Shown here: one piece after another, positions 1-64,000 of the stretch
Layout of the letters: each line of letters begins with the position of its first letter
How positions within the stretch are numbered: position 1 is the first letter of the stretch
DNA from: Chiloscyllium plagiosum
Taxonomy: Eukaryota
NCBI RefSeq assembly: GCF_004010195.1
Contig: NC_057718.1
Coordinates: 68,079,872-68,143,871, forward strand
Length of the DNA stretch: 64,000 nt
Reading direction: 5' to 3'
Program-made: the position numbers and the translations under genes
The notes under the pieces: model-generated
The model's database searches: none
What the model saw: the letters and a program-made list of their open reading frames with translations, nothing else
What the model was told of the DNA's origin: nothing

Positions 1-1431
1 GTTCTTTTTAACCTAAAAGTTCAAAGGACTATTCCATTGACATACATCTGACGTTGAACTAAAATGACACCGAATGATTAGGTCTCTGATGCTATACAGT
101 GTGTAGCTAGTTGGGAAATGTGATGTGTTGCTGCTCATTTTAGATTCTGACTTTAGAGAGTTGACAACTCTCTTTGTAAGATTGTTCCAATTCTACACGT
201 GATTAACCTATGTAGGAGAGAGTATGAATTAAGCAGACAAGTTCATTTTGGTGCTTATAGAGTGTCTTTGTGATTGACTAATAGTATTCAGCAACAGTTT
301 ATTTGGCAACATTTATAGGCCTTGCAGTGACTGATTTGTCACTGTCACAATTGTGATTAACTGATCAGAAAATATGTCGGTAGGATGGAAAGTCAGGTAA
401 AACACATGATAGAAGCAGGGTTGCTTCAAAATCTTATTTTTTAACCGTTGCAAACATTAATTCACCTGTCACAGTCATCATGCCTGCAACACAGACAGCA
501 TTTGTGTTAATGCATGCACGTTAAAGCCCCAAAAGCCAACTTCTCAACAGGTTTCCCACAGTGATCATAAATTAAGGAGATTCTCTTTTAAATAGCTTCC
601 AAAATCCACATTGAACAGGGTAATGATGAGTGGAAAGGAGTGCAATTTTCCAGTAGGGTTTCTGACCTCAGGTGAAGTACTGTTCATATTGCTTTAAATC
701 CTTAAAAACAGCAGCTGTAAAATGAAATTATGATATTAAAGTATATTCAATTTTTAGTTGTTAATTTGTATGGAATTTAAAATGTAAAAAGTATTCTTTG
801 TGAATTACTATAATCCAAGACTCATGCTAAACCTGATGTCTCCTTTTAAGTTGATAGTAAAAATTAGTTGCCATTCATACGGCACTGTGAACCTGAAGTA
901 ACTTGGCACATCTGTCTGAAATGGAAATTGGATTATAAACAGCAAATTTGAATTTGCCAGTGCATTTAAAGAAAACTAAACATATAGACCTTTTAGAAAG
1001 CTAACCTACATTGAAGAGAACTGATACACACTGTACAGAAGATCTTTAGAGAATTTTGAATTGATGCTGAATGATCAGTATAACCTGTTGGCTTGGTTAA
1101 AAACCGTGAATAGCAAATAACAGGATAAGTTATAACTCATTTAATATGCAAGTAAATTTTATGGCCAGCTAACTGATTTTATTGTTGAATCATGACCATG
1201 CATCATGCAACACCACCTGTTTTAGAGTAAGATTGAGCTTGGAGATTAAATTCTAACCTAAATGGCGTTACTTACCATAGTGGCTTTAGAGAGTTAGAAC
1301 CTTTGCTGTATGAGTGTAAAATTGATTTCATAGCTTGTTTAGACCTGAAAAACATATAATGTGCAAGAGTACCAGGAATGCTTGTACGGAAATCAATCCT
1401 GTATATTTTCTTGATCATTATAACTTCCTGA

Positions 1432-2568
1432 ACAAAAGATTTACAAGGATGTTACCAGGGTTGGAGCGTTTGAGCATGGGTAGGGTAAATAGACAAGGAC
1501 TTCTCCCCAGGGTAGGAGAGTCCAAAACGAGAGGGCATAAGATTAAGGTGAGAGGGGAAAAGTTTAAGATCAGAGGGGAAAGATATTGGAGGTGTAGAGG
1601 ACAGCGAAGAGGGTTACCTCAGATTACAATAGGATCTTGACCAGATGAGCTGAGAAGTGGCGGATGGAGTTTAATTCAGATAAATGCAAGGAGCTGCATT
1701 TTGCGAAAGCAAATCTTAGCAGGACTTGTACACTTAATGGTAAGGTCCTAGGGAGTGTTGCTGAACAAAGAGACCTTGGAGTGCACAATCATAGCTCCTT
1801 GAAAGTGGAGTCGCAGGTAGATAGGATAGTGAAGAAGGCGTTTGGTATGCTTTCCTTTATTGGTCGGAGTATTGAGTACAGGAGTTGGGCGGTCATGTTG
1901 TGGCTGTATAGGACATGACCTCCCAACTCAGTTAGGCCACTGTTGGAATAGTGCATGCAATTCTTGTCTCCTTCCTATCGGAAAGATGTTGTGAAAGTTG
2001 AAAGGGTTCAGAAAGTATTTACACGGATGTTGCCAGGGTTGGAGGATTTGAGCTATAGGGAGAGGTTGAACAGGCTGGGGCTGTTTTCCCTGGAACATCG
2101 GAGGCTGAGGGGTGACCTTATAGAGGTTTACAAAATTATGAGGGGCATGGATAGGGTAAATAGACAAAGTATTTTCCCTGGGGCCAGGGAGTCCAGAACT
2201 AGAGGGCATAGGTTTAGGGTGAGAGAGGAAAGATATAAGACACCTACAGGGCAACTTTTTCACACAGAGGGTGGTACGTGTATGCAATGAGCTGCCAGAG
2301 GAATTGCAACATTTAAGAGGCATTTGGATTGGTATATGAATAGGAAGGGTTTGGAGGGATATGGGCCGGGTGCTGGCAGGTGGGACGAGATTGGGTTGGG
2401 ATATCTGGTCGGCATGGACAGGTTGGACCGAAGGGTCTGTTTCCATGCTGTACATCTCTGACTCTATGACTCTATAAATGGGATTAGATTTATTTAGGAT
2501 ATCAGATCTGCATGGACATGTTGGACTGAAGTGTTTGTTTCTGAGCTGTACGCCTCTATGACTCTATC
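1432..2568 (+). mobile_element. CR1 LINE (HER1-like) 3' fragments with two tandem 3' tails
   Basis: RT C-terminal peptides MEFNSDKC..LHF, ERVQKVFTRMLPGL and RRLRGDLIEVYKIM. CTATGACT-type terminal repeats at ~2460-2475 and ~2556-2567. Confidence 0.9.
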
Positions 2569-4549
2569 TGTGATCCTCTTTCAAGGTCAACCAGCCCTGT
2601 ATGAATTGTCAAAATGCAGCATACATTATGGAAAATAAGCAATGTTGTTTGTCATTTGTGGTTGCTTTGTTTTATGCTCTGAACGTTGTTTCTGCAAATT
2701 TGCTGTAAAAATGGTCTTTTGTTTGGAGACACCAACTCTCATATAACAGTCTTGAGTATTATGGGGGCAGTTGGGGCACTTTGCCCTATATCACTGGAAT
2801 CGATAGAATAATACAGGTAGAATAATGCACATATTTAACAGTAATATACAGTTGTGAAATGGATAGTACATTTCCATCTTTTGAATGCAACTTAATTATC
2901 TGAGGCAGTTGATGAACTGAGTGGGATGAGAATTGAAAAAGCTTCATTTCACATCAGTTGAATACACGTAGCCACAGTTATGATCAATTACACTTGATTC
3001 TTTTTTAAGGTAGTAATGTTGAATGGTGGATATCGTATACTTCCTCACATTGTCAACTCCTCTTCACCTGACTCAAGTATCTGTGCAAAATCATTTCTGC
3101 CTAGAGTGACCTTTGTTTTCCAGGGACTGTCTTTTCTGAAGCCTTTATTGTCATAGACAGAAGGTTTCCAGTTGTTGTATGAAACACATTATTCAGTTAG
3201 ACAGACAAGGAATTTAAACTCAACATAGTAACCAGCTTTTGCCTAGGTTTGTTTGAGAAAAGTTGGTCATGAAAAATAAAGCTAATTCAAATTTTCAAAT
3301 GATGTAAATTCCTGAAGTATGGTGGATGCAATTATGTAATTATCCTTAAATGTATACATAATTACTGAGAATACATGTACATTTAAGTGATATATGTAAT
3401 TCATGAAAGAATGCAAAAGCTTAACTCTTTGCAAACAATACTGAGTTTTGTTTACAGAAATATAACACGTTCAAGTCGTTTAGACCCAGCACAAGGTTCA
3501 GATCTGCTCCTGCTAATATCAGTGACTCTTCTAATGCCTTGCATCAACTGTACCAATTACTAATTTCCTGACTATTACCATCTCCTCTTCACCATGAACA
3601 CGCACTTCCCATCCACCTCCATCCCCCACCAGGATGCTGTTAGGGCTTTCCACTACTTCTTTGATCGGAAGCTCTCCATCTGCCATCAACCTCCTTGATT
3701 GACTAAGCTTGATCTCACATTAAACAACAATAACTTAAACTCAAGTTGTTTCCTCCAATAAACTGTGTTAATATCGGTGTCTCCAGAGATTTGGGATTTT
3801 GGGATACGTAGAAAATTCCTTGTTCTAGTCCTACACAGACCGACCTCCCATTTTCACTATCATCCTCATGATTGTATTGGTGCTATTCCTGCTCTCAAAC
3901 GGAACTTGAAAACCTCATCCAGTTTGTTTCGACTTCCAATCTTGACTTCAAGTCGTAGGGGCATACAGCATGGAAACAGATCTTTGGCTCAACTCCATCA
4001 TGCTGATCAAGTTTCTGAACTGAACTAGTCCCATTTGCTTGCATTGGTCCATATCACTCGAAACCTTTCCTATCCATGTAATTGTCCATATTTGTTTTAA
4101 GTGTTGTAATTATATTTGCCTGTTCCACTTCTTCTGGCAACTCATTCCATGTAGGCACCATCCTCTGTGAGGAAAAGGTTGCCCCTCAGGTCCCTTTTAA
4201 ATCTTTCCTCCCTCACATTAAACCTATGACCTCTATCTTTGGACTCCCCTAACTGGGTGAGAGAGCTTGGCTCATTTTTTCTATGCCCCTCTATAAGGTC
4301 GCCCCTCTATAAGGTCACCCCTCAGTCGCTTAGCACTCCAGAGAAAAGAGTCTTAGCCTATCCAGCCTCTCCTTATACCTTAAACCCTTGGTAACATCCT
4401 TGTAAATCTTTTTTGCACCCTTTCCAGTTCAATAACATCCTTCCTGTTACAGGGCAACCAGAATTGTGCACAGTATTCAAAATGCGGCCTGACCAATGTC
4501 TTGTACAAATGTAACATGATATCCTGCACTCAATGCTCTGACTGATGAA

Positions 4550-4759
4550 AGTCAAAAACTGTGGCACTGGAAAAGCACAGCAGGTCAGGCAGTATCTGAG
4601 CAGCAGGAAAGTCGACGTTTCGGGCACATTCCTGATGAAGGATTTATGCCTGAAACGTCGACTCTCCTGCTGCTCAGCTGCTTCCTGATGTGCTGTGCTT
4701 TTCTAGCACCACACTTTTCGACTCTGATCTCCAGCATTTGCAGTCCTCCCTTTCTCCTT
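4550..4759. mobile_element. Short Penelope pLTR-derived fold-back insertion with hammerhead core, nested in CR1
   Basis: Inverted arms at ~4558-4626 and ~4647-4715. Flanked by near-duplicated TCTGACTGATGAA (4537-4549) and TCTGTCTGATGAA (4760-4772). Same pLTR sequence as the ends of 56431-57289. Confidence 0.8.
4628..4663 (+). ncRNA. Minimal hammerhead ribozyme motif (core intact, weakened stem II)
   Basis: CUGAUGA (4632-4638), AGG-AUUUAUG-CCU, GAAAC (4652-4656), GUC (4657-4659). Confidence 0.55.
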
Positions 4760-7700
4760 TCTGTCTGATGAAGGCAAACGTGCCAAACACTGCCTTCATT
4801 ACCCTGTATACCCATGACATGACATTCAAAGAATTATGTACCTGCACCCCTAGGTTTCTCTGTTCAACAACACTCTAGGGCCTTACCATTTAACTGTGTA
4901 AGTCATGCTTTGGTTTGTCTTACTGAAATGCAATGCCTCGTATTTATCTAAATTAAACTCCATCTCCCATTCCTTAGCCCATGAAGCCCCATTGATCACG
5001 ATCTCATTGTACTTTTAGATAACATTCTTCACTGTCCACTATACCCCAAATTTTGGTATTATCTGCCAACTTGCTAACCATGCCTCTTATATTCTCATCC
5101 AAATCATTTATTTAAATCACAAACAATAGTGATCCCAGCACTGATCCTGGCAGCACACCGGTGGTTACAGGTCTCCAGTCTGATCAACAGCCCTCTACCA
5201 CCACCCTCTGTCTTCTACCGTCAATCCAATTTTGTATTCAATTGGCTAGCTCTTCCTGTGATTCCATGTGATCTAACCTTGCTAGCCAGTCTACTATGTG
5301 GAACCTTCTTGAACACCTTGCTGACATCCACATAGACATCATTTACTTGTCTGCCTTCATCTATCTTCTTGGTCACTTCTTCCATAAAATTTCAATTGAG
5401 TTTTGTGAGATACAGTTTCCCATGCACAAAGTCATATTGACTATCCCTAACCAGTCCTTGCCTTTCCAAATGAATGTAGATCCTGTCTCTCAGAATCCCC
5501 TTCAACAACTTAACCACCACTTAACATCATGCTCGTTGGTCTCTAATTCCTTGGCTTTCCTTGCAGCTTTTTGAAATAATGGCACAACTTTAGTCATCTT
5601 TCAGTCTTCCAGCACCTCACCTGTGACTGTCGATGATACAGTTATCTCTGTTAAGGGCCCTGCAACTTTTTCCCTAGTTTTCCACAAAGTCCTGGGGTAC
5701 ACTTGATCCGGTTCCAGAGATTTATCTCCCCTTATGTGGTTTAAGATCTCCAACGCTACCTCTTCTATAATGTGGATTCTTTTCAAGACCTTACTATTTA
5801 TTTCCCCGAGTTCCCTAGTTTCCATATCTTTTTCCACAGTAAATACTGACACAAAATACTCAGTCAGGATCTCACCCATCTCCTGTGGTTCCACGTACAT
5901 TTGGCCTCATTACTCTTTAAGGGGCTCTATTCTCTTCCTAGGTAATTTGTTGCCCTTAGTATATTATGGAATCTCTTTGGATTCTCCTTAACCTTATCTT
6001 CACATGTTCCATCTCCAATTTTTGCCCTCTTTTCCTTGCTATCTCTGTCCTATTGGTGGGTATTGACTGGCAAATATTAATTATATGCCCACTAGTTCGC
6101 ACAGTTAACTTGACTGTCATGTCCTCTCAACTTGTTTCCTAGAAGTACTGCATTTCAATTCTCCTACTTTCTAACATCTGCTTTCTTTTTTGATGATGTA
6201 ACCTTCCATATAAGCCCTTCCAAAACAGGGAGGAACCAACCTCCCATGTTTGACACAATACTCTACTCCAGTTCATAACAAATACTGTGTCTCAATTGAT
6301 TATTCAACTCAGCTCATCATGGTTATTTAAGAGATATTTTTCCCCAATCCAGTGCATGTCCTTTAGCATTTTAGGATTAACCTGCATCTGTATGTAACTT
6401 TAAAAATACTGTTTGTAAAAGCTGTATCTTTGGTTATTTTAGAAGTTTAGTGATAAACAATGGAAAGGAATATTGTTATGTTATCAAATACTTTCATGTT
6501 ATTCACGTGGAACAGCATTAATGTATGTGTTCCCAACACTAATATTTCCTTTCTTTGTTTCCTTATCCTCCTTTATTTGTTCCAGGGGATGTTGGCATTG
6601 CGTTAGGCCAAGATGTATTATCCGTCCCTAAATACCTTGAAGAAGATAATGATGACGAGCTGCACTCTTAAACTTCTGCCGTCCTTGGGGTGCAGGGACT
6701 CCCGAAATGCTCTTGGGAAGGGAGTTCCACGATTTTGCTAGTTGGGATATCATAAAGGAATGGCAATATAGTTCCGGTTCGGGCTGGTGTGTGAGTTAGA
6801 GGGGAATCCTTTTGTATATTCCAATTAAAAAAAAATTAGCTTCATCAAGATATGGCAAATTTTATAACCAAATAAAATTTTGACAATTGTACAATGAATT
6901 AGATTGAAGGAAGTAGTTAATTGTGCCTGTACAGGTTATTTGCTGTTTCACTTTCACTTTCCTTTACCAATACATCCAAATTCCTTCTGTATGTCATTAT
7001 TGAATCTACTTCCATTCCCCTTAAGGCAATGCGTTCTTGATCTCGCAACTCAATGTGTGAAAATAAAAAATTGTCATTTCATTTCTACCACTTTCTCGAT
7101 CGTTCTAAATCTATCACTTCTAATTATTGTACTGTCTTCCAGTGGAACCATTTTCTTTTTTTTAATCTTATCAAATCCCTTATGCTTTTCAACATCTCTA
7201 TTATATGGAAATATTGTTGAAAGAGGTCAATCTATAACAGGCTTCCTTGAAAGATGATTGTATTGCTTAATTTAATTGCAAATTATATGAATATCTTCGA
7301 GAAAGTAGTATTTGAGACACCAATATATGTGTAATTTGAGACAATTGGCAAATGTAGCATGCTTGAGAGAAATGGATGAAATTGGGCTTATGGCTCCCAA
7401 GGTTTTGTGTTCCGAGTTTATATCTTATCTTTTTATGCACATTTTATTGTTCACGGGATGTAGATGTTGGTCTTTGAAAAGGTGGTGATGAGCAGTGTTC
7501 TTGAACTGCTGCAGCCCCTGTGGGGTACTCCATTGATGCTATTTGGTCTTACACTTTTCTGAACCAGATTGATACAACTGAAAGCTTGCTGTTTCAGAGT
7601 GTACTTTAGTTAATAGCCAACCACATTGCTCACTATTTGGAGTCATATAAAAGTTAAATCACATGAGGATGTCAGATTTCCTTCTCCAAGGGATGTTGGT

Positions 7701-8346
7701 AATTCAGTGATTTGTTTTTATATGACCATTAGTAGTTTTTCTGGTCACTATCATTGGTGCTTCATTCCAGATATATTTAATTAGCTAAATTTAAACTCCT
7801 TGGCTGCCGTGGTGAGTCTTGAACTCGTTTCCTAATTGTAGTTGGGATTACTAATTGGAGACAAGGAGTGGGAAATACGTGTCGACACCCACAACTGAAT
7901 AAAAACATCAGTGACATGATCACTGTTCCCTTTGAATTAATATGATTGTCATGATATATTAGCAACTCCCATTAATATTGTATCAAGCAGTTAATGGTGA
8001 ACCAGCCCTGTGGTCTGTCTTTTGTTTATAAATGCTCCTGTGGGTAAGGTATAAGGGTAATATGGATTCACTTGTTTACAACTCAACTAACCACAAAATG
8101 GTTCAACTCTGCAATGTTATGTCTTTCTCTCCAATTGTTGGTCGTTATTCATGATTTGTGTAGTGAATCCCTCACAGGCTATTCATCATTGAATGGAATC
8201 GTATCTGAACTTAGACCTGTTCCTGCCCAAATATTCCTTCATCTCCCCATTTGTGCTCAAATGTGTACATTTTTTAAGAGCAGTCACTGGATCAGAAGAG
8301 GAAGCTGCTACCCAAGCTGATTTCTTACCTTCCTAAATCAGGCATT

Positions 8347-9615
8347 TATAGAATCATAGAGATGTACAGCATGGAAGCTGACCCTTCGGTCCAACCCGTC
8401 CATGCCGACCAGATATCCCAATCCAATCTAGTCCCACCTACCAGCACCCGGTCCATATCCCTCCAAGCCCTTCCTAATCATATACACATCCAAATGCTTC
8501 TTAAATGTTGCAATTGTACCAGCCTCCACCACTTCCTCTGACAGCTCATTCCATACAAGTACCACCCTCTGTGTGAAAAAGTTGCCCTGTAGTTCTCTTT
8601 TATATCTTTCCCCTCTCACCCTAAACCCATGCCCTCTAGTTCTGGACTCCCTGACCCCAGGGAAAAGACTTTGCCTATTTACCATATCCATGCCCCTCAT
8701 AATTTTGTAAACCTCTATAAGGTCACCCCTCAGCCTCCGACATTCCAGGGAAAACAGCCCCAGTCTGTTCAACCTCTCCCTATAGCTCAAATCCTCCAAC
8801 CCTGGCAACATCCTTGTAAATCTTTTCTGAACCCTTTCAAGTTTCACAACATCTTTCTGANNNNNNNNNNNNNNNNNNNNNNNNNNNNNNNNNNNNNNNN
8901 NNNNNNNNNNNNNNNNNNNNNNNNNNNNNNNNNNNNNNNNNNNNNNNNNNNNNNNNNNNNNNNNNNNNNNNNNNNNNNNNNNNNNNNNNNNNNNNNNNNN
9001 NNNNNNNNNNNNNNNNNNNNNNNNNNNNNNNNNNNNNNNNNNNNNNNNNNNNNNNNNNNNNNNNNNNNNNNNNNNNNNNNNNNNNNNNNNNNNNNNNNNN
9101 NNNNNNNNNNNNNNNNNNNNNNNNNNNNNNNNNNNNNNNNNNNNNNNNNNNNNNNNNNNNNNNNNNNNNNNNNNNNNNNNNNNNNNNNNNNNNNNNNNNN
9201 NNNNNNNNNNNNNNNNNNNNNNNNNNNNNNNNNNNNNNNNNNNNNNNNNNNNNNNNNNNNNNNNNNNNNNNNNNNNNNNNNNNNNNNNNNNNNNNNNNNN
9301 NNNNNNNNNNNNNNNNNNNNNNNNNNNNNNNNNNNNNNNNNNNNNNNNNNNNNNNNNNNNNNNNNNNNNNNNNNNNNNNNNNNNNNNNNNNNNNNNNNNN
9401 NNNNNNNNNNNNNNNNNNNNNNNNNNNNNNNNNNNNNNNNNNNNNNNNNNNNNAACAGTGGCACCACGTTAGCCAACCTCCAGTCTTCCGGCACCTCACC
9501 TGTGACTATCAATGATACAAATATCTCAGCAGGAGGCCCAGCAATCACTTCTCTGGCTTCCCACAGAGTTCTAGGGTACACCTGATCAGGTCCTGGGATT
9601 TATCCACTTTTACCA
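8347..9615 (-). mobile_element. Young CR1 LINE spanning an assembly gap
   Basis: Intact ORF 8428-8847 ending in GYGPGAGRWD*, upstream piece YPRTLWEAREVIAGP...EDWRLANVVPL, and a CATAGA tail at ~8347-8360. Confidence 0.92.
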
Positions 9616-9899
9616 AAGATCATTCCAGGAGCGCTCTGGTATGTGATCTAATAATAAATGAACAGTGCCAATTGGATCATTTATTGGATATCTTTAATGC
9701 TGCAGTACAGAAAAAGAGATTTTAGAGGCATAAGAGTTGGTGCAGCACAGGTATGTTATAAGAGTATCAGTGTGATTTGAGATAAGGGTTTTATCCAATC
9801 TGAAAATAAGAGTCACTGCTCTTGTACAAATAAAAATATCAATAATTGGATTGAGCCTTAGGCAAAAATGAAGTCCTTAATTAGAAGCTACCAAGAAGT

Positions 9900-10148
9900 A
9901 TTGATTTGAAGATGCCAGTATTGGACTGGGGTGTACAAAGTTAAAAAATCACACAACACCAGGTTATAGTCCAAAAGGTTTAATTAGAAGCTCTAGCTTT
10001 CAGAGTGCCACTCCTCCATCAGGTGGTTGTGGAGTACACAATTGCAAGACACAGAATTTATAGCAAAAGTTTACAGTGTGATGTAACTGAAATTATACAT
10101 TGAAAAATACCTTGATTGTTTGTTGAGTCTTTCATCTGTTCGAATACT
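9900..10148 (-). mobile_element. Penelope-type terminal repeat (second family) with degenerate hammerhead
   Basis: Minus strand reads CACCTGATGGAGGAGTGGCACTCTGAAAGCTAG (~10026 to 9994), i.e. a CUGAUGA-like core, a stem II and GAAA. Confidence 0.55.
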
Positions 10149-10622
10149 AGGCTAGTGGCATTTTGATTGTCAAATGTGCATCAAGAATACTTTTATATAT
10201 GAAATAACAGATAGTCATGTGTATAAACAATATTAAGTCAGCCTTCCCAGGGACATAAATGAACATTGGCTCCGAGTTGGTCAAAACCATCCAGTTTACA
10301 GTGGTTCTGATAATTGTGTGTCAGTCAGCCTAAAAGCTGCCACTAGAATTATGAGTGATGTATAAAGCAGGCTTAAATGCTGTACTATTGATGTGCTTGC
10401 TGTTGCTTAACACACTTGACCTTTTATCTTTCTCCTCACTCTTCGGCGTTCCACACTTTGTTTTCAATTGAGTGTTTTCTCCAATAGTGGAGTCCTCCCC
10501 ATGTTAACTGATCATGGAGCATGCTCACGCTGTCAAGTACATACCTTTGTCATTTGTTTTATGTTTTTAGTAAGTCTGTGTCAGGTTTACATAAACCCAC
10601 TATTTACGCTGTCCCTTTTTAG

Positions 10623-10768
10623 GCAAACTGGATACACTGGAATGAACCAAAGTAGCATGATGGGCTCTAGCTCTCCCTACAGCCAATCTGTGAATAACAG
10701 CTCGATAATGACAAACCCTCAGACTACTTCATACAACATGGCATCCAGCATGGTGAACAACTCTTCAG
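10623..10768 (+). CDS. ARID1B: ARID1B internal coding exon A (146 bp, phase 2 to 1)
   Basis: Acceptor gtccctttttAG|G and donor CAG|GTAACA. Encodes (R)QTGYTGMNQSSMMGSSSPYSQSVNNSSIMTNPQTTSYNMASSMVNNSS, which matches recalled human ARID1B [48 protein letters not shown]. Confidence 0.92.
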
Positions 10769-10863
10769 GTAACATGCACTTAAAATTAGATAATTGTATT
10801 TTAAAAATGAGTATCTGTTTTCTCTTTTCAGAACATGACAATTTTTATATGGTAAACATTTAA

Positions 10864-11168
10864 GGCAGTATGGTGGCACAGTGGTAGGCACTGCTGTTTC
10901 TCAGCACCAGAAATCTGAGTTTGATTCCAGGCTTGGATTACTGTCTGTGTGGAGTTGCACATTCTCCCTGTGTCTGCATGGTTTTCTGTTGGATACCCAG
11001 TTTCCTCCCAGAATCCAAAGGTGTGCAGGCTAAGTGGATTAGCCATGGTAAATGTGGGGTCATGGGAATGGGGTTGGGGACTCGGTTTGGGTGGAATGTT
11101 ATTCGGAGGGTTGGTGCATGCATGATTGGTCGAATAGCCACTTTCCGCACTGTAGAGATTCTATCATT
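10864..11168 (+). mobile_element. HE1-type tRNA-derived SINE
   Basis: A-box TGGCACAGTGG, B-box-like GAGTTTGATTCC, V-SINE-like core TGTCTGTGTGGAGTTGCACATTCTCCC and a CR1-like tail. Confidence 0.85.
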
Positions 11169-11814
11169 TAAACGATTTTTCTATAATCCCAACAGTTTTC
11201 TATTTTTTTTAGTAAGTAGGAAATCAGTTATGTTCACAGAAGTTCTATTGCAAAGTTACAGACACAAAATCTAATCTCATGTAGAGAGACCCTTCCGGTT
11301 AGCAAATATTTTTGTATTTTCAAATTTAATTTTACTGACCTAATGATATGAGATATTGTCTCCTTTTACTGCACATTTAATCCTTTTCATTTCTCTTTAA
11401 AAGGCATTAATTATTTGCTTTGATTATAGCTTTGGTATGTTTTCTAACCTGACACTTATTTCAAAGGCCACCTTTCTTTTGCAAGTAAGGAATGTTGATT
11501 CTCTATTTACCCCAGCTAAATCCAAAAGTCTTTTTATGCAATATTGGTACATGCACCAATCATCCTTACTGAGGTGTGATCAGGAGCAGGAAGTTTGAAT
11601 AACATTTTTTTTTCTCCCCTATCCCTATCCAAGGGATTTAAGAGGCCATTTGCGATGACTCAACGAGTACACTGACTGAAATCAATTAAGCTGACGCACA
11701 ACAGAATTTGGAGCCGGCACATTACCAATCTGTAGAGTTCAGTTTAGTAGCGGAGTAGGAATTGGTTGGAATTAATTCCTTTCTTTCACTCTCTTTCTTC
11801 ATTACCATCAACTG

Positions 11815-11985
11815 TCTTTCCTAACCATGCAATCTTTTATATCCACCTGAGAGGTCAGACAGCACATCACCTTAACATCTCATCTGAAAGACAGTGTGTC
11901 TGACCTCTTCAGTATTACCCTGCAATGTCAGTCTAAATGTTTGTGCTCAAGCCTTTAAACTTAACCCAAAACATTCTGACTGACA
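11815..11985 (-). mobile_element. Deu-domain SINE remnant (SacSINE1/AmnSINE1-like)
   Basis: Minus strand TGTCTTTCAGATGAGATGTTAAGG...TCTGACCTCTCAGGTGGATATAAAAGATTGCATGG resembles the recalled Deu core GTCTTTCGGATGAGACGTTAAACC...CTCTCAGGTGGACGTAAAAGATCCCATGG. Confidence 0.6.
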
Positions 11986-12174
11986 TTAGTTTAAAATAAA
12001 CAGGACATGGTGTACTTTTGTCCCTTTTGTAAATGTCAAAATACCCAGAAACCTTGTAAAAGTATTCTTTGCTTTAAATATTCAAGAGAAAAAACTAAAT
12101 GAAAGGCTAACTTTCCATGCAATTTACCAATAGTAAGACTGGGCAAGCAGATAAAGTGAGAGATTGCAAAATAT

Positions 12175-12510
12175 GGGAGGCGGTGGTCTAGTGGTATTAT
12201 CACTAGACTGCCAATCCAGAGGCGTAGATAATGTCTAGGGGACCCTGGTTTGAATCTCATTACAGCAGATGGTGGAATCTGAATGGAATAAAAATCTGGA
12301 ATTAAGAGTCTAATGATGGCCATGAGTCCATTGTTGATTTTTAGAAAACCCATCTGGTTCTTTTTAATGTCCTTACCTGGTCTGGCCTACATGTGACTCC
12401 AGACCCACAGCAATGTGGCTGATTGTTAAACTGCCATCTGGGCAATTAGGGATGGGTAATAAAATGCTGGCCTAGCCAGCGATGGCCTTATCCCATGAAT
12501 GAATTTTTAA
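12175..12510 (+). mobile_element. tRNA-derived SINE, family B (tail shared with the LINE at 15340-17516)
   Basis: A-box TGGTCTAGTGG, B-box GGTTTGAATCT and 3' tail AATAAAATGCTGGCCTAGCCAGCGATG...CCCATGAATGAAT. Confidence 0.8.
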
Positions 12511-13167
12511 AATGTGGTTTAAAAAAAAGTTACAGATGCTGTTTCTAAATGACCACATCATTTAATACAAAATGCATAAATTGTTAACACATACATTTTT
12601 ATTTTATATATTTATGACCTGATCACCATTATAGAAACATGACGACAAGGTAATAAAGGCTGAAGTCTTCACATTAAAGGGCATTTGACATTTTGAAAAG
12701 GTAGAAAGCTAGGAAATGTTTGTGGGGTTGCTTTGTTGATTAAGGATGCCTTTACTATTGAGACAACAATGAAATTTGACTTGTAAAAGCAAGAAAAAAG
12801 ATTCATTTTGGTAGATATAAGTTGTGGTCACTTGTCTGAATAGTTTAAATTGCTTTAATCGATTAATTAGATGAATTAAATGGGAAATGAAACTCAGAAA
12901 AGAGTATATTCAGAACTTTTTCTTAGAGCAGTTATGTTTTCATGGTAACCAGACAGAAGGCTATTCTGGATCTAGTAGTGCGCAGTGAGATAGGATTATT
13001 CTATAATCTTAAAGTAATGGAGCTGCTAGGTGTCAGTTATAGAGGCATAGAGTAATCAACATGGAAACAGACCCTTTGGTCCATGTCAGACATGTTCCCA
13101 AACTAAACCAGGCCCACCTGTCTGCATTTGGCCCATATCCCTCAAAACCTTTCCTATTAATGGACTT

Positions 13168-14013
13168 AAGAGAAAGTGAGGACTCCAGCACATCTCCATT
13201 TCTCCATTTCCTGCACCTCCGCCTTTGAACCCAACCCCTTCACTCGCAGCAAGGACAAAACCACCACCACCACCACCACCTCCCCCTCCCACCCCCCGGC
13301 CTGGTTCTCACCTTCCACCTCACCAACCTCCAGATACATTGCATCATCCTCTGCCATTTCTGCCATCTCCAAACAAACCCCACCACTAGGGATATATTTC
13401 CCTCCCCACCCTTATCTGCGTTCCAGAGAAAACCATCCCCTGCGTGACTCACTTGTTAGGTCTTTGCCCACCCTTCACTCCTGGCATTGTCCCCTGCCAT
13501 CACAAGACATGCAAAACCTGCACCAAAGGAGCCTTCCACATCCGACAGAGATTTACCTGTACTTCCACACGCATCATTTACTGTGTCATTTGCTCCCGAT
13601 GAGGTCCACTCTACATTGGGAAGACAGGACGCCAACTTGTGAAATGTCTCAGAGAACATCTCTGGGGCACACTCACTAAACAACCTGTGGCCGAACACTT
13701 TAACTCCCCCTCCCAATCCACCAAGGACATGCAAGTTCTGGGCCTCCTGCACGTCAAACTCTAACCACCCACGCCTGGAGGAAAAACGCCTCATCTTCTG
13801 TCTTGGGACCCTCCAACCACACGGAATCCATGTGGACTTCATCAGTTTCCTTCGCATTCCTAGCTACCTTCTTCCCCCCCCTCCCCATTTATCTCTCAGC
13901 CTCTTTGGGCCACAAGCCTAATTCCTGATGAAGGGCTTATACTTGAAATATCGATTCTCCTGATCCTCGGGTGCTGCCTGACTGGCTGTGCGTCTCCAGC
14001 ACCCCACACTTCC
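13168..14013 (+). mobile_element. Penelope-like element (Neptune-type GIY-YIG endonuclease region plus pLTR)
   Basis: Decayed FTCTSTRIIYCVICSR*GPLYIGKTGRQL motif (~13551-13640). The pLTR has a decayed hammerhead CTGATGAAGGGCTTATACTTGAAATATC at 13925. Confidence 0.85.
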
Positions 14014-14419
14014 ACCCATTGCAATAAATGCCAACATTCCATTTGCCTTTCTAATCACTTCTTGTGTCTACATACAGGTGGTGCCTTGGTTAATGTTGCC
14101 CTGTTTCACATGATTTTATTTGAACACCATTTTATTTTCAGGGCCTGTAGTGTGAACTAGGTCACAACTTGCAGTTTTAATGTTGTTCCATGTGCATTGC
14201 ATGTCACCAGATGTCAGTATGCGATTGATACTGTTTTGGAGGAACATGAAGGAACTTTTAGTTAGAGCTTAGTTTTGCATGATATGTTGCGCTTCTAGGC
14301 TCTGCCCACTCTTCATTTCAAGCATAAACTCTTCATCAGGAAAAGCCCTTCATCTCCTGCCCCTCTGCCGCCTGACTGGCTGTGCTTTTCCAGCACCAAA
14401 GTCTTTGACTCTGATCTCC

Positions 14420-14930
14420 AGTATCTGTGGTCCTTGCTTTCTCCTAATTTATTGCAAAGGGATTGGAATATAAAGGAGGCATGTTTTTATTGCAGCTGTA
14501 CAAGGTCTTGCGATCGTACCTGAAATACAGAGTATAGCTTTGGTCTCCATATTTGAAAGTTTAAAGACAGTTTACACAACTTACTCCTAGAAAGGAGGGC
14601 TTATCTTTTGAAGTCAGTTTTAACAGATTTGACTGATATCCTTTGTGAATGAGAGGCATGTTATTGAAGCATGTCAATCCTGAAAGATCTTTGTAAAGGT
14701 GGGTGAAGATGTTTATTCTTCTAGAGGTGACTAAACTAGGCAGTGTCGTTTTAAAATAAGAGGCCTCCCTTTTAGGATGGAGATAAGAAATTTTATTTGA
14801 GGATTGATATCTTTGCAGTTCTTTTCCCCAAAAAGAATTGGAAGCTGGGTCATTGCCTTTATATAAGGCTGAGTTGAATAAAGTTTCGAGAGACAAGAGA
14901 ATCAAGGCATTTGGAAAGCAGACAAGAAAC
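14420..14930 (+). mobile_element. Old CR1 LINE 3' fragment
   Basis: Degenerate LQLYKVL..LEY..QFWSP-like and TRG..LK..G..FRMEIR-like segments. Confidence 0.6.
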
Positions 14931-15004
14931 AACTTCACTTAGTGCATCTTTAAGATTATTGCAAAGAATAGTCTGAAGCTAATGTCATCATTTCTGATGG
15001 CACT

Positions 15005-15290
15005 GTTTTTTCTATTCGCTCATGGAGTGTGGACATCACAGACACAGCAACCGTTTAATGTTTATCCCTAATTAACCTACAAGTGAGTGGTTTGTTCGAC
15101 ATTGCTGTTGGTCTAAAGTCACATGTAGGCCAGACTAGGTAAAGGTGGCAGATCTCCCTCTAAAGGACACGAGAGAACTAGATGGGTTTTTACGACAGTT
15201 GGCAATGGTTAGTTACAGGTTGCCATGAGGCCAGCTTTTAATTCCAGACTTTATTGAACTCGGATTACACTGTCTGTCATGGTGGGATTG
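15005..15290 (-). mobile_element. SINE family B copy
   Basis: Reverse complement of 12175-12510 (GTCACATGTAGGCCAGACTAGGTAAAG, TTAATTCCAGA). Confidence 0.65.
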
Positions 15291-15339
15291 CAGAGTAGCT
15301 CAGCACCATCTCTACTGATCATACTGGTCAGGTCCTAAC

Positions 15340-17516
15340 GCAAAGAACTACTAGCCCATTTTTGCAGCAGGTGGCGAGGGAACCCACAAGAGGAAAGAAA
15401 CAATTTGAACTCCTCTTTACCAGTCTGCTGGCTTCGATGCATTTGTCCATGACAGTATCGGTAAGAGTGACCACTGCACAGTCTTTTTTGAGACACAGGC
15501 CCATCTTCTCACTGAGAATACTTAAAATCATATTGTGTGGCACTGTCTTTGAGCAAAATGTATCAGAATTCGAACAGATCTAGCAACTCAAAATTGGGCC
15601 TCCATGAGGTGCTGCGGGCCATCAACATCAGCAGAATTGCACTCCAGCAAAATTTGTAATCCATGGCCAGGCATACCCTCTTCTCAACCATAACCATCAA
15701 GTTAGGGGATTAACCCTGGTTCAGGAGAATGCAGGAGGACATAACTAAAAATGAGGCATCAAACTGGTGAAACTGCCAAACAGGACTACTCGCATATCAA
15801 ACAGTAAAAGCAGTCAGTGTTAGACAGAGGTAAGTGATCCCGCAACCAACAAATCAGATCTAAGCTCTACAGTCCAGGCATATCCAATCATGAATAGCAG
15901 TGGGCAGTTAAACAAATCACTGGAGGAGGAGGAGAAAGCATCACAAATAATCCCATCCCCACTGATGGAAGAGGCCAGCACATTAGTGCAGAAGATAAGG
16001 CTGAACCATTCACAGCAATCTTCAGGCAGAAGTGCTGAATAGTTAATCCATCTCGACCTCTTCAAGTGGTCCCTAGCAGCACAGATGCCAGTTACCAGCC
16101 AATTCACTCCATGTGATGTCAAGAAACAGTTGGAGGCACTGGATACTACAAAGGCTGAGTTCTGACAATAGTAAAGAAGGCAGGTGCTCCAGAACATGCT
16201 GTTCTCCTAGCCAATATGTTCCATACCAGCCTGTCAGCCTACTCTTGATCATCAGTAAAGGGATGGAAGGTGTCATCAACAGCACTGTCAAGCAGCACCT
16301 GCTCAATAATAATGACACCCAGTTTGGGTCCCACAAGTGCCATAACTCAGCTCCTGGCCTTGGTTCAAATATGACAAAAGAGTTGAATTCCAAAGGTGAG
16401 ATGAACATAACAACCTTTGACATCAAAGCTGCAATTTGATCAGGTGTGGCATCAAGGAGCCCAAACAAAACTGGAATCAGTGGATATCAAGACAAACCCT
16501 CTGTTGTTGGAGTCATACTTGGCACATGGGAAGATGGTCATGGTTGTTGGAAGTCAATTATCTCCACTCCAGTATATCTCTGCAAGAGTTCTTCAAGGTA
16601 GTGTCCTAGATCCAAGTTCATCAGCTGTTTCATCATTGGCCTTCCATCCATCATAAAGTCAGAACTGTGGATGTTTGTGCAATCATTGGCACAATACAGC
16701 ACCATTCACAACTCCTTAGACACTGAAGCAAACCATGTACAAATGCAGCTAGACCTGGACAAATCTCAGCTTGGCTGACAAGTGACATGTAACATACACA
16801 CCACACAAATGCCAGACAAAAGCCATCTCCAATAACAGACAATCTAACCACTGTCCCTTGACATTCAGTAGTGTTACCATCACTGAACACCCCACTATCA
16901 ACATCCTAGGGATTACCATTGATCAGAAACTCAACTATCTCACCATATAAATGGAGTGGCTACAAGAGAACGTCAGAGGCAAGGAATACAGTCACTTCCT
17001 GAGTCTCCAAAAACCTGTTCACTATCATCAAGACACATGTCAGGAGTGTGACAAATTACTTTCCACTTGCCTGAAGGCATGCAGTTCCAATAGCACTCGA
17101 GAAGCTTGACACCATGCAGGACAAAGCAGCCCGCCTTGATCGGCACCACATCCACTCCCTCCACCACCAACACTCAGTAGCAGCTGTGTATACGATCTAC
17201 AAGATGCACTGCAGAAATTCACCAGTATCTTCCAAACCGTAACCACATCCATGCAGAAGGACGAGGGCAGCAGATACCTGGGAGTAACACCACCAGCAAG
17301 TTCTCTTCCAAGCCACTCACCATCCTGACTTGGAAATGTATTGCTTGGCCGAAATCCTGCAACTTCTCCCTAACAGTATTATGAGTCAACCTATTATGAG
17401 GACTGTAACAGTTCAAGGTGTCAGCTCACAACCACCTTCTCCAGGGTGAATTGTGAACAAGGAATAAATGCTGGCCAGCCAGTGATGTCCAAGTCCCACA
17501 AGTGAATTAAAAAAAA
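15340..17516 (+). mobile_element. CR1-group LINE distinct from the HER1-like family (RT region to 3' end), decayed
   Basis: Peptides YQPVSLLLIISKGMEGVIN..QFG, FDIKAA.FDQVWHQG and LQGSVLDP. 3' end GAATAAATGCTGGCCAGCC...GTGAATTAAAAAAAA. Confidence 0.85.
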
Positions 17517-17600
17517 CAGTTCAAGGTCATGCTGAGATCATGGCAATATGTTTCCTGGAGATAGCCTAGTGGTACTATTACTAGACTCTTAATCCAGAGA

Positions 17601-18079
17601 CATAGAACATAGAAGAATACAGCTCAGTACAGGCCCTTCGGCCCTCGATGTTGTGCCGATCTAAGCCCACCTAACCTACACTGCCCACTATCCTCCATAT
17701 GCCTATCCAATCCCCACTTAAATGCCCATAAAGAGGGAGAGTCCACCACTGCTACTGGCAGGGCATTCCATGAACTCACGACTCGCTGAGTAAAGAACCT
17801 ACCCCTAACATCTGTCCTATACCTACCCCCCCTTAAATTAAAGCTATGCCCCCTTGTAATAGCTGACTCCATACGTGGAAAAAGATTCTCACTGTCGACC
17901 CTATCAAAACCCCTAATCATCTTGTACACCTCTATCAAGTCACCCCTAAACCTTCTTTTCTCCAATGAAAACAACCCCAAGTGCCTCAGCCTTTCCTCAT
18001 ACGATCTTCCTACCATACCAGGCAACATCCTGGTAAACCTCCTCTGCACCCGTTCCAGTGCCTCCACATCCTTCCTATA
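17601..18079 (-). mobile_element. Young CR1 LINE 3' end (different subfamily), inserted in a family B SINE head
   Basis: ORF 17624-18067 MEALERVQRRFTRMLPG...RRFRGDLIEVYKMIRG and a CATAGAACATAGAA tail. The SINE head at 17556-17600 stops at the junction. Confidence 0.9.
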
Positions 18080-19135
18080 AGTGCCTCCATATCCTTCATT
18101 GGGGGAGTGGGAGGTGAGTTGAAGTGTTCGGCCATGGAGCAGTGGGGATGGTCGGTGTTAACTTTTCTGCCTAATTTAAAACGAGCAACACAGAAATATT
18201 TAGCTGTAATCTGTAAATATTCGAATGGCCAAGTTCTATTTAAAGTAATAATTAACTACTTTATTTCTTAAAGTGTAACAGAGAATAATTAACTCACAAC
18301 TATGAAAAAATACTTACTTTAACCCATCTTTTACCTTCCCTTCTATGAAATCAGTTACCAAAAACTCCCAATTAAGATTTCCTAAACCACATTTCTTATC
18401 ACTCAACCAGGCAGCTTTCAATTGATCTATTTGGATCTTCCTGTGACTTCTTATCTTCCTCATAGGAATTTCTGCATCAGAAATTACAGATTTATAAAGT
18501 AGTTTTAAGAGAGCTATTTTTCAGGCAGACTGGTGGCATGGCAGTTCTCCTCCCAAATATTAAATTTTCCCAGTTTTATACCCCAGAGCATCAGATTGTG
18601 TCATTGACTTTTAAGATTGTCAATATAATCAATTCAAAACTGGACTGGAGTTTCATATTTTTCGAAATATAATTTAAACTGATTGGCCGAATTCAAATTT
18701 GTTTTTGTCTCCAGGCAACGAGCTAATCGAGTTGTTTTACCAAATATTACATTCTTACTTTATTGAGAACATTTGGTGCTGCATCTGATAGTTCTGCTGC
18801 GTTTAACCCTCTTAAAGTACACCCAACCCTTCATAACAGTTGGTGTTGGCGTTTCAGAGATGTTCCGAATGTGGAGGAGACTACATCAGGTGTAACATTG
18901 GTGGAAGTACAGGTAAATTTCTGTCATATGTCGAAGTATCATTTGAGGCCTTGGACGGAGGTGAGGGGAGAGGTGCGGGTGCAAGTTTTGCACTAAACAT
19001 CTCTGGGACACCTGAACTTAAAAACCCTACCGCCACGTGCATAAACATCTCAACAAGTGCATGCAGGTCCTGGGTCTCCTTCATCGCAAACCTTCCAATC
19101 CAACACCTGGAGGAAGAATGCCTTATTTTCCTGCA
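18080..19135. mobile_element. Penelope GIY-YIG fragments (minus ~18080-18990, plus ~18995-19135) interrupted by the solo LTR
   Basis: Homologous by eye to 56431-57289 and 22620-22900 (GTGGAAGTACAGGTAAAT; GCATGCAGGTCCTGGGTCTCCT...CCTGGAGGAAGAATGCCT). Confidence 0.7.
18156..18838. mobile_element. Solo LTR (683 bp) inserted in a Penelope fragment
   Basis: TGTTA...TAACA inverted termini and a 5-bp TSD GTCGG (18151-18155) / GTTGG (18839-18843) that differs by one CpG-type change. The flanks join into continuous Penelope sequence. Confidence 0.75.
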
Positions 19136-19284
19136 TTTTTTGATCTTTTAAATTGGATCAAATTTGGAGTTGATCATTTCATATTTGTGATGATGCACTC
19201 ACTGTGGGGATATCCAATCCCAGAGTAAAATCGAAAAAGGGAGTTATGGCTGCAGCAGGGATTTGGCTGTGCATGAGAAACTCC

Positions 19285-19600
19285 ATTTTTTTTTTAATTA
19301 AAGGGATTTGGGTATTGCTGGGTAGGTAAACATTTCCTACGCTTCTGTAATTGCCCAGAGAGCATGTAACAGTCAACAAGGTTGTTACGGGTCTGGAGTC
19401 ACATGTGGGGTCGATGAGGTAAGAATGACAGATCGCCTTCCCCAAAGGACATCAGTGAATGAAATGGTTTTTCTTCCTGACAACTGACAACTGTTTCATC
19501 ATCATCATTGGACTCATTGAAGTTCTAACATCTGCCATGGGGAATGTTACCTAAGTCTATGAATTAACAATCTCGTGATAGGTCCATTAGGCCATCGTCC
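19285..19600 (-). mobile_element. SINE family B copy
   Basis: GGGTCTGGAGTCACATGTGG and other segments are the reverse complement of 12175-12510. Confidence 0.65.
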
Positions 19601-20133
19601 TCCAACATCTATAGTAATGGTGTGAATCCACAGAGATTTAAGGGTTGCTATCATTGAAGCCTCACAGTGCCAAGGACCGGGGTTCGATTCCACCCTCCAA
19701 TGACTGTGTGGAGCGGCCACATTCTCCGCATGGACTTCCTCTGGGTGCTCTGTTTTTTTTTCTCGCAATCGAAAGGTGTGCATATTAAATGGGTTGCCCT
19801 ATAGTGTNNNNNNNNNNNNNNNNNNNNNNNNNNNNNNNNNNNNNNNNNNNNNNNNNNNNNNNNNNNNNNNNNNNNNNNNNNNNNNNNNNNNNNNNNNNNN
19901 NNNNNNNNNNNNNNNNNNNNNNNNNNNNNNNNNNNNNNNNNNNNNNNNNNNNNNNNNNNNNNNNNNNNNNNNNNNNNNNNNNNNNNNNNNNNNNNNNNNN
20001 NNNNNNNNNNNNNNNNNNNNNNNNNNNNNNNNNNNNNNNNNNNNNNNNNNNNNNNNNNNNNNNNNNNNNNNNNNNNNNNNNNNNNNNNNNNNNNNNNNNN
20101 NNNNNNNNNNNNNNNNNNNNNNNNNNNNNNNNN

Positions 20134-20545
20134 CAGAACCAAATCCAGTATGGTCTCACCTCTTGTTGGCCTATCTACAAATTGTTTCAGGAAACCCTCC
20201 TGCACACATTGGACAAACACTGACCCATCTAACGAACTTGAGCTATAGCTTTCCCAATCAATATCAGGAAAGTTAAAGTCCCCCATAACAACCACCCTAT
20301 TACTTTCACTCTTCTCTTGAATCATCCTCGCAATCCTTTCTTCTACGTTTCTAGGACTATTAGGAGGCCTGTAAAAAACTCCTAACAGGGTGAGCTCACC
20401 TTTCCTATTCCTAACCTCAGCCCAAACTACCTCAGATGACGAGTCTTCATCCATCGTCCTTTCCACAGCTGTAATACTATCTTTGACAAGCAATGCCACA
20501 CCTCCCCCTCTTTTACCCCCACCTCTGACCCTACTAAAACATTTA
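20134..20545 (-). mobile_element. CR1 LINE APE-endonuclease region
   Basis: Peptide GGKRGGGVALLVK...LLGVFYRPPN...VVVMGDFNFPDIDW...FLKQFVDRPTRGETILDLVL. Confidence 0.92.
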
Positions 20546-20820
20546 ATGTCCTGGGGACCCGGCTTCAAATCACGCCAAGGCAGATGCTCAAATTTGAATT
20601 CAATAAAAATGTGGAATTAAGAGTCTAATGATGATCATGAGTCAATTGTCAGAAAAATCTATCCAGTTCACTAATGTGCTTTCAGGGAAGGGAACTAGTC
20701 TGGCCAAGATGTAACTCCAGACACACAGAAAGGTGGTTGAATCTTTATTGCCATCTCATAGGGCAATTAATACTGACATGGCTGGTGACACCCTCATCCT
20801 ATGAACAATTTTTTTTTTAG
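20546..20820 (+). mobile_element. 3' portion of the family B SINE whose head is at 17556-17600
   Basis: AATGTCCTGGGGACCCGGCTTCAAATC continues the SINE B sequence (compare 12229-12260) from about where 17600 stops. Confidence 0.7.
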
Positions 20821-21226
20821 AAAGTTAAGATGGTGTGTTCCTTGCAACAGAGTTTGCAAGTGGTAGGGTTTCATACACCTGTTGAGCCTGTTCAGGTAGT
20901 GCAGATTACATATTTTGGAAGATGCTTTCGAAAATACCTTTTTGGATTACTGCAGTGCATCTTGTAGGTTGACACATCCATGGTGTTGGACGTGGTGCAT
21001 GTCCTGCTGCTGCTTTGGCATTGTGCTTTTAGAAACTCTTGCCCCAAAAATAAATACAGATGTTAAATAGTCATGCAAATCAAGCATTCTTGGAAAGGAA
21101 GGATATAGCTCTTTAGACTAACCTTTGTTTTCGGTGTTCTTGTACACCACATGTTTATCAAGAGACCACACTTGCCATTGCAGAATCTGGACTCCTACTA
21201 CATTTGACTAAGCACCTTCCAGGTAG

Positions 21227-23350
21227 TGTTATGATGTGGAGGTCAAACTCTGTTAATTAAAACCAAACATTCAGAAAAGCTCACCGCACCTTGTAATCTG
21301 TTAAAAGTTTGAGGGAGTGAAAGAGAACTCCTAATTTCCACTGTTTAAAGAAAAATAAAAAATTATTTTCCTAACAGAGCACCTAAACAAACTACTAACA
21401 TACTGGACACAGTTTCCCCTAACTGATCACAATCCTATTAACATGCTGTTCCAATAATATACTTATTAAATGTTACATTAACTTAATTTCAAGTCCACAC
21501 AGTCTCTGTCTTCTCCACTGTCTTCAGTCTTCTGCCTGCTGATCTCACTGGGGCGTCATCTTTCTTTGGACTACGAGTATATTTTACAGGAAAAGGTATC
21601 TTTGGTGGGGAGTGTCGAATTTCTTGGAGAGCAAGACTTTAGACAGGCAGTTAGCTCTCTGGCTCTACAGCAGTTGCTCAGCTGATTGGTGGCAGTTACT
21701 CTGACCAATTTTCAAAATGCCCGGTTTTTTTAATCTCCCCAACATTGTTCCCTGTTATTGGTCCAATGTTGTCAAAACAATAAATTCAAACTCAATTGGG
21801 TTTTAGTATCCTGAGAATAATTGAAACTGGGTAAATTTGAATTGTTGTCAAAAGAGCAACCATTTAACAGCAAATTGTTACATGTATCTATTTTGGAATA
21901 GGTGAAAGTGAGGACTGCAGATACTGGAGATTGTATCTATTGTATTGTTAGCTACTTTCTCCTCAACCCCATCCTCCTCCCATTTATTTCTCCACCTCGT
22001 AGGTTCCCTGCCTCATTCCCGATAAAGGGCTTTTGCCCGAGACGTCGATTTTCCTGTTCCTCGAATGCTGCCTGACCTGCTGTTGGACGTGGTGCATGTC
22101 CTGCTGCTGATTTGCAGGATTTGCATGACTATTTAACATCTGTATTTATTTTTAGGGCAAGAGTTTCTAAAAGCACAATGCCAAAGCAGCAGCAGGACAT
22201 GCACCACGTCCTCACAGCAGGTCAGGCAGCATTCGAGGAACAGGAAAATCGACGTCTCGGGCAAAAGCCCTTTATCGGGAATGAGGCAGGGAACCTACGA
22301 GGTGGAGAAATAAATGGGAGGAGGATGGGGTTGAGGAGAAAGTAGCTAACAATACAATAGATGGGTGGAGGTGGAGATAAAGGTGATAGGTGAGAGAGGA
22401 GGGTGGAGTGGATAGGTGGGAAGGAAGATTGGCAGATAGGACCGGTCATGAGGATGGTGCTGAGCTGGCAGGTTGGAACTGGGGTAAGGTGGGGGGAGGG
22501 GAAATGAGGAAAGTGGTGAAGTCCACATTCATGCCCTGGGGTTGAAGTGTTTCAAGGCAGAAGATGAGGTGTTCTTTCTCCAGGCGTTGGGTGGTGAGGA
22601 AGTGGCAGTGGAGTAGGCCGCCATTTATTGTATCCGTTGCTCCCAATGCGGTCTCTTTTACATTGGGGAGACTGGACGCCTTCTCGCAGAGTGTTTTAGA
22701 GAACATCTCTGGGACAACCGCACCAATCAACCCCACCGCCCTGTGGCCCAACATTTCAACCCCCCCCCTCCCACTCTGCTGAGGACATGCAGGTCCTGGG
22801 CCGCCTCCACCACCATTCCCTCACCACCCAACACCTGTAGAAAGAACGCCTCATCTTTCACCTCGGATCACTTCAACCCCAGGGCATCAATGTGGATTTC
22901 ACCAGTTTCCTCATTTCCCCTCCCCCCACCTTACCCCATTTCCAACCTGCCAGCTCAGCACCATCCTCATGACCTGTCCTACCTGCCAGTCTTCCTTTCC
23001 ACCTATGCACTCCACCCTCCTCTCCGATCTATAACCTTCATCCCCAACCCCATCCACCTATTGTACTCGTAGCTACCTTCTCCCCAGCCCCACACCCCTC
23101 CCATTTATTTTTCCACCCTGGAGGCTCCCTGCCTCATTCCTGATGAAGGGCTTTTGCCCGAGACGTTGATTTTCCTGCTCCTCGGATGCTGCTTGACCTG
23201 TTGTGCTTTTCCAGCACCACACTAATCTTGACTCTATTTTGGAATAGCTTGTCTCCCAACCTTTCCATTCAGGAAACACTTTAAGTTTACTTCAATATTC
23301 AGAAAACACTCTATTTTAAAGTGAGTATACATGCTTTTGACTTTGTAACA
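21227..23350. mobile_element. Probable solo LTR related to 18156-18838, interrupted by a Penelope insertion
   Basis: Starts TGTTAT and plausibly ends GTAACA, with flanks GTAG/ATAG. Internal 21700-21850 resembles 18560-18710. Confidence 0.45.
21902..23232. mobile_element. Penelope-like insertion with inverted halves and a 15-bp TSD
   Basis: Perfect TSD TCTATTTTGGAATAG at 21887-21901 and 23233-23247. Minus copy ~22214-22615 and plus copy ~22620-23232 (IYCIRCSQCGLFYIGETGR). Confidence 0.9.
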
Positions 23351-23689
23351 ATAGGAACCATGTAACTTGTTAGATAGTTTGCATATTTGTTAAAGTTGGC
23401 AAAGTCCCACATTAAAGCCTTATTCCAGATTGATCCCATGATTCTGTTTATGTAGGAGCTTGCATGGTGCAGTTGTTGAATGCACTGATGAATATTTGAC
23501 TTTGACACAAGTTAAATGAAATACTTGGTTAAATTTCTAAATTGTCTTTTCTCTCCAAACAGAATAGAATGAAAATTACTTGGTCAGAATCTTCTGTTTG
23601 TGCATACCTGATTTATATATGTCGGTTTAAGCAAATGTAAAATGAAATTTGGAATGAAATTCTATTTAGGAGATGTGTTATCCCATCAC

Positions 23690-23902
23690 TTTTTTCCCTC
23701 TGCGTGGGTTTCTCTGGGTGCTCCAGTTTCATCTCTCAATCCAAAAGGTGTGCAGGTTAGGTGAATTGACCACACTAAATTGCCAAGTTAGGAGTAAATA
23801 TAGGGTAGGGAAATGGATCTGGATGGGTTACTCTTCGGAGGGTCAGGGTGGACTTGTTGGGCCGAAGGGCCTGTTTCCATATTGTAGAGAATCTAATCTA
23901 AA
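23690..23902 (+). mobile_element. 5'-truncated HE1-type SINE
   Basis: TCTGCGTGGGTTTCTCTGGGTGCTCCAGTTTC core and CR1-like tail GGGCCGAAGGGCCTGTTTCC. Confidence 0.8.
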
Positions 23903-24127
23903 TTGAAAAATAAACTACTGTACCTCAAGATTGAGTAATTTACCTGATTCTGACCTGGTCAGTTCAGGGACATAAACCCATTGTTGAAATTAAAACGTGA
24001 TAAGTAATGTGCTGTTGTTAAGACTGCTTTACATATTAAATGAACTGGAAGTTATTCATTATGCTTTTGTATTTGTTTAATATCATCATAAACACAGACT
24101 TGTGATCTAATAGCATTTACAATATAT

Positions 24128-24450
24128 TCATAGAGTTCCTACAGTGTGGAAGCAGGCCATTCAGCTCATCAAGTCCACACCAACCCTCCGAAGAGTTCCC
24201 CCCCTCACTCAATAGCCCTGCATTCCCCATGGCTAATCCACCCAGTCTGCACACTATGGGCAATTTAGCATGGACAATCAACTTAACCTGCACCACTTTG
24301 GACTGTGGGAGGAAACTGGAGCACACTGAGGAAACACGCAGGCTTAGAGAGAATGCGCAAACTCCAGTCAGTCCCTCAAGGCTGGAATCGAACCTGGTTC
24401 CCTGGCACTGTGAGACAGCAGTGCAAACTGCAGAACCACCATGCCACCCC
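24128..24450 (-). mobile_element. HE1-type SINE
   Basis: Minus strand GGGTGGCATGGTGGTTCTGCAG...CCAGGTTCGATTCCAGCC followed by the HE1 body. Confidence 0.85.
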
Positions 24451-24989
24451 AAAAAGTGGTTATCATTAGATTCTGAATAAGCAGGATTTGAACCCTGGTC
24501 CTCAGAATATTACCTCAGTCTCTCTAGTAATAGTCCAGTGATAATGCCACCAGGTTGTCGCATCCCCTTATTCTGATAAAAGTCACAAAGTAGCATAATT
24601 TGTTTTTTAAAATAGAAAGCCTTAGCAAGCAAAAGCATCCTGCTAACAGCTATTAAATTAGTAATTGCTTTTGGGAATTACTTGAGGTAAAAAAATTGTC
24701 TAGGACACCTAAAGCTCCTTCTGGTTAAAATGCATGAGACGTTTCGTATCTAGATGAATCACAGGAACAGATACATGGGTCAGTTTAGTTTCATGTAGGA
24801 AATGATGCCTCGCAATTTAACATTCTCATTATTTCATTCAGTCATAATAAATTGTTGTTAATTGCTAATTAGCCATAGTTCATCAGGTACTATAGGTACC
24901 TGATTTAGAGAGGAAGAGATAGATAATCATCTTCCACACTATACAAAGGACAAGGTAAGGAGGTATCTCTCCATGAGAGAGGATCTTGA

Positions 24990-25345
24990 TGAGGCGGATG
25001 GTGATGCAGTGGTATTCTCACTGGATTAGTAACTCAGTGTACAACCTGATGCCACAGGAATGTGGATTCAATTCCCAACTTGTCAGCTAGTGAAGTTCGT
25101 TTAAATCAATTAATAAATTCAATTAATTAAAACTATCTGGATTGAAAGCTAGTTGAGGGAATAGCAAACATGAAACAATCACCAATTATCACCAAAACCC
25201 ATCTGGTTTCTTAATGCCCTTTAGGGAAGAATATCGTATCCTTTTTTGGCGTGGTCTACATGTGACCTCTGAACAGCAGCAATGTGGTTTATTTTTAACA
25301 GCCTTAAAGGGCTTTGCCAGTTGACACCACATCCCAGAAAAAAAG
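24990..25345 (+). mobile_element. SINE family B-related copy, older
   Basis: GGTGATGCAGTGGTATT head and AAACCCATCTGGTT...GGTCTACATGTGAC body. Confidence 0.6.
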
Positions 25346-27099
25346 CTGCCATGGTTAGTATGAGTCTGGACCTGTGCTGTTAGAAGGAATAGGGAATGAC
25401 AATATAGATTTAATAGCAGAATTTAAAGTTTGAGTAAGAATAGAGGACTCTGGGAATATGCATGTCTATTTTTGGACACCTTGCACACCAAATTGAGAAA
25501 GTGGTTTGCACATTATGTGGATACCTGGACATCATTAAAAGAGGCATTAAATACAGAAGTAAGCAATGAATGTTGAACCTACTGGAGTATTGTGACCAAT
25601 TCACAGAAACAATGTGCAGGTACTTGAGATGGTTCAGATGAGGCTTAAAAGACTTGCAAGGTTAGGTTGGAAGGCTGGCATTCTTCTCCTTAGAGAAAAG
25701 GAGATTTCATAGAGGTCAACATAGTTATACATAAGGTACCATCATTACCCAATTTGGGGCATAAACTGACCCATCAGCCAAATGGGCCAAAGTTACACTA
25801 GATGACTTGGATTCAATGGATTTCGATTGTTATCTTTTCCTTTCTGCCAAGGCTCCATCAAATTAAAATTAAATGTTGTTCAGATTCCTCTTTTTGCACC
25901 TGGATTCTCATTTAATCAAGTGTGTGCTGCTTAAAAATTAGGACCTACCCAAAATTATTAATATGTTTGATGTTTTTCCTCATCACATTGCAACCTTTTA
26001 AAGGATTACTACAACGTACAACAGTCTCACTTTGTTTGAAGTAGGAGTTATTTCCAGATTTAATTTTTTCCTAATATTGCTAAACTTGAATGTATCTCAA
26101 CAGCAGTGCAGAGGGGAAGGGGGAATGCATTGTTTTCAATGTGGTTCTTAGCTGTGAAGTTATCAGTTGTAAAATGGATGGTGTTGAATTAGATTATCTT
26201 GCTTTGCAGTTGTTTTCAATTTGGCCCAGAGTATGAGGTAAGCAAACGGCCATTCAGTCTGTGGGGAGAGAAGGAAGCACATTGGGATGACAAGGTGCTA
26301 AAATTACCACTTACAAGTATCATACAGGAAATGCTGTATCTCAGGCAGCAAGCTACAGAACACTTCTCTAGCTTGTTAGTTCTGTTAAGCCTGTGAAAAT
26401 TATCCTCATAAACACAGAGATTTTGGTGATTTATAAGTTCTATGACAGCATAAATTTGTGTTGAATAGCACCTTTTTTTGATATCTGACAAAGTCTAAGG
26501 CTAGGATGTTGTTTAGAGATACAAGAGCTTTTCTGAGGTCAGATTCAATTGGCAATATCCTTTATATTGAATCTGTACAGAATTCTTCCTCCAGCAATTT
26601 TCTTGCAGTGTTCAAGGCTTTTTTATAAGCAATTGTGCAGGTACTTGTTTGTTTGTGTTTGCGGCTTATTAACATTAGTAAATGTTTGTTTTGATAGTTT
26701 ACACAAAACAGTATGTGAGAAAACAGTATGACTGCTTAAATGTGGAAAGAGAAAATATCTTGTGCAAAAACTGGAAAGCATTTTGTAGCAATATCTGTGA
26801 ATGAGTGATTTTGTACACTCATGAAAAAATGTATTGATCTCACTGAACCAATGTAGGAATTTCTTGCTAACACTGGTTGTATTCCTGAAAAGTGCAACTT
26901 TGTGTCAGATTTTACTGTTGCAATAAGTGTAAAAGTTGCAACTAGGTCTTAAAAAACTCTTCTTGTCAAAAGAAATTAAAACATTAGAAATTGAAATACA
27001 GTGCATTTGAAGTTCCTGTATTTCTAATTGAAATAACTTGAATTTTAAAATATAAAACAAATATTCAAATAATTTCTAGTTCCTGCTGCTTGGTGGCTC

Positions 27100-29160
27100 T
27101 CCTAATTGCTAACCCATGTGATCATCGCTTTCCTCTCTTGAAATCTCGCTGTGAGTGAGGGCTCAGGAGAGGGATGATTAAGGTGAGGGAAACTGAGAGA
27201 GAAGCTGTGAGCAGGAGGCTTTAGGGAGAAGTGGCAATTAAGAAGGTCTGGAAGGGAATTGATACATGGGAGAATGCAGGAGAAAAATGGTAAGCAGGAG
27301 AGAATCAGCAAGCGAGAGAGTAGTGCATGGAAACATTAGGGAATGGGAGAAGCCATCCCAAAATGGTGCTAATCAGGTCATGTGGCATTACATCAGCTAT
27401 GGGACGTTCTGAAAAAGGAGAGTGAGCAGTCATTAGTCATCGTACACCTTAGTACCAATGACAGGTTTTAAAACAATGATGAGGTGCTAAAAGCCAAATA
27501 TAGTGAGTTAGGAAGTAAATTGAAAGGGCAATTATGTGTGACCAAAATATTAGTTTTTCAAAGTAGAAGGGAACCAGTAGATGTGTCGTATCTAGGCAGC
27601 ACAGTGACTCAATGGTTAGCACTGCTGCCTCACAGTACCAGGGATTCGGGTTCGATTTCACCCTCAGACTACTGTCTGTGTGGAGCTTGCACATTCTCCC
27701 CATGTCTGCATGGGTTTCCCCTCTCAGTCCAAAGATTTGGAGGTTAGGTGAATGAGCCATGGGAAATGCAGGGTTACACCGATAGATAGGGGGTGGATCT
27801 GGGTGGGATGCTCTTTGGAGGGTTAGTGTGGACTCAAGGGGCCAAATGGCCTGCTTGCACACTGTCCGGATTCAATGATTCCAGAAGTACATTTGACAAG
27901 GTACTTTATAGAAGATTGTCATAAGATAGGAGTCCTTGGTGTTGGAAGTCACATATTGACATGATTAGAAAATTTGCTGATGGGTCAGAAACAGTGAGGG
28001 CGAAGGGGTTCTTTTATAAAGTTGGCAACCTGTAACCAGTGAGTTCCACAGGGGTCAGCGCTGGGACCATAACTCATTGCAGTATACATACTAATGGTTT
28101 GGAGGAAGGACATTAGTCTAGAAGAGGGGGGGGGAGGAGAGAAGAGGGGGGGGGAACTCTGAGTCCTGGGCCTGCTTTTGGAGCTGCAGCCTGGGTCTCA
28201 CCCAGGTCAAGGGAGTGTTGCTGCTGACCTGGGGCCCACTCCCTCTGCTGGTCTCTGGGATGTACGATGACTAATGACTAGAGTTTAGGGGAATCAGAGG
28301 TGATCTCTTTGAAACATATAAGGTTCTTAAGGGACTTGAGAGGATGTTTCCCTCTTAGTGGAGTCTAGGACTAGAGAACTTAGTCTCAGAATAAAGGGGC
28401 GCCAATCTAAGACAGATAGGAGGAAGAATTCCTTTTCTTGGAGGGTTGAGAGTCTTTGGAATTCTGTGCTACAGAAAACCGTTGGAGGCAGAGTCTTTCG
28501 GTATATTTAAGGCTGAGATAGATTCTTGATCAATGGTGAGGTCACTTCTGGAGTACTGTGTGCATTTCTGTTCTAGGAAGGACATTATTTAATTGGAGAG
28601 GGTTTAGAAAAGATTTACAAGGGTATCGCCAGGAACGGAAGGTTTGAGTTCTAAGCATAGGCTGTGACTTTTTTTTACTGAAACGTAAGAGGTTGACAAG
28701 AACCCTTATAGAGGTTTATAAAATCATGAGGTAAGGTGAATAGTAAAGGTCTGTTCCCTAAGGTGGGGTACCTCAAAACCAGGGAGCATGTTTTTAAGGT
28801 GAGAGGAGAAAGTTTTAAAAAGAACATGAGGACAACATTTTTACACAGAGCGGTTCGTGTGTAGAATGAACTGCCAAAGGAAGTGGTGAACGCAGGTACA
28901 GTTACAACATTTAAAAGACATGAACTGGAAAGGTGTGGAGGGATATGAGCCAAACGCAGGAAAATGGGCCTAGTTTAGTTCGGGAACACGGTGGGCATGG
29001 ATTAGTTGGACAGAAGGATCTATTTCTAGAATAGCAGAATCAATGGGTATGGGAAAAACGTAGGAAAGTGGATATGAGGGAGTTCTGTTCAGCTGTAATC
29101 CTTTTGATTAGCAGAGCAGGCTGGAAAGGCCTACTCTGTTCCTCGTTCTTATGGTCTTAA
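27100..29160 (+). mobile_element. Composite of CR1 fragments (ORF1 esterase-like piece ~27420-27470; RT/3' pieces 27885-29160)
   Basis: EQSLVIVHLSTND resembles the CR1 ORF1 SGNH motif VVVHIGTND. Also PQGSALGP at ~28047 and CR1 3' tails at ~28960-29030 and ~29150. Confidence 0.7.
27595..27882 (+). mobile_element. HE1-type SINE
   Basis: GGCAGCACAGTGACTCAATGGTTAGCACTGCTGCCTCACAG...GGGTTCGATT head and a full body. Confidence 0.88.
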
Positions 29161-30504
29161 GGCTAAAGCAAAATCCCAATACTACATTGTATCCACAATG
29201 CTATAACAAAATGGCAGCAAATGAGGCAGCCTAAACAGGGGCTTAGCATACCAGCGAAATGTAAAGTATTTTTTGTTTTTCAACTGTTTACGGTTCTATT
29301 AAAAAGAATCATTATCCTGTATCTTGTGCGATCACCATTATTGCAGTCAAGTCTTGAAAAGGCTTGCACCTGACCCAACCATAAAATTCAAATATATTAT
29401 TCCCATTTATTCTTGTTTGGAAAAACTGTTCAAACACGGAAGAAATTAATTATTCTCTATCAGGATTTATCTTGCTCATGCTAATTGTTTATCTATGAAA
29501 GGGAAATGATTCTCTTGCAGTAGCCTATTTACCGGCACTTAATCATCTATAGTGTTTGAAATTATGGCTGGATTGATTTTTGCATGTGTAAAATCAATAT
29601 TTTTTAAACAAATTTCATTGAAAAATAATAAAACTTTTGGAACATTTTCCCCACCTGCCAGTCTGCCTTTATACATTTTCTTTCAGTCAGAAAGGTGGAA
29701 TAGACTACACTGGTCTAATGACCTTCACCTGTCGATTTTATCTCTCCTTTGATCAGTGGAGAAATAATAGAGAATTTTGGTTTTCAGTGTTAATACCAAG
29801 TATCCCAGCACTCCACCAAAAAAAAGACTTAGCTTGCTTAGATGCAAGGTTAATAGAGCCACACTATCAACTGCTTAATTGTACCCAAGCTAAGGAAGCA
29901 AGATCTATGTAATAATCAGTCCTGTCAGATCAACTCCTGACTTTCCAGTTGAAATTCATTCACATTGCATTTTCAGGCCAACCAGCATAGCTGGGATTCT
30001 GATTTGTGAAAACTACCTGTCTGATCCTCAGACTGATTTGTTGTTCATTTTCTTAGTTTTCCTTCTTTTACCAACCTTGAGATCTGTGTAAGGATGCTTC
30101 AACTTTACAGATTGCTCATAAGAACAGCATGTCATGCTGACAGGACTATTTACATTACTGCACACAAGGCTCACAGAATCAGCACTTGTTCTGTACGTCA
30201 ACGGAAAACTACTTTTAAAAAAAAATAATTCAAGCCCCCTTTGGAAGAATATATGTAAAGTAAAGACACAACATTGTCAAGATAAGTTTTCATTCAAGTT
30301 TTTTACCAATACAATTAATGGTTTATTTTTATTCAATGATTTTCTATTTATAAACTGTTTAAGGAAGGGAAGTGGAAAGTGCACAGTAGTTTTGTCAGTC
30401 TCATAAATGATCAGGAAAATATATTTAATTGAACTATTATGATTCTAGCTAATAGTAATATTGGATGAGTCATATTCCAGTCAGAGTGAGACTTCAAGGT
30501 TTGT

Positions 30505-31130
30505 GTAAATATGTGTAGCTCGGGTGCCAGTTGCAGTTATTGTGGGTATGTTTGCCGAGCTGGGAACTTGGTTTCATCCCCTTTCTAGATAACGTCCTCA
30601 GTGCTGTGGAGCTTCTTGTGAAGTGCTGTTGTACTGTGTCAGTTGGAATTTTTTTTATTTTGTTCTGGCTGCTTCCGGATGCTTGTTGCAGTGGTCAGCA
30701 TATAGGGTCATGGTCAATGTGTTTTTTGATAAAGTCCATGGATGAGTACCAAGATTTGAGGGAATTCTCTGGCTGTCCTCTGTTTGGCTTGTCCTATTAT
30801 TGTTGTGTTGTCCCAGTCAAATTTGTGGTCCTTGTCATCTGTGTATATAGACACTAAGAATAGCTGGTCATGACATTTAGTGGCTAGTTGATGTTCATAA
30901 ATGCGGTCGCTAGTTGTCTGCCTGTTATTCCTCGATAGTGTTTTGTGCAGTCTCTGCATGGAATCTTTTAGATCAAATTTGTCCTGCACATGATGGGTAT
31001 TTGTTCTTTTGTTCTGGTGAGTTGTCTAAGTATGGCTGTCGGTTTATGTGCTGTCATAAATCCAAGAGGAGTCTGGCTGTCAGTTCAGGGATAGAGTAGT
31101 TAATGTGTTGGGTCGTGGCATGTCCTCATC
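30505..31130 (-). mobile_element. Penelope-like element (Poseidon-type) GIY-YIG C-terminus and pLTR
   Basis: ORF 30714-30989 RIYEHQLATKCHDQLFLVSIYTDDKDHKFDWDNTTIIGQAKQRTAREF. Minus-strand hammerhead remnant CTGAGGACGTTATCTAGAAAGGGGATGAAAC at 30601 to 30571. Confidence 0.8.
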
Positions 31131-31144
31131 GCATTGTTTGTAGA

Positions 31145-33172
31145 CAAACAAATTTCTTGGTCCAAATTATTAATGTATATTATGAACAGTTGGGGTCCCA
31201 GCACTGAACTCTGTGATATCCCACTCATCACTGCCTAGCACTCTGAAAAGGAACCATTTATTCAAACACTCTGCTTCCTGTCTGTCAGCCAGTTCTCTGT
31301 ACACACGTTACCTCTGATACCATAAACATTAATTTTGCTTACTATTCTCTTCTCTTATGTGAGACCTTCTCAAAAGCCTTTTGAAAGTTCATGTACAAAA
31401 TATCGACTGATTCACCTTTGTCAAGTCTACAGGTCACATCCTCAAAAATAATTCCAGAAGATTTGTCAAGCATGATTTCCTTTCAGTGAATCCCAAGCTG
31501 ACTTGAACCGATCCTGTCAATACTTTCAAAATGCTCTGTTATTACATCCTTAATAATTGACTCCAACATTTTGCCCGCCACTGATGTCAGGCTCACCAGC
31601 CTATAATTCCCTGTTTTCTCTCCCTTTTTTGAAAAAGGTGGGGTTACATTAACTACCCTGCAGTCCATTGGAACTATTCCACAGTTAATTTGGAAGATCA
31701 CCAGTGCATTCACTATTTCTAGGATCACTTCCTTAAGTGCTCTAGGATGCAGAGCATCAGACCCTCGGGGTTTATTAGGTTTTATTCTCATCAATTTCCC
31801 CAATATCATTTCCTTCAGTTACTCCTTCATGCTTGATCCTCTGTCCTCTAGCATTTCTGGAAGGTTACTTGTGTCCTCCTCAGTGAAGACAAGTCCAAAG
31901 TTTTTGGTCAACTGGCCTGCTTTCTCTTTGTCCATTATGAATTCACCTGATTTTAATTGTAAGGGACCTACAATTGTCTTCACCAGTTTTGCAGTCAGTT
32001 TTGTGTTTTCTGTAAGTTTGCTCTTGTATTCTATTTTCCCCGTCTGAATTAAACTCTTGTCATCCTCTGCTAAATTTTAAATTTCTTCCAGTCCTCGGGT
32101 TTGCTGCTTTTTCTGGCCAATTTATATGCCTCCTGTTTGGCTTTAACACAATCCCTGATTTCCCTTATTAACCATAGCTGAGCCACCTTACCTGTTTTAC
32201 TATTATACCAGACAGCGATATACAATTGTTGAAGTTCATCCCTGTGTTCTTTAATTGTCTGCCATTGCCTGTCCACTGTCAACCCTTAAGAATCATTGGC
32301 CAGCTTATCCTAGCCAATACATGTCTTATGTCATCAACATTAGCTCTCTTTAAGTTCCGGATCCTAATCTCAGATTTAACTGTGTCACTCTCCATCTTTT
32401 GTGAAGAATTCTACCATATTATGGTCGATCTTCCCCAAAGGATCTAATTAATCCCAAGGTTGCTAATTAATCTTCTCTCATTACACAAAACCAAATCTAG
32501 GGTGACCTGCTTTCTAATTGGTTCTTCGACATATTGGTCGAGGAAACCAACCCTCATACGTTCCAGGAAATCCTCATCCATCACATTGCTACCAGTTTGG
32601 TTAGTCCAATCAATATGTAGATTGAAGTTGCCCATAATAACTACTGTATCCTTACTGCATGCATCTCTAATTTCCTGTTTGATGCCATCCCCAACCTCAA
32701 CTCAATGTAAGTTTGTTCGCTGAGCTAGAAGATTTGTTGTCAGATGTTTTGTCACCATACTAAGTAACATCATCAGTGAGCCTCCGGTGAAGCACTCGTG
32801 GGTGATGTCATCTCAGAGGATGGTAGATGGGGTGCAATCTACCTAAACCTAAGCACATAAATAGAAAGCGGGACATATCACGAGCGCTTCATGGGAGGCT
32901 CAGTGATGATGTTACCTAATATGGTGATGAAACATCTGACAACAAAACATCCAGCTCAGTGTGCAGACTTACATCCAGAACCTCAACCTGAGCTACAAAT
33001 CTTCTCAAAAATCGTTCATAACTACTGTTTAGTGGTCTGTACAAAACTCCCACAAATGATTTTTTTCCCTTTGATGTTCCACAGCTCCAATCATACAGAT
33101 TCCACATCATCCAGGCTAATATCCTTCTTTACTATTGTGTTAATCTCCTCTTTAATCAGCAATGCTACCCGA
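31145..33172 (-). mobile_element. CR1 LINE (endonuclease to RT), interrupted at ~32705-33015
   Basis: Peptides MGNFNLHIDW...FLDQYVEEP..LDLVLCN, GSDALHPRALKE and GNYRLVSLTSVAGKMLESII. Confidence 0.88.
32705..33015. mobile_element. Poseidon-type Penelope pLTR fold-back insertion
   Basis: Inverted arms at ~32705-32800 and ~32879-32974, each with a decayed hammerhead (TGATGATGTTACCTAATATGGTGATGAAACATC). The end resembles 30505-30600. Confidence 0.72.
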
Positions 33173-34514
33173 CTTATGAATATCCCTACAGGTCCTGAGC
33201 GCAGTCTGCCAAGGTTACATTGATTGCTTTATGCATTTTGGGTTTATGCAAGGTATTTTTAAATTTCAATTTTTCATCATGTATCCCACATTCTATTTGC
33301 TGACTTTCATGCTGTCTTCACCAGAATGTTTTCAAACCACTGAAAGGTGATGTATAACTTGCCATCATGTCCCAGTTTCTGCAATAAAGTGGCATAGCTT
33401 CTTCATAATTTGGTTATTAGGATTGCCTTCATTCAGGATAAAGTGTTGAATCAGATTAAGGTAGCAATTTGTTTTGCAATGATGCAACTCTAAATAAATC
33501 GAAAATATTTTGTATGTAAGAATTTTAACTTGGTATAAGTTGACCGGCACAGCCCGAGTTTAGTTTGTGCAGCACATTTTTTGTATGGGTTTACTGTAAT
33601 TCATATGATTTCCTATATTCATTCAGAGATACCAGATATGTTTCCTACAATGCAGCTGCAATGAAACTGCTTTATGCTCGTTTTACATGCTGACATTAGT
33701 TGATGAACAAGCACAATATTCTGCCAAATCTGCAAGGAAGTGAAAGCAGAATGAATTCATAGATTAAGCACTAAAAAATCATTACACTGCGCACCTGTGT
33801 AGGAACATGTTTTACAAATTTTAATTGCACCAGCCAGAGAGCAAGACTCTGGTGAATAAACTGGCAAGGTGAGTGAGTCTAATTTGCCAGTACTGTAAAT
33901 ATTCCTACATATCCAGAGTGTTGTTTGCCAAGCTCACATTTACACTTCCCTGTATTCACTGCAGTATGCATTTTGGTTTTATACAAGGTACTTTTAAACT
34001 ATTAATAAGATTTACTTTGACTTCACTCTTCTGTTGCAGTGTCTTCATTGAAAGTTTCGGCTTCCCTTTCTCATCGTTGTTTAAAAGTGCATAAACGTTT
34101 CAACGTATAGCTGAAATATTTGTCATACAGAAGCCAAAGTTCTTGATGTATATATGCTTGACATGTCGCATTAACTTCTCTGGGTCATTACATCACAGCT
34201 TTAGTTTGCAGGGGCATTATTGTCAGCTTACCTCAGTTCACAGTTGCATGTTTTTTTATAAATATGCTATATATGCTGTCGAAACAAAAATACCTCTGCT
34301 CTCTGCCATCTTTGCAGCAAGTTAATCTATTGTACCATTTAAACCAATTTGTTACACGTTCCTTTAAACATTATAAATGCTTTGTTTTTAAAATCAAGAT
34401 GTTTCTGCCTGGTAACAAAATGGTGTGATACAAAAAGTACTTATTCACTACACTATACATCTGTATATGTGCCTTCATTGATGGATTGGTTTCTTTATCT
34501 TTTTAGGATAAAAA

Positions 34515-34829
34515 TCCCTTTAGTGCAGAAAAAGGCCATTTGGCCATTGAGCAGCACAACCCTCAAGCATCCTACCCATGTCAAGCACCCACTGTATCTC
34601 TGTCACCCTACATTTACCATGCCTAACCCACCTAGTCTGCACATTCCTGGCCAATCCACCTAACCTGCACATCTTTGGATTATGGGAGAAAAACGGATCA
34701 CCCAGCGTGAACCCATGCAGACACTGGGAGAGCATGCAAACTCCACACAGATGGTCACCAAAACCGAAATTAACTGGGGTTCCTGGTGCTATGAGGCAGT
34801 AGTGCTAACTGCTGAGCCACCGTGCTGCC
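34515..34829 (-). mobile_element. HE1-type SINE
   Basis: Minus strand GGCAGCACGGTGGCTCAGCAGTTAGCACTACTGCCTCATAGCACCAGG head. Confidence 0.85.
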
Positions 34830-36649
34830 ACTTTAGTAATCGCACTACACATCCTATAAAGAATTCCTGACAAATAAATAAATAGTGAATTCTTCTTGTC
34901 CTTCATTCAGGGCAATGGCTTGATTTGACTTTGGAACTTGTCCACTGCTACTGATACTTTCTATTATTCAGTTGCAAAAAATATGGATAGAAGGTATGGA
35001 GAATTGCTCTCACTCAAAGAATTGCAAACACTCTAAGATGTTGGATATGATTCCACAAATGATAGCAAAAGGGAATTGAACTATACTTGAGGATAAGGAG
35101 CTTAGAGAGGTACAAAACAAAATAAAATGGACATGCTGGACTAAGCGGTTTCTGTCTGAAGACCAGGTTATTGGTCGTCTCCTGTCTCATAATTTCCAAT
35201 GATTCTATAATGCTGCAAAAAGAGCTAGATGGCTTATCTTCTGAGTGTGAAGATTGTAGGTTAGATTTATTTGGGATTTAAAGTCTCTTTAATCTATTAC
35301 ATTAGTAAAGAAAGCTGCTATATTGTCAAGAAGTTACATCTTTCCAATTAAACATCCAACTACCTGCTCACAGTTATTTTAATAAGTCACATGGCTTATT
35401 CAAAGAAGTGAGCGCATATTCCTTCAGAAAAAAACAGCAACAAATTATCTTATCATTTATTCATTTGCTGTTTTGAAATCCTATTGGATCATAATTAGTG
35501 ATTGTTTATCCATTGATTGCACACTAAAATAAACCACTGGCACTAAAGTGTTTTGGGAAATCCTGAATGATCTAATAATTGCATATGACTTTCACATTCT
35601 CTCTTGTATGAATTGTGGGCCAAAAGCAAGAGTCACCATCTTACTCAAAGGTGCTTAACTGAATTATGGTAGGGACTACTGAGCTGAAGAAGAGAATAAA
35701 AGATAGTAGTAAAAGAATGTAATCATCTGTTAATAAATTCTTAGATTCTATAGTAATGCCTTAGTCCAGAAATGAAAGTGGGCAATTCAGAGGAATACAT
35801 TAGATATCCTGCCAGCTATGGTTTTAAGAATCAAATGGAAAACCCAAGTATAATGGGAATTAAGTCACTCAGCAAGTTTATATGTACCAGACTGAAATGT
35901 TTTGGATATGATACTTTTTAAAAAGTGAGTCCAGCTCTGCTGCTATACTATGACATAACAGCCATTGTTCATAAATATAGTTCTCCAAAGCTACTAGATC
36001 TGGGTTATACTCAGAAATTAAACGTTTGGTTACTGGACACTGAAGTATAAATTATGGTTCAATTAATTCATATCACTTCCATATGAGAAGGTGATTCAAA
36101 TTTATAAAATGTTTCAGTGAAAACGTCTTCATATAGGTGTAGACAGTGATGTCACTATAGTCATATGTGCAGACTGAGACAAAATAAATTGTAGTTGCCC
36201 TTTTAACATCTTAAAAATAAGCTTATTTAAAACAAGGTTCTTTTCTAAGCTATCAGTTATAGATACAATTGATTTTTCCCTGCACAAGTGACAAAGAGAT
36301 GCTACATGTTTACAGTGAGTGTAGAATGCGTGAATGGTTTTAAAAGAGCAGACTGAAATCTATAGTTGGCATGAATTGTATATTATGTATTTGAATTTTG
36401 AAAATTCCTGAATAGATTGGAATGGGATTTTCATGGGGTTAGGGAACGTGCAGGAAACAATCAAACTACCTTGATGGCTTTTTTTAAAGTACTTTTTACT
36501 TGTGGTATTTTAAAGTTTCGTATTCGTATATTTAAAGCAACAATTTTGTGTATTTGTCCCAATCTGTTAGTTTCCAGCATTAATCTTGAATAAAATTTGC
36601 AAATACATTTTAGGATTAATGTTAGTTCCCCAAATTGTTATGTACATAG

Positions 36650-36762
36650 CTTCAATGGGTCTCGGAGCAGACATGCTGGCACAGGCCGATTCCAAACTTC
36701 AAGTACCTCAGAAAATGGATATTAAAGAAGAAGGACCCCCTCCGACTGAGACCAAGTCTAAG
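36650..36762 (+). CDS. ARID1B: ARID1B internal coding exon B (113 bp, phase 1 to 0)
   Basis: Acceptor catAG|CT and donor AAG|GTATTT; phase is compatible with exon A. Encodes ASMGLGADMLAQADSKLQVPQKMDIKEEGPPPTETKSK, versus recalled human [37 protein letters not shown]. Confidence 0.9.
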
Positions 36763-37285
36763 GTATTTCTCCAGCAATGATGGTGTTGGTTTGGCTGAAC
36801 AAGTCTGCTCTGTTTACATCATTTGGTTTTCAGTCTCTAATCTCTCCTGCATGCTTTTGCGTGTTCTATTCCTGTTCTTCTTTCAAGTGGATCTGAAAGT
36901 CATTGGTTCTAAAGGCACCTAAGAACAGTAGTAAATTTGGCTTTAAGGTGTTAGAGAGTTGTTTGCCTGTTTTTATGAACTGCAGCCGTTTTCTCTGCCT
37001 CTTTTGTCATGGCTTCCTTGCAGCAGCAAAGGCATTTGGTATTTTGCTTTTCTGGCTTTTTTGTAAAACTGACTAAGTGACTTCCTTCATTGGGGAAAAC
37101 TTGTGTTAAGCATCTCAAATAAGCTTAAAATTAAGCATGGTGGCTCCAGCAACCTTCCAAATTTATACCAATTATAAATGTTATGTGATTGTTTATACCT
37201 GTAAGTTAAAATCGATTTAACATTTTTTTCTTCTTTTGAATGAACCTTGCCCTGCCCTCCTCCTATTTTTGTCCCGCTACCACAG

Positions 37286-37444
37286 GATAGCTACAACTCT
37301 CAGGGTATTTCTCAGCCCCTTACCTCAGGCAACCTGCCAACCCTTTCCCCCATGTCCCCAAGCTCTACTAGCATCTCCTCAATGCATGGAGATGAAAGTG
37401 ATAGCATTAGCAGCCCAGGCTGGCCAAAGACTCCGTCAAGCCCT
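37286..37444 (+). CDS. ARID1B: ARID1B symmetric (phase 0-0) 159-bp exon C, probable cassette exon
   Basis: Acceptor cacAG|GAT and donor CCT|GTAAGT. Encodes [53 protein letters not shown], close to the recalled 53-aa isoform-specific segment of human ARID1B. Confidence 0.93.
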
Positions 37445-38219
37445 GTAAGTGGCGCTGTTTTATTAACCTCTCTGTTATGTAATGTTTGTGTGCTTTATTG
37501 AAAATCATTTAAAAATAAAAAATGTGTTTGAAAACCCCTTATCTTCCAAATGTAATGTCAGCAAAATAGTAGTTAGCTTTCCTGATGAGTGTTGCTGGAC
37601 ACAATTCTTTCCCAAGAGAGAATGGCAACCAGTCATGATATAGATCATAGACCACCATATCTTTACAAAATGTTGTCAAGGTTTGCAGACTGGAAGGTAA
37701 TGTTTTAGAGTAATTGAATAATATGTTTGAGTATATTATGTACGTATTAAAATGTAAATGTTGAGGCAATATTAAATATTCTACTTTATTAAACTTTTTT
37801 GTATAATTATTTATTGTAACAATAAAAACAAGTAATCCATTTTATCATTATACCTTATTGAATGGGGGAATGTAGTTGCTTGCCTACAAATTGGCTTTAC
37901 GCATTTTCCCATTGTGTATAGAGCATGTAAATGTTTAGCCAACATAAATTCTACACTTTTGATTTGGAATCCATTTCATAATTTAGCATAATTATTCATA
38001 GATGTAACAAATGAAAATGAATAAAAGTGGTGATTTTGTTCCATCTTATGTTCATGCCTTATTGTACTGAGGGATTGTAGACCTTTACCTAAAAACCGGC
38101 TCTACAAATTTTGCCTGTGGTCTATAAAACCAGATTTAACTGCAAAACTGCTGAGATCCAGCTTCGGCTGTGTGTTCTTAATCTAACAATCATTATAAAA
38201 TTACTGAATCTGAAATGTT

Positions 38220-39720
38220 CTTCCTATCTAGTTTTAGTTACATTACATAGAGACAGGAGTGCACCATTCTGTCCTTCAAGCCTGTTTACAATTCAGTTAG
38301 AATGGATTGATTTGTACTTAACCACACCTACCACCTTAATTCTGTAATCCTTAGATAGGTTGCCCACTTTAAACAATCAATCTCCGTTTGAAATTTTCAA
38401 TTGGTTAACCGCAACAGGGGCAGAGAACTCCAGACTTCACCCTTTGTGTGAAGAAGTATTTTCTGCCATCATACTTTGATCATACTTTGATCAGGTTATA
38501 CTCACTTGAATCCAGACTCACCAACCAGAGGACATGGTTTCTCTCTTTGATTTTCATGAACTCGAGTTCAGATATTAATGAAGAATGAGAGGCAACTTAA
38601 TTGAAGCATATCAGATTCTAAGGAGACTTGACAGAGTAGATGCAGAAAAGTTACTTCTACTTGTGGGAGAGTCTGGGTCCAGAGGTCAGAATCTCAGAAT
38701 AAGGGATTGGACATTTCAGGCAAAGTTGCAGGAGAACTTCTATTCTCAGAAGGTAGTGAATCTGTGGAATTCTTTACCGCAGAGGACTGTTGAAACTAGG
38801 GTCAGTAAGTATTTTCAAGGCTGAATAAATTTCTAATCAGTAATGGATTTGAGGGTTCTGAGGAAAAGGCAGGAAAGTGGAGTTGAAGATTATCAGATCA
38901 GCCATGATCTTATTGATGGAGCAGACTCAATGGGCTGAATGGCCTACTTTGGCTTCTATATCTTATGGTTATGATCTTATGGCCTGAATGTCTGTACTCG
39001 GACAAATATAAGCTTAGTATACGCAGTCTTGCCTCATCCTTTAACGTTTACTGCTCCAGTATCATTCTGATGAATCTTCATAGCACAACCAGTATGGAAA
39101 ACCAAAAATGAATGCATTACTAACTAGGAACCTGTACAATTCTAAGTTAACTTCTATCCCTTTGTACTTCAGCCCTGTTGAAATAAAGGACAATATTCTA
39201 TTAGTCGTCAATTTTTTTTACCATCTGCTATGGTTTTGATTTTTATACTCAGACCCCTAAAAGTCTCTGTTCATCCTCTATTCCCACTTGCTCAGAATCT
39301 TTTCTGGATTCTGAGCATTTACCTTTATGCAGTCTAAAGTAAATGCCCTTACACTTTCCTACACTGAAGTCAATCTGCCACAGTTCTGTCCACTCATTTA
39401 ACTATCAGTGTCTCATTGCAGATGGGAATAGATTATTTTGCATTATTTTCTGTAATGTATAACTCAGTGTTGTCATCAAAATTAAATGTGCTGCTCTCTA
39501 TTCGTTCATCGAAGTCATTTATAAATATTGTGTAAAGCAGAGGGCCTCCGTTCCCTTGGTATATCTTTAATGAAATCCTACCAATTTGAGCACGTCTGTT
39601 ACCTGTACGCCCTCTGCTATCTCCTAACAAATTTCCATTCTCAACCAACAAGTTGTATCCATTCCATTCTTAAATTTTATGTATGTTTTGTAAAATCTTT
39701 TTGATTACATTATGGACGTC
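38220..39720. mobile_element. Cluster of old and mid-age CR1 fragments (plus-strand 3' end 38583-38980 nested in an older minus-strand copy)
   Basis: ORF 38585-38824 MRGNLIEAYQILRRLDRVDA...NFYSQKVVNLWNSLPQ and minus-strand LLYTIFINDFDERI..FDDNT. Confidence 0.75.
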
Positions 39721-40564
39721 CAGAAAGGTATGTTAAACTAATTTTGGAGCTCCAATTACTTAGTACATATAAGTATTTTTAATCTAACACTGAATCATAC
39801 AGAACAGGTGACCATTGGTTTGATTTTCCACTGATATAGTTGATCTCAGCCATTGGCAATATTTTGGGCACCATAATTGAACATTGTATTCCTCTGGTTC
39901 GATGGACTATGTTGACCAGGTTTCTGTTGCACAGGAGTTGGTGACACCCGCTAGAAAAAACATGTCGGGGATAACAACTTTATCTCAGCTACAGTACTTT
40001 ACATGCTAACATGAGCAGCTGATCAGTCCAAGTAGTTAAAAGGTATCACCATCTGAATTGAATGCAGAAATTGGTACCTTCTGTAGAGGAGGGATATCAG
40101 TTTCATTCAGATACGAATCCTACATTAGTAAATTTTGAAGTGTATTGACACTATTCAGGATGTCGTGAGTCAGTGGTTGTTTGGGAGACAATGCTTTCTA
40201 CCACTAAGGGATAGAGTTCTTATGGAGGAGATTAATCGATTAAAAGCCATTATCATGGTGTGGATTTATATAAATGTGCGTGTTTAACTTGCAGTTTCAT
40301 TTGAAATAGTTGTATGTTATTCTCTGTTCAGTAATGGGTGTCATCAAAATATTACATAATCAGCTTTAAATTGCCATGTTTTTCTTAAATGATTTTAGCG
40401 GTGCAGCTCTTCATGTAACAGAATATTATCAGCAGCAAAAACTTATTGGGTTTACATCTTGGATTAATCTCTTGACCAGCTGAAACTACAAAAGCTGAGG
40501 TATAGAATGTGTAGTGTAGGGGTTTTTGTTTCTTGTCTTTTTAAGTTAATTCTGATTGGTCCAA

Positions 40565-40792
40565 TGCAAAACCTAAATACTACAGATGCTGGAAACTTGT
40601 AATAATAACAAAAGATGCTCAAAATACTCAGCAGGTCTGACAGAACTTGTGGAGAGAAACAGAATTAATGTTTCAGATTGAAATTCCTGATTCCATCAGG
40701 ATCAAAGGTCATCCTGACCTAAAACATTAGCTCTGTTTGTCTCCCCAGATGCTGCCTGACATGTTTGATTTGATCCAATAACCTCTGCAGTC
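40565..40792. mobile_element. Degenerate Penelope-pLTR fold-back repeat (third family)
   Basis: Arms GTGGAGAGAAACAGAATTAATGTTT and AAACATTAGCTCTGTTTGTCTCCCC. Same family as 47425-47650, ~54945-55035, ~55815-56050 and ~57565-57690. Confidence 0.55.
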
Positions 40793-42030
40793 TATAAAAG
40801 AGAACTTGCAATCTCCATTTCTCTTCTTATTCATCATTAATATTCAATCCAAATAAGACAGTAAAGGTGAATTTGATCTTTGGCAATTGTTCGATATCGA
40901 ATTGGCAAGCCTTAGACCTTCTGATTTTCTTTTCCGTTGTCTTTGCATTTTCCTATTACCACTGCTGAAGTAATTTTATCCCCCAGGTGTGTGCCCAAAG
41001 CAAAATCATCTATCTCACCACAACAAAGCAAAGATGCTGTGCAAGAACAAAAATCTTAACACAGGTTAATCAGCTCATCCTGTAGCATGATTCATTCTTT
41101 ATAGTTGTTGTCTGTTTTCACGTACTTCACTTTTTTGATGCCTGATCATCAATCAAAATGTCTTGCAGCAAATGTTAGCTCAGATCTCATTTTATTTGGA
41201 GAGGAAAATGTGCAAACTGTTACAAACCAAAAAACTGCATTGTGTTTCATATTGTTAATTCACAAGTAATTCATGCAATCATAAGAATATCCATTGATTA
41301 AGAAAAGTCATTTAGTCCAGCAAAACTAATGTGTTCATAACAATAGACCTCAGGGAAAAAAGGCAAGTTTTTTAAAAAGTGAAGTACAAAGGAGTTATAT
41401 TTCAATTTTATCTAGAATGAAGATGTAGTTCCGCCTCCAAGTTATAGTTTGTCACTGTTATTAGGCCAGGTGGCCAAAGTGCATGCTTCATAAAAATAAA
41501 TTAAAAATACTTTTATATAGAACCTCGCAACACAGGAACAGGCCTTTCAACTCATCAGGCCTGCGCCAACACATTACACATTACCTTAATCAACATGGCA
41601 AATCAGAACTTCAGTTCAATGGTGGAAAGAAAACAAATATTTTGTTGTGCTCTGAATCAGGGGGATACATAATACCTGGATTGAAACTGGATACATTTGT
41701 AGCTGCATGTGATGTTCACACTATATCATTGGATGATGAATGGGTAGATGGGGGTATGCTCAAAAATACACTGTTTGTGTCTAGTAAGGTTTTTGTTTGG
41801 TCTGTGGTCACACATCTGATGTACTACATTGAAGTTCAGATTGTTATATTGATGAAATGTCAGCTTTGAGCATGAGGATGGAAACACTGTAATGAACTAC
41901 ATTTACCAAATGTCTGTCAGAGCTGGTATCCTTGATTCCTTACTCTTTGTTTTTCAAGGAATAAAACCAGTTTTCATAATTGGAAAGAGGTCCCTTCATA
42001 TTTCTTGCTTGTTCTGCCTGCTCATTGCAG

Positions 42031-42237
42031 AAATCAAACTCTTCCACAACTGGTGACAAGATAACCAGGTTGTATGAGCTGGGGAGTGAACAGGAGCGCA
42101 AGATGTGGATAGACCGTTATCTGTCCTTCATGGAGGAAAGAGGAACACCAGTGACCACATTACCTGCTGTGGGCAAAAAACCATTGGATCTTTATCGACT
42201 TTATGTCTGTGTTAAGGAAGTTGGTGGTTTGGCACAG
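42031..42237 (+). CDS. ARID1B: ARID1B exon D, N-terminal half of ARID/BRIGHT domain (207 bp, phase 0-0)
   Basis: Acceptor ttgcAG|AAA and donor CAG|GTGGGT. Encodes [69 protein letters not shown]. The KKPLDL and YVCVKE motifs are ARID1B-type. Confidence 0.96.
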
Positions 42238-44073
42238 GTGGGTACCAAGTTGCATTTTGGTGTTTTAGGATTATTTGTTGGTTAGGTTTTGGCTAGTATT
42301 TGAATATTTGGTTCTTCTAAAAATTCCTTTTTGAAATTGATATGAAATAAGCACATGGAGAAATGCTTGTCCATTAATTTGATGCATAACTAATGAACAG
42401 TGCAATGGTAAAACATTTAAGAGATGTCTCAAAGCATCTAAAGTATATGAAGTGGGCAAAATATACTCAGCAATTAAGGCTTGTGTTGTAAGTATTGCTG
42501 AGTCATTTCCCCATTTCATCAGTGTCTGTTCTTGTGCGTAGGTTTCACTGCCATCTTGTAACCTCATTGAAATAAAGAAAAGTATTATGCAAATTATTGA
42601 CCCTACTTGGAAATTCTTTGCATCTGTATCAACTAAGAATGAAGTTTAGACCAGTTATTGCTGTTTTGTAAAATGTGTTCTTTGCTGACTTCTATTTTAG
42701 TGTTGAATTTTATATTGAAATATCTACTGTTTAGGGATGTATATGCACATATTACTTAGTACATTGGTCTGTTGAATGTCCTGGATCCTGAACACTTTTG
42801 CCCAGATGAAGTTTTGCTCAAGTTTCCGCACAAACTAATGAGCACAGCCTGAAAGTAAAATCTCCCTGCACAAATGAGAAACCTATTCAAACATGTAAAT
42901 TTGTGATATAGGGTCAGGGCAAATGGGGCCTCAAAGTACCCTGAGGCAGAGAGGGGTATAATGGGGTCATATTAATAGCAAGGACAAAACATTTATCTTC
43001 AGAGTGAAGGTGAAAATCACTAAGCAATGCATTTAACAATCGACTACAGGTCATGCTCTTGTTATTTAACTGACTCCAGCAACAGAGGAGTTCACACTGT
43101 GTAACTATAATTGCCTGCTGGTCACAGGCCTTTCATGTACCAAGGGCTGATCAGTTGTCTGAATTTAAAACATTTGAAGATTATTGTGGTTGTAGGAGCG
43201 ATAGACCTGGATCATTCTACAATTGACTGCTGGTTATTGTAGGTCAGGTGATTACGGTTGGATTCATGTGATCGTGGGTACTTAAATGCCAGAGATTCTG
43301 GACACAATGTAATGAATACACAAACAGTTGCAGTTGGTGAAAACTCAGTGTTGTAACTTCTGAGCATGGCTTGTTTTGTGACCAGTGATTAAATATTTGA
43401 GTCAAGTGTACTTTGTAATCCAGGGAAAATAATCATGAGTAGTCCAGCATAAATTAGTTATGGGATCAAATCTTCATTTCATGACCGTTGATGGCGGACC
43501 ATTTGAATCAGGGCAGGAATAAACCAGAAACATGAAGTCCGAATGTCTGTCTATTATGAAATAGTTAAAGATCTCCAGGTTTACATGAATAATATAAAAT
43601 TGTAAAAGATCACCCCTCCCTCCCTAAACTTTGAAAGTAATTTTTTTCTGGTGTTAATCTGTATTTATCTGTACTCATTTAGGAGAACACCAAGTCACTT
43701 ACTTATTTCTTCCTATCCATTCACCCAAAGAATAGTGAAAGCTTTGCTCACAGCATGCCAACTAGTTATTTTAAACAAATAGGACTGTACTCTTTAAGTG
43801 AGTCAATATTTGAGACATCTGGAATTTGCCAATTCACCAATTGGTGTTACTTAACCTTGATTCTCTCTCTTCTACTTTTTTCTCCATTTTCTCTCAGCCC
43901 CAATCCAATGCGTTGGACCTCAAAAATGAGAGAAGCTGGTTAGAAAGCTACAATACACAATATGTATTGTTGAATATTGTCATTTGAAATCAATTAAATT
44001 GGAAGGGAAGTATGCTGAAAGTATTTGACAATATTCAATCAGAATCTCATTGATTTTCACATAATCTCCCTAG

Positions 44074-44328
<255 letters not shown>

Positions 44329-44959
44329 TAAATACGTGTTGTTTATACAGTACACTGGGGTGAAAAAAAGATGAGCTTACACCATCTCTAATTCTTTCTT
44401 GCTTGTTTAATGACAACAACAGTACAAGTGTTCATGAAGCACCTTTAAATCAATGCGCCAAAATGATTGAAAAGGAAAACACTACAGGCATTAGGAGGGA
44501 CTGAAAGGGAAAAATAGACAGTGTAGGTTTATTAGTAATCACAAGATATGTGTTAACAGTTTGAAATGTGAACATGTAATGATATGATTGGGTAATATAG
44601 ACATAGATATTGGTTTGAATGTGATTGGATGATATAATCATGTGGACACCTCGAATACGATTTGGTAGAGATAGGAGTGAGCAAATATGTCGCCTTTCAG
44701 AAATTATTATTTGTAAGAGTAGTCAGTTGGAAGCTCATTATCTGTAAAAGTGGTATAATATCTTTGTTTTGCAGTAAAATATGAGTTGTATGTCATTTTT
44801 TGATTATGCACAGCTCCTCTGCATGCATGAATAAATGGGACGTTCAAGAAACAAAGAAACCTGAGCCTCATCTAGTATAAGAGGAAATAAAGGGTTAAGC
44901 TCACCCTTTCGGTGATCCTTGAGCACTATAAAGCAAAACTTGCTGCTGAACCACATATT

Positions 44960-46420
44960 TCTGAAAGCTTGGTCTAAGTGGCAGGTTTTAAGGAGCATCT
45001 TACATTAGGAAGACAGGCTGAGGGATTTAGGGATAATAATCAAATTTAGTCTGCTGAGGGTAAAGCTATCAATAGTACAAAGATGCCAATCAAAATTGGA
45101 TATATACAGGAGGCTGATGGAAATTAAAAAGCTAGGAAGGGTCAAGACCAAGTGGAAAGGATATTGAAAAAAAAATTTCAACATCAAAACATTACTTAAT
45201 GAGGAATATATGTGATCAATAAGGGTTAGCTAGCTCTGTTGTACTGTAAAGTGATGGTATGAGCATAGATTCAAACCGCTGAATTGGCTGAGATTACCGT
45301 GAAGGACCTGCCTCCTTAACCTCTCACCTCGCCTGAGGTTGAACCACCAGTTGCCCCTCTTATTAGAGAACGGCACTGTGGTTCAGTAGGAATATGATGA
45401 CTTTGCCATTGTAGTCAGAGTACAAGGGGTGATGAGTGACATTGTGCAAGTAAGGACATAGGGAGCAGAATTTTGGATGACTTTGAATAAAACATGAAAG
45501 GTTAACCAAAAATGGGAATCGTCAAGTCTGGTAGCAGCAAAGGCATGTGAGGGTTTTAGTAGCAGATAAGCTGAGGCAAGCGTCAAATTGGATGACAATC
45601 TAGAAGCAAACTTCCGTTAGTGATAGCTTGCACTTGAGTAAGAAGTTCACTTTACTATCAAATATGGTACTAAATTTGGGAGCAATTAGGGTTCAGCCTG
45701 ACATAGTTAGCAGGAAGAGGGATAAAGTTGGTGGCTAGAGAATGGTGTTTGTAGCAGAGATCAAAGGTAATCACTTTGGTCTTCCATATATTTACTCATC
45801 TGGTAGTTGACCAGCAGTTTGACAGTTTAGAGACAGTAGAAGAGTCAACGTCCTGTATGTGTTGTCAGTGCGCTGTCGAGTATTGGTGCTGTGTTTTCAG
45901 ATGATATTACCGAGGAGTAGAATATAGAGAAGAAATAGGAAGAGGTCCAGGATAAACCTGTGTGGATCACAAGAGGTCCTAGTGCAGGAACAAAAAGAAA
46001 AGCCATTGCAGATGATTCTTTGCAATATTTAGGGAATTAGGTGAGCGCAGTCCCCATTTGTTGGATGACAAATGAAGGAGTGGTAAAGGAGAATGATGTG
46101 ATGACTCATGTCCCTGGCTCCAAACAGGTCAAGGAGGACTAAGAGATTAATTTGCCTTTGTAATTGTGACTTAGGATATACTTTGAGACTTTGGTATGAG
46201 CTGTTTTGTACTGTGGTGAGGCAGAAAGTTGAACAAAGGGATTCAAGTATCCAGGAAATATGGGCATGGATATGGGAGGCAACAATACAGCCAAGTGCTT
46301 TTCGTCAAAAGGAAGGGTGGCAATGTGTAATACTACAGTGATGGATCAAAGGGCTGTTTTATTTCAGGCAAGTGGTAATGACAACATGGTTGGTGCGCAC
46401 GGAACATCACCTGAAGGAAA
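44960..46420 (-). mobile_element. Probable old L2-like LINE remnant
   Basis: Purine-rich decayed sequence beginning GGTTTTAAGGAGCATCTTA, typical of antisense L2 3' regions. No clean peptide is recoverable. Confidence 0.35.
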
Positions 46421-47424
46421 ACCATAATTGTATGTGTACATTTAAATTTCTTCCCAGACTTCAGGCAAGAACATTACAAATGGAATATTTATAAACTATA
46501 TTTCCTTTGACATTCGCATCTTCAGAAAAGTTGAATTATATTTGAACAAAGATTTAAGGTGTCACATTGTTTAGTCCCTGTGATAACAAAGTTTACAGAC
46601 CACTATGAAGAGCATTTGCACACTTAAGAAATTTACATGATTGGAAATAGGTTAATGTTTAATGTGTTATGAGTTGCAGGTGCAGTAGGTTGGGTTATTT
46701 TGGCTCTGTAAAGTGGTTTTCTGCTATGGAGTCGAGGGAGATTGTTAATGTGTGCTTTGTATCCTTGTTCGCAACGCATGCTGACACTTGCTGCATCTGA
46801 CCATGCTTCGGTATACACATGGAATTCGTATTCAATTCAATGAACGCAACAGAACAAATAGCTGATGTTTTCATGAATTTTATAGTCACCTGCTCATTTG
46901 AAATTAATCCTTTTTTTATCACAGAAAACATATTCAGATGCTGCAATTCACCAACTTGACTTTGAATCTCTTAATTTCCAAACATGTCTTGAATATATTG
47001 CTTAAAAGAGAGAGATTGTATAAAACCAGCTGCATTCATCTACTGTATTAGATAAACAGCAGTAATTGTTGTGAATTTTCTATGAATGTGTATTTTCTCC
47101 TCCGTATACATTGTATAAAAACCTGTGCCACCTAATTAGATGTTTTGTTGACTTATATTGCACCCCGTCATGCAGGAGAGCATACTGATCAAGTTACCCC
47201 AAATTGCTGAGTTGCATTTCATTGTAGTTGTTTCAGATCTGCATTAATAGTTACCTGTAGCAAATTCAGCCAAGAAATACTTGTTACAAATTGCAAGGGT
47301 TTGTCAGTTTTAAAATGATTTGAAGCATAGCCATGTGACCATCCAGCATATAAAGTTTTCAGAGAAAACGTCATGATAAAATCATTTTTTTTAATTTGAT
47401 ATAGTTAAGACATCCGAGCTTTTT

Positions 47425-47650
47425 AAAACTGAAAGAACTGCTGGAAATCAGAAGCAAACACAGAAATTGCTGGAAACACTCAGCAGGTTTGGCAGCGTCT
47501 GTGGAGAGAAATCAGAGTTAATGTTTTGGGTCCATTGACCCTTCCTCAGAACTGCTGTAAGGAAGAGTCACTGGACCCAAAACATTAACTCTGATTCCTC
47601 TCCACAGACGCTATCAGATCTGCTGAGCTTTTCATAAGATTTCTGTTTTT
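47425..47650. mobile_element. Penelope-pLTR fold-back repeat (~95-bp arms) with decayed hammerheads
   Basis: Arms ~47455-47545 and ~47560-47650. Minus strand reads CTGAGGAAGGGTCAATGGACCCAAAACATTAAC (GAAACGTT decayed at CpGs). Confidence 0.7.
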
Positions 47651-49894
47651 AATGCAGGCTTTTTATTAGCTATGAAATTTAAACTGGAGTAATTTCTCAA
47701 GTTTTTTTCCTGAATGATGTGTTACATCAGGGAGTTTTATGCGTACATAATTTGTTTTTAAAGTTAGTCTGTTGTTTATGTTCAGTATGAAATAAACAGT
47801 GCAGTTGCTCACAGTCACTGGATTGCTGGCACAGAGATCAGTGAGGGCTGTTGCTAATGGTCCTGATTTCGTAAACTAGTAATAAAAGCAGGCCTAGATT
47901 GTGACTTGTCTGGGTTGGTGCACAATATAACAGTACTGTTTGTAGAAATTATATGAGTCACTCAGGATTTGTGCAATAACTGTGTCATATAGTCAGTAGA
48001 TGTGACAATATTGTTACCCGATTTGACTATTTTATTTCCCCTAATTTTCTTTCTCCTCCTCAAAAGACATGTTTTGAAAATCTACAACAAAGCACTATGT
48101 TTTCAACCACTAAATAGCCAACTAATATGGCATGTTAAATGTTCAATTTCATACTGGATGATACAAATACATTTGCCAGGAATACACATTAGCAATATTT
48201 AGAAAATATTATTAGCCATTCAAGACTTGTTTTCAATTTTCAGTGCAATTTCCAAGCAGTCCACTCATATGTTGAATTTGCACAGCACAGCAGCATAGGT
48301 TGGAAGACTGCATACCTATTTAAACATTAGCTTGCTTACTGTCCACTTCTACGTCACTCACTGCTGCCTCACTTCAGCCTTAAGTGACCTGAGCCTCAAT
48401 TAATCTCCCTTCTGTGCTAACTGTATATGGCTAAAACTCCAGCATAAGCTCAATACTAGTTAGGATTTACCAGTCATTCTGCATAGTGCACAGCCAGTCA
48501 GCTGTATTGGAATTGGATGCAAGACTCCATTACTTACATTAGTAATTTAACTTGAAAATTGGAAGTCCCATGTCGATGTTTGCAAACAATGTCAATTTGG
48601 AATTATAATAAATATGGAGGGATTGCCAGAAAATACAAGAGGATATGAACAATCTTGGTGGTGGTCGTGCAAATGATAAATGTATTTTAATATAGATAAA
48701 TGTGATGCATTTTCAAAAGCAATATAATGAGACTACCGACTGGAAAATGAGAGTTCAAATAAGCAAGCAGCATGAAAAGATTTTGCAGTTCAAAGATTCG
48801 TTAAATTTGAATCAGGAAATCACTAAAGGTAATGGTTAACAAAGCTGTTGCAAACTCTGATAAAGCACTGAGGGTTCAATTCTAGAAGAGCAGGACTCAA
48901 AAGCAAGAAAATCAAGTTAAACTTGTATTACATCTTAATTCAACCAAACTAAGAATACTAAGCACAGTTCATATCCATGGACAAGGATCGTCCAGAAATT
49001 TGGACTTTGGATCAAAACCCAAACAATTGGGTTAAATTGGGGTCCCAGCACCATACTGTTGAGGAAACATCTCATCAGGGAAGCTATCTTTACGTAATGT
49101 GGACTGTTCTCAGTGTTGTAGTATGTTTGAAAATTCCAGTTTGCATCTGATAATTGATCTTAATTGGCCATTAATGTAAATAAGTTGACTACGTGTTAGG
49201 ATCCTCTCTGAACAAGGTGAGCAAAATGGGACTGACAAGCTTTAACATAAGTGTCTGCCACTTGCATTTACAATTGACACCAGGACTGCCATGATGCATG
49301 GATGAGCAAAAGTTGAATTTCTGTGGTTCACCTCTCCAGAAGAAGATAGACCAAGAAGGTCTCTTGAATTTGAAGAGGTTTAAACATAATCTTTTGTCTC
49401 AGGAAATAGCCATTGCACATCCACAAAGAGGTCAAGAAAACAGCAAGTACAAGTCCATTTTTTAGGATGAGAAGAAGGGATAGGTATTAAAGAATTCTTC
49501 CCAGAATGAGGTCACTCATGCTTTTCATAAATGACAAAATGATAGATTTATTATGCTTTAAAAAAAAAGTAAAACTGATTGATATGCTGATTTACCCTTC
49601 AATATAACCCCTTTTCTGTTATTAATTAATAAAAAATGGGTTTACATGTATTTTCTGCACTTGTTTTTCTTAATGTAGCAGTCTTGGTTTTGGAAGATGC
49701 AGTCAATGGAGCCTTTGTGAATTTTCACTGTGTATCTTGTAGATAGTACACTGTTGTTTACTGAGTGTCAATACTGGAGGGTATGAAGGCACCAATTAAA
49801 GGGAGAAAAGAACTTTCCCTTTTGGAGAAAAGTTTTGAAAACCGAAAAACTTTGGCTAATACTTGATTGTTCTTGAAGGAAAAACTCTCAATTG

Positions 49895-51365
49895 TAAGTA
49901 AACTGAGACCGGTGAGCCTGACATTGGTGGTAGGCAAGTTGTTGGAGGGAATCTTGAGGGACAAGATTTTCACGTATTTGGAAAGGCAAGGACTGATTAG
50001 GGATAGTCAACATGGCTTTGAGCATGGGAAATCATGCCCCACAAACTTGATTGAGTTTTTTGAAGCAGTAACAAAGAGGATTGATGAGGTCAGAGCAGTG
50101 GATGTGATCGATATGAACTTCAGTAAGACATTCAACAAGATTCCCCATGGGAGACTGGTTAGATCTCATGGAATACAAGGAAAACTAGCCATTCAGATAT
50201 AAAACAGGCTCGAAGGTAGAAGACAGAGGGTGGTGGTGGAGGGCTGCTTTTCAGACTGGAGACCTGTGACCAGTGGTATTCCATAAGGATCAGTGCTGGG
50301 TCCAATTTTTCATCATTTAAATAAATGATTTGGGTGTGAACATAGGAAGTATAGTTAGTAAGCTTGCAAATGACACCAAAATTGGAGGTGTAGTGGACAG
50401 AGAAGAAGGGGACCTCAGAGTACAATGGGATTTTGATCAGATGGGCCAGTGTTCTGAGGAGTGGCAGATGGAGTTTAATTTAGATAAATGCAATGTACTA
50501 CATTTTGGAAAAGCAAATCAGAGCAGGACTCTTACGCTTAATGGTAAGGTCCTGGGGAGTCTTGCTGGACAAAGAGAACTTGGAGTGCAGGTTCATAGTT
50601 CCTTGAAAGTGGAGTCACAGATAGATAGGAAAGTGACAAAGGCATTTGGTATGCTTTCCTTTATTGGTCAGAGCATTAAGCATAAGGGTTGGGAGGTCAT
50701 GTTACAACTGTACAGGACGTTGGTTATGTCGCTTTTGGAGTATTGCTTGCAATTCTGGTCTCATTCCTATCAGAAGGATGTTATGAAACTTGGAAGGGTT
50801 CAGAAAAGATTTACAAGGATGTTGCCAGGGTTGGAGTGTTTGAGCTGTAGGGAGAGGCTGAAAAAGCTGGGGCTGTTTTCCCTGGAGTATTGGAGGCTGA
50901 GGGATGACCTTTTCGAGGTTTGTAAAATCATGAGAGGCATGGATCGGATAAATAGAAAAAGTCGTTTCCTTTCGTTGGGGAGCCCAGAACCAGAGGGCGT
51001 AGGTTTAGGGTGAGAGGTGAAAGATATAAAAGGGACCTAAGTAGCAACTTTTTCACACAGAGGATGGTGAATATATGGAATGAGTGGCCAGAGGAAGTGG
51101 TGCAGGCTGATACAATTACAGCATTTAAAAGACATTTGGATGGGTATAGGAATAGAAGGGTTTAGAAGGATAAATAGCTGCTTGATAGCTCTGTTGGTGA
51201 CACCATCCATCATAGTCATAGAGATATACAGCTTGGAGCAGACCCTTCGGTCCAAATCATCCATGCTGACCAGTTATCCTAGTCCACTAGATTAAGATAA
51301 CTGGTCAGCTTGGATGAGTTGGACAGAAGGGTCTGTTTCCAAGCTGTACATCTCTATGGCTATGA
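49895..51365 (+). mobile_element. CR1 LINE RT region to 3' end
   Basis: ORFs 49867-50202 (RPVSLTLVVGKLLE...SQHGF..GKSCPTNL) and 50330-51013. Confidence 0.92.
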
Positions 51366-52362
51366 TGGATGGTGTCATCAACAGTGCTATCAAGCAGCTA
51401 TTACTCAGCAAATGCTGTTCACTGATGGTTAGTTTGGGTTTTGTCAAAACCACTCAGCTCTGGACTTGGACAAACAAGTTGAATTCTCGAGGCAAGGTGG
51501 GAATAATAGCATTTGACCTCATGGCTGCATTTGACTGAGAATGACATCATTGTTCCCTGTCAGAATTGGAGTCCATGAGAATCGGTGCTTGGGGGGGAGT
51601 GAGATGTTTCCGTTGGTTGGAGTGATACCTGGCATAATGGAAGATGGTTGTAATTGTTGGAGGTCAGTTATTTCACCTTCAGAACATCTCTGCAGGAGTT
51701 CCTCAGGGCAGTGTGCTAGGTCTAACCACCTTCAACTGTTTCATCAAATATCTTCCCTCCATCATAAGGTAAGAAATGGGAGATGTTTGGCAATAATTGT
51801 ACAATGTTCAGCACTTATCGTGCCAACACAGATACTGAAGCAGTAAGACCTGGACAATATCCAGATTTGGACTAACAAGTGACATTAGTCCAACACAAGT
51901 GCTACGTAATAGCTGTCACCAACAAGAAAGAATCTAATCATCACCCCTTGATATTCAATGGTTTTACCATCACTGAATCCCCAATTATCAATCCAGTTGG
52001 AGTTACCATTGACTAGAAGCTGAACTGGACTAGCCATACAAATATTGTGGCTAGGATCCTGCTGTGAGTAACTTGTCACTTAATTCCCCAAAACCTGTCC
52101 ACCATGTACAAAACACAAGTCGTAAATGTGATGGGAAACTCCTTACGTGCCTAAATGGTTTCAGCTCCAACAACACTCATGAAGCTTGTTTGGCACCATA
52201 TGCACAAGCGTTCGCTCCCTCCAGTATCAACACTCAGTAGCAGCAGTGTGTTCTAGCTATATGATGCACATGATGAAAATTCACAAAGGATCTTTAGACA
52301 GCATCTTCTAAACCCAAGACTGCTACCACTAAGGAAAACGAATGCAGCAGATACATGGAAAC
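51366..52362 (+). mobile_element. Second copy of the CR1-group LINE seen at 15340-17516
   Basis: GGTGTCATCAACAGTGCTATCAAGCAGC, AFDLMAAFD and GVPQGSVLG; collinear with ~16268-17290. Confidence 0.8.
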
Positions 52363-53968
52363 CCATGTCCTATTAATTAATATGAGAAAAGGAAAATTGG
52401 AGGGAGCAATTGATTGCTGGCGGTAATTTTCTTCCTTGTCATCTTCTTTAAAACATTGTTAGCTCTTACTAAGTTTAAATTCATGGTCAATACAAGCACT
52501 CTAATTACATGCTGAAGTGGCCATACTTGGTGTAAACTTGCTAGCAAGTTGTTGTGGGTAAATCATCATTAGCTATCTTTAGTTTGGCTACTTATTGGGA
52601 AATGTCACAGTCAAATACTAGAACAATTATTTAAACTTCATTGCATGTAGCAACCAAGATAAGACTCCTCAAATAAGAAAGTTAAACCTCAAAACTCAAC
52701 TTGGCTATTATCCAATTAATGGTGAAATTTAGCTACGATTCCACCCAACTATATCTGTCTCTGGATGTCCAGGCTTTGATCTTTGTGTAGTGTTATTCTT
52801 CCAAGTTCTGCCCTTGAGGAATTCTGGAGTTGAATTCTTATGCAATGTTCCATCCTTCAAGTTTGTGGTGTGACGTTATTAATGATTCTTTCAACCACAA
52901 TATGGACTACTCCTCTGGAACCATTAAGTCTGCAGCTTGCTTCTTATCAGAAGTAGCATCCATGTTCCTTGTTACATTTGGCATTGACTCGTCCGTTTGA
53001 AGACACAGCTTTCCTGTGCTTCAATCCTTAAATTCTTATGCAGGGCAATTGCTTGTCCTTGTGGCATAAGGTAGCCATTTATCAAGCAGTTGTTAAAACA
53101 GCTTTGTTCATATAGCATCACCTCATCCTTTTCCCAGATATGACTAATTGCTTTCAGTTCTTGTATAAGTTTGTCCTTGTCCCTTAACAATTTATTTCTG
53201 ACAGAGTTATTGCTGCTTCTTTCAAACTATGAACAGTTATTAAAGTTCTGAAGTTTACAGTATCACAAAGTCCATTTTGTCACCTTATTCTACAAGCACT
53301 CGTTCATTTTTACTTGGTTTCTGTATCCTGATCAGGTCGACGCAGGTAAGTTAGACCAAAGAATCTGTTTCCATGCCGTGTAACTCAGTCAGTTGTAGAA
53401 TCCCTGTTGCCGCCTGACAGAATGAATTGCAACAATACACTGTCTATTGTTTACCGACAGGTGATATCATACGAATGTCAATGTATTGAATTGGGGGATG
53501 TCTCACAGCAAGATTAATTAGATGGAAGGGGTTTTTATATCAACATATTGTCTCTAATTGACCGTTGATCGATACAGATTAACTGCTGGCCTCATGACAG
53601 TCAAATCCTGAAACTGAAACAGAGAGTTCATTTTGAGTAAATTATCCTCTCAGTGTGATAGCTGATTATGTTGTCTGAAGCATGTGAGCATGCTTTCCTA
53701 TGTTTACTTTGGTGATTACATTGACACATCTGGAAAAAGCTTTATTCCGTTGAGTATTTCTTCCATTAGGTTTTGCTGCAGTGTGGAATTAATTATATGT
53801 TTAGTATCAATAAGGAGTAATAGTAAATAATAAAATTCAAAATATTTTAATATGTGTGTCATAGATTCCTTCATTTGTTTGCTCGCTCACAGTACATCCC
53901 CATTCAAATCAATTAATAGGTTCACAAATGCCATTTAAAATATAAAACTAAGACTTCTGTTTTTATAG

Positions 53969-54101
53969 CAGGTTCAGGTTCCTTGCAAGGACCGCAGACA
54001 CCTCAGTCCACAAGCAGCTCATTGGCAGAAAGTGGAGATTTGAAACCGCCAACCCCTGTCTCAACACCGCTTGGACAAATGACACCTATTCAGGGTAACA
54101 G
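53969..54101 (+). CDS. ARID1B: ARID1B exon F (133 bp, phase 1 to 2)
   Basis: Acceptor ttttatAG|CAG (NAGNAG) and donor CAG|GTATGA. Encodes [44 protein letters not shown](R/S). Confidence 0.93.
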
Positions 54102-54584
54102 GTATGAGAAAGCATTACATCAAAACTTTTACTGTGCATATTACTTAATAGGAAATTGATTATTTTGCCAAAACAGAAAAAGTGGAACCTTTATTATAAG
54201 CATTAAGCTGATCTTTAGAGATGTGATGTCAAACTGATCACTAATTTGAGCTACTAATACCATGAGCTAGACAGCCTTTCAGTAAGTTTTTTTCTATTTG
54301 TCCATTACGTGGACATTGCTGTCAAGAGTAGAATCTTTTTTCTCACCCCTTATGGTCCTGAGGTGACTGCAAACCAACAAGTTTGAGCAATGTCAATGCT
54401 ATTAAGAGGGAGCTTCAGGATTTTGACCTAACGACAGTAATGGATCAGTTACATATTTCCAAGCCAAGATGGTGTGTGCATCGGTGGAGAACTTGTAACT
54501 GATGTTAACATGTTCCTGCTGTCGAAGGAGACCTTGGTGAGTTGCTGCTTACATCTTGTTAATAACTCACACTGTAGTCAATAA

Positions 54585-54887
54585 TATGGTGGCTCAGTCA
54601 GTAGCACTGCTGCTTCACCACCAGGGATCTTGGTTCGATTCCAGCCTTAGGGTGACTGTCTGTATGGAGTTTGCATATTCTCTCCATGTCTGCGTAGATT
54701 TCCTCCAGGTTGTCCAGTTTCCTCCCACAGTCCAAAGATGTGGAGATTCGGTGGATTGGCCATGCTAAACTGCCCGTAGTGTCCAGGGATGTGCAGGCTA
54801 GATAGGTTCGCCATGGGAAATGCAGGGTTATGGGTTTGGTGTAGGCTGAATGGCCTGTGCCTACAGTGTGGGGATTCTATGATTCTA
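54585..54887 (+). mobile_element. HE1-type SINE
   Basis: TGGTGGCTCAGT head, GGTTCGATTCCAGCC B-box and GATTCTATGATTCTA tail. Confidence 0.85.
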
Positions 54888-55339
54888 AAGTAAAAGGTGT
54901 GAATATTGAAGGCATTGAGTGATTGGCAATCAATTGGATACAGAAAAACAAAATAGAAATTACTGGAAAAACTTAGCAGGTCTGGCAGCTAAGAAAAATC
55001 AGGGTTAGCATTCTGGGTCCAGTAACCTTTGTTCAGGACAGGATTTTTTTTGTTTAGTCAGCTGGAATGCTTTGTTCTAGGTGATATGGAGCCTTTGAGT
55101 GTCGTGGGGCTGCACTCATCTGGGTACTCATCGCAGTCCTCACTTGAGCTTTGTAGATTTCCCAATAGGTGTTGGGGAACCAAGAGTTCCTTCGATTCTT
55201 TCGTGAGGATTGCCATTACCTATCATATGTTAGGGGCGTGGTGAGAGAGAACTACTGAGCTCCTTCTTCCCTTCTGTCTATAGTTGGAGGTGTGACTGAC
55301 AAGATACCAGTTGATTGCAATGGTTCACAGATGAAATGA

Positions 55340-55800
55340 CATGTCAGACAGAGAAGTGGCAGATGGAATTAATAAAGATAAATATGAGGTGATGCATTTT
55401 GGCAAAAGCAATAAGGACAGACAATATATATTAAATAGCAATTCTAAGGAATGTACAGAGACAAAGGGAGCTGGAAAGTTCATGTGCAGAGATCTTTGAA
55501 GGTATCAGAATATAGTAAGAACAGTTTGTAAAGCATATGGGATTTTGCATTTCATTACTAGAAGTATTGAGTATAGAAGCATAAAATTTATCCTGAAACA
55601 CTGTAGAACTCTGCTTAGGACAGCTAGAGTATTAAATCTAGTTTTGATTCCTGCACTTGATGGATTTCAGGGTCCTTGATTCAATGCAAAGAAGATATAT
55701 CAGAATAGGTCCAGGGATGAGGAATTTTAGCCACAAAGCTAGGCTGAAAAAGCTGGGATTATTTGGGTTATTCTTCTTGGAACAATGGAGATTTGAGGGA
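55340..55800 (+). mobile_element. Old CR1 RT C-terminal fragment
   Basis: WQMELIKINMR / EVMHFGKSN-like decayed peptide. Confidence 0.65.
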
Positions 55801-56430
55801 ATGAAAATGAAATAAAGAACTGCAGATGCTAGAAATCTGAAACAAAAACAAATTTGCTGGAGAAAGTCAGAACGTCTGGCAGTGTCTGAGGAGAAAGCAG
55901 AGTTAACATTCAGTGTACCTCTGTCTCAGAACTCAATGTCTACCTATCCACTCAATCCTTTACTCTTCCTTTGTCCTCAAGATAAATATCGCTTTTTCCT
56001 AGATGCTGTCCGTTCTAAAGAAGGATGACTGCCTTGAAACATTCACTCTGTTTTTACAACCAGGTGAAGAGAGGTGATTGTGCCCTCTCCTGGTTAGTTG
56101 CTACTTTCTTTTTGCAGCTACCAGACCTCAATTCAACTTATCAAAAATGGAGAGCCAATTCCAAGATTTACTAGAGTGACTATGGCATTTTATTATAACA
56201 AGAAAATGCACCAAAAATAAACACTTTAATGTAGGTAAGCTTTAAAAAAAAGACAGAGATAAGGAGGCTGCCTATACTGACAGTAAGGTATAGACAATTT
56301 AAAGTATATAGATTCCTGGAGTTGCAAGGATGAAACCAGAGTCCCAACTATTCTACTGTTGTCCTTGTTCCTTAGGAGTAATGAAACTTGAAAGAGCCTT
56401 GATTTCTCAATGAGTAGTGGTTTTTCCAAG

Positions 56431-57289
56431 GAGAAAGTGAGGTCTGCAGATGCTGGAGATCAGAGCTGAAAATGTGTTGCTGGAAAAGCGCAGCAGGTCA
56501 GGCAGCATCCAGGGAACAGGAGAATTGACGTTTCAGGAATGAGGATGCCCTCCACCGCATCTCTTCCACTTCCCGCTCCTCCGCCCTTGAGCCCCGCCCC
56601 TCCAACCGCCACCAGGACAGAACCCCACTGGTCCTCACCTACCACCCCACCAATCTCCATGTACAGCGCATCATCCGCCGTCATTTCCGCCACCTCCAAA
56701 CGGACCCCAGCACCAAGGATATATTTCCCTCCCCTCCCCTATCAGCTTTCCGTAGAGACCACTCCCTCCGCGACTCCCCTACCAGATCCACACCCCCCAC
56801 CGACCCAACCACCACTCCCGGCACCTTCCCTTGCAACCGCAGGAGGTGCAACACTTGCGCCCACACCTCCCCCCTCACTTCTCTCCAAGGCCCCAAAGGA
56901 AAATTCCATATCCGCCACAGATTCACCTGCACCTCCACCCACATCATCTACTGCATCCGCTGCAGCCGGTGTGGCCTCCTCTATATTGGGGAGACAGGCC
57001 ACTTGTCTCAGTCAAATTCATCGAATTCAGCACCGCCTTCCTAACCTGCAATCTTCTTCCTGACCTCTTCGCCCCCCCCCCAGTCTGACCTATCACCCTC
57101 ACCTTGACCTCTTTCCACCTATCACATTTCTGACGCCCCTCCCCCAGGTCCCTCCTCCCTACCTTTTATCTTAGCCTGCTGGACAAACTTTCCTCATTCC
57201 TGAAGAAGGGTTTATGCCCGAAACGTCGATTCTTCTGTTCCTTGGATGCTGCCTGACCTGCTGCGCTTTTCCAGCAACACATTTTCAGC
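56431..57289 (+). mobile_element. Young Penelope-like (Neptune-type) insertion with inverted pLTR head and perfect 15-bp TSD
   Basis: TSD AGTGGTTTTTCCAAG at 56416-56430 and 57290-57304. Peptide PGTFPCNRRRCNTCAH...FTCTSTHIIYCIRCSRCGLLYIGETG (GIY-YIG). 56431-56545 is the inverted copy of the 3' pLTR. CpGs are retained. Confidence 0.93.
57196..57231 (+). ncRNA. Minimal type I hammerhead ribozyme motif in the Penelope pLTR (core intact)
   Basis: CUGAAGA (57200-57206), an extra A, stem II GGGU-UUAU-GCCC, GAAAC (57220-57224) and GUC (57225-57227). Palindromic ACGU stem III; short imperfect stem I AUUC/GAUU. Confidence 0.7.
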
Positions 57290-58914
57290 AGTGGTTTTTC
57301 CAAGTTTCCTTTTCATCAGTCATTGACTTTTGATGTTGAGGGAAAGGCAGAGACGGACAGGAAGAAAGGCTTTCACTCTTGCTTATAAAGCATCTTTTCT
57401 GCTCAGAAGCAGCTATTGATGAAGATCCATTCGTACATTAATAAGTTTGTTCATAGAATCCCTCCAGTGCAGAAACAGGCCATTCAGCACCACAATCAGT
57501 AACTACATGGCTCACCGTCAGATCATTTAAATCACCAATTAAATAGTACTTTGTTCTGATTAAGAGTCATTAGACTAGAAACATTAACTCTGCTTACTCC
57601 CCACAGACGCTGTCAGACTTGCTGAGTTTTGCTAACACTTTCTGTTTTTTTGTTTCACATCTCCAGTATCAGCAGTTATTTGTTTTTAGCTTTAAGAATC
57701 TTACACGTTTCGGTTAGCACATTCCCTATTCTTCTAAATTACAGTCAATAGAGTCCCAAACTGCTTAGCCTTTGCTCACAAGACAATGTGTCCAAACAAC
57801 AAATCATCCTGGTGAACCTTCTCTAAACTGCCTCCAATGAAATTATATCTGTCCTTTAAAAAGAGGACCAAAGCCACTCTCAGTACTCCTAATGTAGCCT
57901 CACCAGCATTTTATGCAATTACAGCAAGACGTCCCCACTATATACTCCAACTTCCTTGAAATAACAGCCAGCATTCCATTAACCAACTTGATTATCTGCT
58001 GCACTTGTGTGCTGGTTTACCATGCTAGCTGCACAAGTACCCGCCAAGTTCCTTTGATTTGTTGCTCTCTGCAGTTTTTCTCTATTTACATAGGTTTTTT
58101 TGTTCTGTCTTGTTGAAATAACTACACAGAGGCTGGTATACCGCCACCAAGTCACCCTTTATTTACTCGTGCATAGTACACCAGCTGTGGTCAGCCTCTG
58201 AAGCGAAGAGGTTCTGAATCTCCAGTTTATGTATTTTTTAAATTTTATTAACCAGTATAAATTACAAATGAACAGTTAATAATGAACAGCAGTTTACAAG
58301 AAACAGCAATTTACAGAGGAAAGGGGTGGCAAAGCCAGACCCCCAAACCCCAGCGTAAAACCAGTTCATAAGGAAAAGAGGGCAAACCTCGAATCTCAAT
58401 CCCCTGTTTATTTTTTTTTTCTTTGGGAGTGCTTATTTTTTTCCCCAGCATCCATATTGTGCTTGCGCAGGAGTGAGACACAGTGAAAGACACAAGGTGC
58501 ACGTATCTTAATTCAAATTTCCACCACCAGGAAGAAAAGAAACACCCGAGTGGCCAGTGACAAGCACTGCCCTTCACATCAAAGGGCAATGCTGTGTGAT
58601 CAAACAGTGAAGGGGAGGGCAGGGGCTAAATCAAAATAGAGTTGGAGGGGGAAATAATGCACTCCACTCCCTGCGGCGCCCACCTCTCCCTGAACAACTC
58701 CAGGGTGTCAGTGAATTCCCTGTTTATATTTTTTTTAATTTTTTTTTGTCCCCTCCCTGACAAAAAAAAATGGAGAATCCTGCACACTGATTCAGCTCCC
58801 TGAAAGCCAGCTCTGAGTGAACAGAGCCTCTGACAGCCCGTTTTTTTTTGTGTGGGGAAGCTGGTCCAGGGACAGTCCCCTTCCCCTCAGACACAGTCAA
58901 GGAGGAGAGTCCTT

Positions 58915-58936
58915 ACACACACACACACACACACAC
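58915..58936. repeat. (AC)n microsatellite
   Basis: About 11 AC units read directly. Confidence 0.9.
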
Positions 58937-61638
58937 TGGTCCAGCTCCCTCCAGAGCCAGCTCTCAGAGTGAACAGGGTATCTGGCACTCCAGTTCTTTT
59001 TTTTTCTTTCCTTTTTTTTAAAAATCCCCCACACTACCACCTAAATGCAGTAGTACTTATTTTCCCCCAACACCCATGGTGTGTGTGTGCAGGTGAGAGA
59101 CACAAGGTGTACAAATCTTTATTCAGTTTCCACCACCAGGAAGAAAGGAAACACCCGAGTGGCCAGTGACAAGCAGTGCCCTTCACATCAAAGGGCAATG
59201 TCGTGAGATCAAACAGTGAAGGGGAGGGCAGGGATTCAATCAAATTAGAGTTGGAGGGGGAAATAATGCACTCCATTCCCTGCGGTGCCCACCTCTCCCT
59301 GAACAACTCCAGAGTGTTGGTGAATCCCCTGTTTATTTTTTTTTCCACCTCTCCCTAAACAACCCTAGGGTGTTGGTGGACACTGCGTGCTCTGTCTCCG
59401 GGGACACCCAGGCTTGCCTCCTGGTTTTTTTTTAAACTCCCACACTACCGCCTTACTGCGGTAGTACTTATTTTTTCCCCAGCACCCATGGTGTGTGTGC
59501 GCAGGTGTGAGACACAGTGAGAGACACAAGGTGCACGAATCTTTGTTTCCACCACCAGGAAGATAGGAAAACACCCAAGTGGCCAGTGACAAGCAGTGCC
59601 CTTCACATCAAAGAGCAATGCTGTGTGATCAAATCCCCTGTTTATTTTTTTTAATTTAACCCCCACACTACCGCCGACGTGCAGTAGTGCTTATTGTTCC
59701 CCAGCACCCATGGTGTGTGTGTGTGTGCAGGTGTGAGACACAAGGTGCACGAATCTTTATTCAATTTCCACCACCAGGAAGATAGGAAAACACCCGGGTG
59801 GCCAGTGACCAGCAGTGCCCTTCACATCAAAGGGCAATGCTGTGTGATCAAATCCCCTGTTTATTTTTTTTTCTCCCAGATCCCCGAGAATCTCCTGTTT
59901 AATTTTTTTCTATTTTTTTTCTGTTGTTTTTTTTTAATTTTTTTTATTTTAACCCCCACACTACCACCTAAGTGCGGTTGTGCTTATTTTTTCCCCCAGC
60001 ACCAATGGTGTGTGTGTGTGCAGGTGTGAGACACAGTGAAGGACACAAAGTGCACGAATCGTTATTCAATTTCTACTACCAGGAAGATAGGAAAACACCC
60101 GGGTGGCCAGTGACAAACACTGCCCTTAAATCCCCTGTTTATTTCTTTTTTCTTACAAAGTGCACGAATCGTTATTCAATTTCCACCACCAGGAAGATAG
60201 GAAAACACCCATGTGGCCAGTGACAAACACTGCCCTTCACATCAAAGGGCAGTGCTGTGTGATCAAAACAGTGAAGGGGAGGGTAGGGACTAAATCAAAA
60301 TAGAGTTGGAGGGAGATCCCCTGTTTATATTTTTTTTCTTTTTTTTCTTTTTTTTTCCATTTTTTTTATTAACCCCCACACTACCACCTAAGTGCGGTTG
60401 TGCTTATTTTTTCCCCCAGCACCAATGGTGTGTGTGTGTGCAGGTGTGAGACACAGTGAAAGACACAAAGTGCACNNNNNNNNNNNNNNNNNNNNNNNNN
60501 NNNNNNNNNNNNNNNNNNNNNNNNNNNNNNNNNNNNNNNNNNNNNNNNNNNNNNNNNNNNNNNNNNNNNNNNNNNNNNNNNNNNNNNNNNNNNNNNNNNN
60601 NNNNNNNNNNNNNNNNNNNNNNNNNNNNNNNNNNNNNNNNNNNNNNNNNNNNNNNNNNNNNNNNNNNNNNNNNNNNNNNNNNNNNNNNNNNNNNNNNNNN
60701 NNNNNNNNNNNNNNNNNNNNNNNNNNNNNNNNNNNNNNNNNNNNNNNNNNNNNNNNNNNNNNNNNNNNNNNNNNNNNNNNNNNNNNNNNNNNNNNNNNNN
60801 NNNNNNNNNNNNNNNNNNNNNNNNNNNNNNNNNNNNNNNNNNNNNNNNNNNNNNNNNNNNNNNNNNNNNNNNNNNNNNNNNNNNNNNNNNNNNNNNNNNN
60901 NNNNNNNNNNNNNNNNNNNNNNNNNNNNNNNNNNNNNNNNNNNNNNNNNNNNNNNNNNNNNNNNNNNNNNNNNNNNNNNNNNNNNNNNNNNNNNNNNNNN
61001 NNNNNNNNNNNNNNNNNNNNNNNNNNNNNNNNNNNNNNNNNNNNNNNNNNNNNNNNNNNNNNNNNNNNNNNNNNNNNNNNNNNNNNNNNNNNNNNNNNNN
61101 NNNNNNNNNNNNNNNNNNNNNNNNNNNNNNNNNNNNNNNNNNNNNNNNNNNNNNNNNNNNNNNNNNNNNNNNNNNNNNNNNNNNNNNNNNNNNNNNNNNN
61201 NNNNNNNNNNNNNNNNNNNNNNNNNNNNNNNNNNNNNNNNNNNNNNNNNNNNNNNNNNNNNNNNNNNNNNNNNNNNNNNNNNNNNNNNNNNNNNNNNNNN
61301 NNNNNNNNNNNNNNNNNNNNNNNNNNNNNNNNNNNNNNNNNNNNNNNNNNNNNNNNNNNNNNNNNNNNNNNNNNNNNNNNNNNNTTTTTAACCCCCACAC
61401 TACCACCTAAGTGCGGTAGTGCTTATTTTGTCCCCAGCACCCATGGTGTGTGTGTGCAGGTGTGAGACACGGTGAAAGACACAAGGTGCACGAATCTTTA
61501 TTCAATTTCCACCATCAGGAAGATAGGAATAACACCCGGGTGGCCAGTGACAAACACTGCCCTTCACATCAACGGACAGTGCTGTGTGATCAAAACAGTG
61601 AGGGGGAGGGTAGAGATCCCCTGTTTATTTTTTTTTTT

Positions 61639-61672
61639 ACCGAGCTAGTACTTTAACCAACTAAGCCAGAAC
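61639..61672 (-). pseudogene. Polyadenylated tRNA-Thr-like 5' fragment (or tRNA-derived SINE head)
   Basis: Minus strand GTTCTGGCTTAGTTGGTTAAAGTACTAGCTCGGT followed by an A tract. TGGCTTAGTTGGTTAAAG (61668 to 61651) equals the recalled D-arm of vertebrate tRNA-Thr. Confidence 0.6.
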
Positions 61673-62914
61673 ATCCCCTGTTTATATTGGTCAACCAGGG
61701 CTCCCTGATTGGTCGAGGTTAACAATCTCAATCAAGGATCTCATAGTGAATAAGATTCACCTGGTTCTAATCAGTACACTTCCAAAATTAACAGCTTCAC
61801 ATTATATTCCATTTGCCAATATTTTACACAATTAGCCTATCAGTATCTCTCTGTAAACTGTTTGTATCCCTCTCACAACTCACCTTTCCACCTATTTTTC
61901 AGTAGTCTGCAAACTTGGCTACAGTACATTAGCTTCCTTCATCCACATCAAACTTGATCAGTGGTGCTGTTGCCAAGTCCATCTTGATTGAGTTGAAGTC
62001 CTGTACCCGGAGTATGTTCTTTGCCCTTGCTATCCTTAGTACTTCTTCCAAGGAGTACGGATTCATCGACTGGTTGATGACAATCAGCAGGAGATTTGCC
62101 GATGTGTAACCTCCTGTCATGCTACTACATGAGTCGAGAATCGAATGTTGAGGATTCTCAAAGCCAGTCATTCCTGTCACTGCTGCCATCCCTGTTGTCT
62201 TTCTCCTGTAAACTCAATAGGAAGTGACAATAAATGGAAAAGTAAGTGTCTTAAGACAAATATGACTGTCAGATTTGATTGTGTAGATTAGGAGACAGTT
62301 CCCCAGTTGTAACACAAATGTTAGTGAGGAAGATTTTGCACAGTTATTTGGTCTGGAAGTTGAAGAGTTTTATGGACTAAATAAGGAAAAATCATATTGT
62401 TGCAAGTTATGATCTGAATTGCACTGGCTGATACGGTATTGGAAATAGAATTCGTTGTAATTTTCAACATACTATAAACTTGAAAAGAAGCAACTTGCAG
62501 CAGTATGGGAATAGAGCAAGAGTGTGAGACTAATCGGGTAGCTCTTTCAAAGAGTTGGCACACTTACATTGTGTTGAATGGTGTACTGCTCTGTAAGATT
62601 TCATGATTCTAATTGAGAATTCAATGAAAAATTATCGCCATTTAAGATTATCACTGCAAGTGCAGGGAAAGGTTGGGAAAATTTCTTTATGTAAGGACTG
62701 CTTTGTCACTGGTGAATTATATTAGTTTGTAAAATAATATAGAAGAAGAGTTAATTGCCGAAAAGGAAATCCAAGTAGTGATTAATTCTTTTTTGGTATA
62801 ATTGAGGAAAGTAACTTAATCCAGGGAGACCTGAATTTGCTGATTCTAGCGCACTTTACCCATCAGCAGTGAATATTCAAAGAACTATCTTTGTAATACG
62901 GATCTTCTAGGATT

Positions 62915-63260
62915 TTGATTCATTCGGAGGATGTGGGAAGTTCTAACTAGGCCAGCATTTTTTTGCCAATCCCTAATTGCCCAAAAATCAGTTAAGAGTC
63001 AATTACATTGTTGTGGATCTGGAATCACATATAGACCAGAACAAATAAAAATGGCAGATTCCCTTCCCTAAATAGCATTAGCGAACCAGATGGCTTTTTT
63101 AAACAATTAGTGATGGTTGCCATTAGGCCAGATCTTGCTTCCACATTTTTTTAATTGAATTGAAATTTCACGATCTGCCACGTTGAATTTGAACTCGTTC
63201 ACAAAACAGTAGCCTCGGGTTGTAGGTTGCTAGTCCAGTCATGTCCCCACAAAACCACCC
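62915..63260 (-). mobile_element. SINE family B copy
   Basis: TAGGCCAGCATTT...CCCTAATTGCCC and GGATCTGGAATCACATATAGACCAGA are the reverse complement of the 12175-12510 body and tail. Confidence 0.7.
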
Positions 63261-64000
63261 TCAATAGCACTTCCTGTAGTTTTTCAATCATAATTTATTA
63301 TATTCACTTCTACGATATAAAATGATACTGTAAACCCTATCTGTTGAAACTGTTGAAAAAGTGAATTGAGCAATTAACTGAATGAAACATGTCAAGTGTT
63401 TGTGTCTTTGTGTCAATAAGCCAAAATATTAGAACAAGCAAAAATAATTTTCATGTGAACTGACTTTTGAACAATCTTTTTTACTCTTAACTTAAAAATA
63501 AACATGGATGGGCATCAAGTTTTCATGTCTAAATTTTACTTGGCAGTTTGGAAATATTCTGCCACCTCTGCAGAGTAGTACAGTATAACAATGACAGGGT
63601 ACACACAGACAAAGTTGTACCGACATTTTCTTGTTTAAAAAGCTCCTCAATTCTAAAATATTGATGATCTGTGTCCCAGAGCATATTTAATCACATCATG
63701 TTCAATTGATACCTGCAGATTCTTCCATTTTAAAATTTGACCATTATGGTTCATAACGTATGTCATCGGATTGCTAATTTCAGCAGTATTGTAGAACTTT
63801 AGTTGTGATCCCCGTATTGGTTGGGATCACCGAATTCCTTCTCTGAAGACAGATGAAATGAGTTCTCAGTAATCTGTTTCTATCTGGATGTTAAACCATA
63901 TCAAAACAATTTTCCAGTTTCATTCGGGCATTATTGACTGTACAAATTTATAGCATTATGCCAAATGACACATTAAGCCACTACCAACTAATTCCTACTA

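Follow-up and report, generated by a model that had tools for sequence, protein, structure and literature searches.

Human L1 is a LINE with APE and RT; its insertions end in a poly(A) tail, are often truncated at the 5' end and lie between 13-16-bp duplications, and the element also mobilises other poly(A) RNAs in trans and carries out 3' transduction. Its bottom-strand cut falls in a T-rich run followed by A, and it inserts almost anywhere at TTTT/AA. Within the Tx1 group of LINEs, two families, Tx1-8_Crp and Tx1-4_AMi, are described as preferring LTR retrotransposons (Kojima 2015, PMC4494074), and the same paper reports tandem insertions sandwiching a target-site duplication (TSD). The specificity of Tx1L has been attributed to its APE-type endonuclease (Christensen et al. 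2000, as cited in PMC4494074). The targeting of LTR retrotransposons by Tx1-type LINEs is already in print, so the target class considered here is not new. In the window, by which we mean the whole 64-kb stretch of DNA that was analysed, we describe an array that is best explained, in our judgment with good confidence, by the repeated reuse of one short LTR site by the retrotransposition machinery of a Tx1-like LINE of the L1 superfamily.

Architecture of the array

A search with RATCCCCTGTTTAT (up to 2 mismatches) recovered 12 matches in the window against 1.58 expected, with a maximum of 5 in shuffled sequence and none of 100 shuffles reaching 12. Eleven of these fall in 58217-61685, starting at 58217, 58398, 58714, 59323, 59632, 59851, 59889, 60129, 60315, 61615 and 61672; the copies listed in the earlier note are hence real, with four of its coordinates one base off. 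In its minus-strand form each copy reads ATAAACAGGGGAT, and lies after a poly(A) tail and before the next 5'-truncated insert. As the earlier note had it, on the plus strand a T tract and then an insert can be read after every copy save the right-most (61672-61685), which continues directly into LTR sequence. All nine LINE pieces in the window lie within the array, which comprises at least 11 pieces at one site.

Read along the minus strand, the locus begins with the U3 side of the target LTR (61686..61780), delimited by coverage by paralogues whose match starts cluster at 61673. It bears two CCAAT boxes and, at its end, the TATA-like ATATAAAC; conservation across the family stops near 61778, a provisional 5' bound. 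The upstream-most target copy (ATAAACAGGGGAT plus G; 61672..61685) is contiguous with U3 and, like the downstream-most copy, was placed by the motif search and by empty paralogues; those in between come from the motif search. There follow a tRNA-like piece with an A10 tail (61629..61671; 33-nt 5' piece at 61639-61671, tail at 61629-61638), a TSD copy of the target (61615..61628), and the last ~213 nt of a LINE 3' end (61385..61614), whose tail enters an unstranded run of 909 N (60476..61384). Beyond it lie a gap-cut LINE 3' end (60364-60475) with a complex A-rich tail (60329-60363), jointly 60329..60475; a TSD (60315..60328); a LINE 3'UTR piece with its own short tail (60143..60314); a TSD (60129..60142); and the last ~162 nt of a LINE 3' end with a complex tail at 59903-59950 (59903..60128). 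The interval 59865..59902 holds a variant target copy (59889-59902), a ~15-nt ORF2-internal fragment (59874-59888) and an A9 tail, and is succeeded by a TSD (59851..59864), the last ~192 nt of a LINE 3' end plus tail (59646..59850) and another TSD (59632..59645).

In 59337..59631 two pieces are joined with no intervening target copy, as seen from LINE-copy mapping and sequence reading: a LINE 3' end (59434-59631) with a tail at about 59425-59433, and an ORF2-end fragment (59345-59418) with its own A tail (59337-59344). Then come a TSD (59323..59336), the last ~300 nt of a LINE 3' end, up to the ORF2 end, with an A-rich tail (58997..59322), and two poly(A)-ended R-like pieces of a 'type B' LTR subfamily (..GTCAGAGGYTCTGTTCACTC..; 58728..58996, the pieces being 58850-58996 and 58748-58840) that have no local target copy in front. 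The remainder consists of a variant target copy (ATAAACAGGGAAT; 58714..58727), a LINE 3' piece up to the ORF2 end with an A10 tail (58412..58713), a TSD (58398..58411), the 167-nt poly(A) retroposon 'X' (58231..58397), unrelated to the LINE and provided with an AATAAA and a short tail, and the downstream-most target copy (ATAAACTGGAGAT; 58217..58230), contiguous with the LTR R. By paralogue alignment, the R-U5 side of the LTR, with AATAAAGGGTGAC, occupies 58114..58216 and has a sharp family-wide 3' end, ..GTTATTTCA, at 58114.

Mapping onto a genomic LINE copy, which also delimited most of the LINE units, bears out the earlier observation of differing 5' truncation points (58708-58712, 59321/2, 59631-33, 59850-52, 60127/8, 60314-16 and 61614-16) and of some differing 3' ends. 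Three pieces are unusual in the latter respect: 58422-58712, in which the last ~30 nt of the LINE 3' end are missing or replaced; 60153-60314, which stops ~90 nt early, directly 3' of an internal AATAAA; and 59345-59418, whose 3' end lies inside the ORF2 end. The ORF2 C-terminal peptide previously pointed out, ..EHAVSTNTLGLFRERW, is indeed encoded at 59345-59424, and TNTLELFRERWAPQG.. at 59200-59322.

Likewise, both inserts reported as unrelated to the LINE (58231-58397 and 61639-61671) are real, and the site is also used by other poly(A) RNAs. Retroposon X has five further copies in the retrieved loci, and the same target comes after every one of them. At the tRNA-like insert, runs X1 and X5 each supply 2 contigs whose loose ends, at 61636, extend beyond the piece into sequence that, read by eye, is a tRNA T-arm; ARAGORN found no tRNA in the window's 33-nt piece. 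The type-B R pieces inside the array belong to a different LTR subfamily; we read them either as LTR RNA mobilised in trans or as sequence 3' transduced from a source copy lying in a type-B LTR.

The target LTR and the inserting LINE

The array is flanked by a single LTR-like repeat, split at the motif, and we consider the region very probably a solo, or at least internally empty, minus-strand LTR of an LTR retrotransposon. The sharp LTR 3' end, ..TTTCA, is shared by all 29 rows (28 distinct loci), each of which continues into a flank of its own; CCAAT, TATAAA and AATAAA can be read in this order, and downstream of one copy are frames that match an Asp protease weakly. Among 27 U3-anchored paralogues, 14 are empty, with one motif and unbroken sequence on both sides of it, and in the other 13 LINE pieces of differing truncation break the LTR at precisely this position; at least 8 of these 13 are multi-insert arrays with at least 3 motif copies within 1.5 kb. 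The empty-versus-filled comparison proposed earlier thus came out as expected of an insertion site. In the R/U5-anchored set (28 distinct), U3 adjoins the site in 7 and not in 21, a count possibly inflated by retroposed R pieces. A second LTR subfamily furnished 20 copies, of which 3 are empty (L096, L097, L103) and 17 have a poly(A) tail in front. Overall, inserts occupy roughly half or more of the target copies sampled.

The bases 3' of ACAGG are array-specific: GGAT in 8 of 11 TAAACAGG matches on that strand in the window, AGTTC in 5/5 at locus L010 and AGATT in 3/3 at L041. We therefore take the motif for a target-site duplication rather than for a stretch of the element itself. Genome-wide, matches to the 3'UTR end at query base 292-293 of 307, ahead of the motif, which is therefore not internal to the element. 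Of 39 LINE 3' ends from 29 loci, 18 have an exact AACAGG[AG] within the next 70 nt, as opposed to 0.95 under shuffling and to 4 of 39 when the search is shifted 400 nt further along. An 18-mer that joins the target to R, with up to 4 mismatches allowed, is present at 12 of 39, as opposed to 0.17 under shuffling. The flanks of LINE copies across the genome are hence non-random. Insertion here is specific for site and orientation and duplicates its target, and stacking is the rule at this site. The genome-wide paralogues thus support the proposal of the earlier note, namely serial target-primed insertion into a ~13-bp LTR site that is regenerated each time.

The LINE that contributed the 3' ends in the array has an APE-like N-terminus, an RT and, in the ORF2 C-terminus, a Cys-His motif (C-x2-C-x7-H-x4-C); its relatives possess APE, RT and zf-RVT domains. 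One copy has the APE-like N-terminus (Exo_endo_phos, E 3.9e-4, below Pfam's cut-off), and in the sole copy with ORF1 and APE, ORF2 consists of N. An RT fragment that sits inverted beside the LINE 3' part at locus L020 probably belongs to the same family. It matches a zebrafish 'transposon TX1' protein with 213 bits and 46% identity over 228 aa (BLASTP), and human L1 ORF2p with 121-122 bits (phmmer; structures 8c8j, 8sxt); its best named relative, from Mobula, shows 78% identity. The earlier designation 'Tx1-like' accords with the TX1-labelled match, the tentative clade placement being by this similarity.

Proposed mechanism and alternative origins of the stack

We propose a bottom-strand nick by the LINE endonuclease at ..CCYCTGTTTAT^AT.., which is the LTR TATA-like box in complement; the freed T-rich 3' end would then prime reverse transcription, starting at the poly(A) tail of a template RNA. 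This RNA would usually be the LINE's own RNA, and sometimes the 167-nt retroposon, a tRNA-like fragment or an LTR-derived RNA; copying would mostly halt early, giving 5' truncation. A top-strand cut 13-14 bp downstream would leave ATAAACAGGGGAT(T) on either side of the insert, and with both target copies full again, later inserts could stack head to tail in the orientation of the LTR. The nick positions, the endonuclease as the seat of specificity and the order of events are what we infer from the sequence; specificity might conceivably come, instead of from the endonuclease, from pairing of a read-through RNA with the target. A new cut does not account for every joint, and for some of them template switching, a read-through transcript or local duplication has to be invoked: those near 59418-59434 and around the type-B pieces at 58748-58996 lack a target copy and hence are not simple re-cuts.

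We regard it as improbable that the array owes most of its growth to local tandem duplication, or to unequal crossing-over between target copies or LINE pieces, once one or a few insertions were in place. Identity between most unit pairs in the window is 83-92%, which is no higher than among random genomic copies (mean 0.878), and every unit has a nearer relative, at 91-97%, at another place in the genome. Truncation points and 3' ends vary, unrelated RNAs (X, tRNA-like, type-B R) interleave with target copies, and multi-insert arrays with other unit sets occur at 8 of 13 filled paralogues. Identical units with one shared breakpoint, which the earlier note had named as the mark of tandem amplification, are thus not what most of the array presents, the exception being units 59951-60128 and 60364-60475: these are 99% identical over 105 nt, have similar complex tails and adjoin the N gap, and two unrelated events explain them less well than would local duplication, a common source copy or a fault in the assembly. 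A third unit, 61390-61614, shows 93.7-95.1% identity to both, and a direct repeat (D5) spaced 420 nt also speaks for duplication. The shared 5' breakpoint of units 59434-59631 and 59658-59850, earlier flagged as a possible local duplication, is likewise present; the two are only 88.8% identical, and an old duplication is possible. Somewhat less improbable, yet still unlikely, is the ready-made import of part of the stack as a read-through transcript of a source array in another LTR, polyadenylated downstream. The R pieces of a different LTR subfamily after a LINE tail (58748-58996) would suit it, as would the AATAAA created at every tail-target joint and the similar complex tails of two units, which suggest templated tails. 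Of 136 tail-target joints, 32 are followed by a new A run within 70 nt, 16 of the 32 at 15-24 nt after TAAA, the usual spacing for cleavage. Nevertheless, the GGAT variant in 8 of 11 TAAACAGG matches is that of the local U3-flank copy, long duplications flanking inserts of poly(A) alone could give the same structures, and no source locus was identified.

That the motif is merely the element's terminal sequence, and the array a head-to-tail concatemer lacking target specificity, is hardly credible. Its invariable position between a tail and the next unit, and a target-like ATAAACAGGTCCAGG inside ORF2, in nine 'TCCA' cases, could be cited in favor, but this reading is already contradicted by empty LTRs that have the motif and no LINE, by variable bases that track the local LTR, by 3'UTR homology ending ahead of the motif genome-wide, and by the unrelated retroposon X being followed by the same motif in 5/5 further copies. 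Only marginally less remote is an assembly artefact in which repeat copies from many loci were stitched around a gap. The three N runs in the window are uneven in size (593, 326 and 909), so that the 909-base run within the array is probably an assembly gap; no public contigs cover it, the assembly is in 101,977 contigs, and public contigs at the locus are short and mostly paralogue-derived. Independent reads bridge a single joint (58146-58303), and the run concerned, X1, may derive from the very sample that was assembled. Against an artefact, arrays of this sort are present on other scaffolds too, at many independent paralogous LTRs, units differing by 8-17% are not collapsed copies, and the unique flanks and the first joint (LTR-target-X) are contig-covered with 0 differences, albeit possibly from the same sample.

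Comparison with known systems

The array LINE shares with human L1 the APE and RT, the poly(A) tail, 5' truncation, short duplications, trans-mobilisation, 3' transduction and a bottom-strand cut, here a proposed one, in a T-rich run followed by A; unlike L1, it needs about 10 further bases (CCYCTG adjoining TTTAT), and the RT fragment is nearer to the fish TX1-labelled protein (213 bits) than to human L1 (121 bits). Tx1L, the founding example of a Tx1 LINE with a specific site inside another transposon, has its target in Tx1D of Xenopus laevis, but that target is a piggyBac-type DNA transposon, and the Tx1L enzyme has been assayed (Christensen et al. 2000, as cited in PMC4494074). SINEU-3 and Tx1-Mar on Mariner-N4_AMi of crocodilians are described in the same paper with a fixed ~16-bp TSD in an abundant transposon, a target common to a non-autonomous partner, and tandem copies 'sandwiching a TSD' attributed to sequential insertion (PMC4494074). 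There the target is a DNA transposon and the tandems are of two copies, whereas here it is an LTR promoter region with at least 11 pieces in the one array. Tx1-8_Crp and Tx1-4_AMi resemble the array LINE as Tx1-type LINEs that prefer an LTR-class transposon; the main text of PMC4494074 gives no site for them, and the likeness is drawn at the level of the target class, with the host here being a cartilaginous fish. Thus, this locus presents a striking further case of a type of LINE targeting already described in other vertebrates.

The array and its target repeat

We observed pieces of a LINE stacked at a single 13-14-bp site within a predicted LTR, occupying positions 58217-61685 of the window in minus-strand orientation. 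A search for RATCCCCTGTTTAT (at most two mismatches) recovered 12 matches in the window against 1.58 expected, a count reached by 0 of 100 shuffles, and 11 of the 12 fall within 58217-61685. The stack of motifs that the earlier note had noticed is thus confirmed, and the peptide it reported is likewise present in the array sequence. Read on the minus strand, the target copies have the form ATAAACAGGGGAT or a near variant, and typically each separates an A-rich tail from the 5' end of the insert that comes next. The first copy in this direction (61685-61672, minus strand) is preceded by the LTR U3 instead of a tail, and the last (58230-58217, minus strand) continues into the LTR R sequence. Mapping onto one genomic copy of the LINE distinguished nine LINE pieces in the array with varying 5' truncation points, three of which display unusual 3' ends. 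The remaining inserts comprise a 167-nt retroposon with a poly(A) tail that is unrelated to the LINE (retroposon X; 58231-58397, minus strand), a 33-nt tRNA-like piece (61639-61671, minus strand), an ORF2 fragment of about 15 nt, and two poly(A)-ended LTR R-like pieces (58748-58996, minus strand). The array also contains a run of 909 Ns (60476-61384). As the window has two other N runs of different size (593 bases at 8861-9453 and 326 bases at 19808-20133), the one in the array is probably an assembly gap, even as a withheld stretch would look alike. Within the 64-kb window the LINE is confined to the array, with 0 occurrences elsewhere, and its orientation is identical to that of the LTR in every array read.

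The repeat that houses the array was characterized by comparing its copies one with another. On the minus strand these display, in order, CCAAT boxes, the TATA-like ATATAAAC, an R-like sequence, an AATAAAG about 75 nt further on, and a sharp end at ..GTTATTTCA; hence, the predicted promoter and poly(A) signals follow one another in the U3-R-U5 order of an LTR. The sharp 3' terminus, which reads ..(G)TTATTTCA or nearly so, recurs in all 29 rows, representing 28 distinct loci, with different DNA after each, the match starts clustering at window position 58113/58114, and such a conserved ..CA terminus with differing flanks is likewise typical of an LTR. A few copies have a common (G/A)TGG.. stretch after this end. 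On the U3 side the family-wide similarity fades near 61778, and a second module at 61779-61899 is common to few copies. Downstream of the copy at locus L065, we found frames with a D-T-G motif (..EVDTGTAVSVI..) that match the gag-asp_proteas and Asp_protease_2 profiles weakly (E 0.017-0.019, below the cut-offs), and a 91-aa gag-like frame for which searches recovered no homologue. At L096 a Met-initiated frame begins about 110 nt past the LTR end. Taken together, an LTR is the best reading of the target repeat, and the copy in the window is likely a solo LTR because both its outer flanks are unique. The insertion point coincides with the TATA-like box, such that the U3 and the box remain upstream and the R now lies one array length further downstream. 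Two further frames lie beside other LTR copies, namely one at L066:1552-2205 resembling, by eye, a CR1/L2-type esterase-like ORF1, and an RT-like C-terminal frame of another retroelement at L038:1884-2585.

In public sequencing runs the LINE occurs at very high word depth under two species labels. Contigs from one run (X1), which may derive from the same sample as the assembly, span both unique flanks and the joint between LTR, target and retroposon X with 0 differences. The contigs are short and dominated by paralogues, and the N run at 60476-61384 is without cover. A contig joint linking 58166 to 61690 (2-4 contigs per run) was set aside as evidence on the window locus, as it stems from empty paralogues. 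Under the second species label (runs X10 and X11) the unique flanks match window positions 57700-58173 and 61870-62300 at about 96% identity, and the contigs reach the outer part of the LTR, stopping at 58173. As they extend into the LTR, its insertion seems to predate the split of the two species.

Occupancy of the site across the genome

We then surveyed the 3.56-Gb source genome, in which the window sits on contig C9. The 3' UTR of the LINE recovered more than 3,000 first-look candidates, and, among 40 scored matches, most ended at base 292-293 of the 307-base query, just short of the motif. The two flanks of the array proved to be parts of one repeat family, of which copies were sampled from either side, "empty" denoting those with the U3 contiguous with the site. 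Anchoring on the U3 (right) flank yielded 27 copies, 14 empty and 13 filled or interrupted. The empty ones have a single motif with the left-flank sequence directly adjoining it; the filled ones break exactly at the motif and bear LINE pieces with varied truncation points. At least three motif copies within 1.5 kb were present in 8 of the 13, implying at least two insertions in each. Anchoring on the R/U5 (left) flank yielded 28 distinct loci, 7 empty and 21 filled or interrupted, the latter mostly with an A tail and the LINE, retroposon X or another sequence in front; this count of 21 may be too high on account of retroposed R pieces. A second LTR subfamily (type B) differs from that of the window (type A) after the target, with GTGTCAGAGGTTCTG.. 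in place of GGGGATTCAGAA.., and was represented by 20 copies, of which 3 were empty and 17 filled, a poly(A) tail standing before all 17.

The same association was apparent from the side of the LINE. In a sample of 39 3' ends from 29 loci, an exact AACAGG[AG] lies within 70 nt after the end in 18, against 0.95 in shuffles and 4 of 39 in windows 400 nt further on. An 18-mer combining the target and R follows 12 of the 39, against 0.17 in shuffles, and by eye several more ends are followed by a visibly decayed target.

The earlier note had allowed that the motif might be an internal part of the element, a possibility that the 3' UTR matches, by mostly stopping just before it, fail to bear out. 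The bases that follow ACAGG are also specific to each array: GGAT is present in 8 of the 11 matches to TAAACAGG on the minus-read strand of the window, AGTTC in 5 of 5 copies at L010, AGATT in 3 of 3 at L041, and AGTGTCA or AATGTCA at L106, and these agree with the target copy contiguous with the flank. This is the prediction of target-site duplication and is contrary to that of an end encoded by the element; hence, the site is a target lying outside the element. Insertion at the LTR site is accordingly sequence-specific, in a single orientation, accompanied by duplication of the target and stacked, as would be expected of a Tx1-clade LINE that aims at a repeated site and duplicates it on entry. 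The existence of empty and filled paralogues, along with the array-specific duplicated bases, supports the serial site-specific insertion initially suggested from the window alone. A target-like ..ATAAACAGGTCCAGG.. was also seen within the ORF2 of the LINE itself (L005, L019, L026, L030, L048 and others; 9 'TCCA' cases).

Affinities of the LINE and its probable passengers

The C-terminal ORF2 frames of the LINE reach 407 aa and end in ..EHAVSTNTLELFRERWAPQG... Translations from L042, L009, L003 and L022 contain a C-x2-C-x7-H-x4-C signature (..CLFCGAVESVDHVYIGC..), a C-terminal zinc-knuckle-like Cys-His motif of the kind expected for the Tx1 clade. On one ORF2 C-terminal stretch, which consists almost wholly of Ns, Pfam recovered no family. 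The best longer relatives of this C-terminus come from teleosts, measure 1,307-1,332 aa and combine Exo_endo_phos (PF03372), RVT_1 and zf-RVT (PF13966) domains; one of these is BAC82609, annotated as 'pol-like protein [Danio rerio]', for which no paper mentioning the accession was found in the literature. We infer that an RT fragment at L020:2060-2743, inverted beside a 3' part of the LINE, belongs to the same family. It shows 78% identity to a partial Mobula protein, 46% (213 bits, BLASTP) to XP_073780380, 'transposon TX1 uncharacterized 149 kDa protein [Danio rerio]', and 38% to BAC82609, and scores 121-122 bits against human L1 ORF2p (phmmer). Twin-priming inversions occur in L1, and the placement of an inverted 5' segment beside a 3' segment at L020 looks like such an event. 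At this locus, positions 1850-2743 form one open frame running from the antisense ORF2 end straight into the sense RT fragment.

A single copy (L091, C27:9435238-9441200, with L004 also on C27) has both ORF1-like frames and an APE-like N-terminus. Its 138-aa N-terminal ORF2 piece matches PF03372 with an E-value of 3.9e-4 (20.7 bits, below the cut-off of 24.5), and the same domain is present in the relatives of both the RT piece and the C-terminal piece. The upstream frames of 243 aa and 193 aa include ..GHIRKNCP.., possibly half of a CCHC knuckle, and Pfam recovered no family on them. About 3.6 kb of ORF2 in this copy reads N, and its 5' side is rearranged, with the ORF1/ORF2 junction repeated there in inverted orientation as well as a 3' UTR piece; no other ORF1 copies were present in the sampled loci. 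An apparent open frame of 1292 aa in a mostly-N query is an artefact of its Ns, and a protein search of the genome with that query was discarded, as none of the 119 matches extended beyond about the final 88 residues. Judging from the predicted APE, RT and Cys-His motif, the inserted element is an L1-superfamily LINE, and by pairwise similarity and database searches its closest matches are fish elements labelled Tx1.

The site is also used by sequences other than the LINE. The target stands after all five further copies of retroposon X in the sampled loci (L015, L026, L045, L051, L090), and it flanks one full-length copy on both sides. The retroposon carries its own AATAAA and has nothing in common with the 3' sequence of the LINE beyond the poly(A). 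This use of the same site with tails alike only in poly(A) suggests poly(A)-based mobilization in trans, comparable to the manner in which L1 trans-mobilizes other RNAs, and retroposon X is likely a non-autonomous passenger. The insert at 61639-61671 has the appearance of the 5' part of a tRNA or a tRNA-derived SINE with an A10 tail, and contigs from two public runs extend it, by eye, into T-arm-like sequence. Across 57500-62500 ARAGORN detected no tRNA, and Rfam returned only two sub-threshold chance matches.

Proposed insertion mechanism, rival readings and known systems

We propose the following course of insertion, in which the positions of both nicks, the part of the machinery that confers specificity and the sequence of steps are inferred. 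A bottom-strand nick at ..CCYCTGTTTAT^AT.. (target stretch ..CCAATATAAACAGGGGATTCAG..) would free a T-rich 3' end, which would prime reverse transcription from the poly(A) tail of the RNA. Reverse transcription would remain incomplete in most cases, and a top-strand nick would fall 13-14 bp downstream. With nicks staggered in this way the site would be duplicated, and each copy could be cut again.

Local tandem amplification offers another account of the stack. The mutual identity of most window units is 83-92%, comparable to the mean of 87.8% among random genomic copies, and for every unit a closer match (91-97%) exists at another genomic position; such divergence fits separate insertions, or else very old duplications. 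The units at 59951-60128 and 60364-60475, however, show 99% identity and resemble each other in their complex tails, one 5' breakpoint is common to two units, and some pieces abut with no target copy in between. These features, together with the type-B R pieces, lie outside a simple picture of re-insertion. The type-B pieces, being embedded in a type-A array, cannot be local duplications, and they suggest 3' transduction by read-through transcripts of source elements residing in type-B LTRs. The type-B R-like match in the window lies at 58851-58935. In some copies (L097, L101, L111) the type-B R-like sequence runs on for more than 260 nt as a "long form" that lacks an AATAAA, of which a 105-nt fragment stands alone at window positions 28156-28260; it may represent another LTR subfamily or something else. 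Its identification as the 5' UTR of the LINE is unsupported, L097 and L111 scoring 46 and 36 in local alignment with the sequence that precedes ORF1, where shuffles reached at most 38 and 36.

The joint of LINE tail and target always forms an AATAAA (e.g. window positions 58997-59027 with 58990-58996), and a new A run follows within 70 nt at 32 of 136 joints, 15-24 nt after the TAAA in 16 of those 32. This is in line with read-through, wherein cleavage and polyadenylation inside the R of the LTR could yield 3' transduction of the target; alternatively, the same arrangement might reflect long duplications around inserts consisting of poly(A) only. As the LINE inserts 13-14 bp behind the TATA-like box and in the LTR's own orientation, we also considered, as an unlikely extension, that it parasitizes the transcription signals of the LTR beyond using it as a safe harbour. 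If so, the U3 could drive transcription starting within the insert, the junction AATAAA may place transcript cleavage 15-25 nt on, inside the R, and the resulting RNAs with a 3' target copy could pair with the nicked target, thereby adding specificity. Every insertion would at the same time sever the LTR promoter from its R and disarm the host element.

These observations imply that the sequence specificity of an APE-type LINE can extend to about 13-14 bp in one orientation, and that restoration of the site by target-site duplication lets insertions pile up, such that roughly half or more of the LTR copies sampled from this abundant family are occupied. They illustrate clearly how one transposon family can live in another and break its promoter. 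For annotation, such arrays are to be treated as nested insertions rather than as new composite repeats.

In the titles and abstracts covered, we found no report of a LINE aimed at the TATA region of an LTR, nor of a shark or ray LINE family with such targeting. According to Kojima 2015 (PMC4494074), many LINEs of the Tx1 clade are target-specific, Tx1-8_Crp and Tx1-4_AMi favour specific groups of LTR retrotransposons, and SINEU-3 tandems that enclose a duplication result from insertions made one after another. The stack described here is unusually deep and the occupancy high. The LINE and its LTR site constitute a natural enzyme-target pair and a candidate for trials of targeted insertion, such as those made with R2-type elements.

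Follow-up and report, generated by a model that had tools for sequence, protein, structure and literature searches.

A probable tRNA-Thr-pseudogene head fragment in a Tx1-type LINE array at the TATA box of an LTR repeat

Dewa and Mutsu of zebrafish belong to the Tx1 clade. So does Keno (PMC4494074). All three choose RNA genes or their spacers as targets: the tRNA-Leu array spacer for Dewa, U2 for Keno, and 5S for Mutsu (PMC3706591). In crocodilians, Tx1-2_Crp, Tx1-4_AMi, and Tx1-11_Crp are among the families described as Tx1 elements with U1 or U2 heads, and SINEU is described alongside them (Kojima 2015, PMC4494074). That account also describes a preference of Tx1-4_AMi and Tx1-8_Crp for LTR retrotransposons, tandem insertions around the target duplication, and 5' extensions gained by template jump or transduction (PMC4494074). 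Human tRNA/L1 chimeras are reported mostly as antisense halves and one-off events (PMC13174262).

The element at this locus works like a small-RNA-headed Tx1. It does not show the marks of a tRNA-targeting element or of a host tRNA half, and it lacks one standard SINE feature. Like the U1/U2-headed families as described there, it carries a small-RNA head on Tx1, forms tandem insertions split by the target duplication, and has 5' extensions; unlike them, its head is a tRNA-Thr pseudogene with leader and trailer, present in about two dozen copies and mostly as a 3'-clipped passenger (PMC4494074). U1/U2-headed and LTR-targeting Tx1 elements are already known from crocodilians, and the tRNA-Thr-pseudogene head is the difference here. 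As in the human chimeras, a Pol III RNA and a LINE share one insertion, but the head is sense, full length, and more widely spread than in the events reported there (PMC13174262). Like Dewa, Keno, and Mutsu, this is a site-choosing non-LTR element, but tRNA-Thr is not targeted in the assembly (PMC3706591). Among the papers listed, no title or abstract contained a tRNA-Thr-targeting Tx1, shark Tx1 SINE, TATA-targeting Tx1, or Tx1 with a non-terminal repeat; Repbase and subscription papers lay outside this search, and targets of this kind may appear in the supplements of PMC4494074.

The window locus and the Tx1-type LINE

The window is the whole stretch of DNA that was analysed, 64,000 nucleotides (C9:68079872-68143871). 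The genome searched comprised 3.56 Gb. About 3.4 kb of A-tailed pieces, with target copies between them, interrupt the TATA box of an LTR-like repeat that lies on the minus strand. The first piece of this array is a 34-nt insert with a 13-bp target duplication on both sides and 11 A after it. The minus-strand order is LTR 5' half, ATAAACAGGGGAT (61685-61673), GTTC, an 18-mer (61668-61651), TACTAGCTCGGT, 11 A, and TAAACAGGGGAT (61627-61616). The features are as follows.

61686..61778, minus strand: solo LTR-like repeat, 5' half, with CCAAT boxes (LTR copy search; termini of empty copies)
61673..61685, minus strand: 13-bp target duplication, 5' copy, which overlaps the TATA box of the LTR (empty LTR copies contain this word)
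61636..61675, minus strand: putative tRNA-Thr-pseudogene head fragment, tRNA positions 1-37 (36/37 to the head, 24/37 to the tRNA-Thr gene; 98% match in the head search); on the same strand, its GAT at 61675-61673 is common with the target and its AAA at 61638-61636 with the A tail (sequence)
61651..61668, minus strand: 18-mer identical to the tRNA-Thr D arm (A box) (72 genome matches; reversed control 0)
61628..61638, minus strand: A tail of the insert, 11 A (sequence)
61616..61628, minus strand: target duplication, 3' copy (sequence; TAAACAGGRGAT search)
58428..61616, minus strand: array of 5'-truncated Tx1 3' ends and Tx1 internal pieces with A tails/target copies between them (BLAST to the full-length copy L100; repeats)
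60476-61384: N gap inside the array
59873..59901, minus strand: variant target TAAACAGGAGATTC, then a short Tx1 ORF2 piece, not tRNA sequence (variant native to the empty LTR copies L143 and L163)
58235..58398, minus strand: tail belonging to a second poly(A) retroelement, inserted at this site too (matches in arrays L035, L039, L040, L048, and L097)
58114..58229, minus strand: LTR-like repeat, 3' half (sequence; matches to LTR 3' halves)

With at most one mismatch, TAAACAGGRGAT has 15 matches in the window against 1.03 expected, and 0/100 shuffles reach 15. Eleven of the 15 lie within the array (58218-61684), eight with exact GGGGAT and one with exact GGAGAT at 59890-59901. The target word reported in the first-pass annotation is real: the 12-mer occurs 11 times in the array, and its variant is present at 59888-59901. 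The 15 nt after the variant are present in the ORF2 of L100 (read by eye). By BLAST, the array maps onto the 3' end and 5'UTR of L100. ARAGORN and Rfam found no tRNA in the window.

The element appears to be a Tx1-type LINE, a clade assignment drawn from its structure and a protein match (BAC82609.1). L100 is a broken full-length copy with head, 5'UTR, ORF1, ORF2, 3' tail, and poly(A), and it has the same duplication at both ends. A second copy contains RVT_1 (1.3e-31) and a weak zf-CCHC match below the cut-off (0.0068). A third contains a zf-RVT match that is also weak and below the cut-off (6e-5). One ORF1 copy gave no Pfam match. The AP endonuclease motif was read by eye in ORF2, where the frames are broken. 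The layout found is that of the Tx1 clade, with a CCHC knuckle in ORF1 and an AP endonuclease, RT, and C-terminal zinc finger in ORF2. Over 296 aa, the RT shares 48% identity with the zebrafish pol-like protein BAC82609.1, which we take to be one of the Kojima and Fujiwara 2004 series. Insertions have a poly(A) tail, a 10-16 bp target duplication, and a target preference, and poly(A) ends occur in RNA reads. Polyadenylated transcripts of the tail exist: about 2% of one poly(A) run yielded 1017 reads. In that run its depth is 350-600 on one orientation versus about 10 on the other.

The tRNA-Thr-pseudogene head

Among the genome matches to the 18-mer, 47 were read in context (30, 13, and 4 further head copies). 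In 11 of the first 30 contexts, the window apart, the sequence continues exactly as in the window and then forms a whole tRNA-like sequence with leader and trailer. The head search, with 40/45 candidates scored, retrieved at least 23 copies, which occupy 22 loci and are spread over 16 contigs. They are 92-100% identical to the query, and all lie inside Tx1 insertions. One head copy fronts a full-length Tx1 (L100).

The head is identical to the tRNA-Thr gene at 53/73 positions, with the A box and B box intact. Its stems contain 7/21 Watson-Crick pairs, or 14 with G-U. Leader and trailer match Thr-like pseudogenes at 76-80%, and true Thr genes do not have them. The matching pseudogenes belong to a tRNA-array unit that recurs on C8, C14, and a small contig. 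The precise source of the head is absent from the assembly, where the best match is 76-80%. Head RNA is rare, with a depth of 1-2 in one poly(A) run, a library type that is weak for Pol III RNA. No RNA start site was seen in that run.

The tRNA-Thr(AGT) cited in the first-pass annotation is encoded in this genome: ARAGORN calls L022 a tRNA-Thr(agt), and this locus contains the 18-mer and TAAACAGGAGAT. The reported match of the insert to the D arm holds at 18/18 against the genome's own tRNA-Thr, but 12 nt and not 14 separate the 18-mer from the A tract. The window piece matches the head at 36/37 and the gene at 24/37. By sequence comparison it is most plausibly a fragment of the tRNA-Thr-pseudogene head, clipped at both ends, and the proposed host tRNA half falls away. 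The proposed tRNA-Thr derivation stands. So does the idea of a donor flank moved by the element, which fits the foreign duplications described below (15/20 loci). The first-pass annotation asked whether a tRNA-Thr 5' half precedes full-length copies. One such copy has tRNA-Thr-like sequence before it, which is not a half but an entire pseudogene, leader and trailer included.

The head is joined to Tx1 sequence at a T5 run. Past this run, two head copies enter the 5'UTR (L046, and L100 through the whole element). Another 4/23 enter the Tx1 3' tail in the order head, repeat, tail (L031-L034), three of them through to poly(A). The other 17 end early at scattered points and are A-tailed, three at the T5 run and two in the anticodon loop; the short ends outside the loop spread over positions 22 to 124 of the query. 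The head copy of L048 ends where the window piece ends.

The 5' end is full in 21/23 head copies, 19 of which follow AAACAGGAGTGTC and 2 a variant. AAACAGGAGTGTC is a target word that belongs to a different type of LTR. Comparison of the local duplication with the AAACAGGAGTGTC-type word covered 20 loci; the local word is different at 15, the same at 4, and unreadable at 1. A foreign duplication thus stands before most heads, and the old duplication therefore came with the RNA or cDNA. In L042, L044, L096, and L098, the innermost unit contains a Tx1 tail, an A tract, the foreign duplication, a head piece, and an A tail. This is the pattern of 3' transduction. The window copy and L046 have lost their fronts to 5' truncation, which in the window took place where 3 nt match the end of the target.

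The idea that all transduced heads came from one donor was rejected. Of the 21 upstream tails, 9 could be scored, and they were no closer (similarity 0.875) than 17 background tails (0.886). Several upstream tails are truncated ORF2 pieces. Several donors or A-tract template jumps are therefore needed.

We favour, with fair confidence, the reading that a clipped tRNA-Thr-pseudogene head fronts a Tx1 that lands mainly in LTR TATA boxes. Capture of the head was likely a single template-switch event, and its later spread is likely that of a passenger in RNA copies that read through or were spliced together. The Tx1 reverse transcriptase would have completed its own RNA and jumped to the U-rich end of a Pol III precursor. 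This precursor, from a tRNA-array pseudogene, would have contained leader, tRNA-like body, and trailer. A switch onto a U-ended precursor is suggested because the junction lies at the T run. The chimera may then have been resident in a GGAGTGTC-type LTR, with later copies landing in front of it. RNAs through the A tail, the old duplication, and the head would have ended at scattered points, been A-tailed, and been reinserted elsewhere. In the window, copying may have halted at the only GAT of the fragment, which pairs with the target end.

Two other loci fit template-switch capture. L052 contains a related pseudogene, an older capture that would be an independent event, and L033 contains a pre-tRNA-Val copy in an array. 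Both were found via head searches and say nothing on Thr enrichment.

Several observations weigh against the passenger reading. There is no single donor, so that several donors or A-tract jumps are required. The intact A and B boxes and the three copies ending at the T5 run fit Pol III. The source pseudogene is unassembled, the target/tRNA match beats shuffles, tRNA arrays are fragmented in this assembly, and no RNA start site was seen.

In the main rival, the head would act as a functional Pol III promoter, the copies with head and Tx1 tail would form a newborn SINE2 family, and the window insert would be one of its members, truncated. We regard this as possible but rather unlikely. It has published parallels in SINEU and the U1/U2-headed Tx1 families, as far as these are described in PMC4494074. 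It would also account for an A box and B box that stay intact although the stems are decayed, for the four copies with head, repeat, and Tx1 3' tail (L031-L034, three to poly(A)), and for the three ends at the T5 run after the trailer. The usual Pol III leader is shorter than about 18 nt. Here, 21/23 copies have at least about 18 nt upstream of the tRNA start, the old target duplication included. Head-to-tail copies would have to read through two T5 runs, and the copies are few. Head depth is 1-2 versus 350-600 for the tail in the one poly(A) run, whose library is weak for Pol III RNA. Two SINE2 features are present, namely, the A/B-box tRNA head and the LINE-derived 3' tail (4/23 copies). The missing feature is an own target duplication at the head start, where a foreign one stands at 15/20 loci.

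A broader scenario, which we consider doubtful, is a tRNA-headed SINE at birth. A Tx1 with a TART-like repeat would swap heads by template jump, gain a tRNA-Thr pseudogene with a functional Pol III promoter, and lose its middle when its repeats recombine with each other, which would leave head-plus-tail copies. Thr would perhaps be favoured by pairing of the anticodon arm with the nicked target strand. Within one genome there is a small young series that comprises pseudogenes in a tRNA array, a full-length LINE with a head, copies made of head plus tail, and passengers that are clipped. The series shows a tRNA-like head joining a LINE and spreading. If the head drives Pol III transcription, it is a testable case of SINE origin.

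We think it improbable that the insert is a true 5' tRNA half. A head-like RNA would have been shortened to its +1 start, cleaved within the anticodon loop, and given an A tail before insertion in trans. The piece does cover precisely positions 1-37, the region reported as commonest in human tRNA/L1 chimeras (PMC13174262), and L048 shares its end point. However, the +1 start falls on the 3-nt target match, which is a sufficient explanation alone. Only 2/17 short 3' ends lie in the loop; the others are scattered over positions 22 to 124 of the query. With a broken acceptor stem, trimming by RNase P would be doubtful.

The landing site

The main landing site of the Tx1-type LINE is the TATA box of the LTR repeat. 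The search for LTR copies gave 1931 first-look candidates, of which 40 were scored, with 84-90% identity. Apart from the window, 12 of 29 LTR copies have an interruption at the site; 11 of these loci contain a Tx1 match and 1 a second tail. The remaining 17/29 are empty and have the target motif or a close variant as native sequence; two of the 17 resemble one duplicated locus. GGGGAT of the target was considered as a leftover of an earlier insert and rejected, since empty LTR copies have GGGGAT.

The target repeat was compared with a Gypsy LTR; most of 15 empty copies have LTR ends TG..CA, and 3 have an exact 5-bp duplication. A primer-site word recurs after the LTR end; we presume it to be of tRNA-Ser type. 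No complementarity of the post-LTR sequence to tRNA-Thr was found by eye among 100 of 157 rows. Two gag- or integrase-like ORFs were read by eye inside the LTR element, and neither has a Pfam match. A tRNA-derived LTR was rejected, as the alignment to the tRNA ends at 12 nt.

Loci picked by the Tx1 tail agree. With the window included, 19/30 are flanked by the LTR on at least one side (by eye). The other readable loci lie in other repeats or unique DNA at loosely similar A-rich sites, and 0 lie in tRNA. L113 is the one locus out of 87 (Tx1 or LTR) with a tRNA-like match, which is the head. Upstream of the Tx1 5'UTR, tRNA-like sequence was found at 1/30 loci, the query's own, and it is the whole pseudogene.

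tRNA-Thr had been proposed as the primary target. Tx1 interrupts 0/39 genome matches to the tRNA-Thr anticodon-arm site, with a pattern whose last letter would miss about one-fourth of interrupted sites. Of these matches, 36 run on as tRNA-like sequence, and the other 3 were inspected and are without Tx1. The LTR is interrupted at 12/29 copies versus 0/36 tRNA arms (Fisher p 1.3e-5). The junction of an A run with the tRNA-Thr 3' half has 0 exact matches in the genome. At 1 mismatch it has 10, namely, 7 LTR/array junctions and 3 intact tRNA genes. No Tx1 match was found in 36/37 tRNA-Thr gene, pseudogene, or arm loci, and the remaining one has a 69% match about 220 nt upstream. Both fixed-site interruption and flanking tRNA halves of a tRNA-gene-targeting retrotransposon are absent in the assembly, in which tRNA arrays are fragmented and insertions in arrays could be hidden. 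The striking idea of a tRNA-Thr-targeting element is thereby removed.

An endonuclease that evolved on tRNA-Thr genes, with the LTR as a look-alike sink, is very improbable and largely refuted in the assembly: the likeness of target and anticodon arm (11/12 or 12/12), the shared isotype of the captured head, and the precedent of Dewa in zebrafish tRNA-Leu array spacers (PMC3706591) speak for it, and the uninterrupted sites, the junction and locus counts, the homology that ends at 12 nt, and the post-LTR sequence speak against it.

The 12-nt likeness itself is likely a coincidence. The tRNA gene aligned to 15 empty LTR copies beats 397/400 dinucleotide shuffles by mean and 382/400 by best copy. 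The real score is reached by 3/400 and 18/400 shuffles, respectively, and the alignment is the 12-mer only. About fifty tRNA families exist. One 12-nt match is not rare because of this number of families. The match coincides exactly with the duplicated word. This position, together with an isotype that is the same as that of the head, is a mild coincidence. Priming of the nicked strand inside tRNA-Thr RNA was considered and rejected; it predicts tail-less tRNA halves in LTRs, and there are none among the 39 sites.

Repeats at the 5' ends of Tx1

TART is telomeric and belongs to another clade than Tx1. The 5' end of this Drosophila element repeats a subterminal part of its 3' region (PMC1636488, PMC5537684), and a template jump between the repeats has been proposed (PMC1636488). 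Like TART as described there, the Tx1 repeats its own 3' region at its 5' end, here over 15 to over 1500 nt (PMC1636488).

Each of the 31 Tx1 5'UTR copies examined (30 loci) has in front of it a repeat of the element's own 3' region. The repeat ends at one point and has a median length of 64 nt. It may be the more unusual feature of this element. The 5' and 3' copies are 86-92% identical within an element and 86-95% between elements. A jump on the same RNA is not demonstrable, as copies within an element are no closer than those between elements. A template jump fits no better than joining to a resident copy or than unequal recombination. One locus on C18 contains a head-to-tail Tx1 dimer with no tail or A tract between the units, and these units are 86-95% identical.

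Growth of the arrays

The arrays split the LTR-like repeat and consist of A-tailed Tx1 pieces separated by copies of the target duplication. Units within one array restart at the same duplication and the same 5' truncation point (loci L035, L037, L040, L042, L043, L044, L048, L059, L097, and L098). This suggests that each new cDNA joins a resident copy by homology rather than truncating independently. Within the Tx1 5'UTR region (L082:1325), an A tail is present in four RNA reads; this fits the numerous short, A-tailed internal pieces found in the arrays.

The 5' ends of Tx1

In 31/31 examined (L061-L090), the Tx1 5'UTR is preceded by a duplicate, variable in length, of the end of ORF2 and the early 3'UTR of Tx1 itself. 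This duplicate resembles the non-terminal repeat of the Drosophila element TART. One locus contains a full-length Tx1 dimer whose units are joined without an intervening tail (L171/L172, G000:C18:23.91-23.93 Mb).

The start of the 5'UTR resembles the LTR stretch directly after the TATA box, with modest alignment scores (window 58897-58980, minus strand; L119 and L123). The window variant of this start (58897-58980, minus strand) contains more LTR-like sequence. The resemblance hints that the 5'UTR start may be a promoter captured from the target.

tRNA-derived and other retroelement sequences

Two tRNA-derived pieces lie within or fused to Tx1, and two further fragments, a retroelement tail and a putative Penelope-like piece, lie in the window.

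L033:1847-1919 (reverse-strand coordinates): complete pre-tRNA-Val(AAC), including leader and trailer and followed by an A tail, as an insertion within a Tx1 array
L052 / L176, G000:C26:10424818-10424922: tRNA-Thr-like pseudogene joined, through a trailer of 100 nt, to a Tx1 tail at an LTR TATA site
Window 58235-58398, minus strand: second poly(A) retroelement that uses the same LTR site as Tx1, represented here by its tail
Window 56450-57290: putative Penelope-like (GIY-YIG-type) fragment between direct repeats, its type judged by eye on the translated sequence

The tRNA-Thr-like pseudogene fusion is an older, separate event. A Thr-like pseudogene also occurs in a repeated tRNA-array unit on C8, C14, and one small contig, with tRNA-Leu ~370 nt downstream (L047, L049-L051, and L053-L055). 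The Penelope-like fragment is of a common kind.
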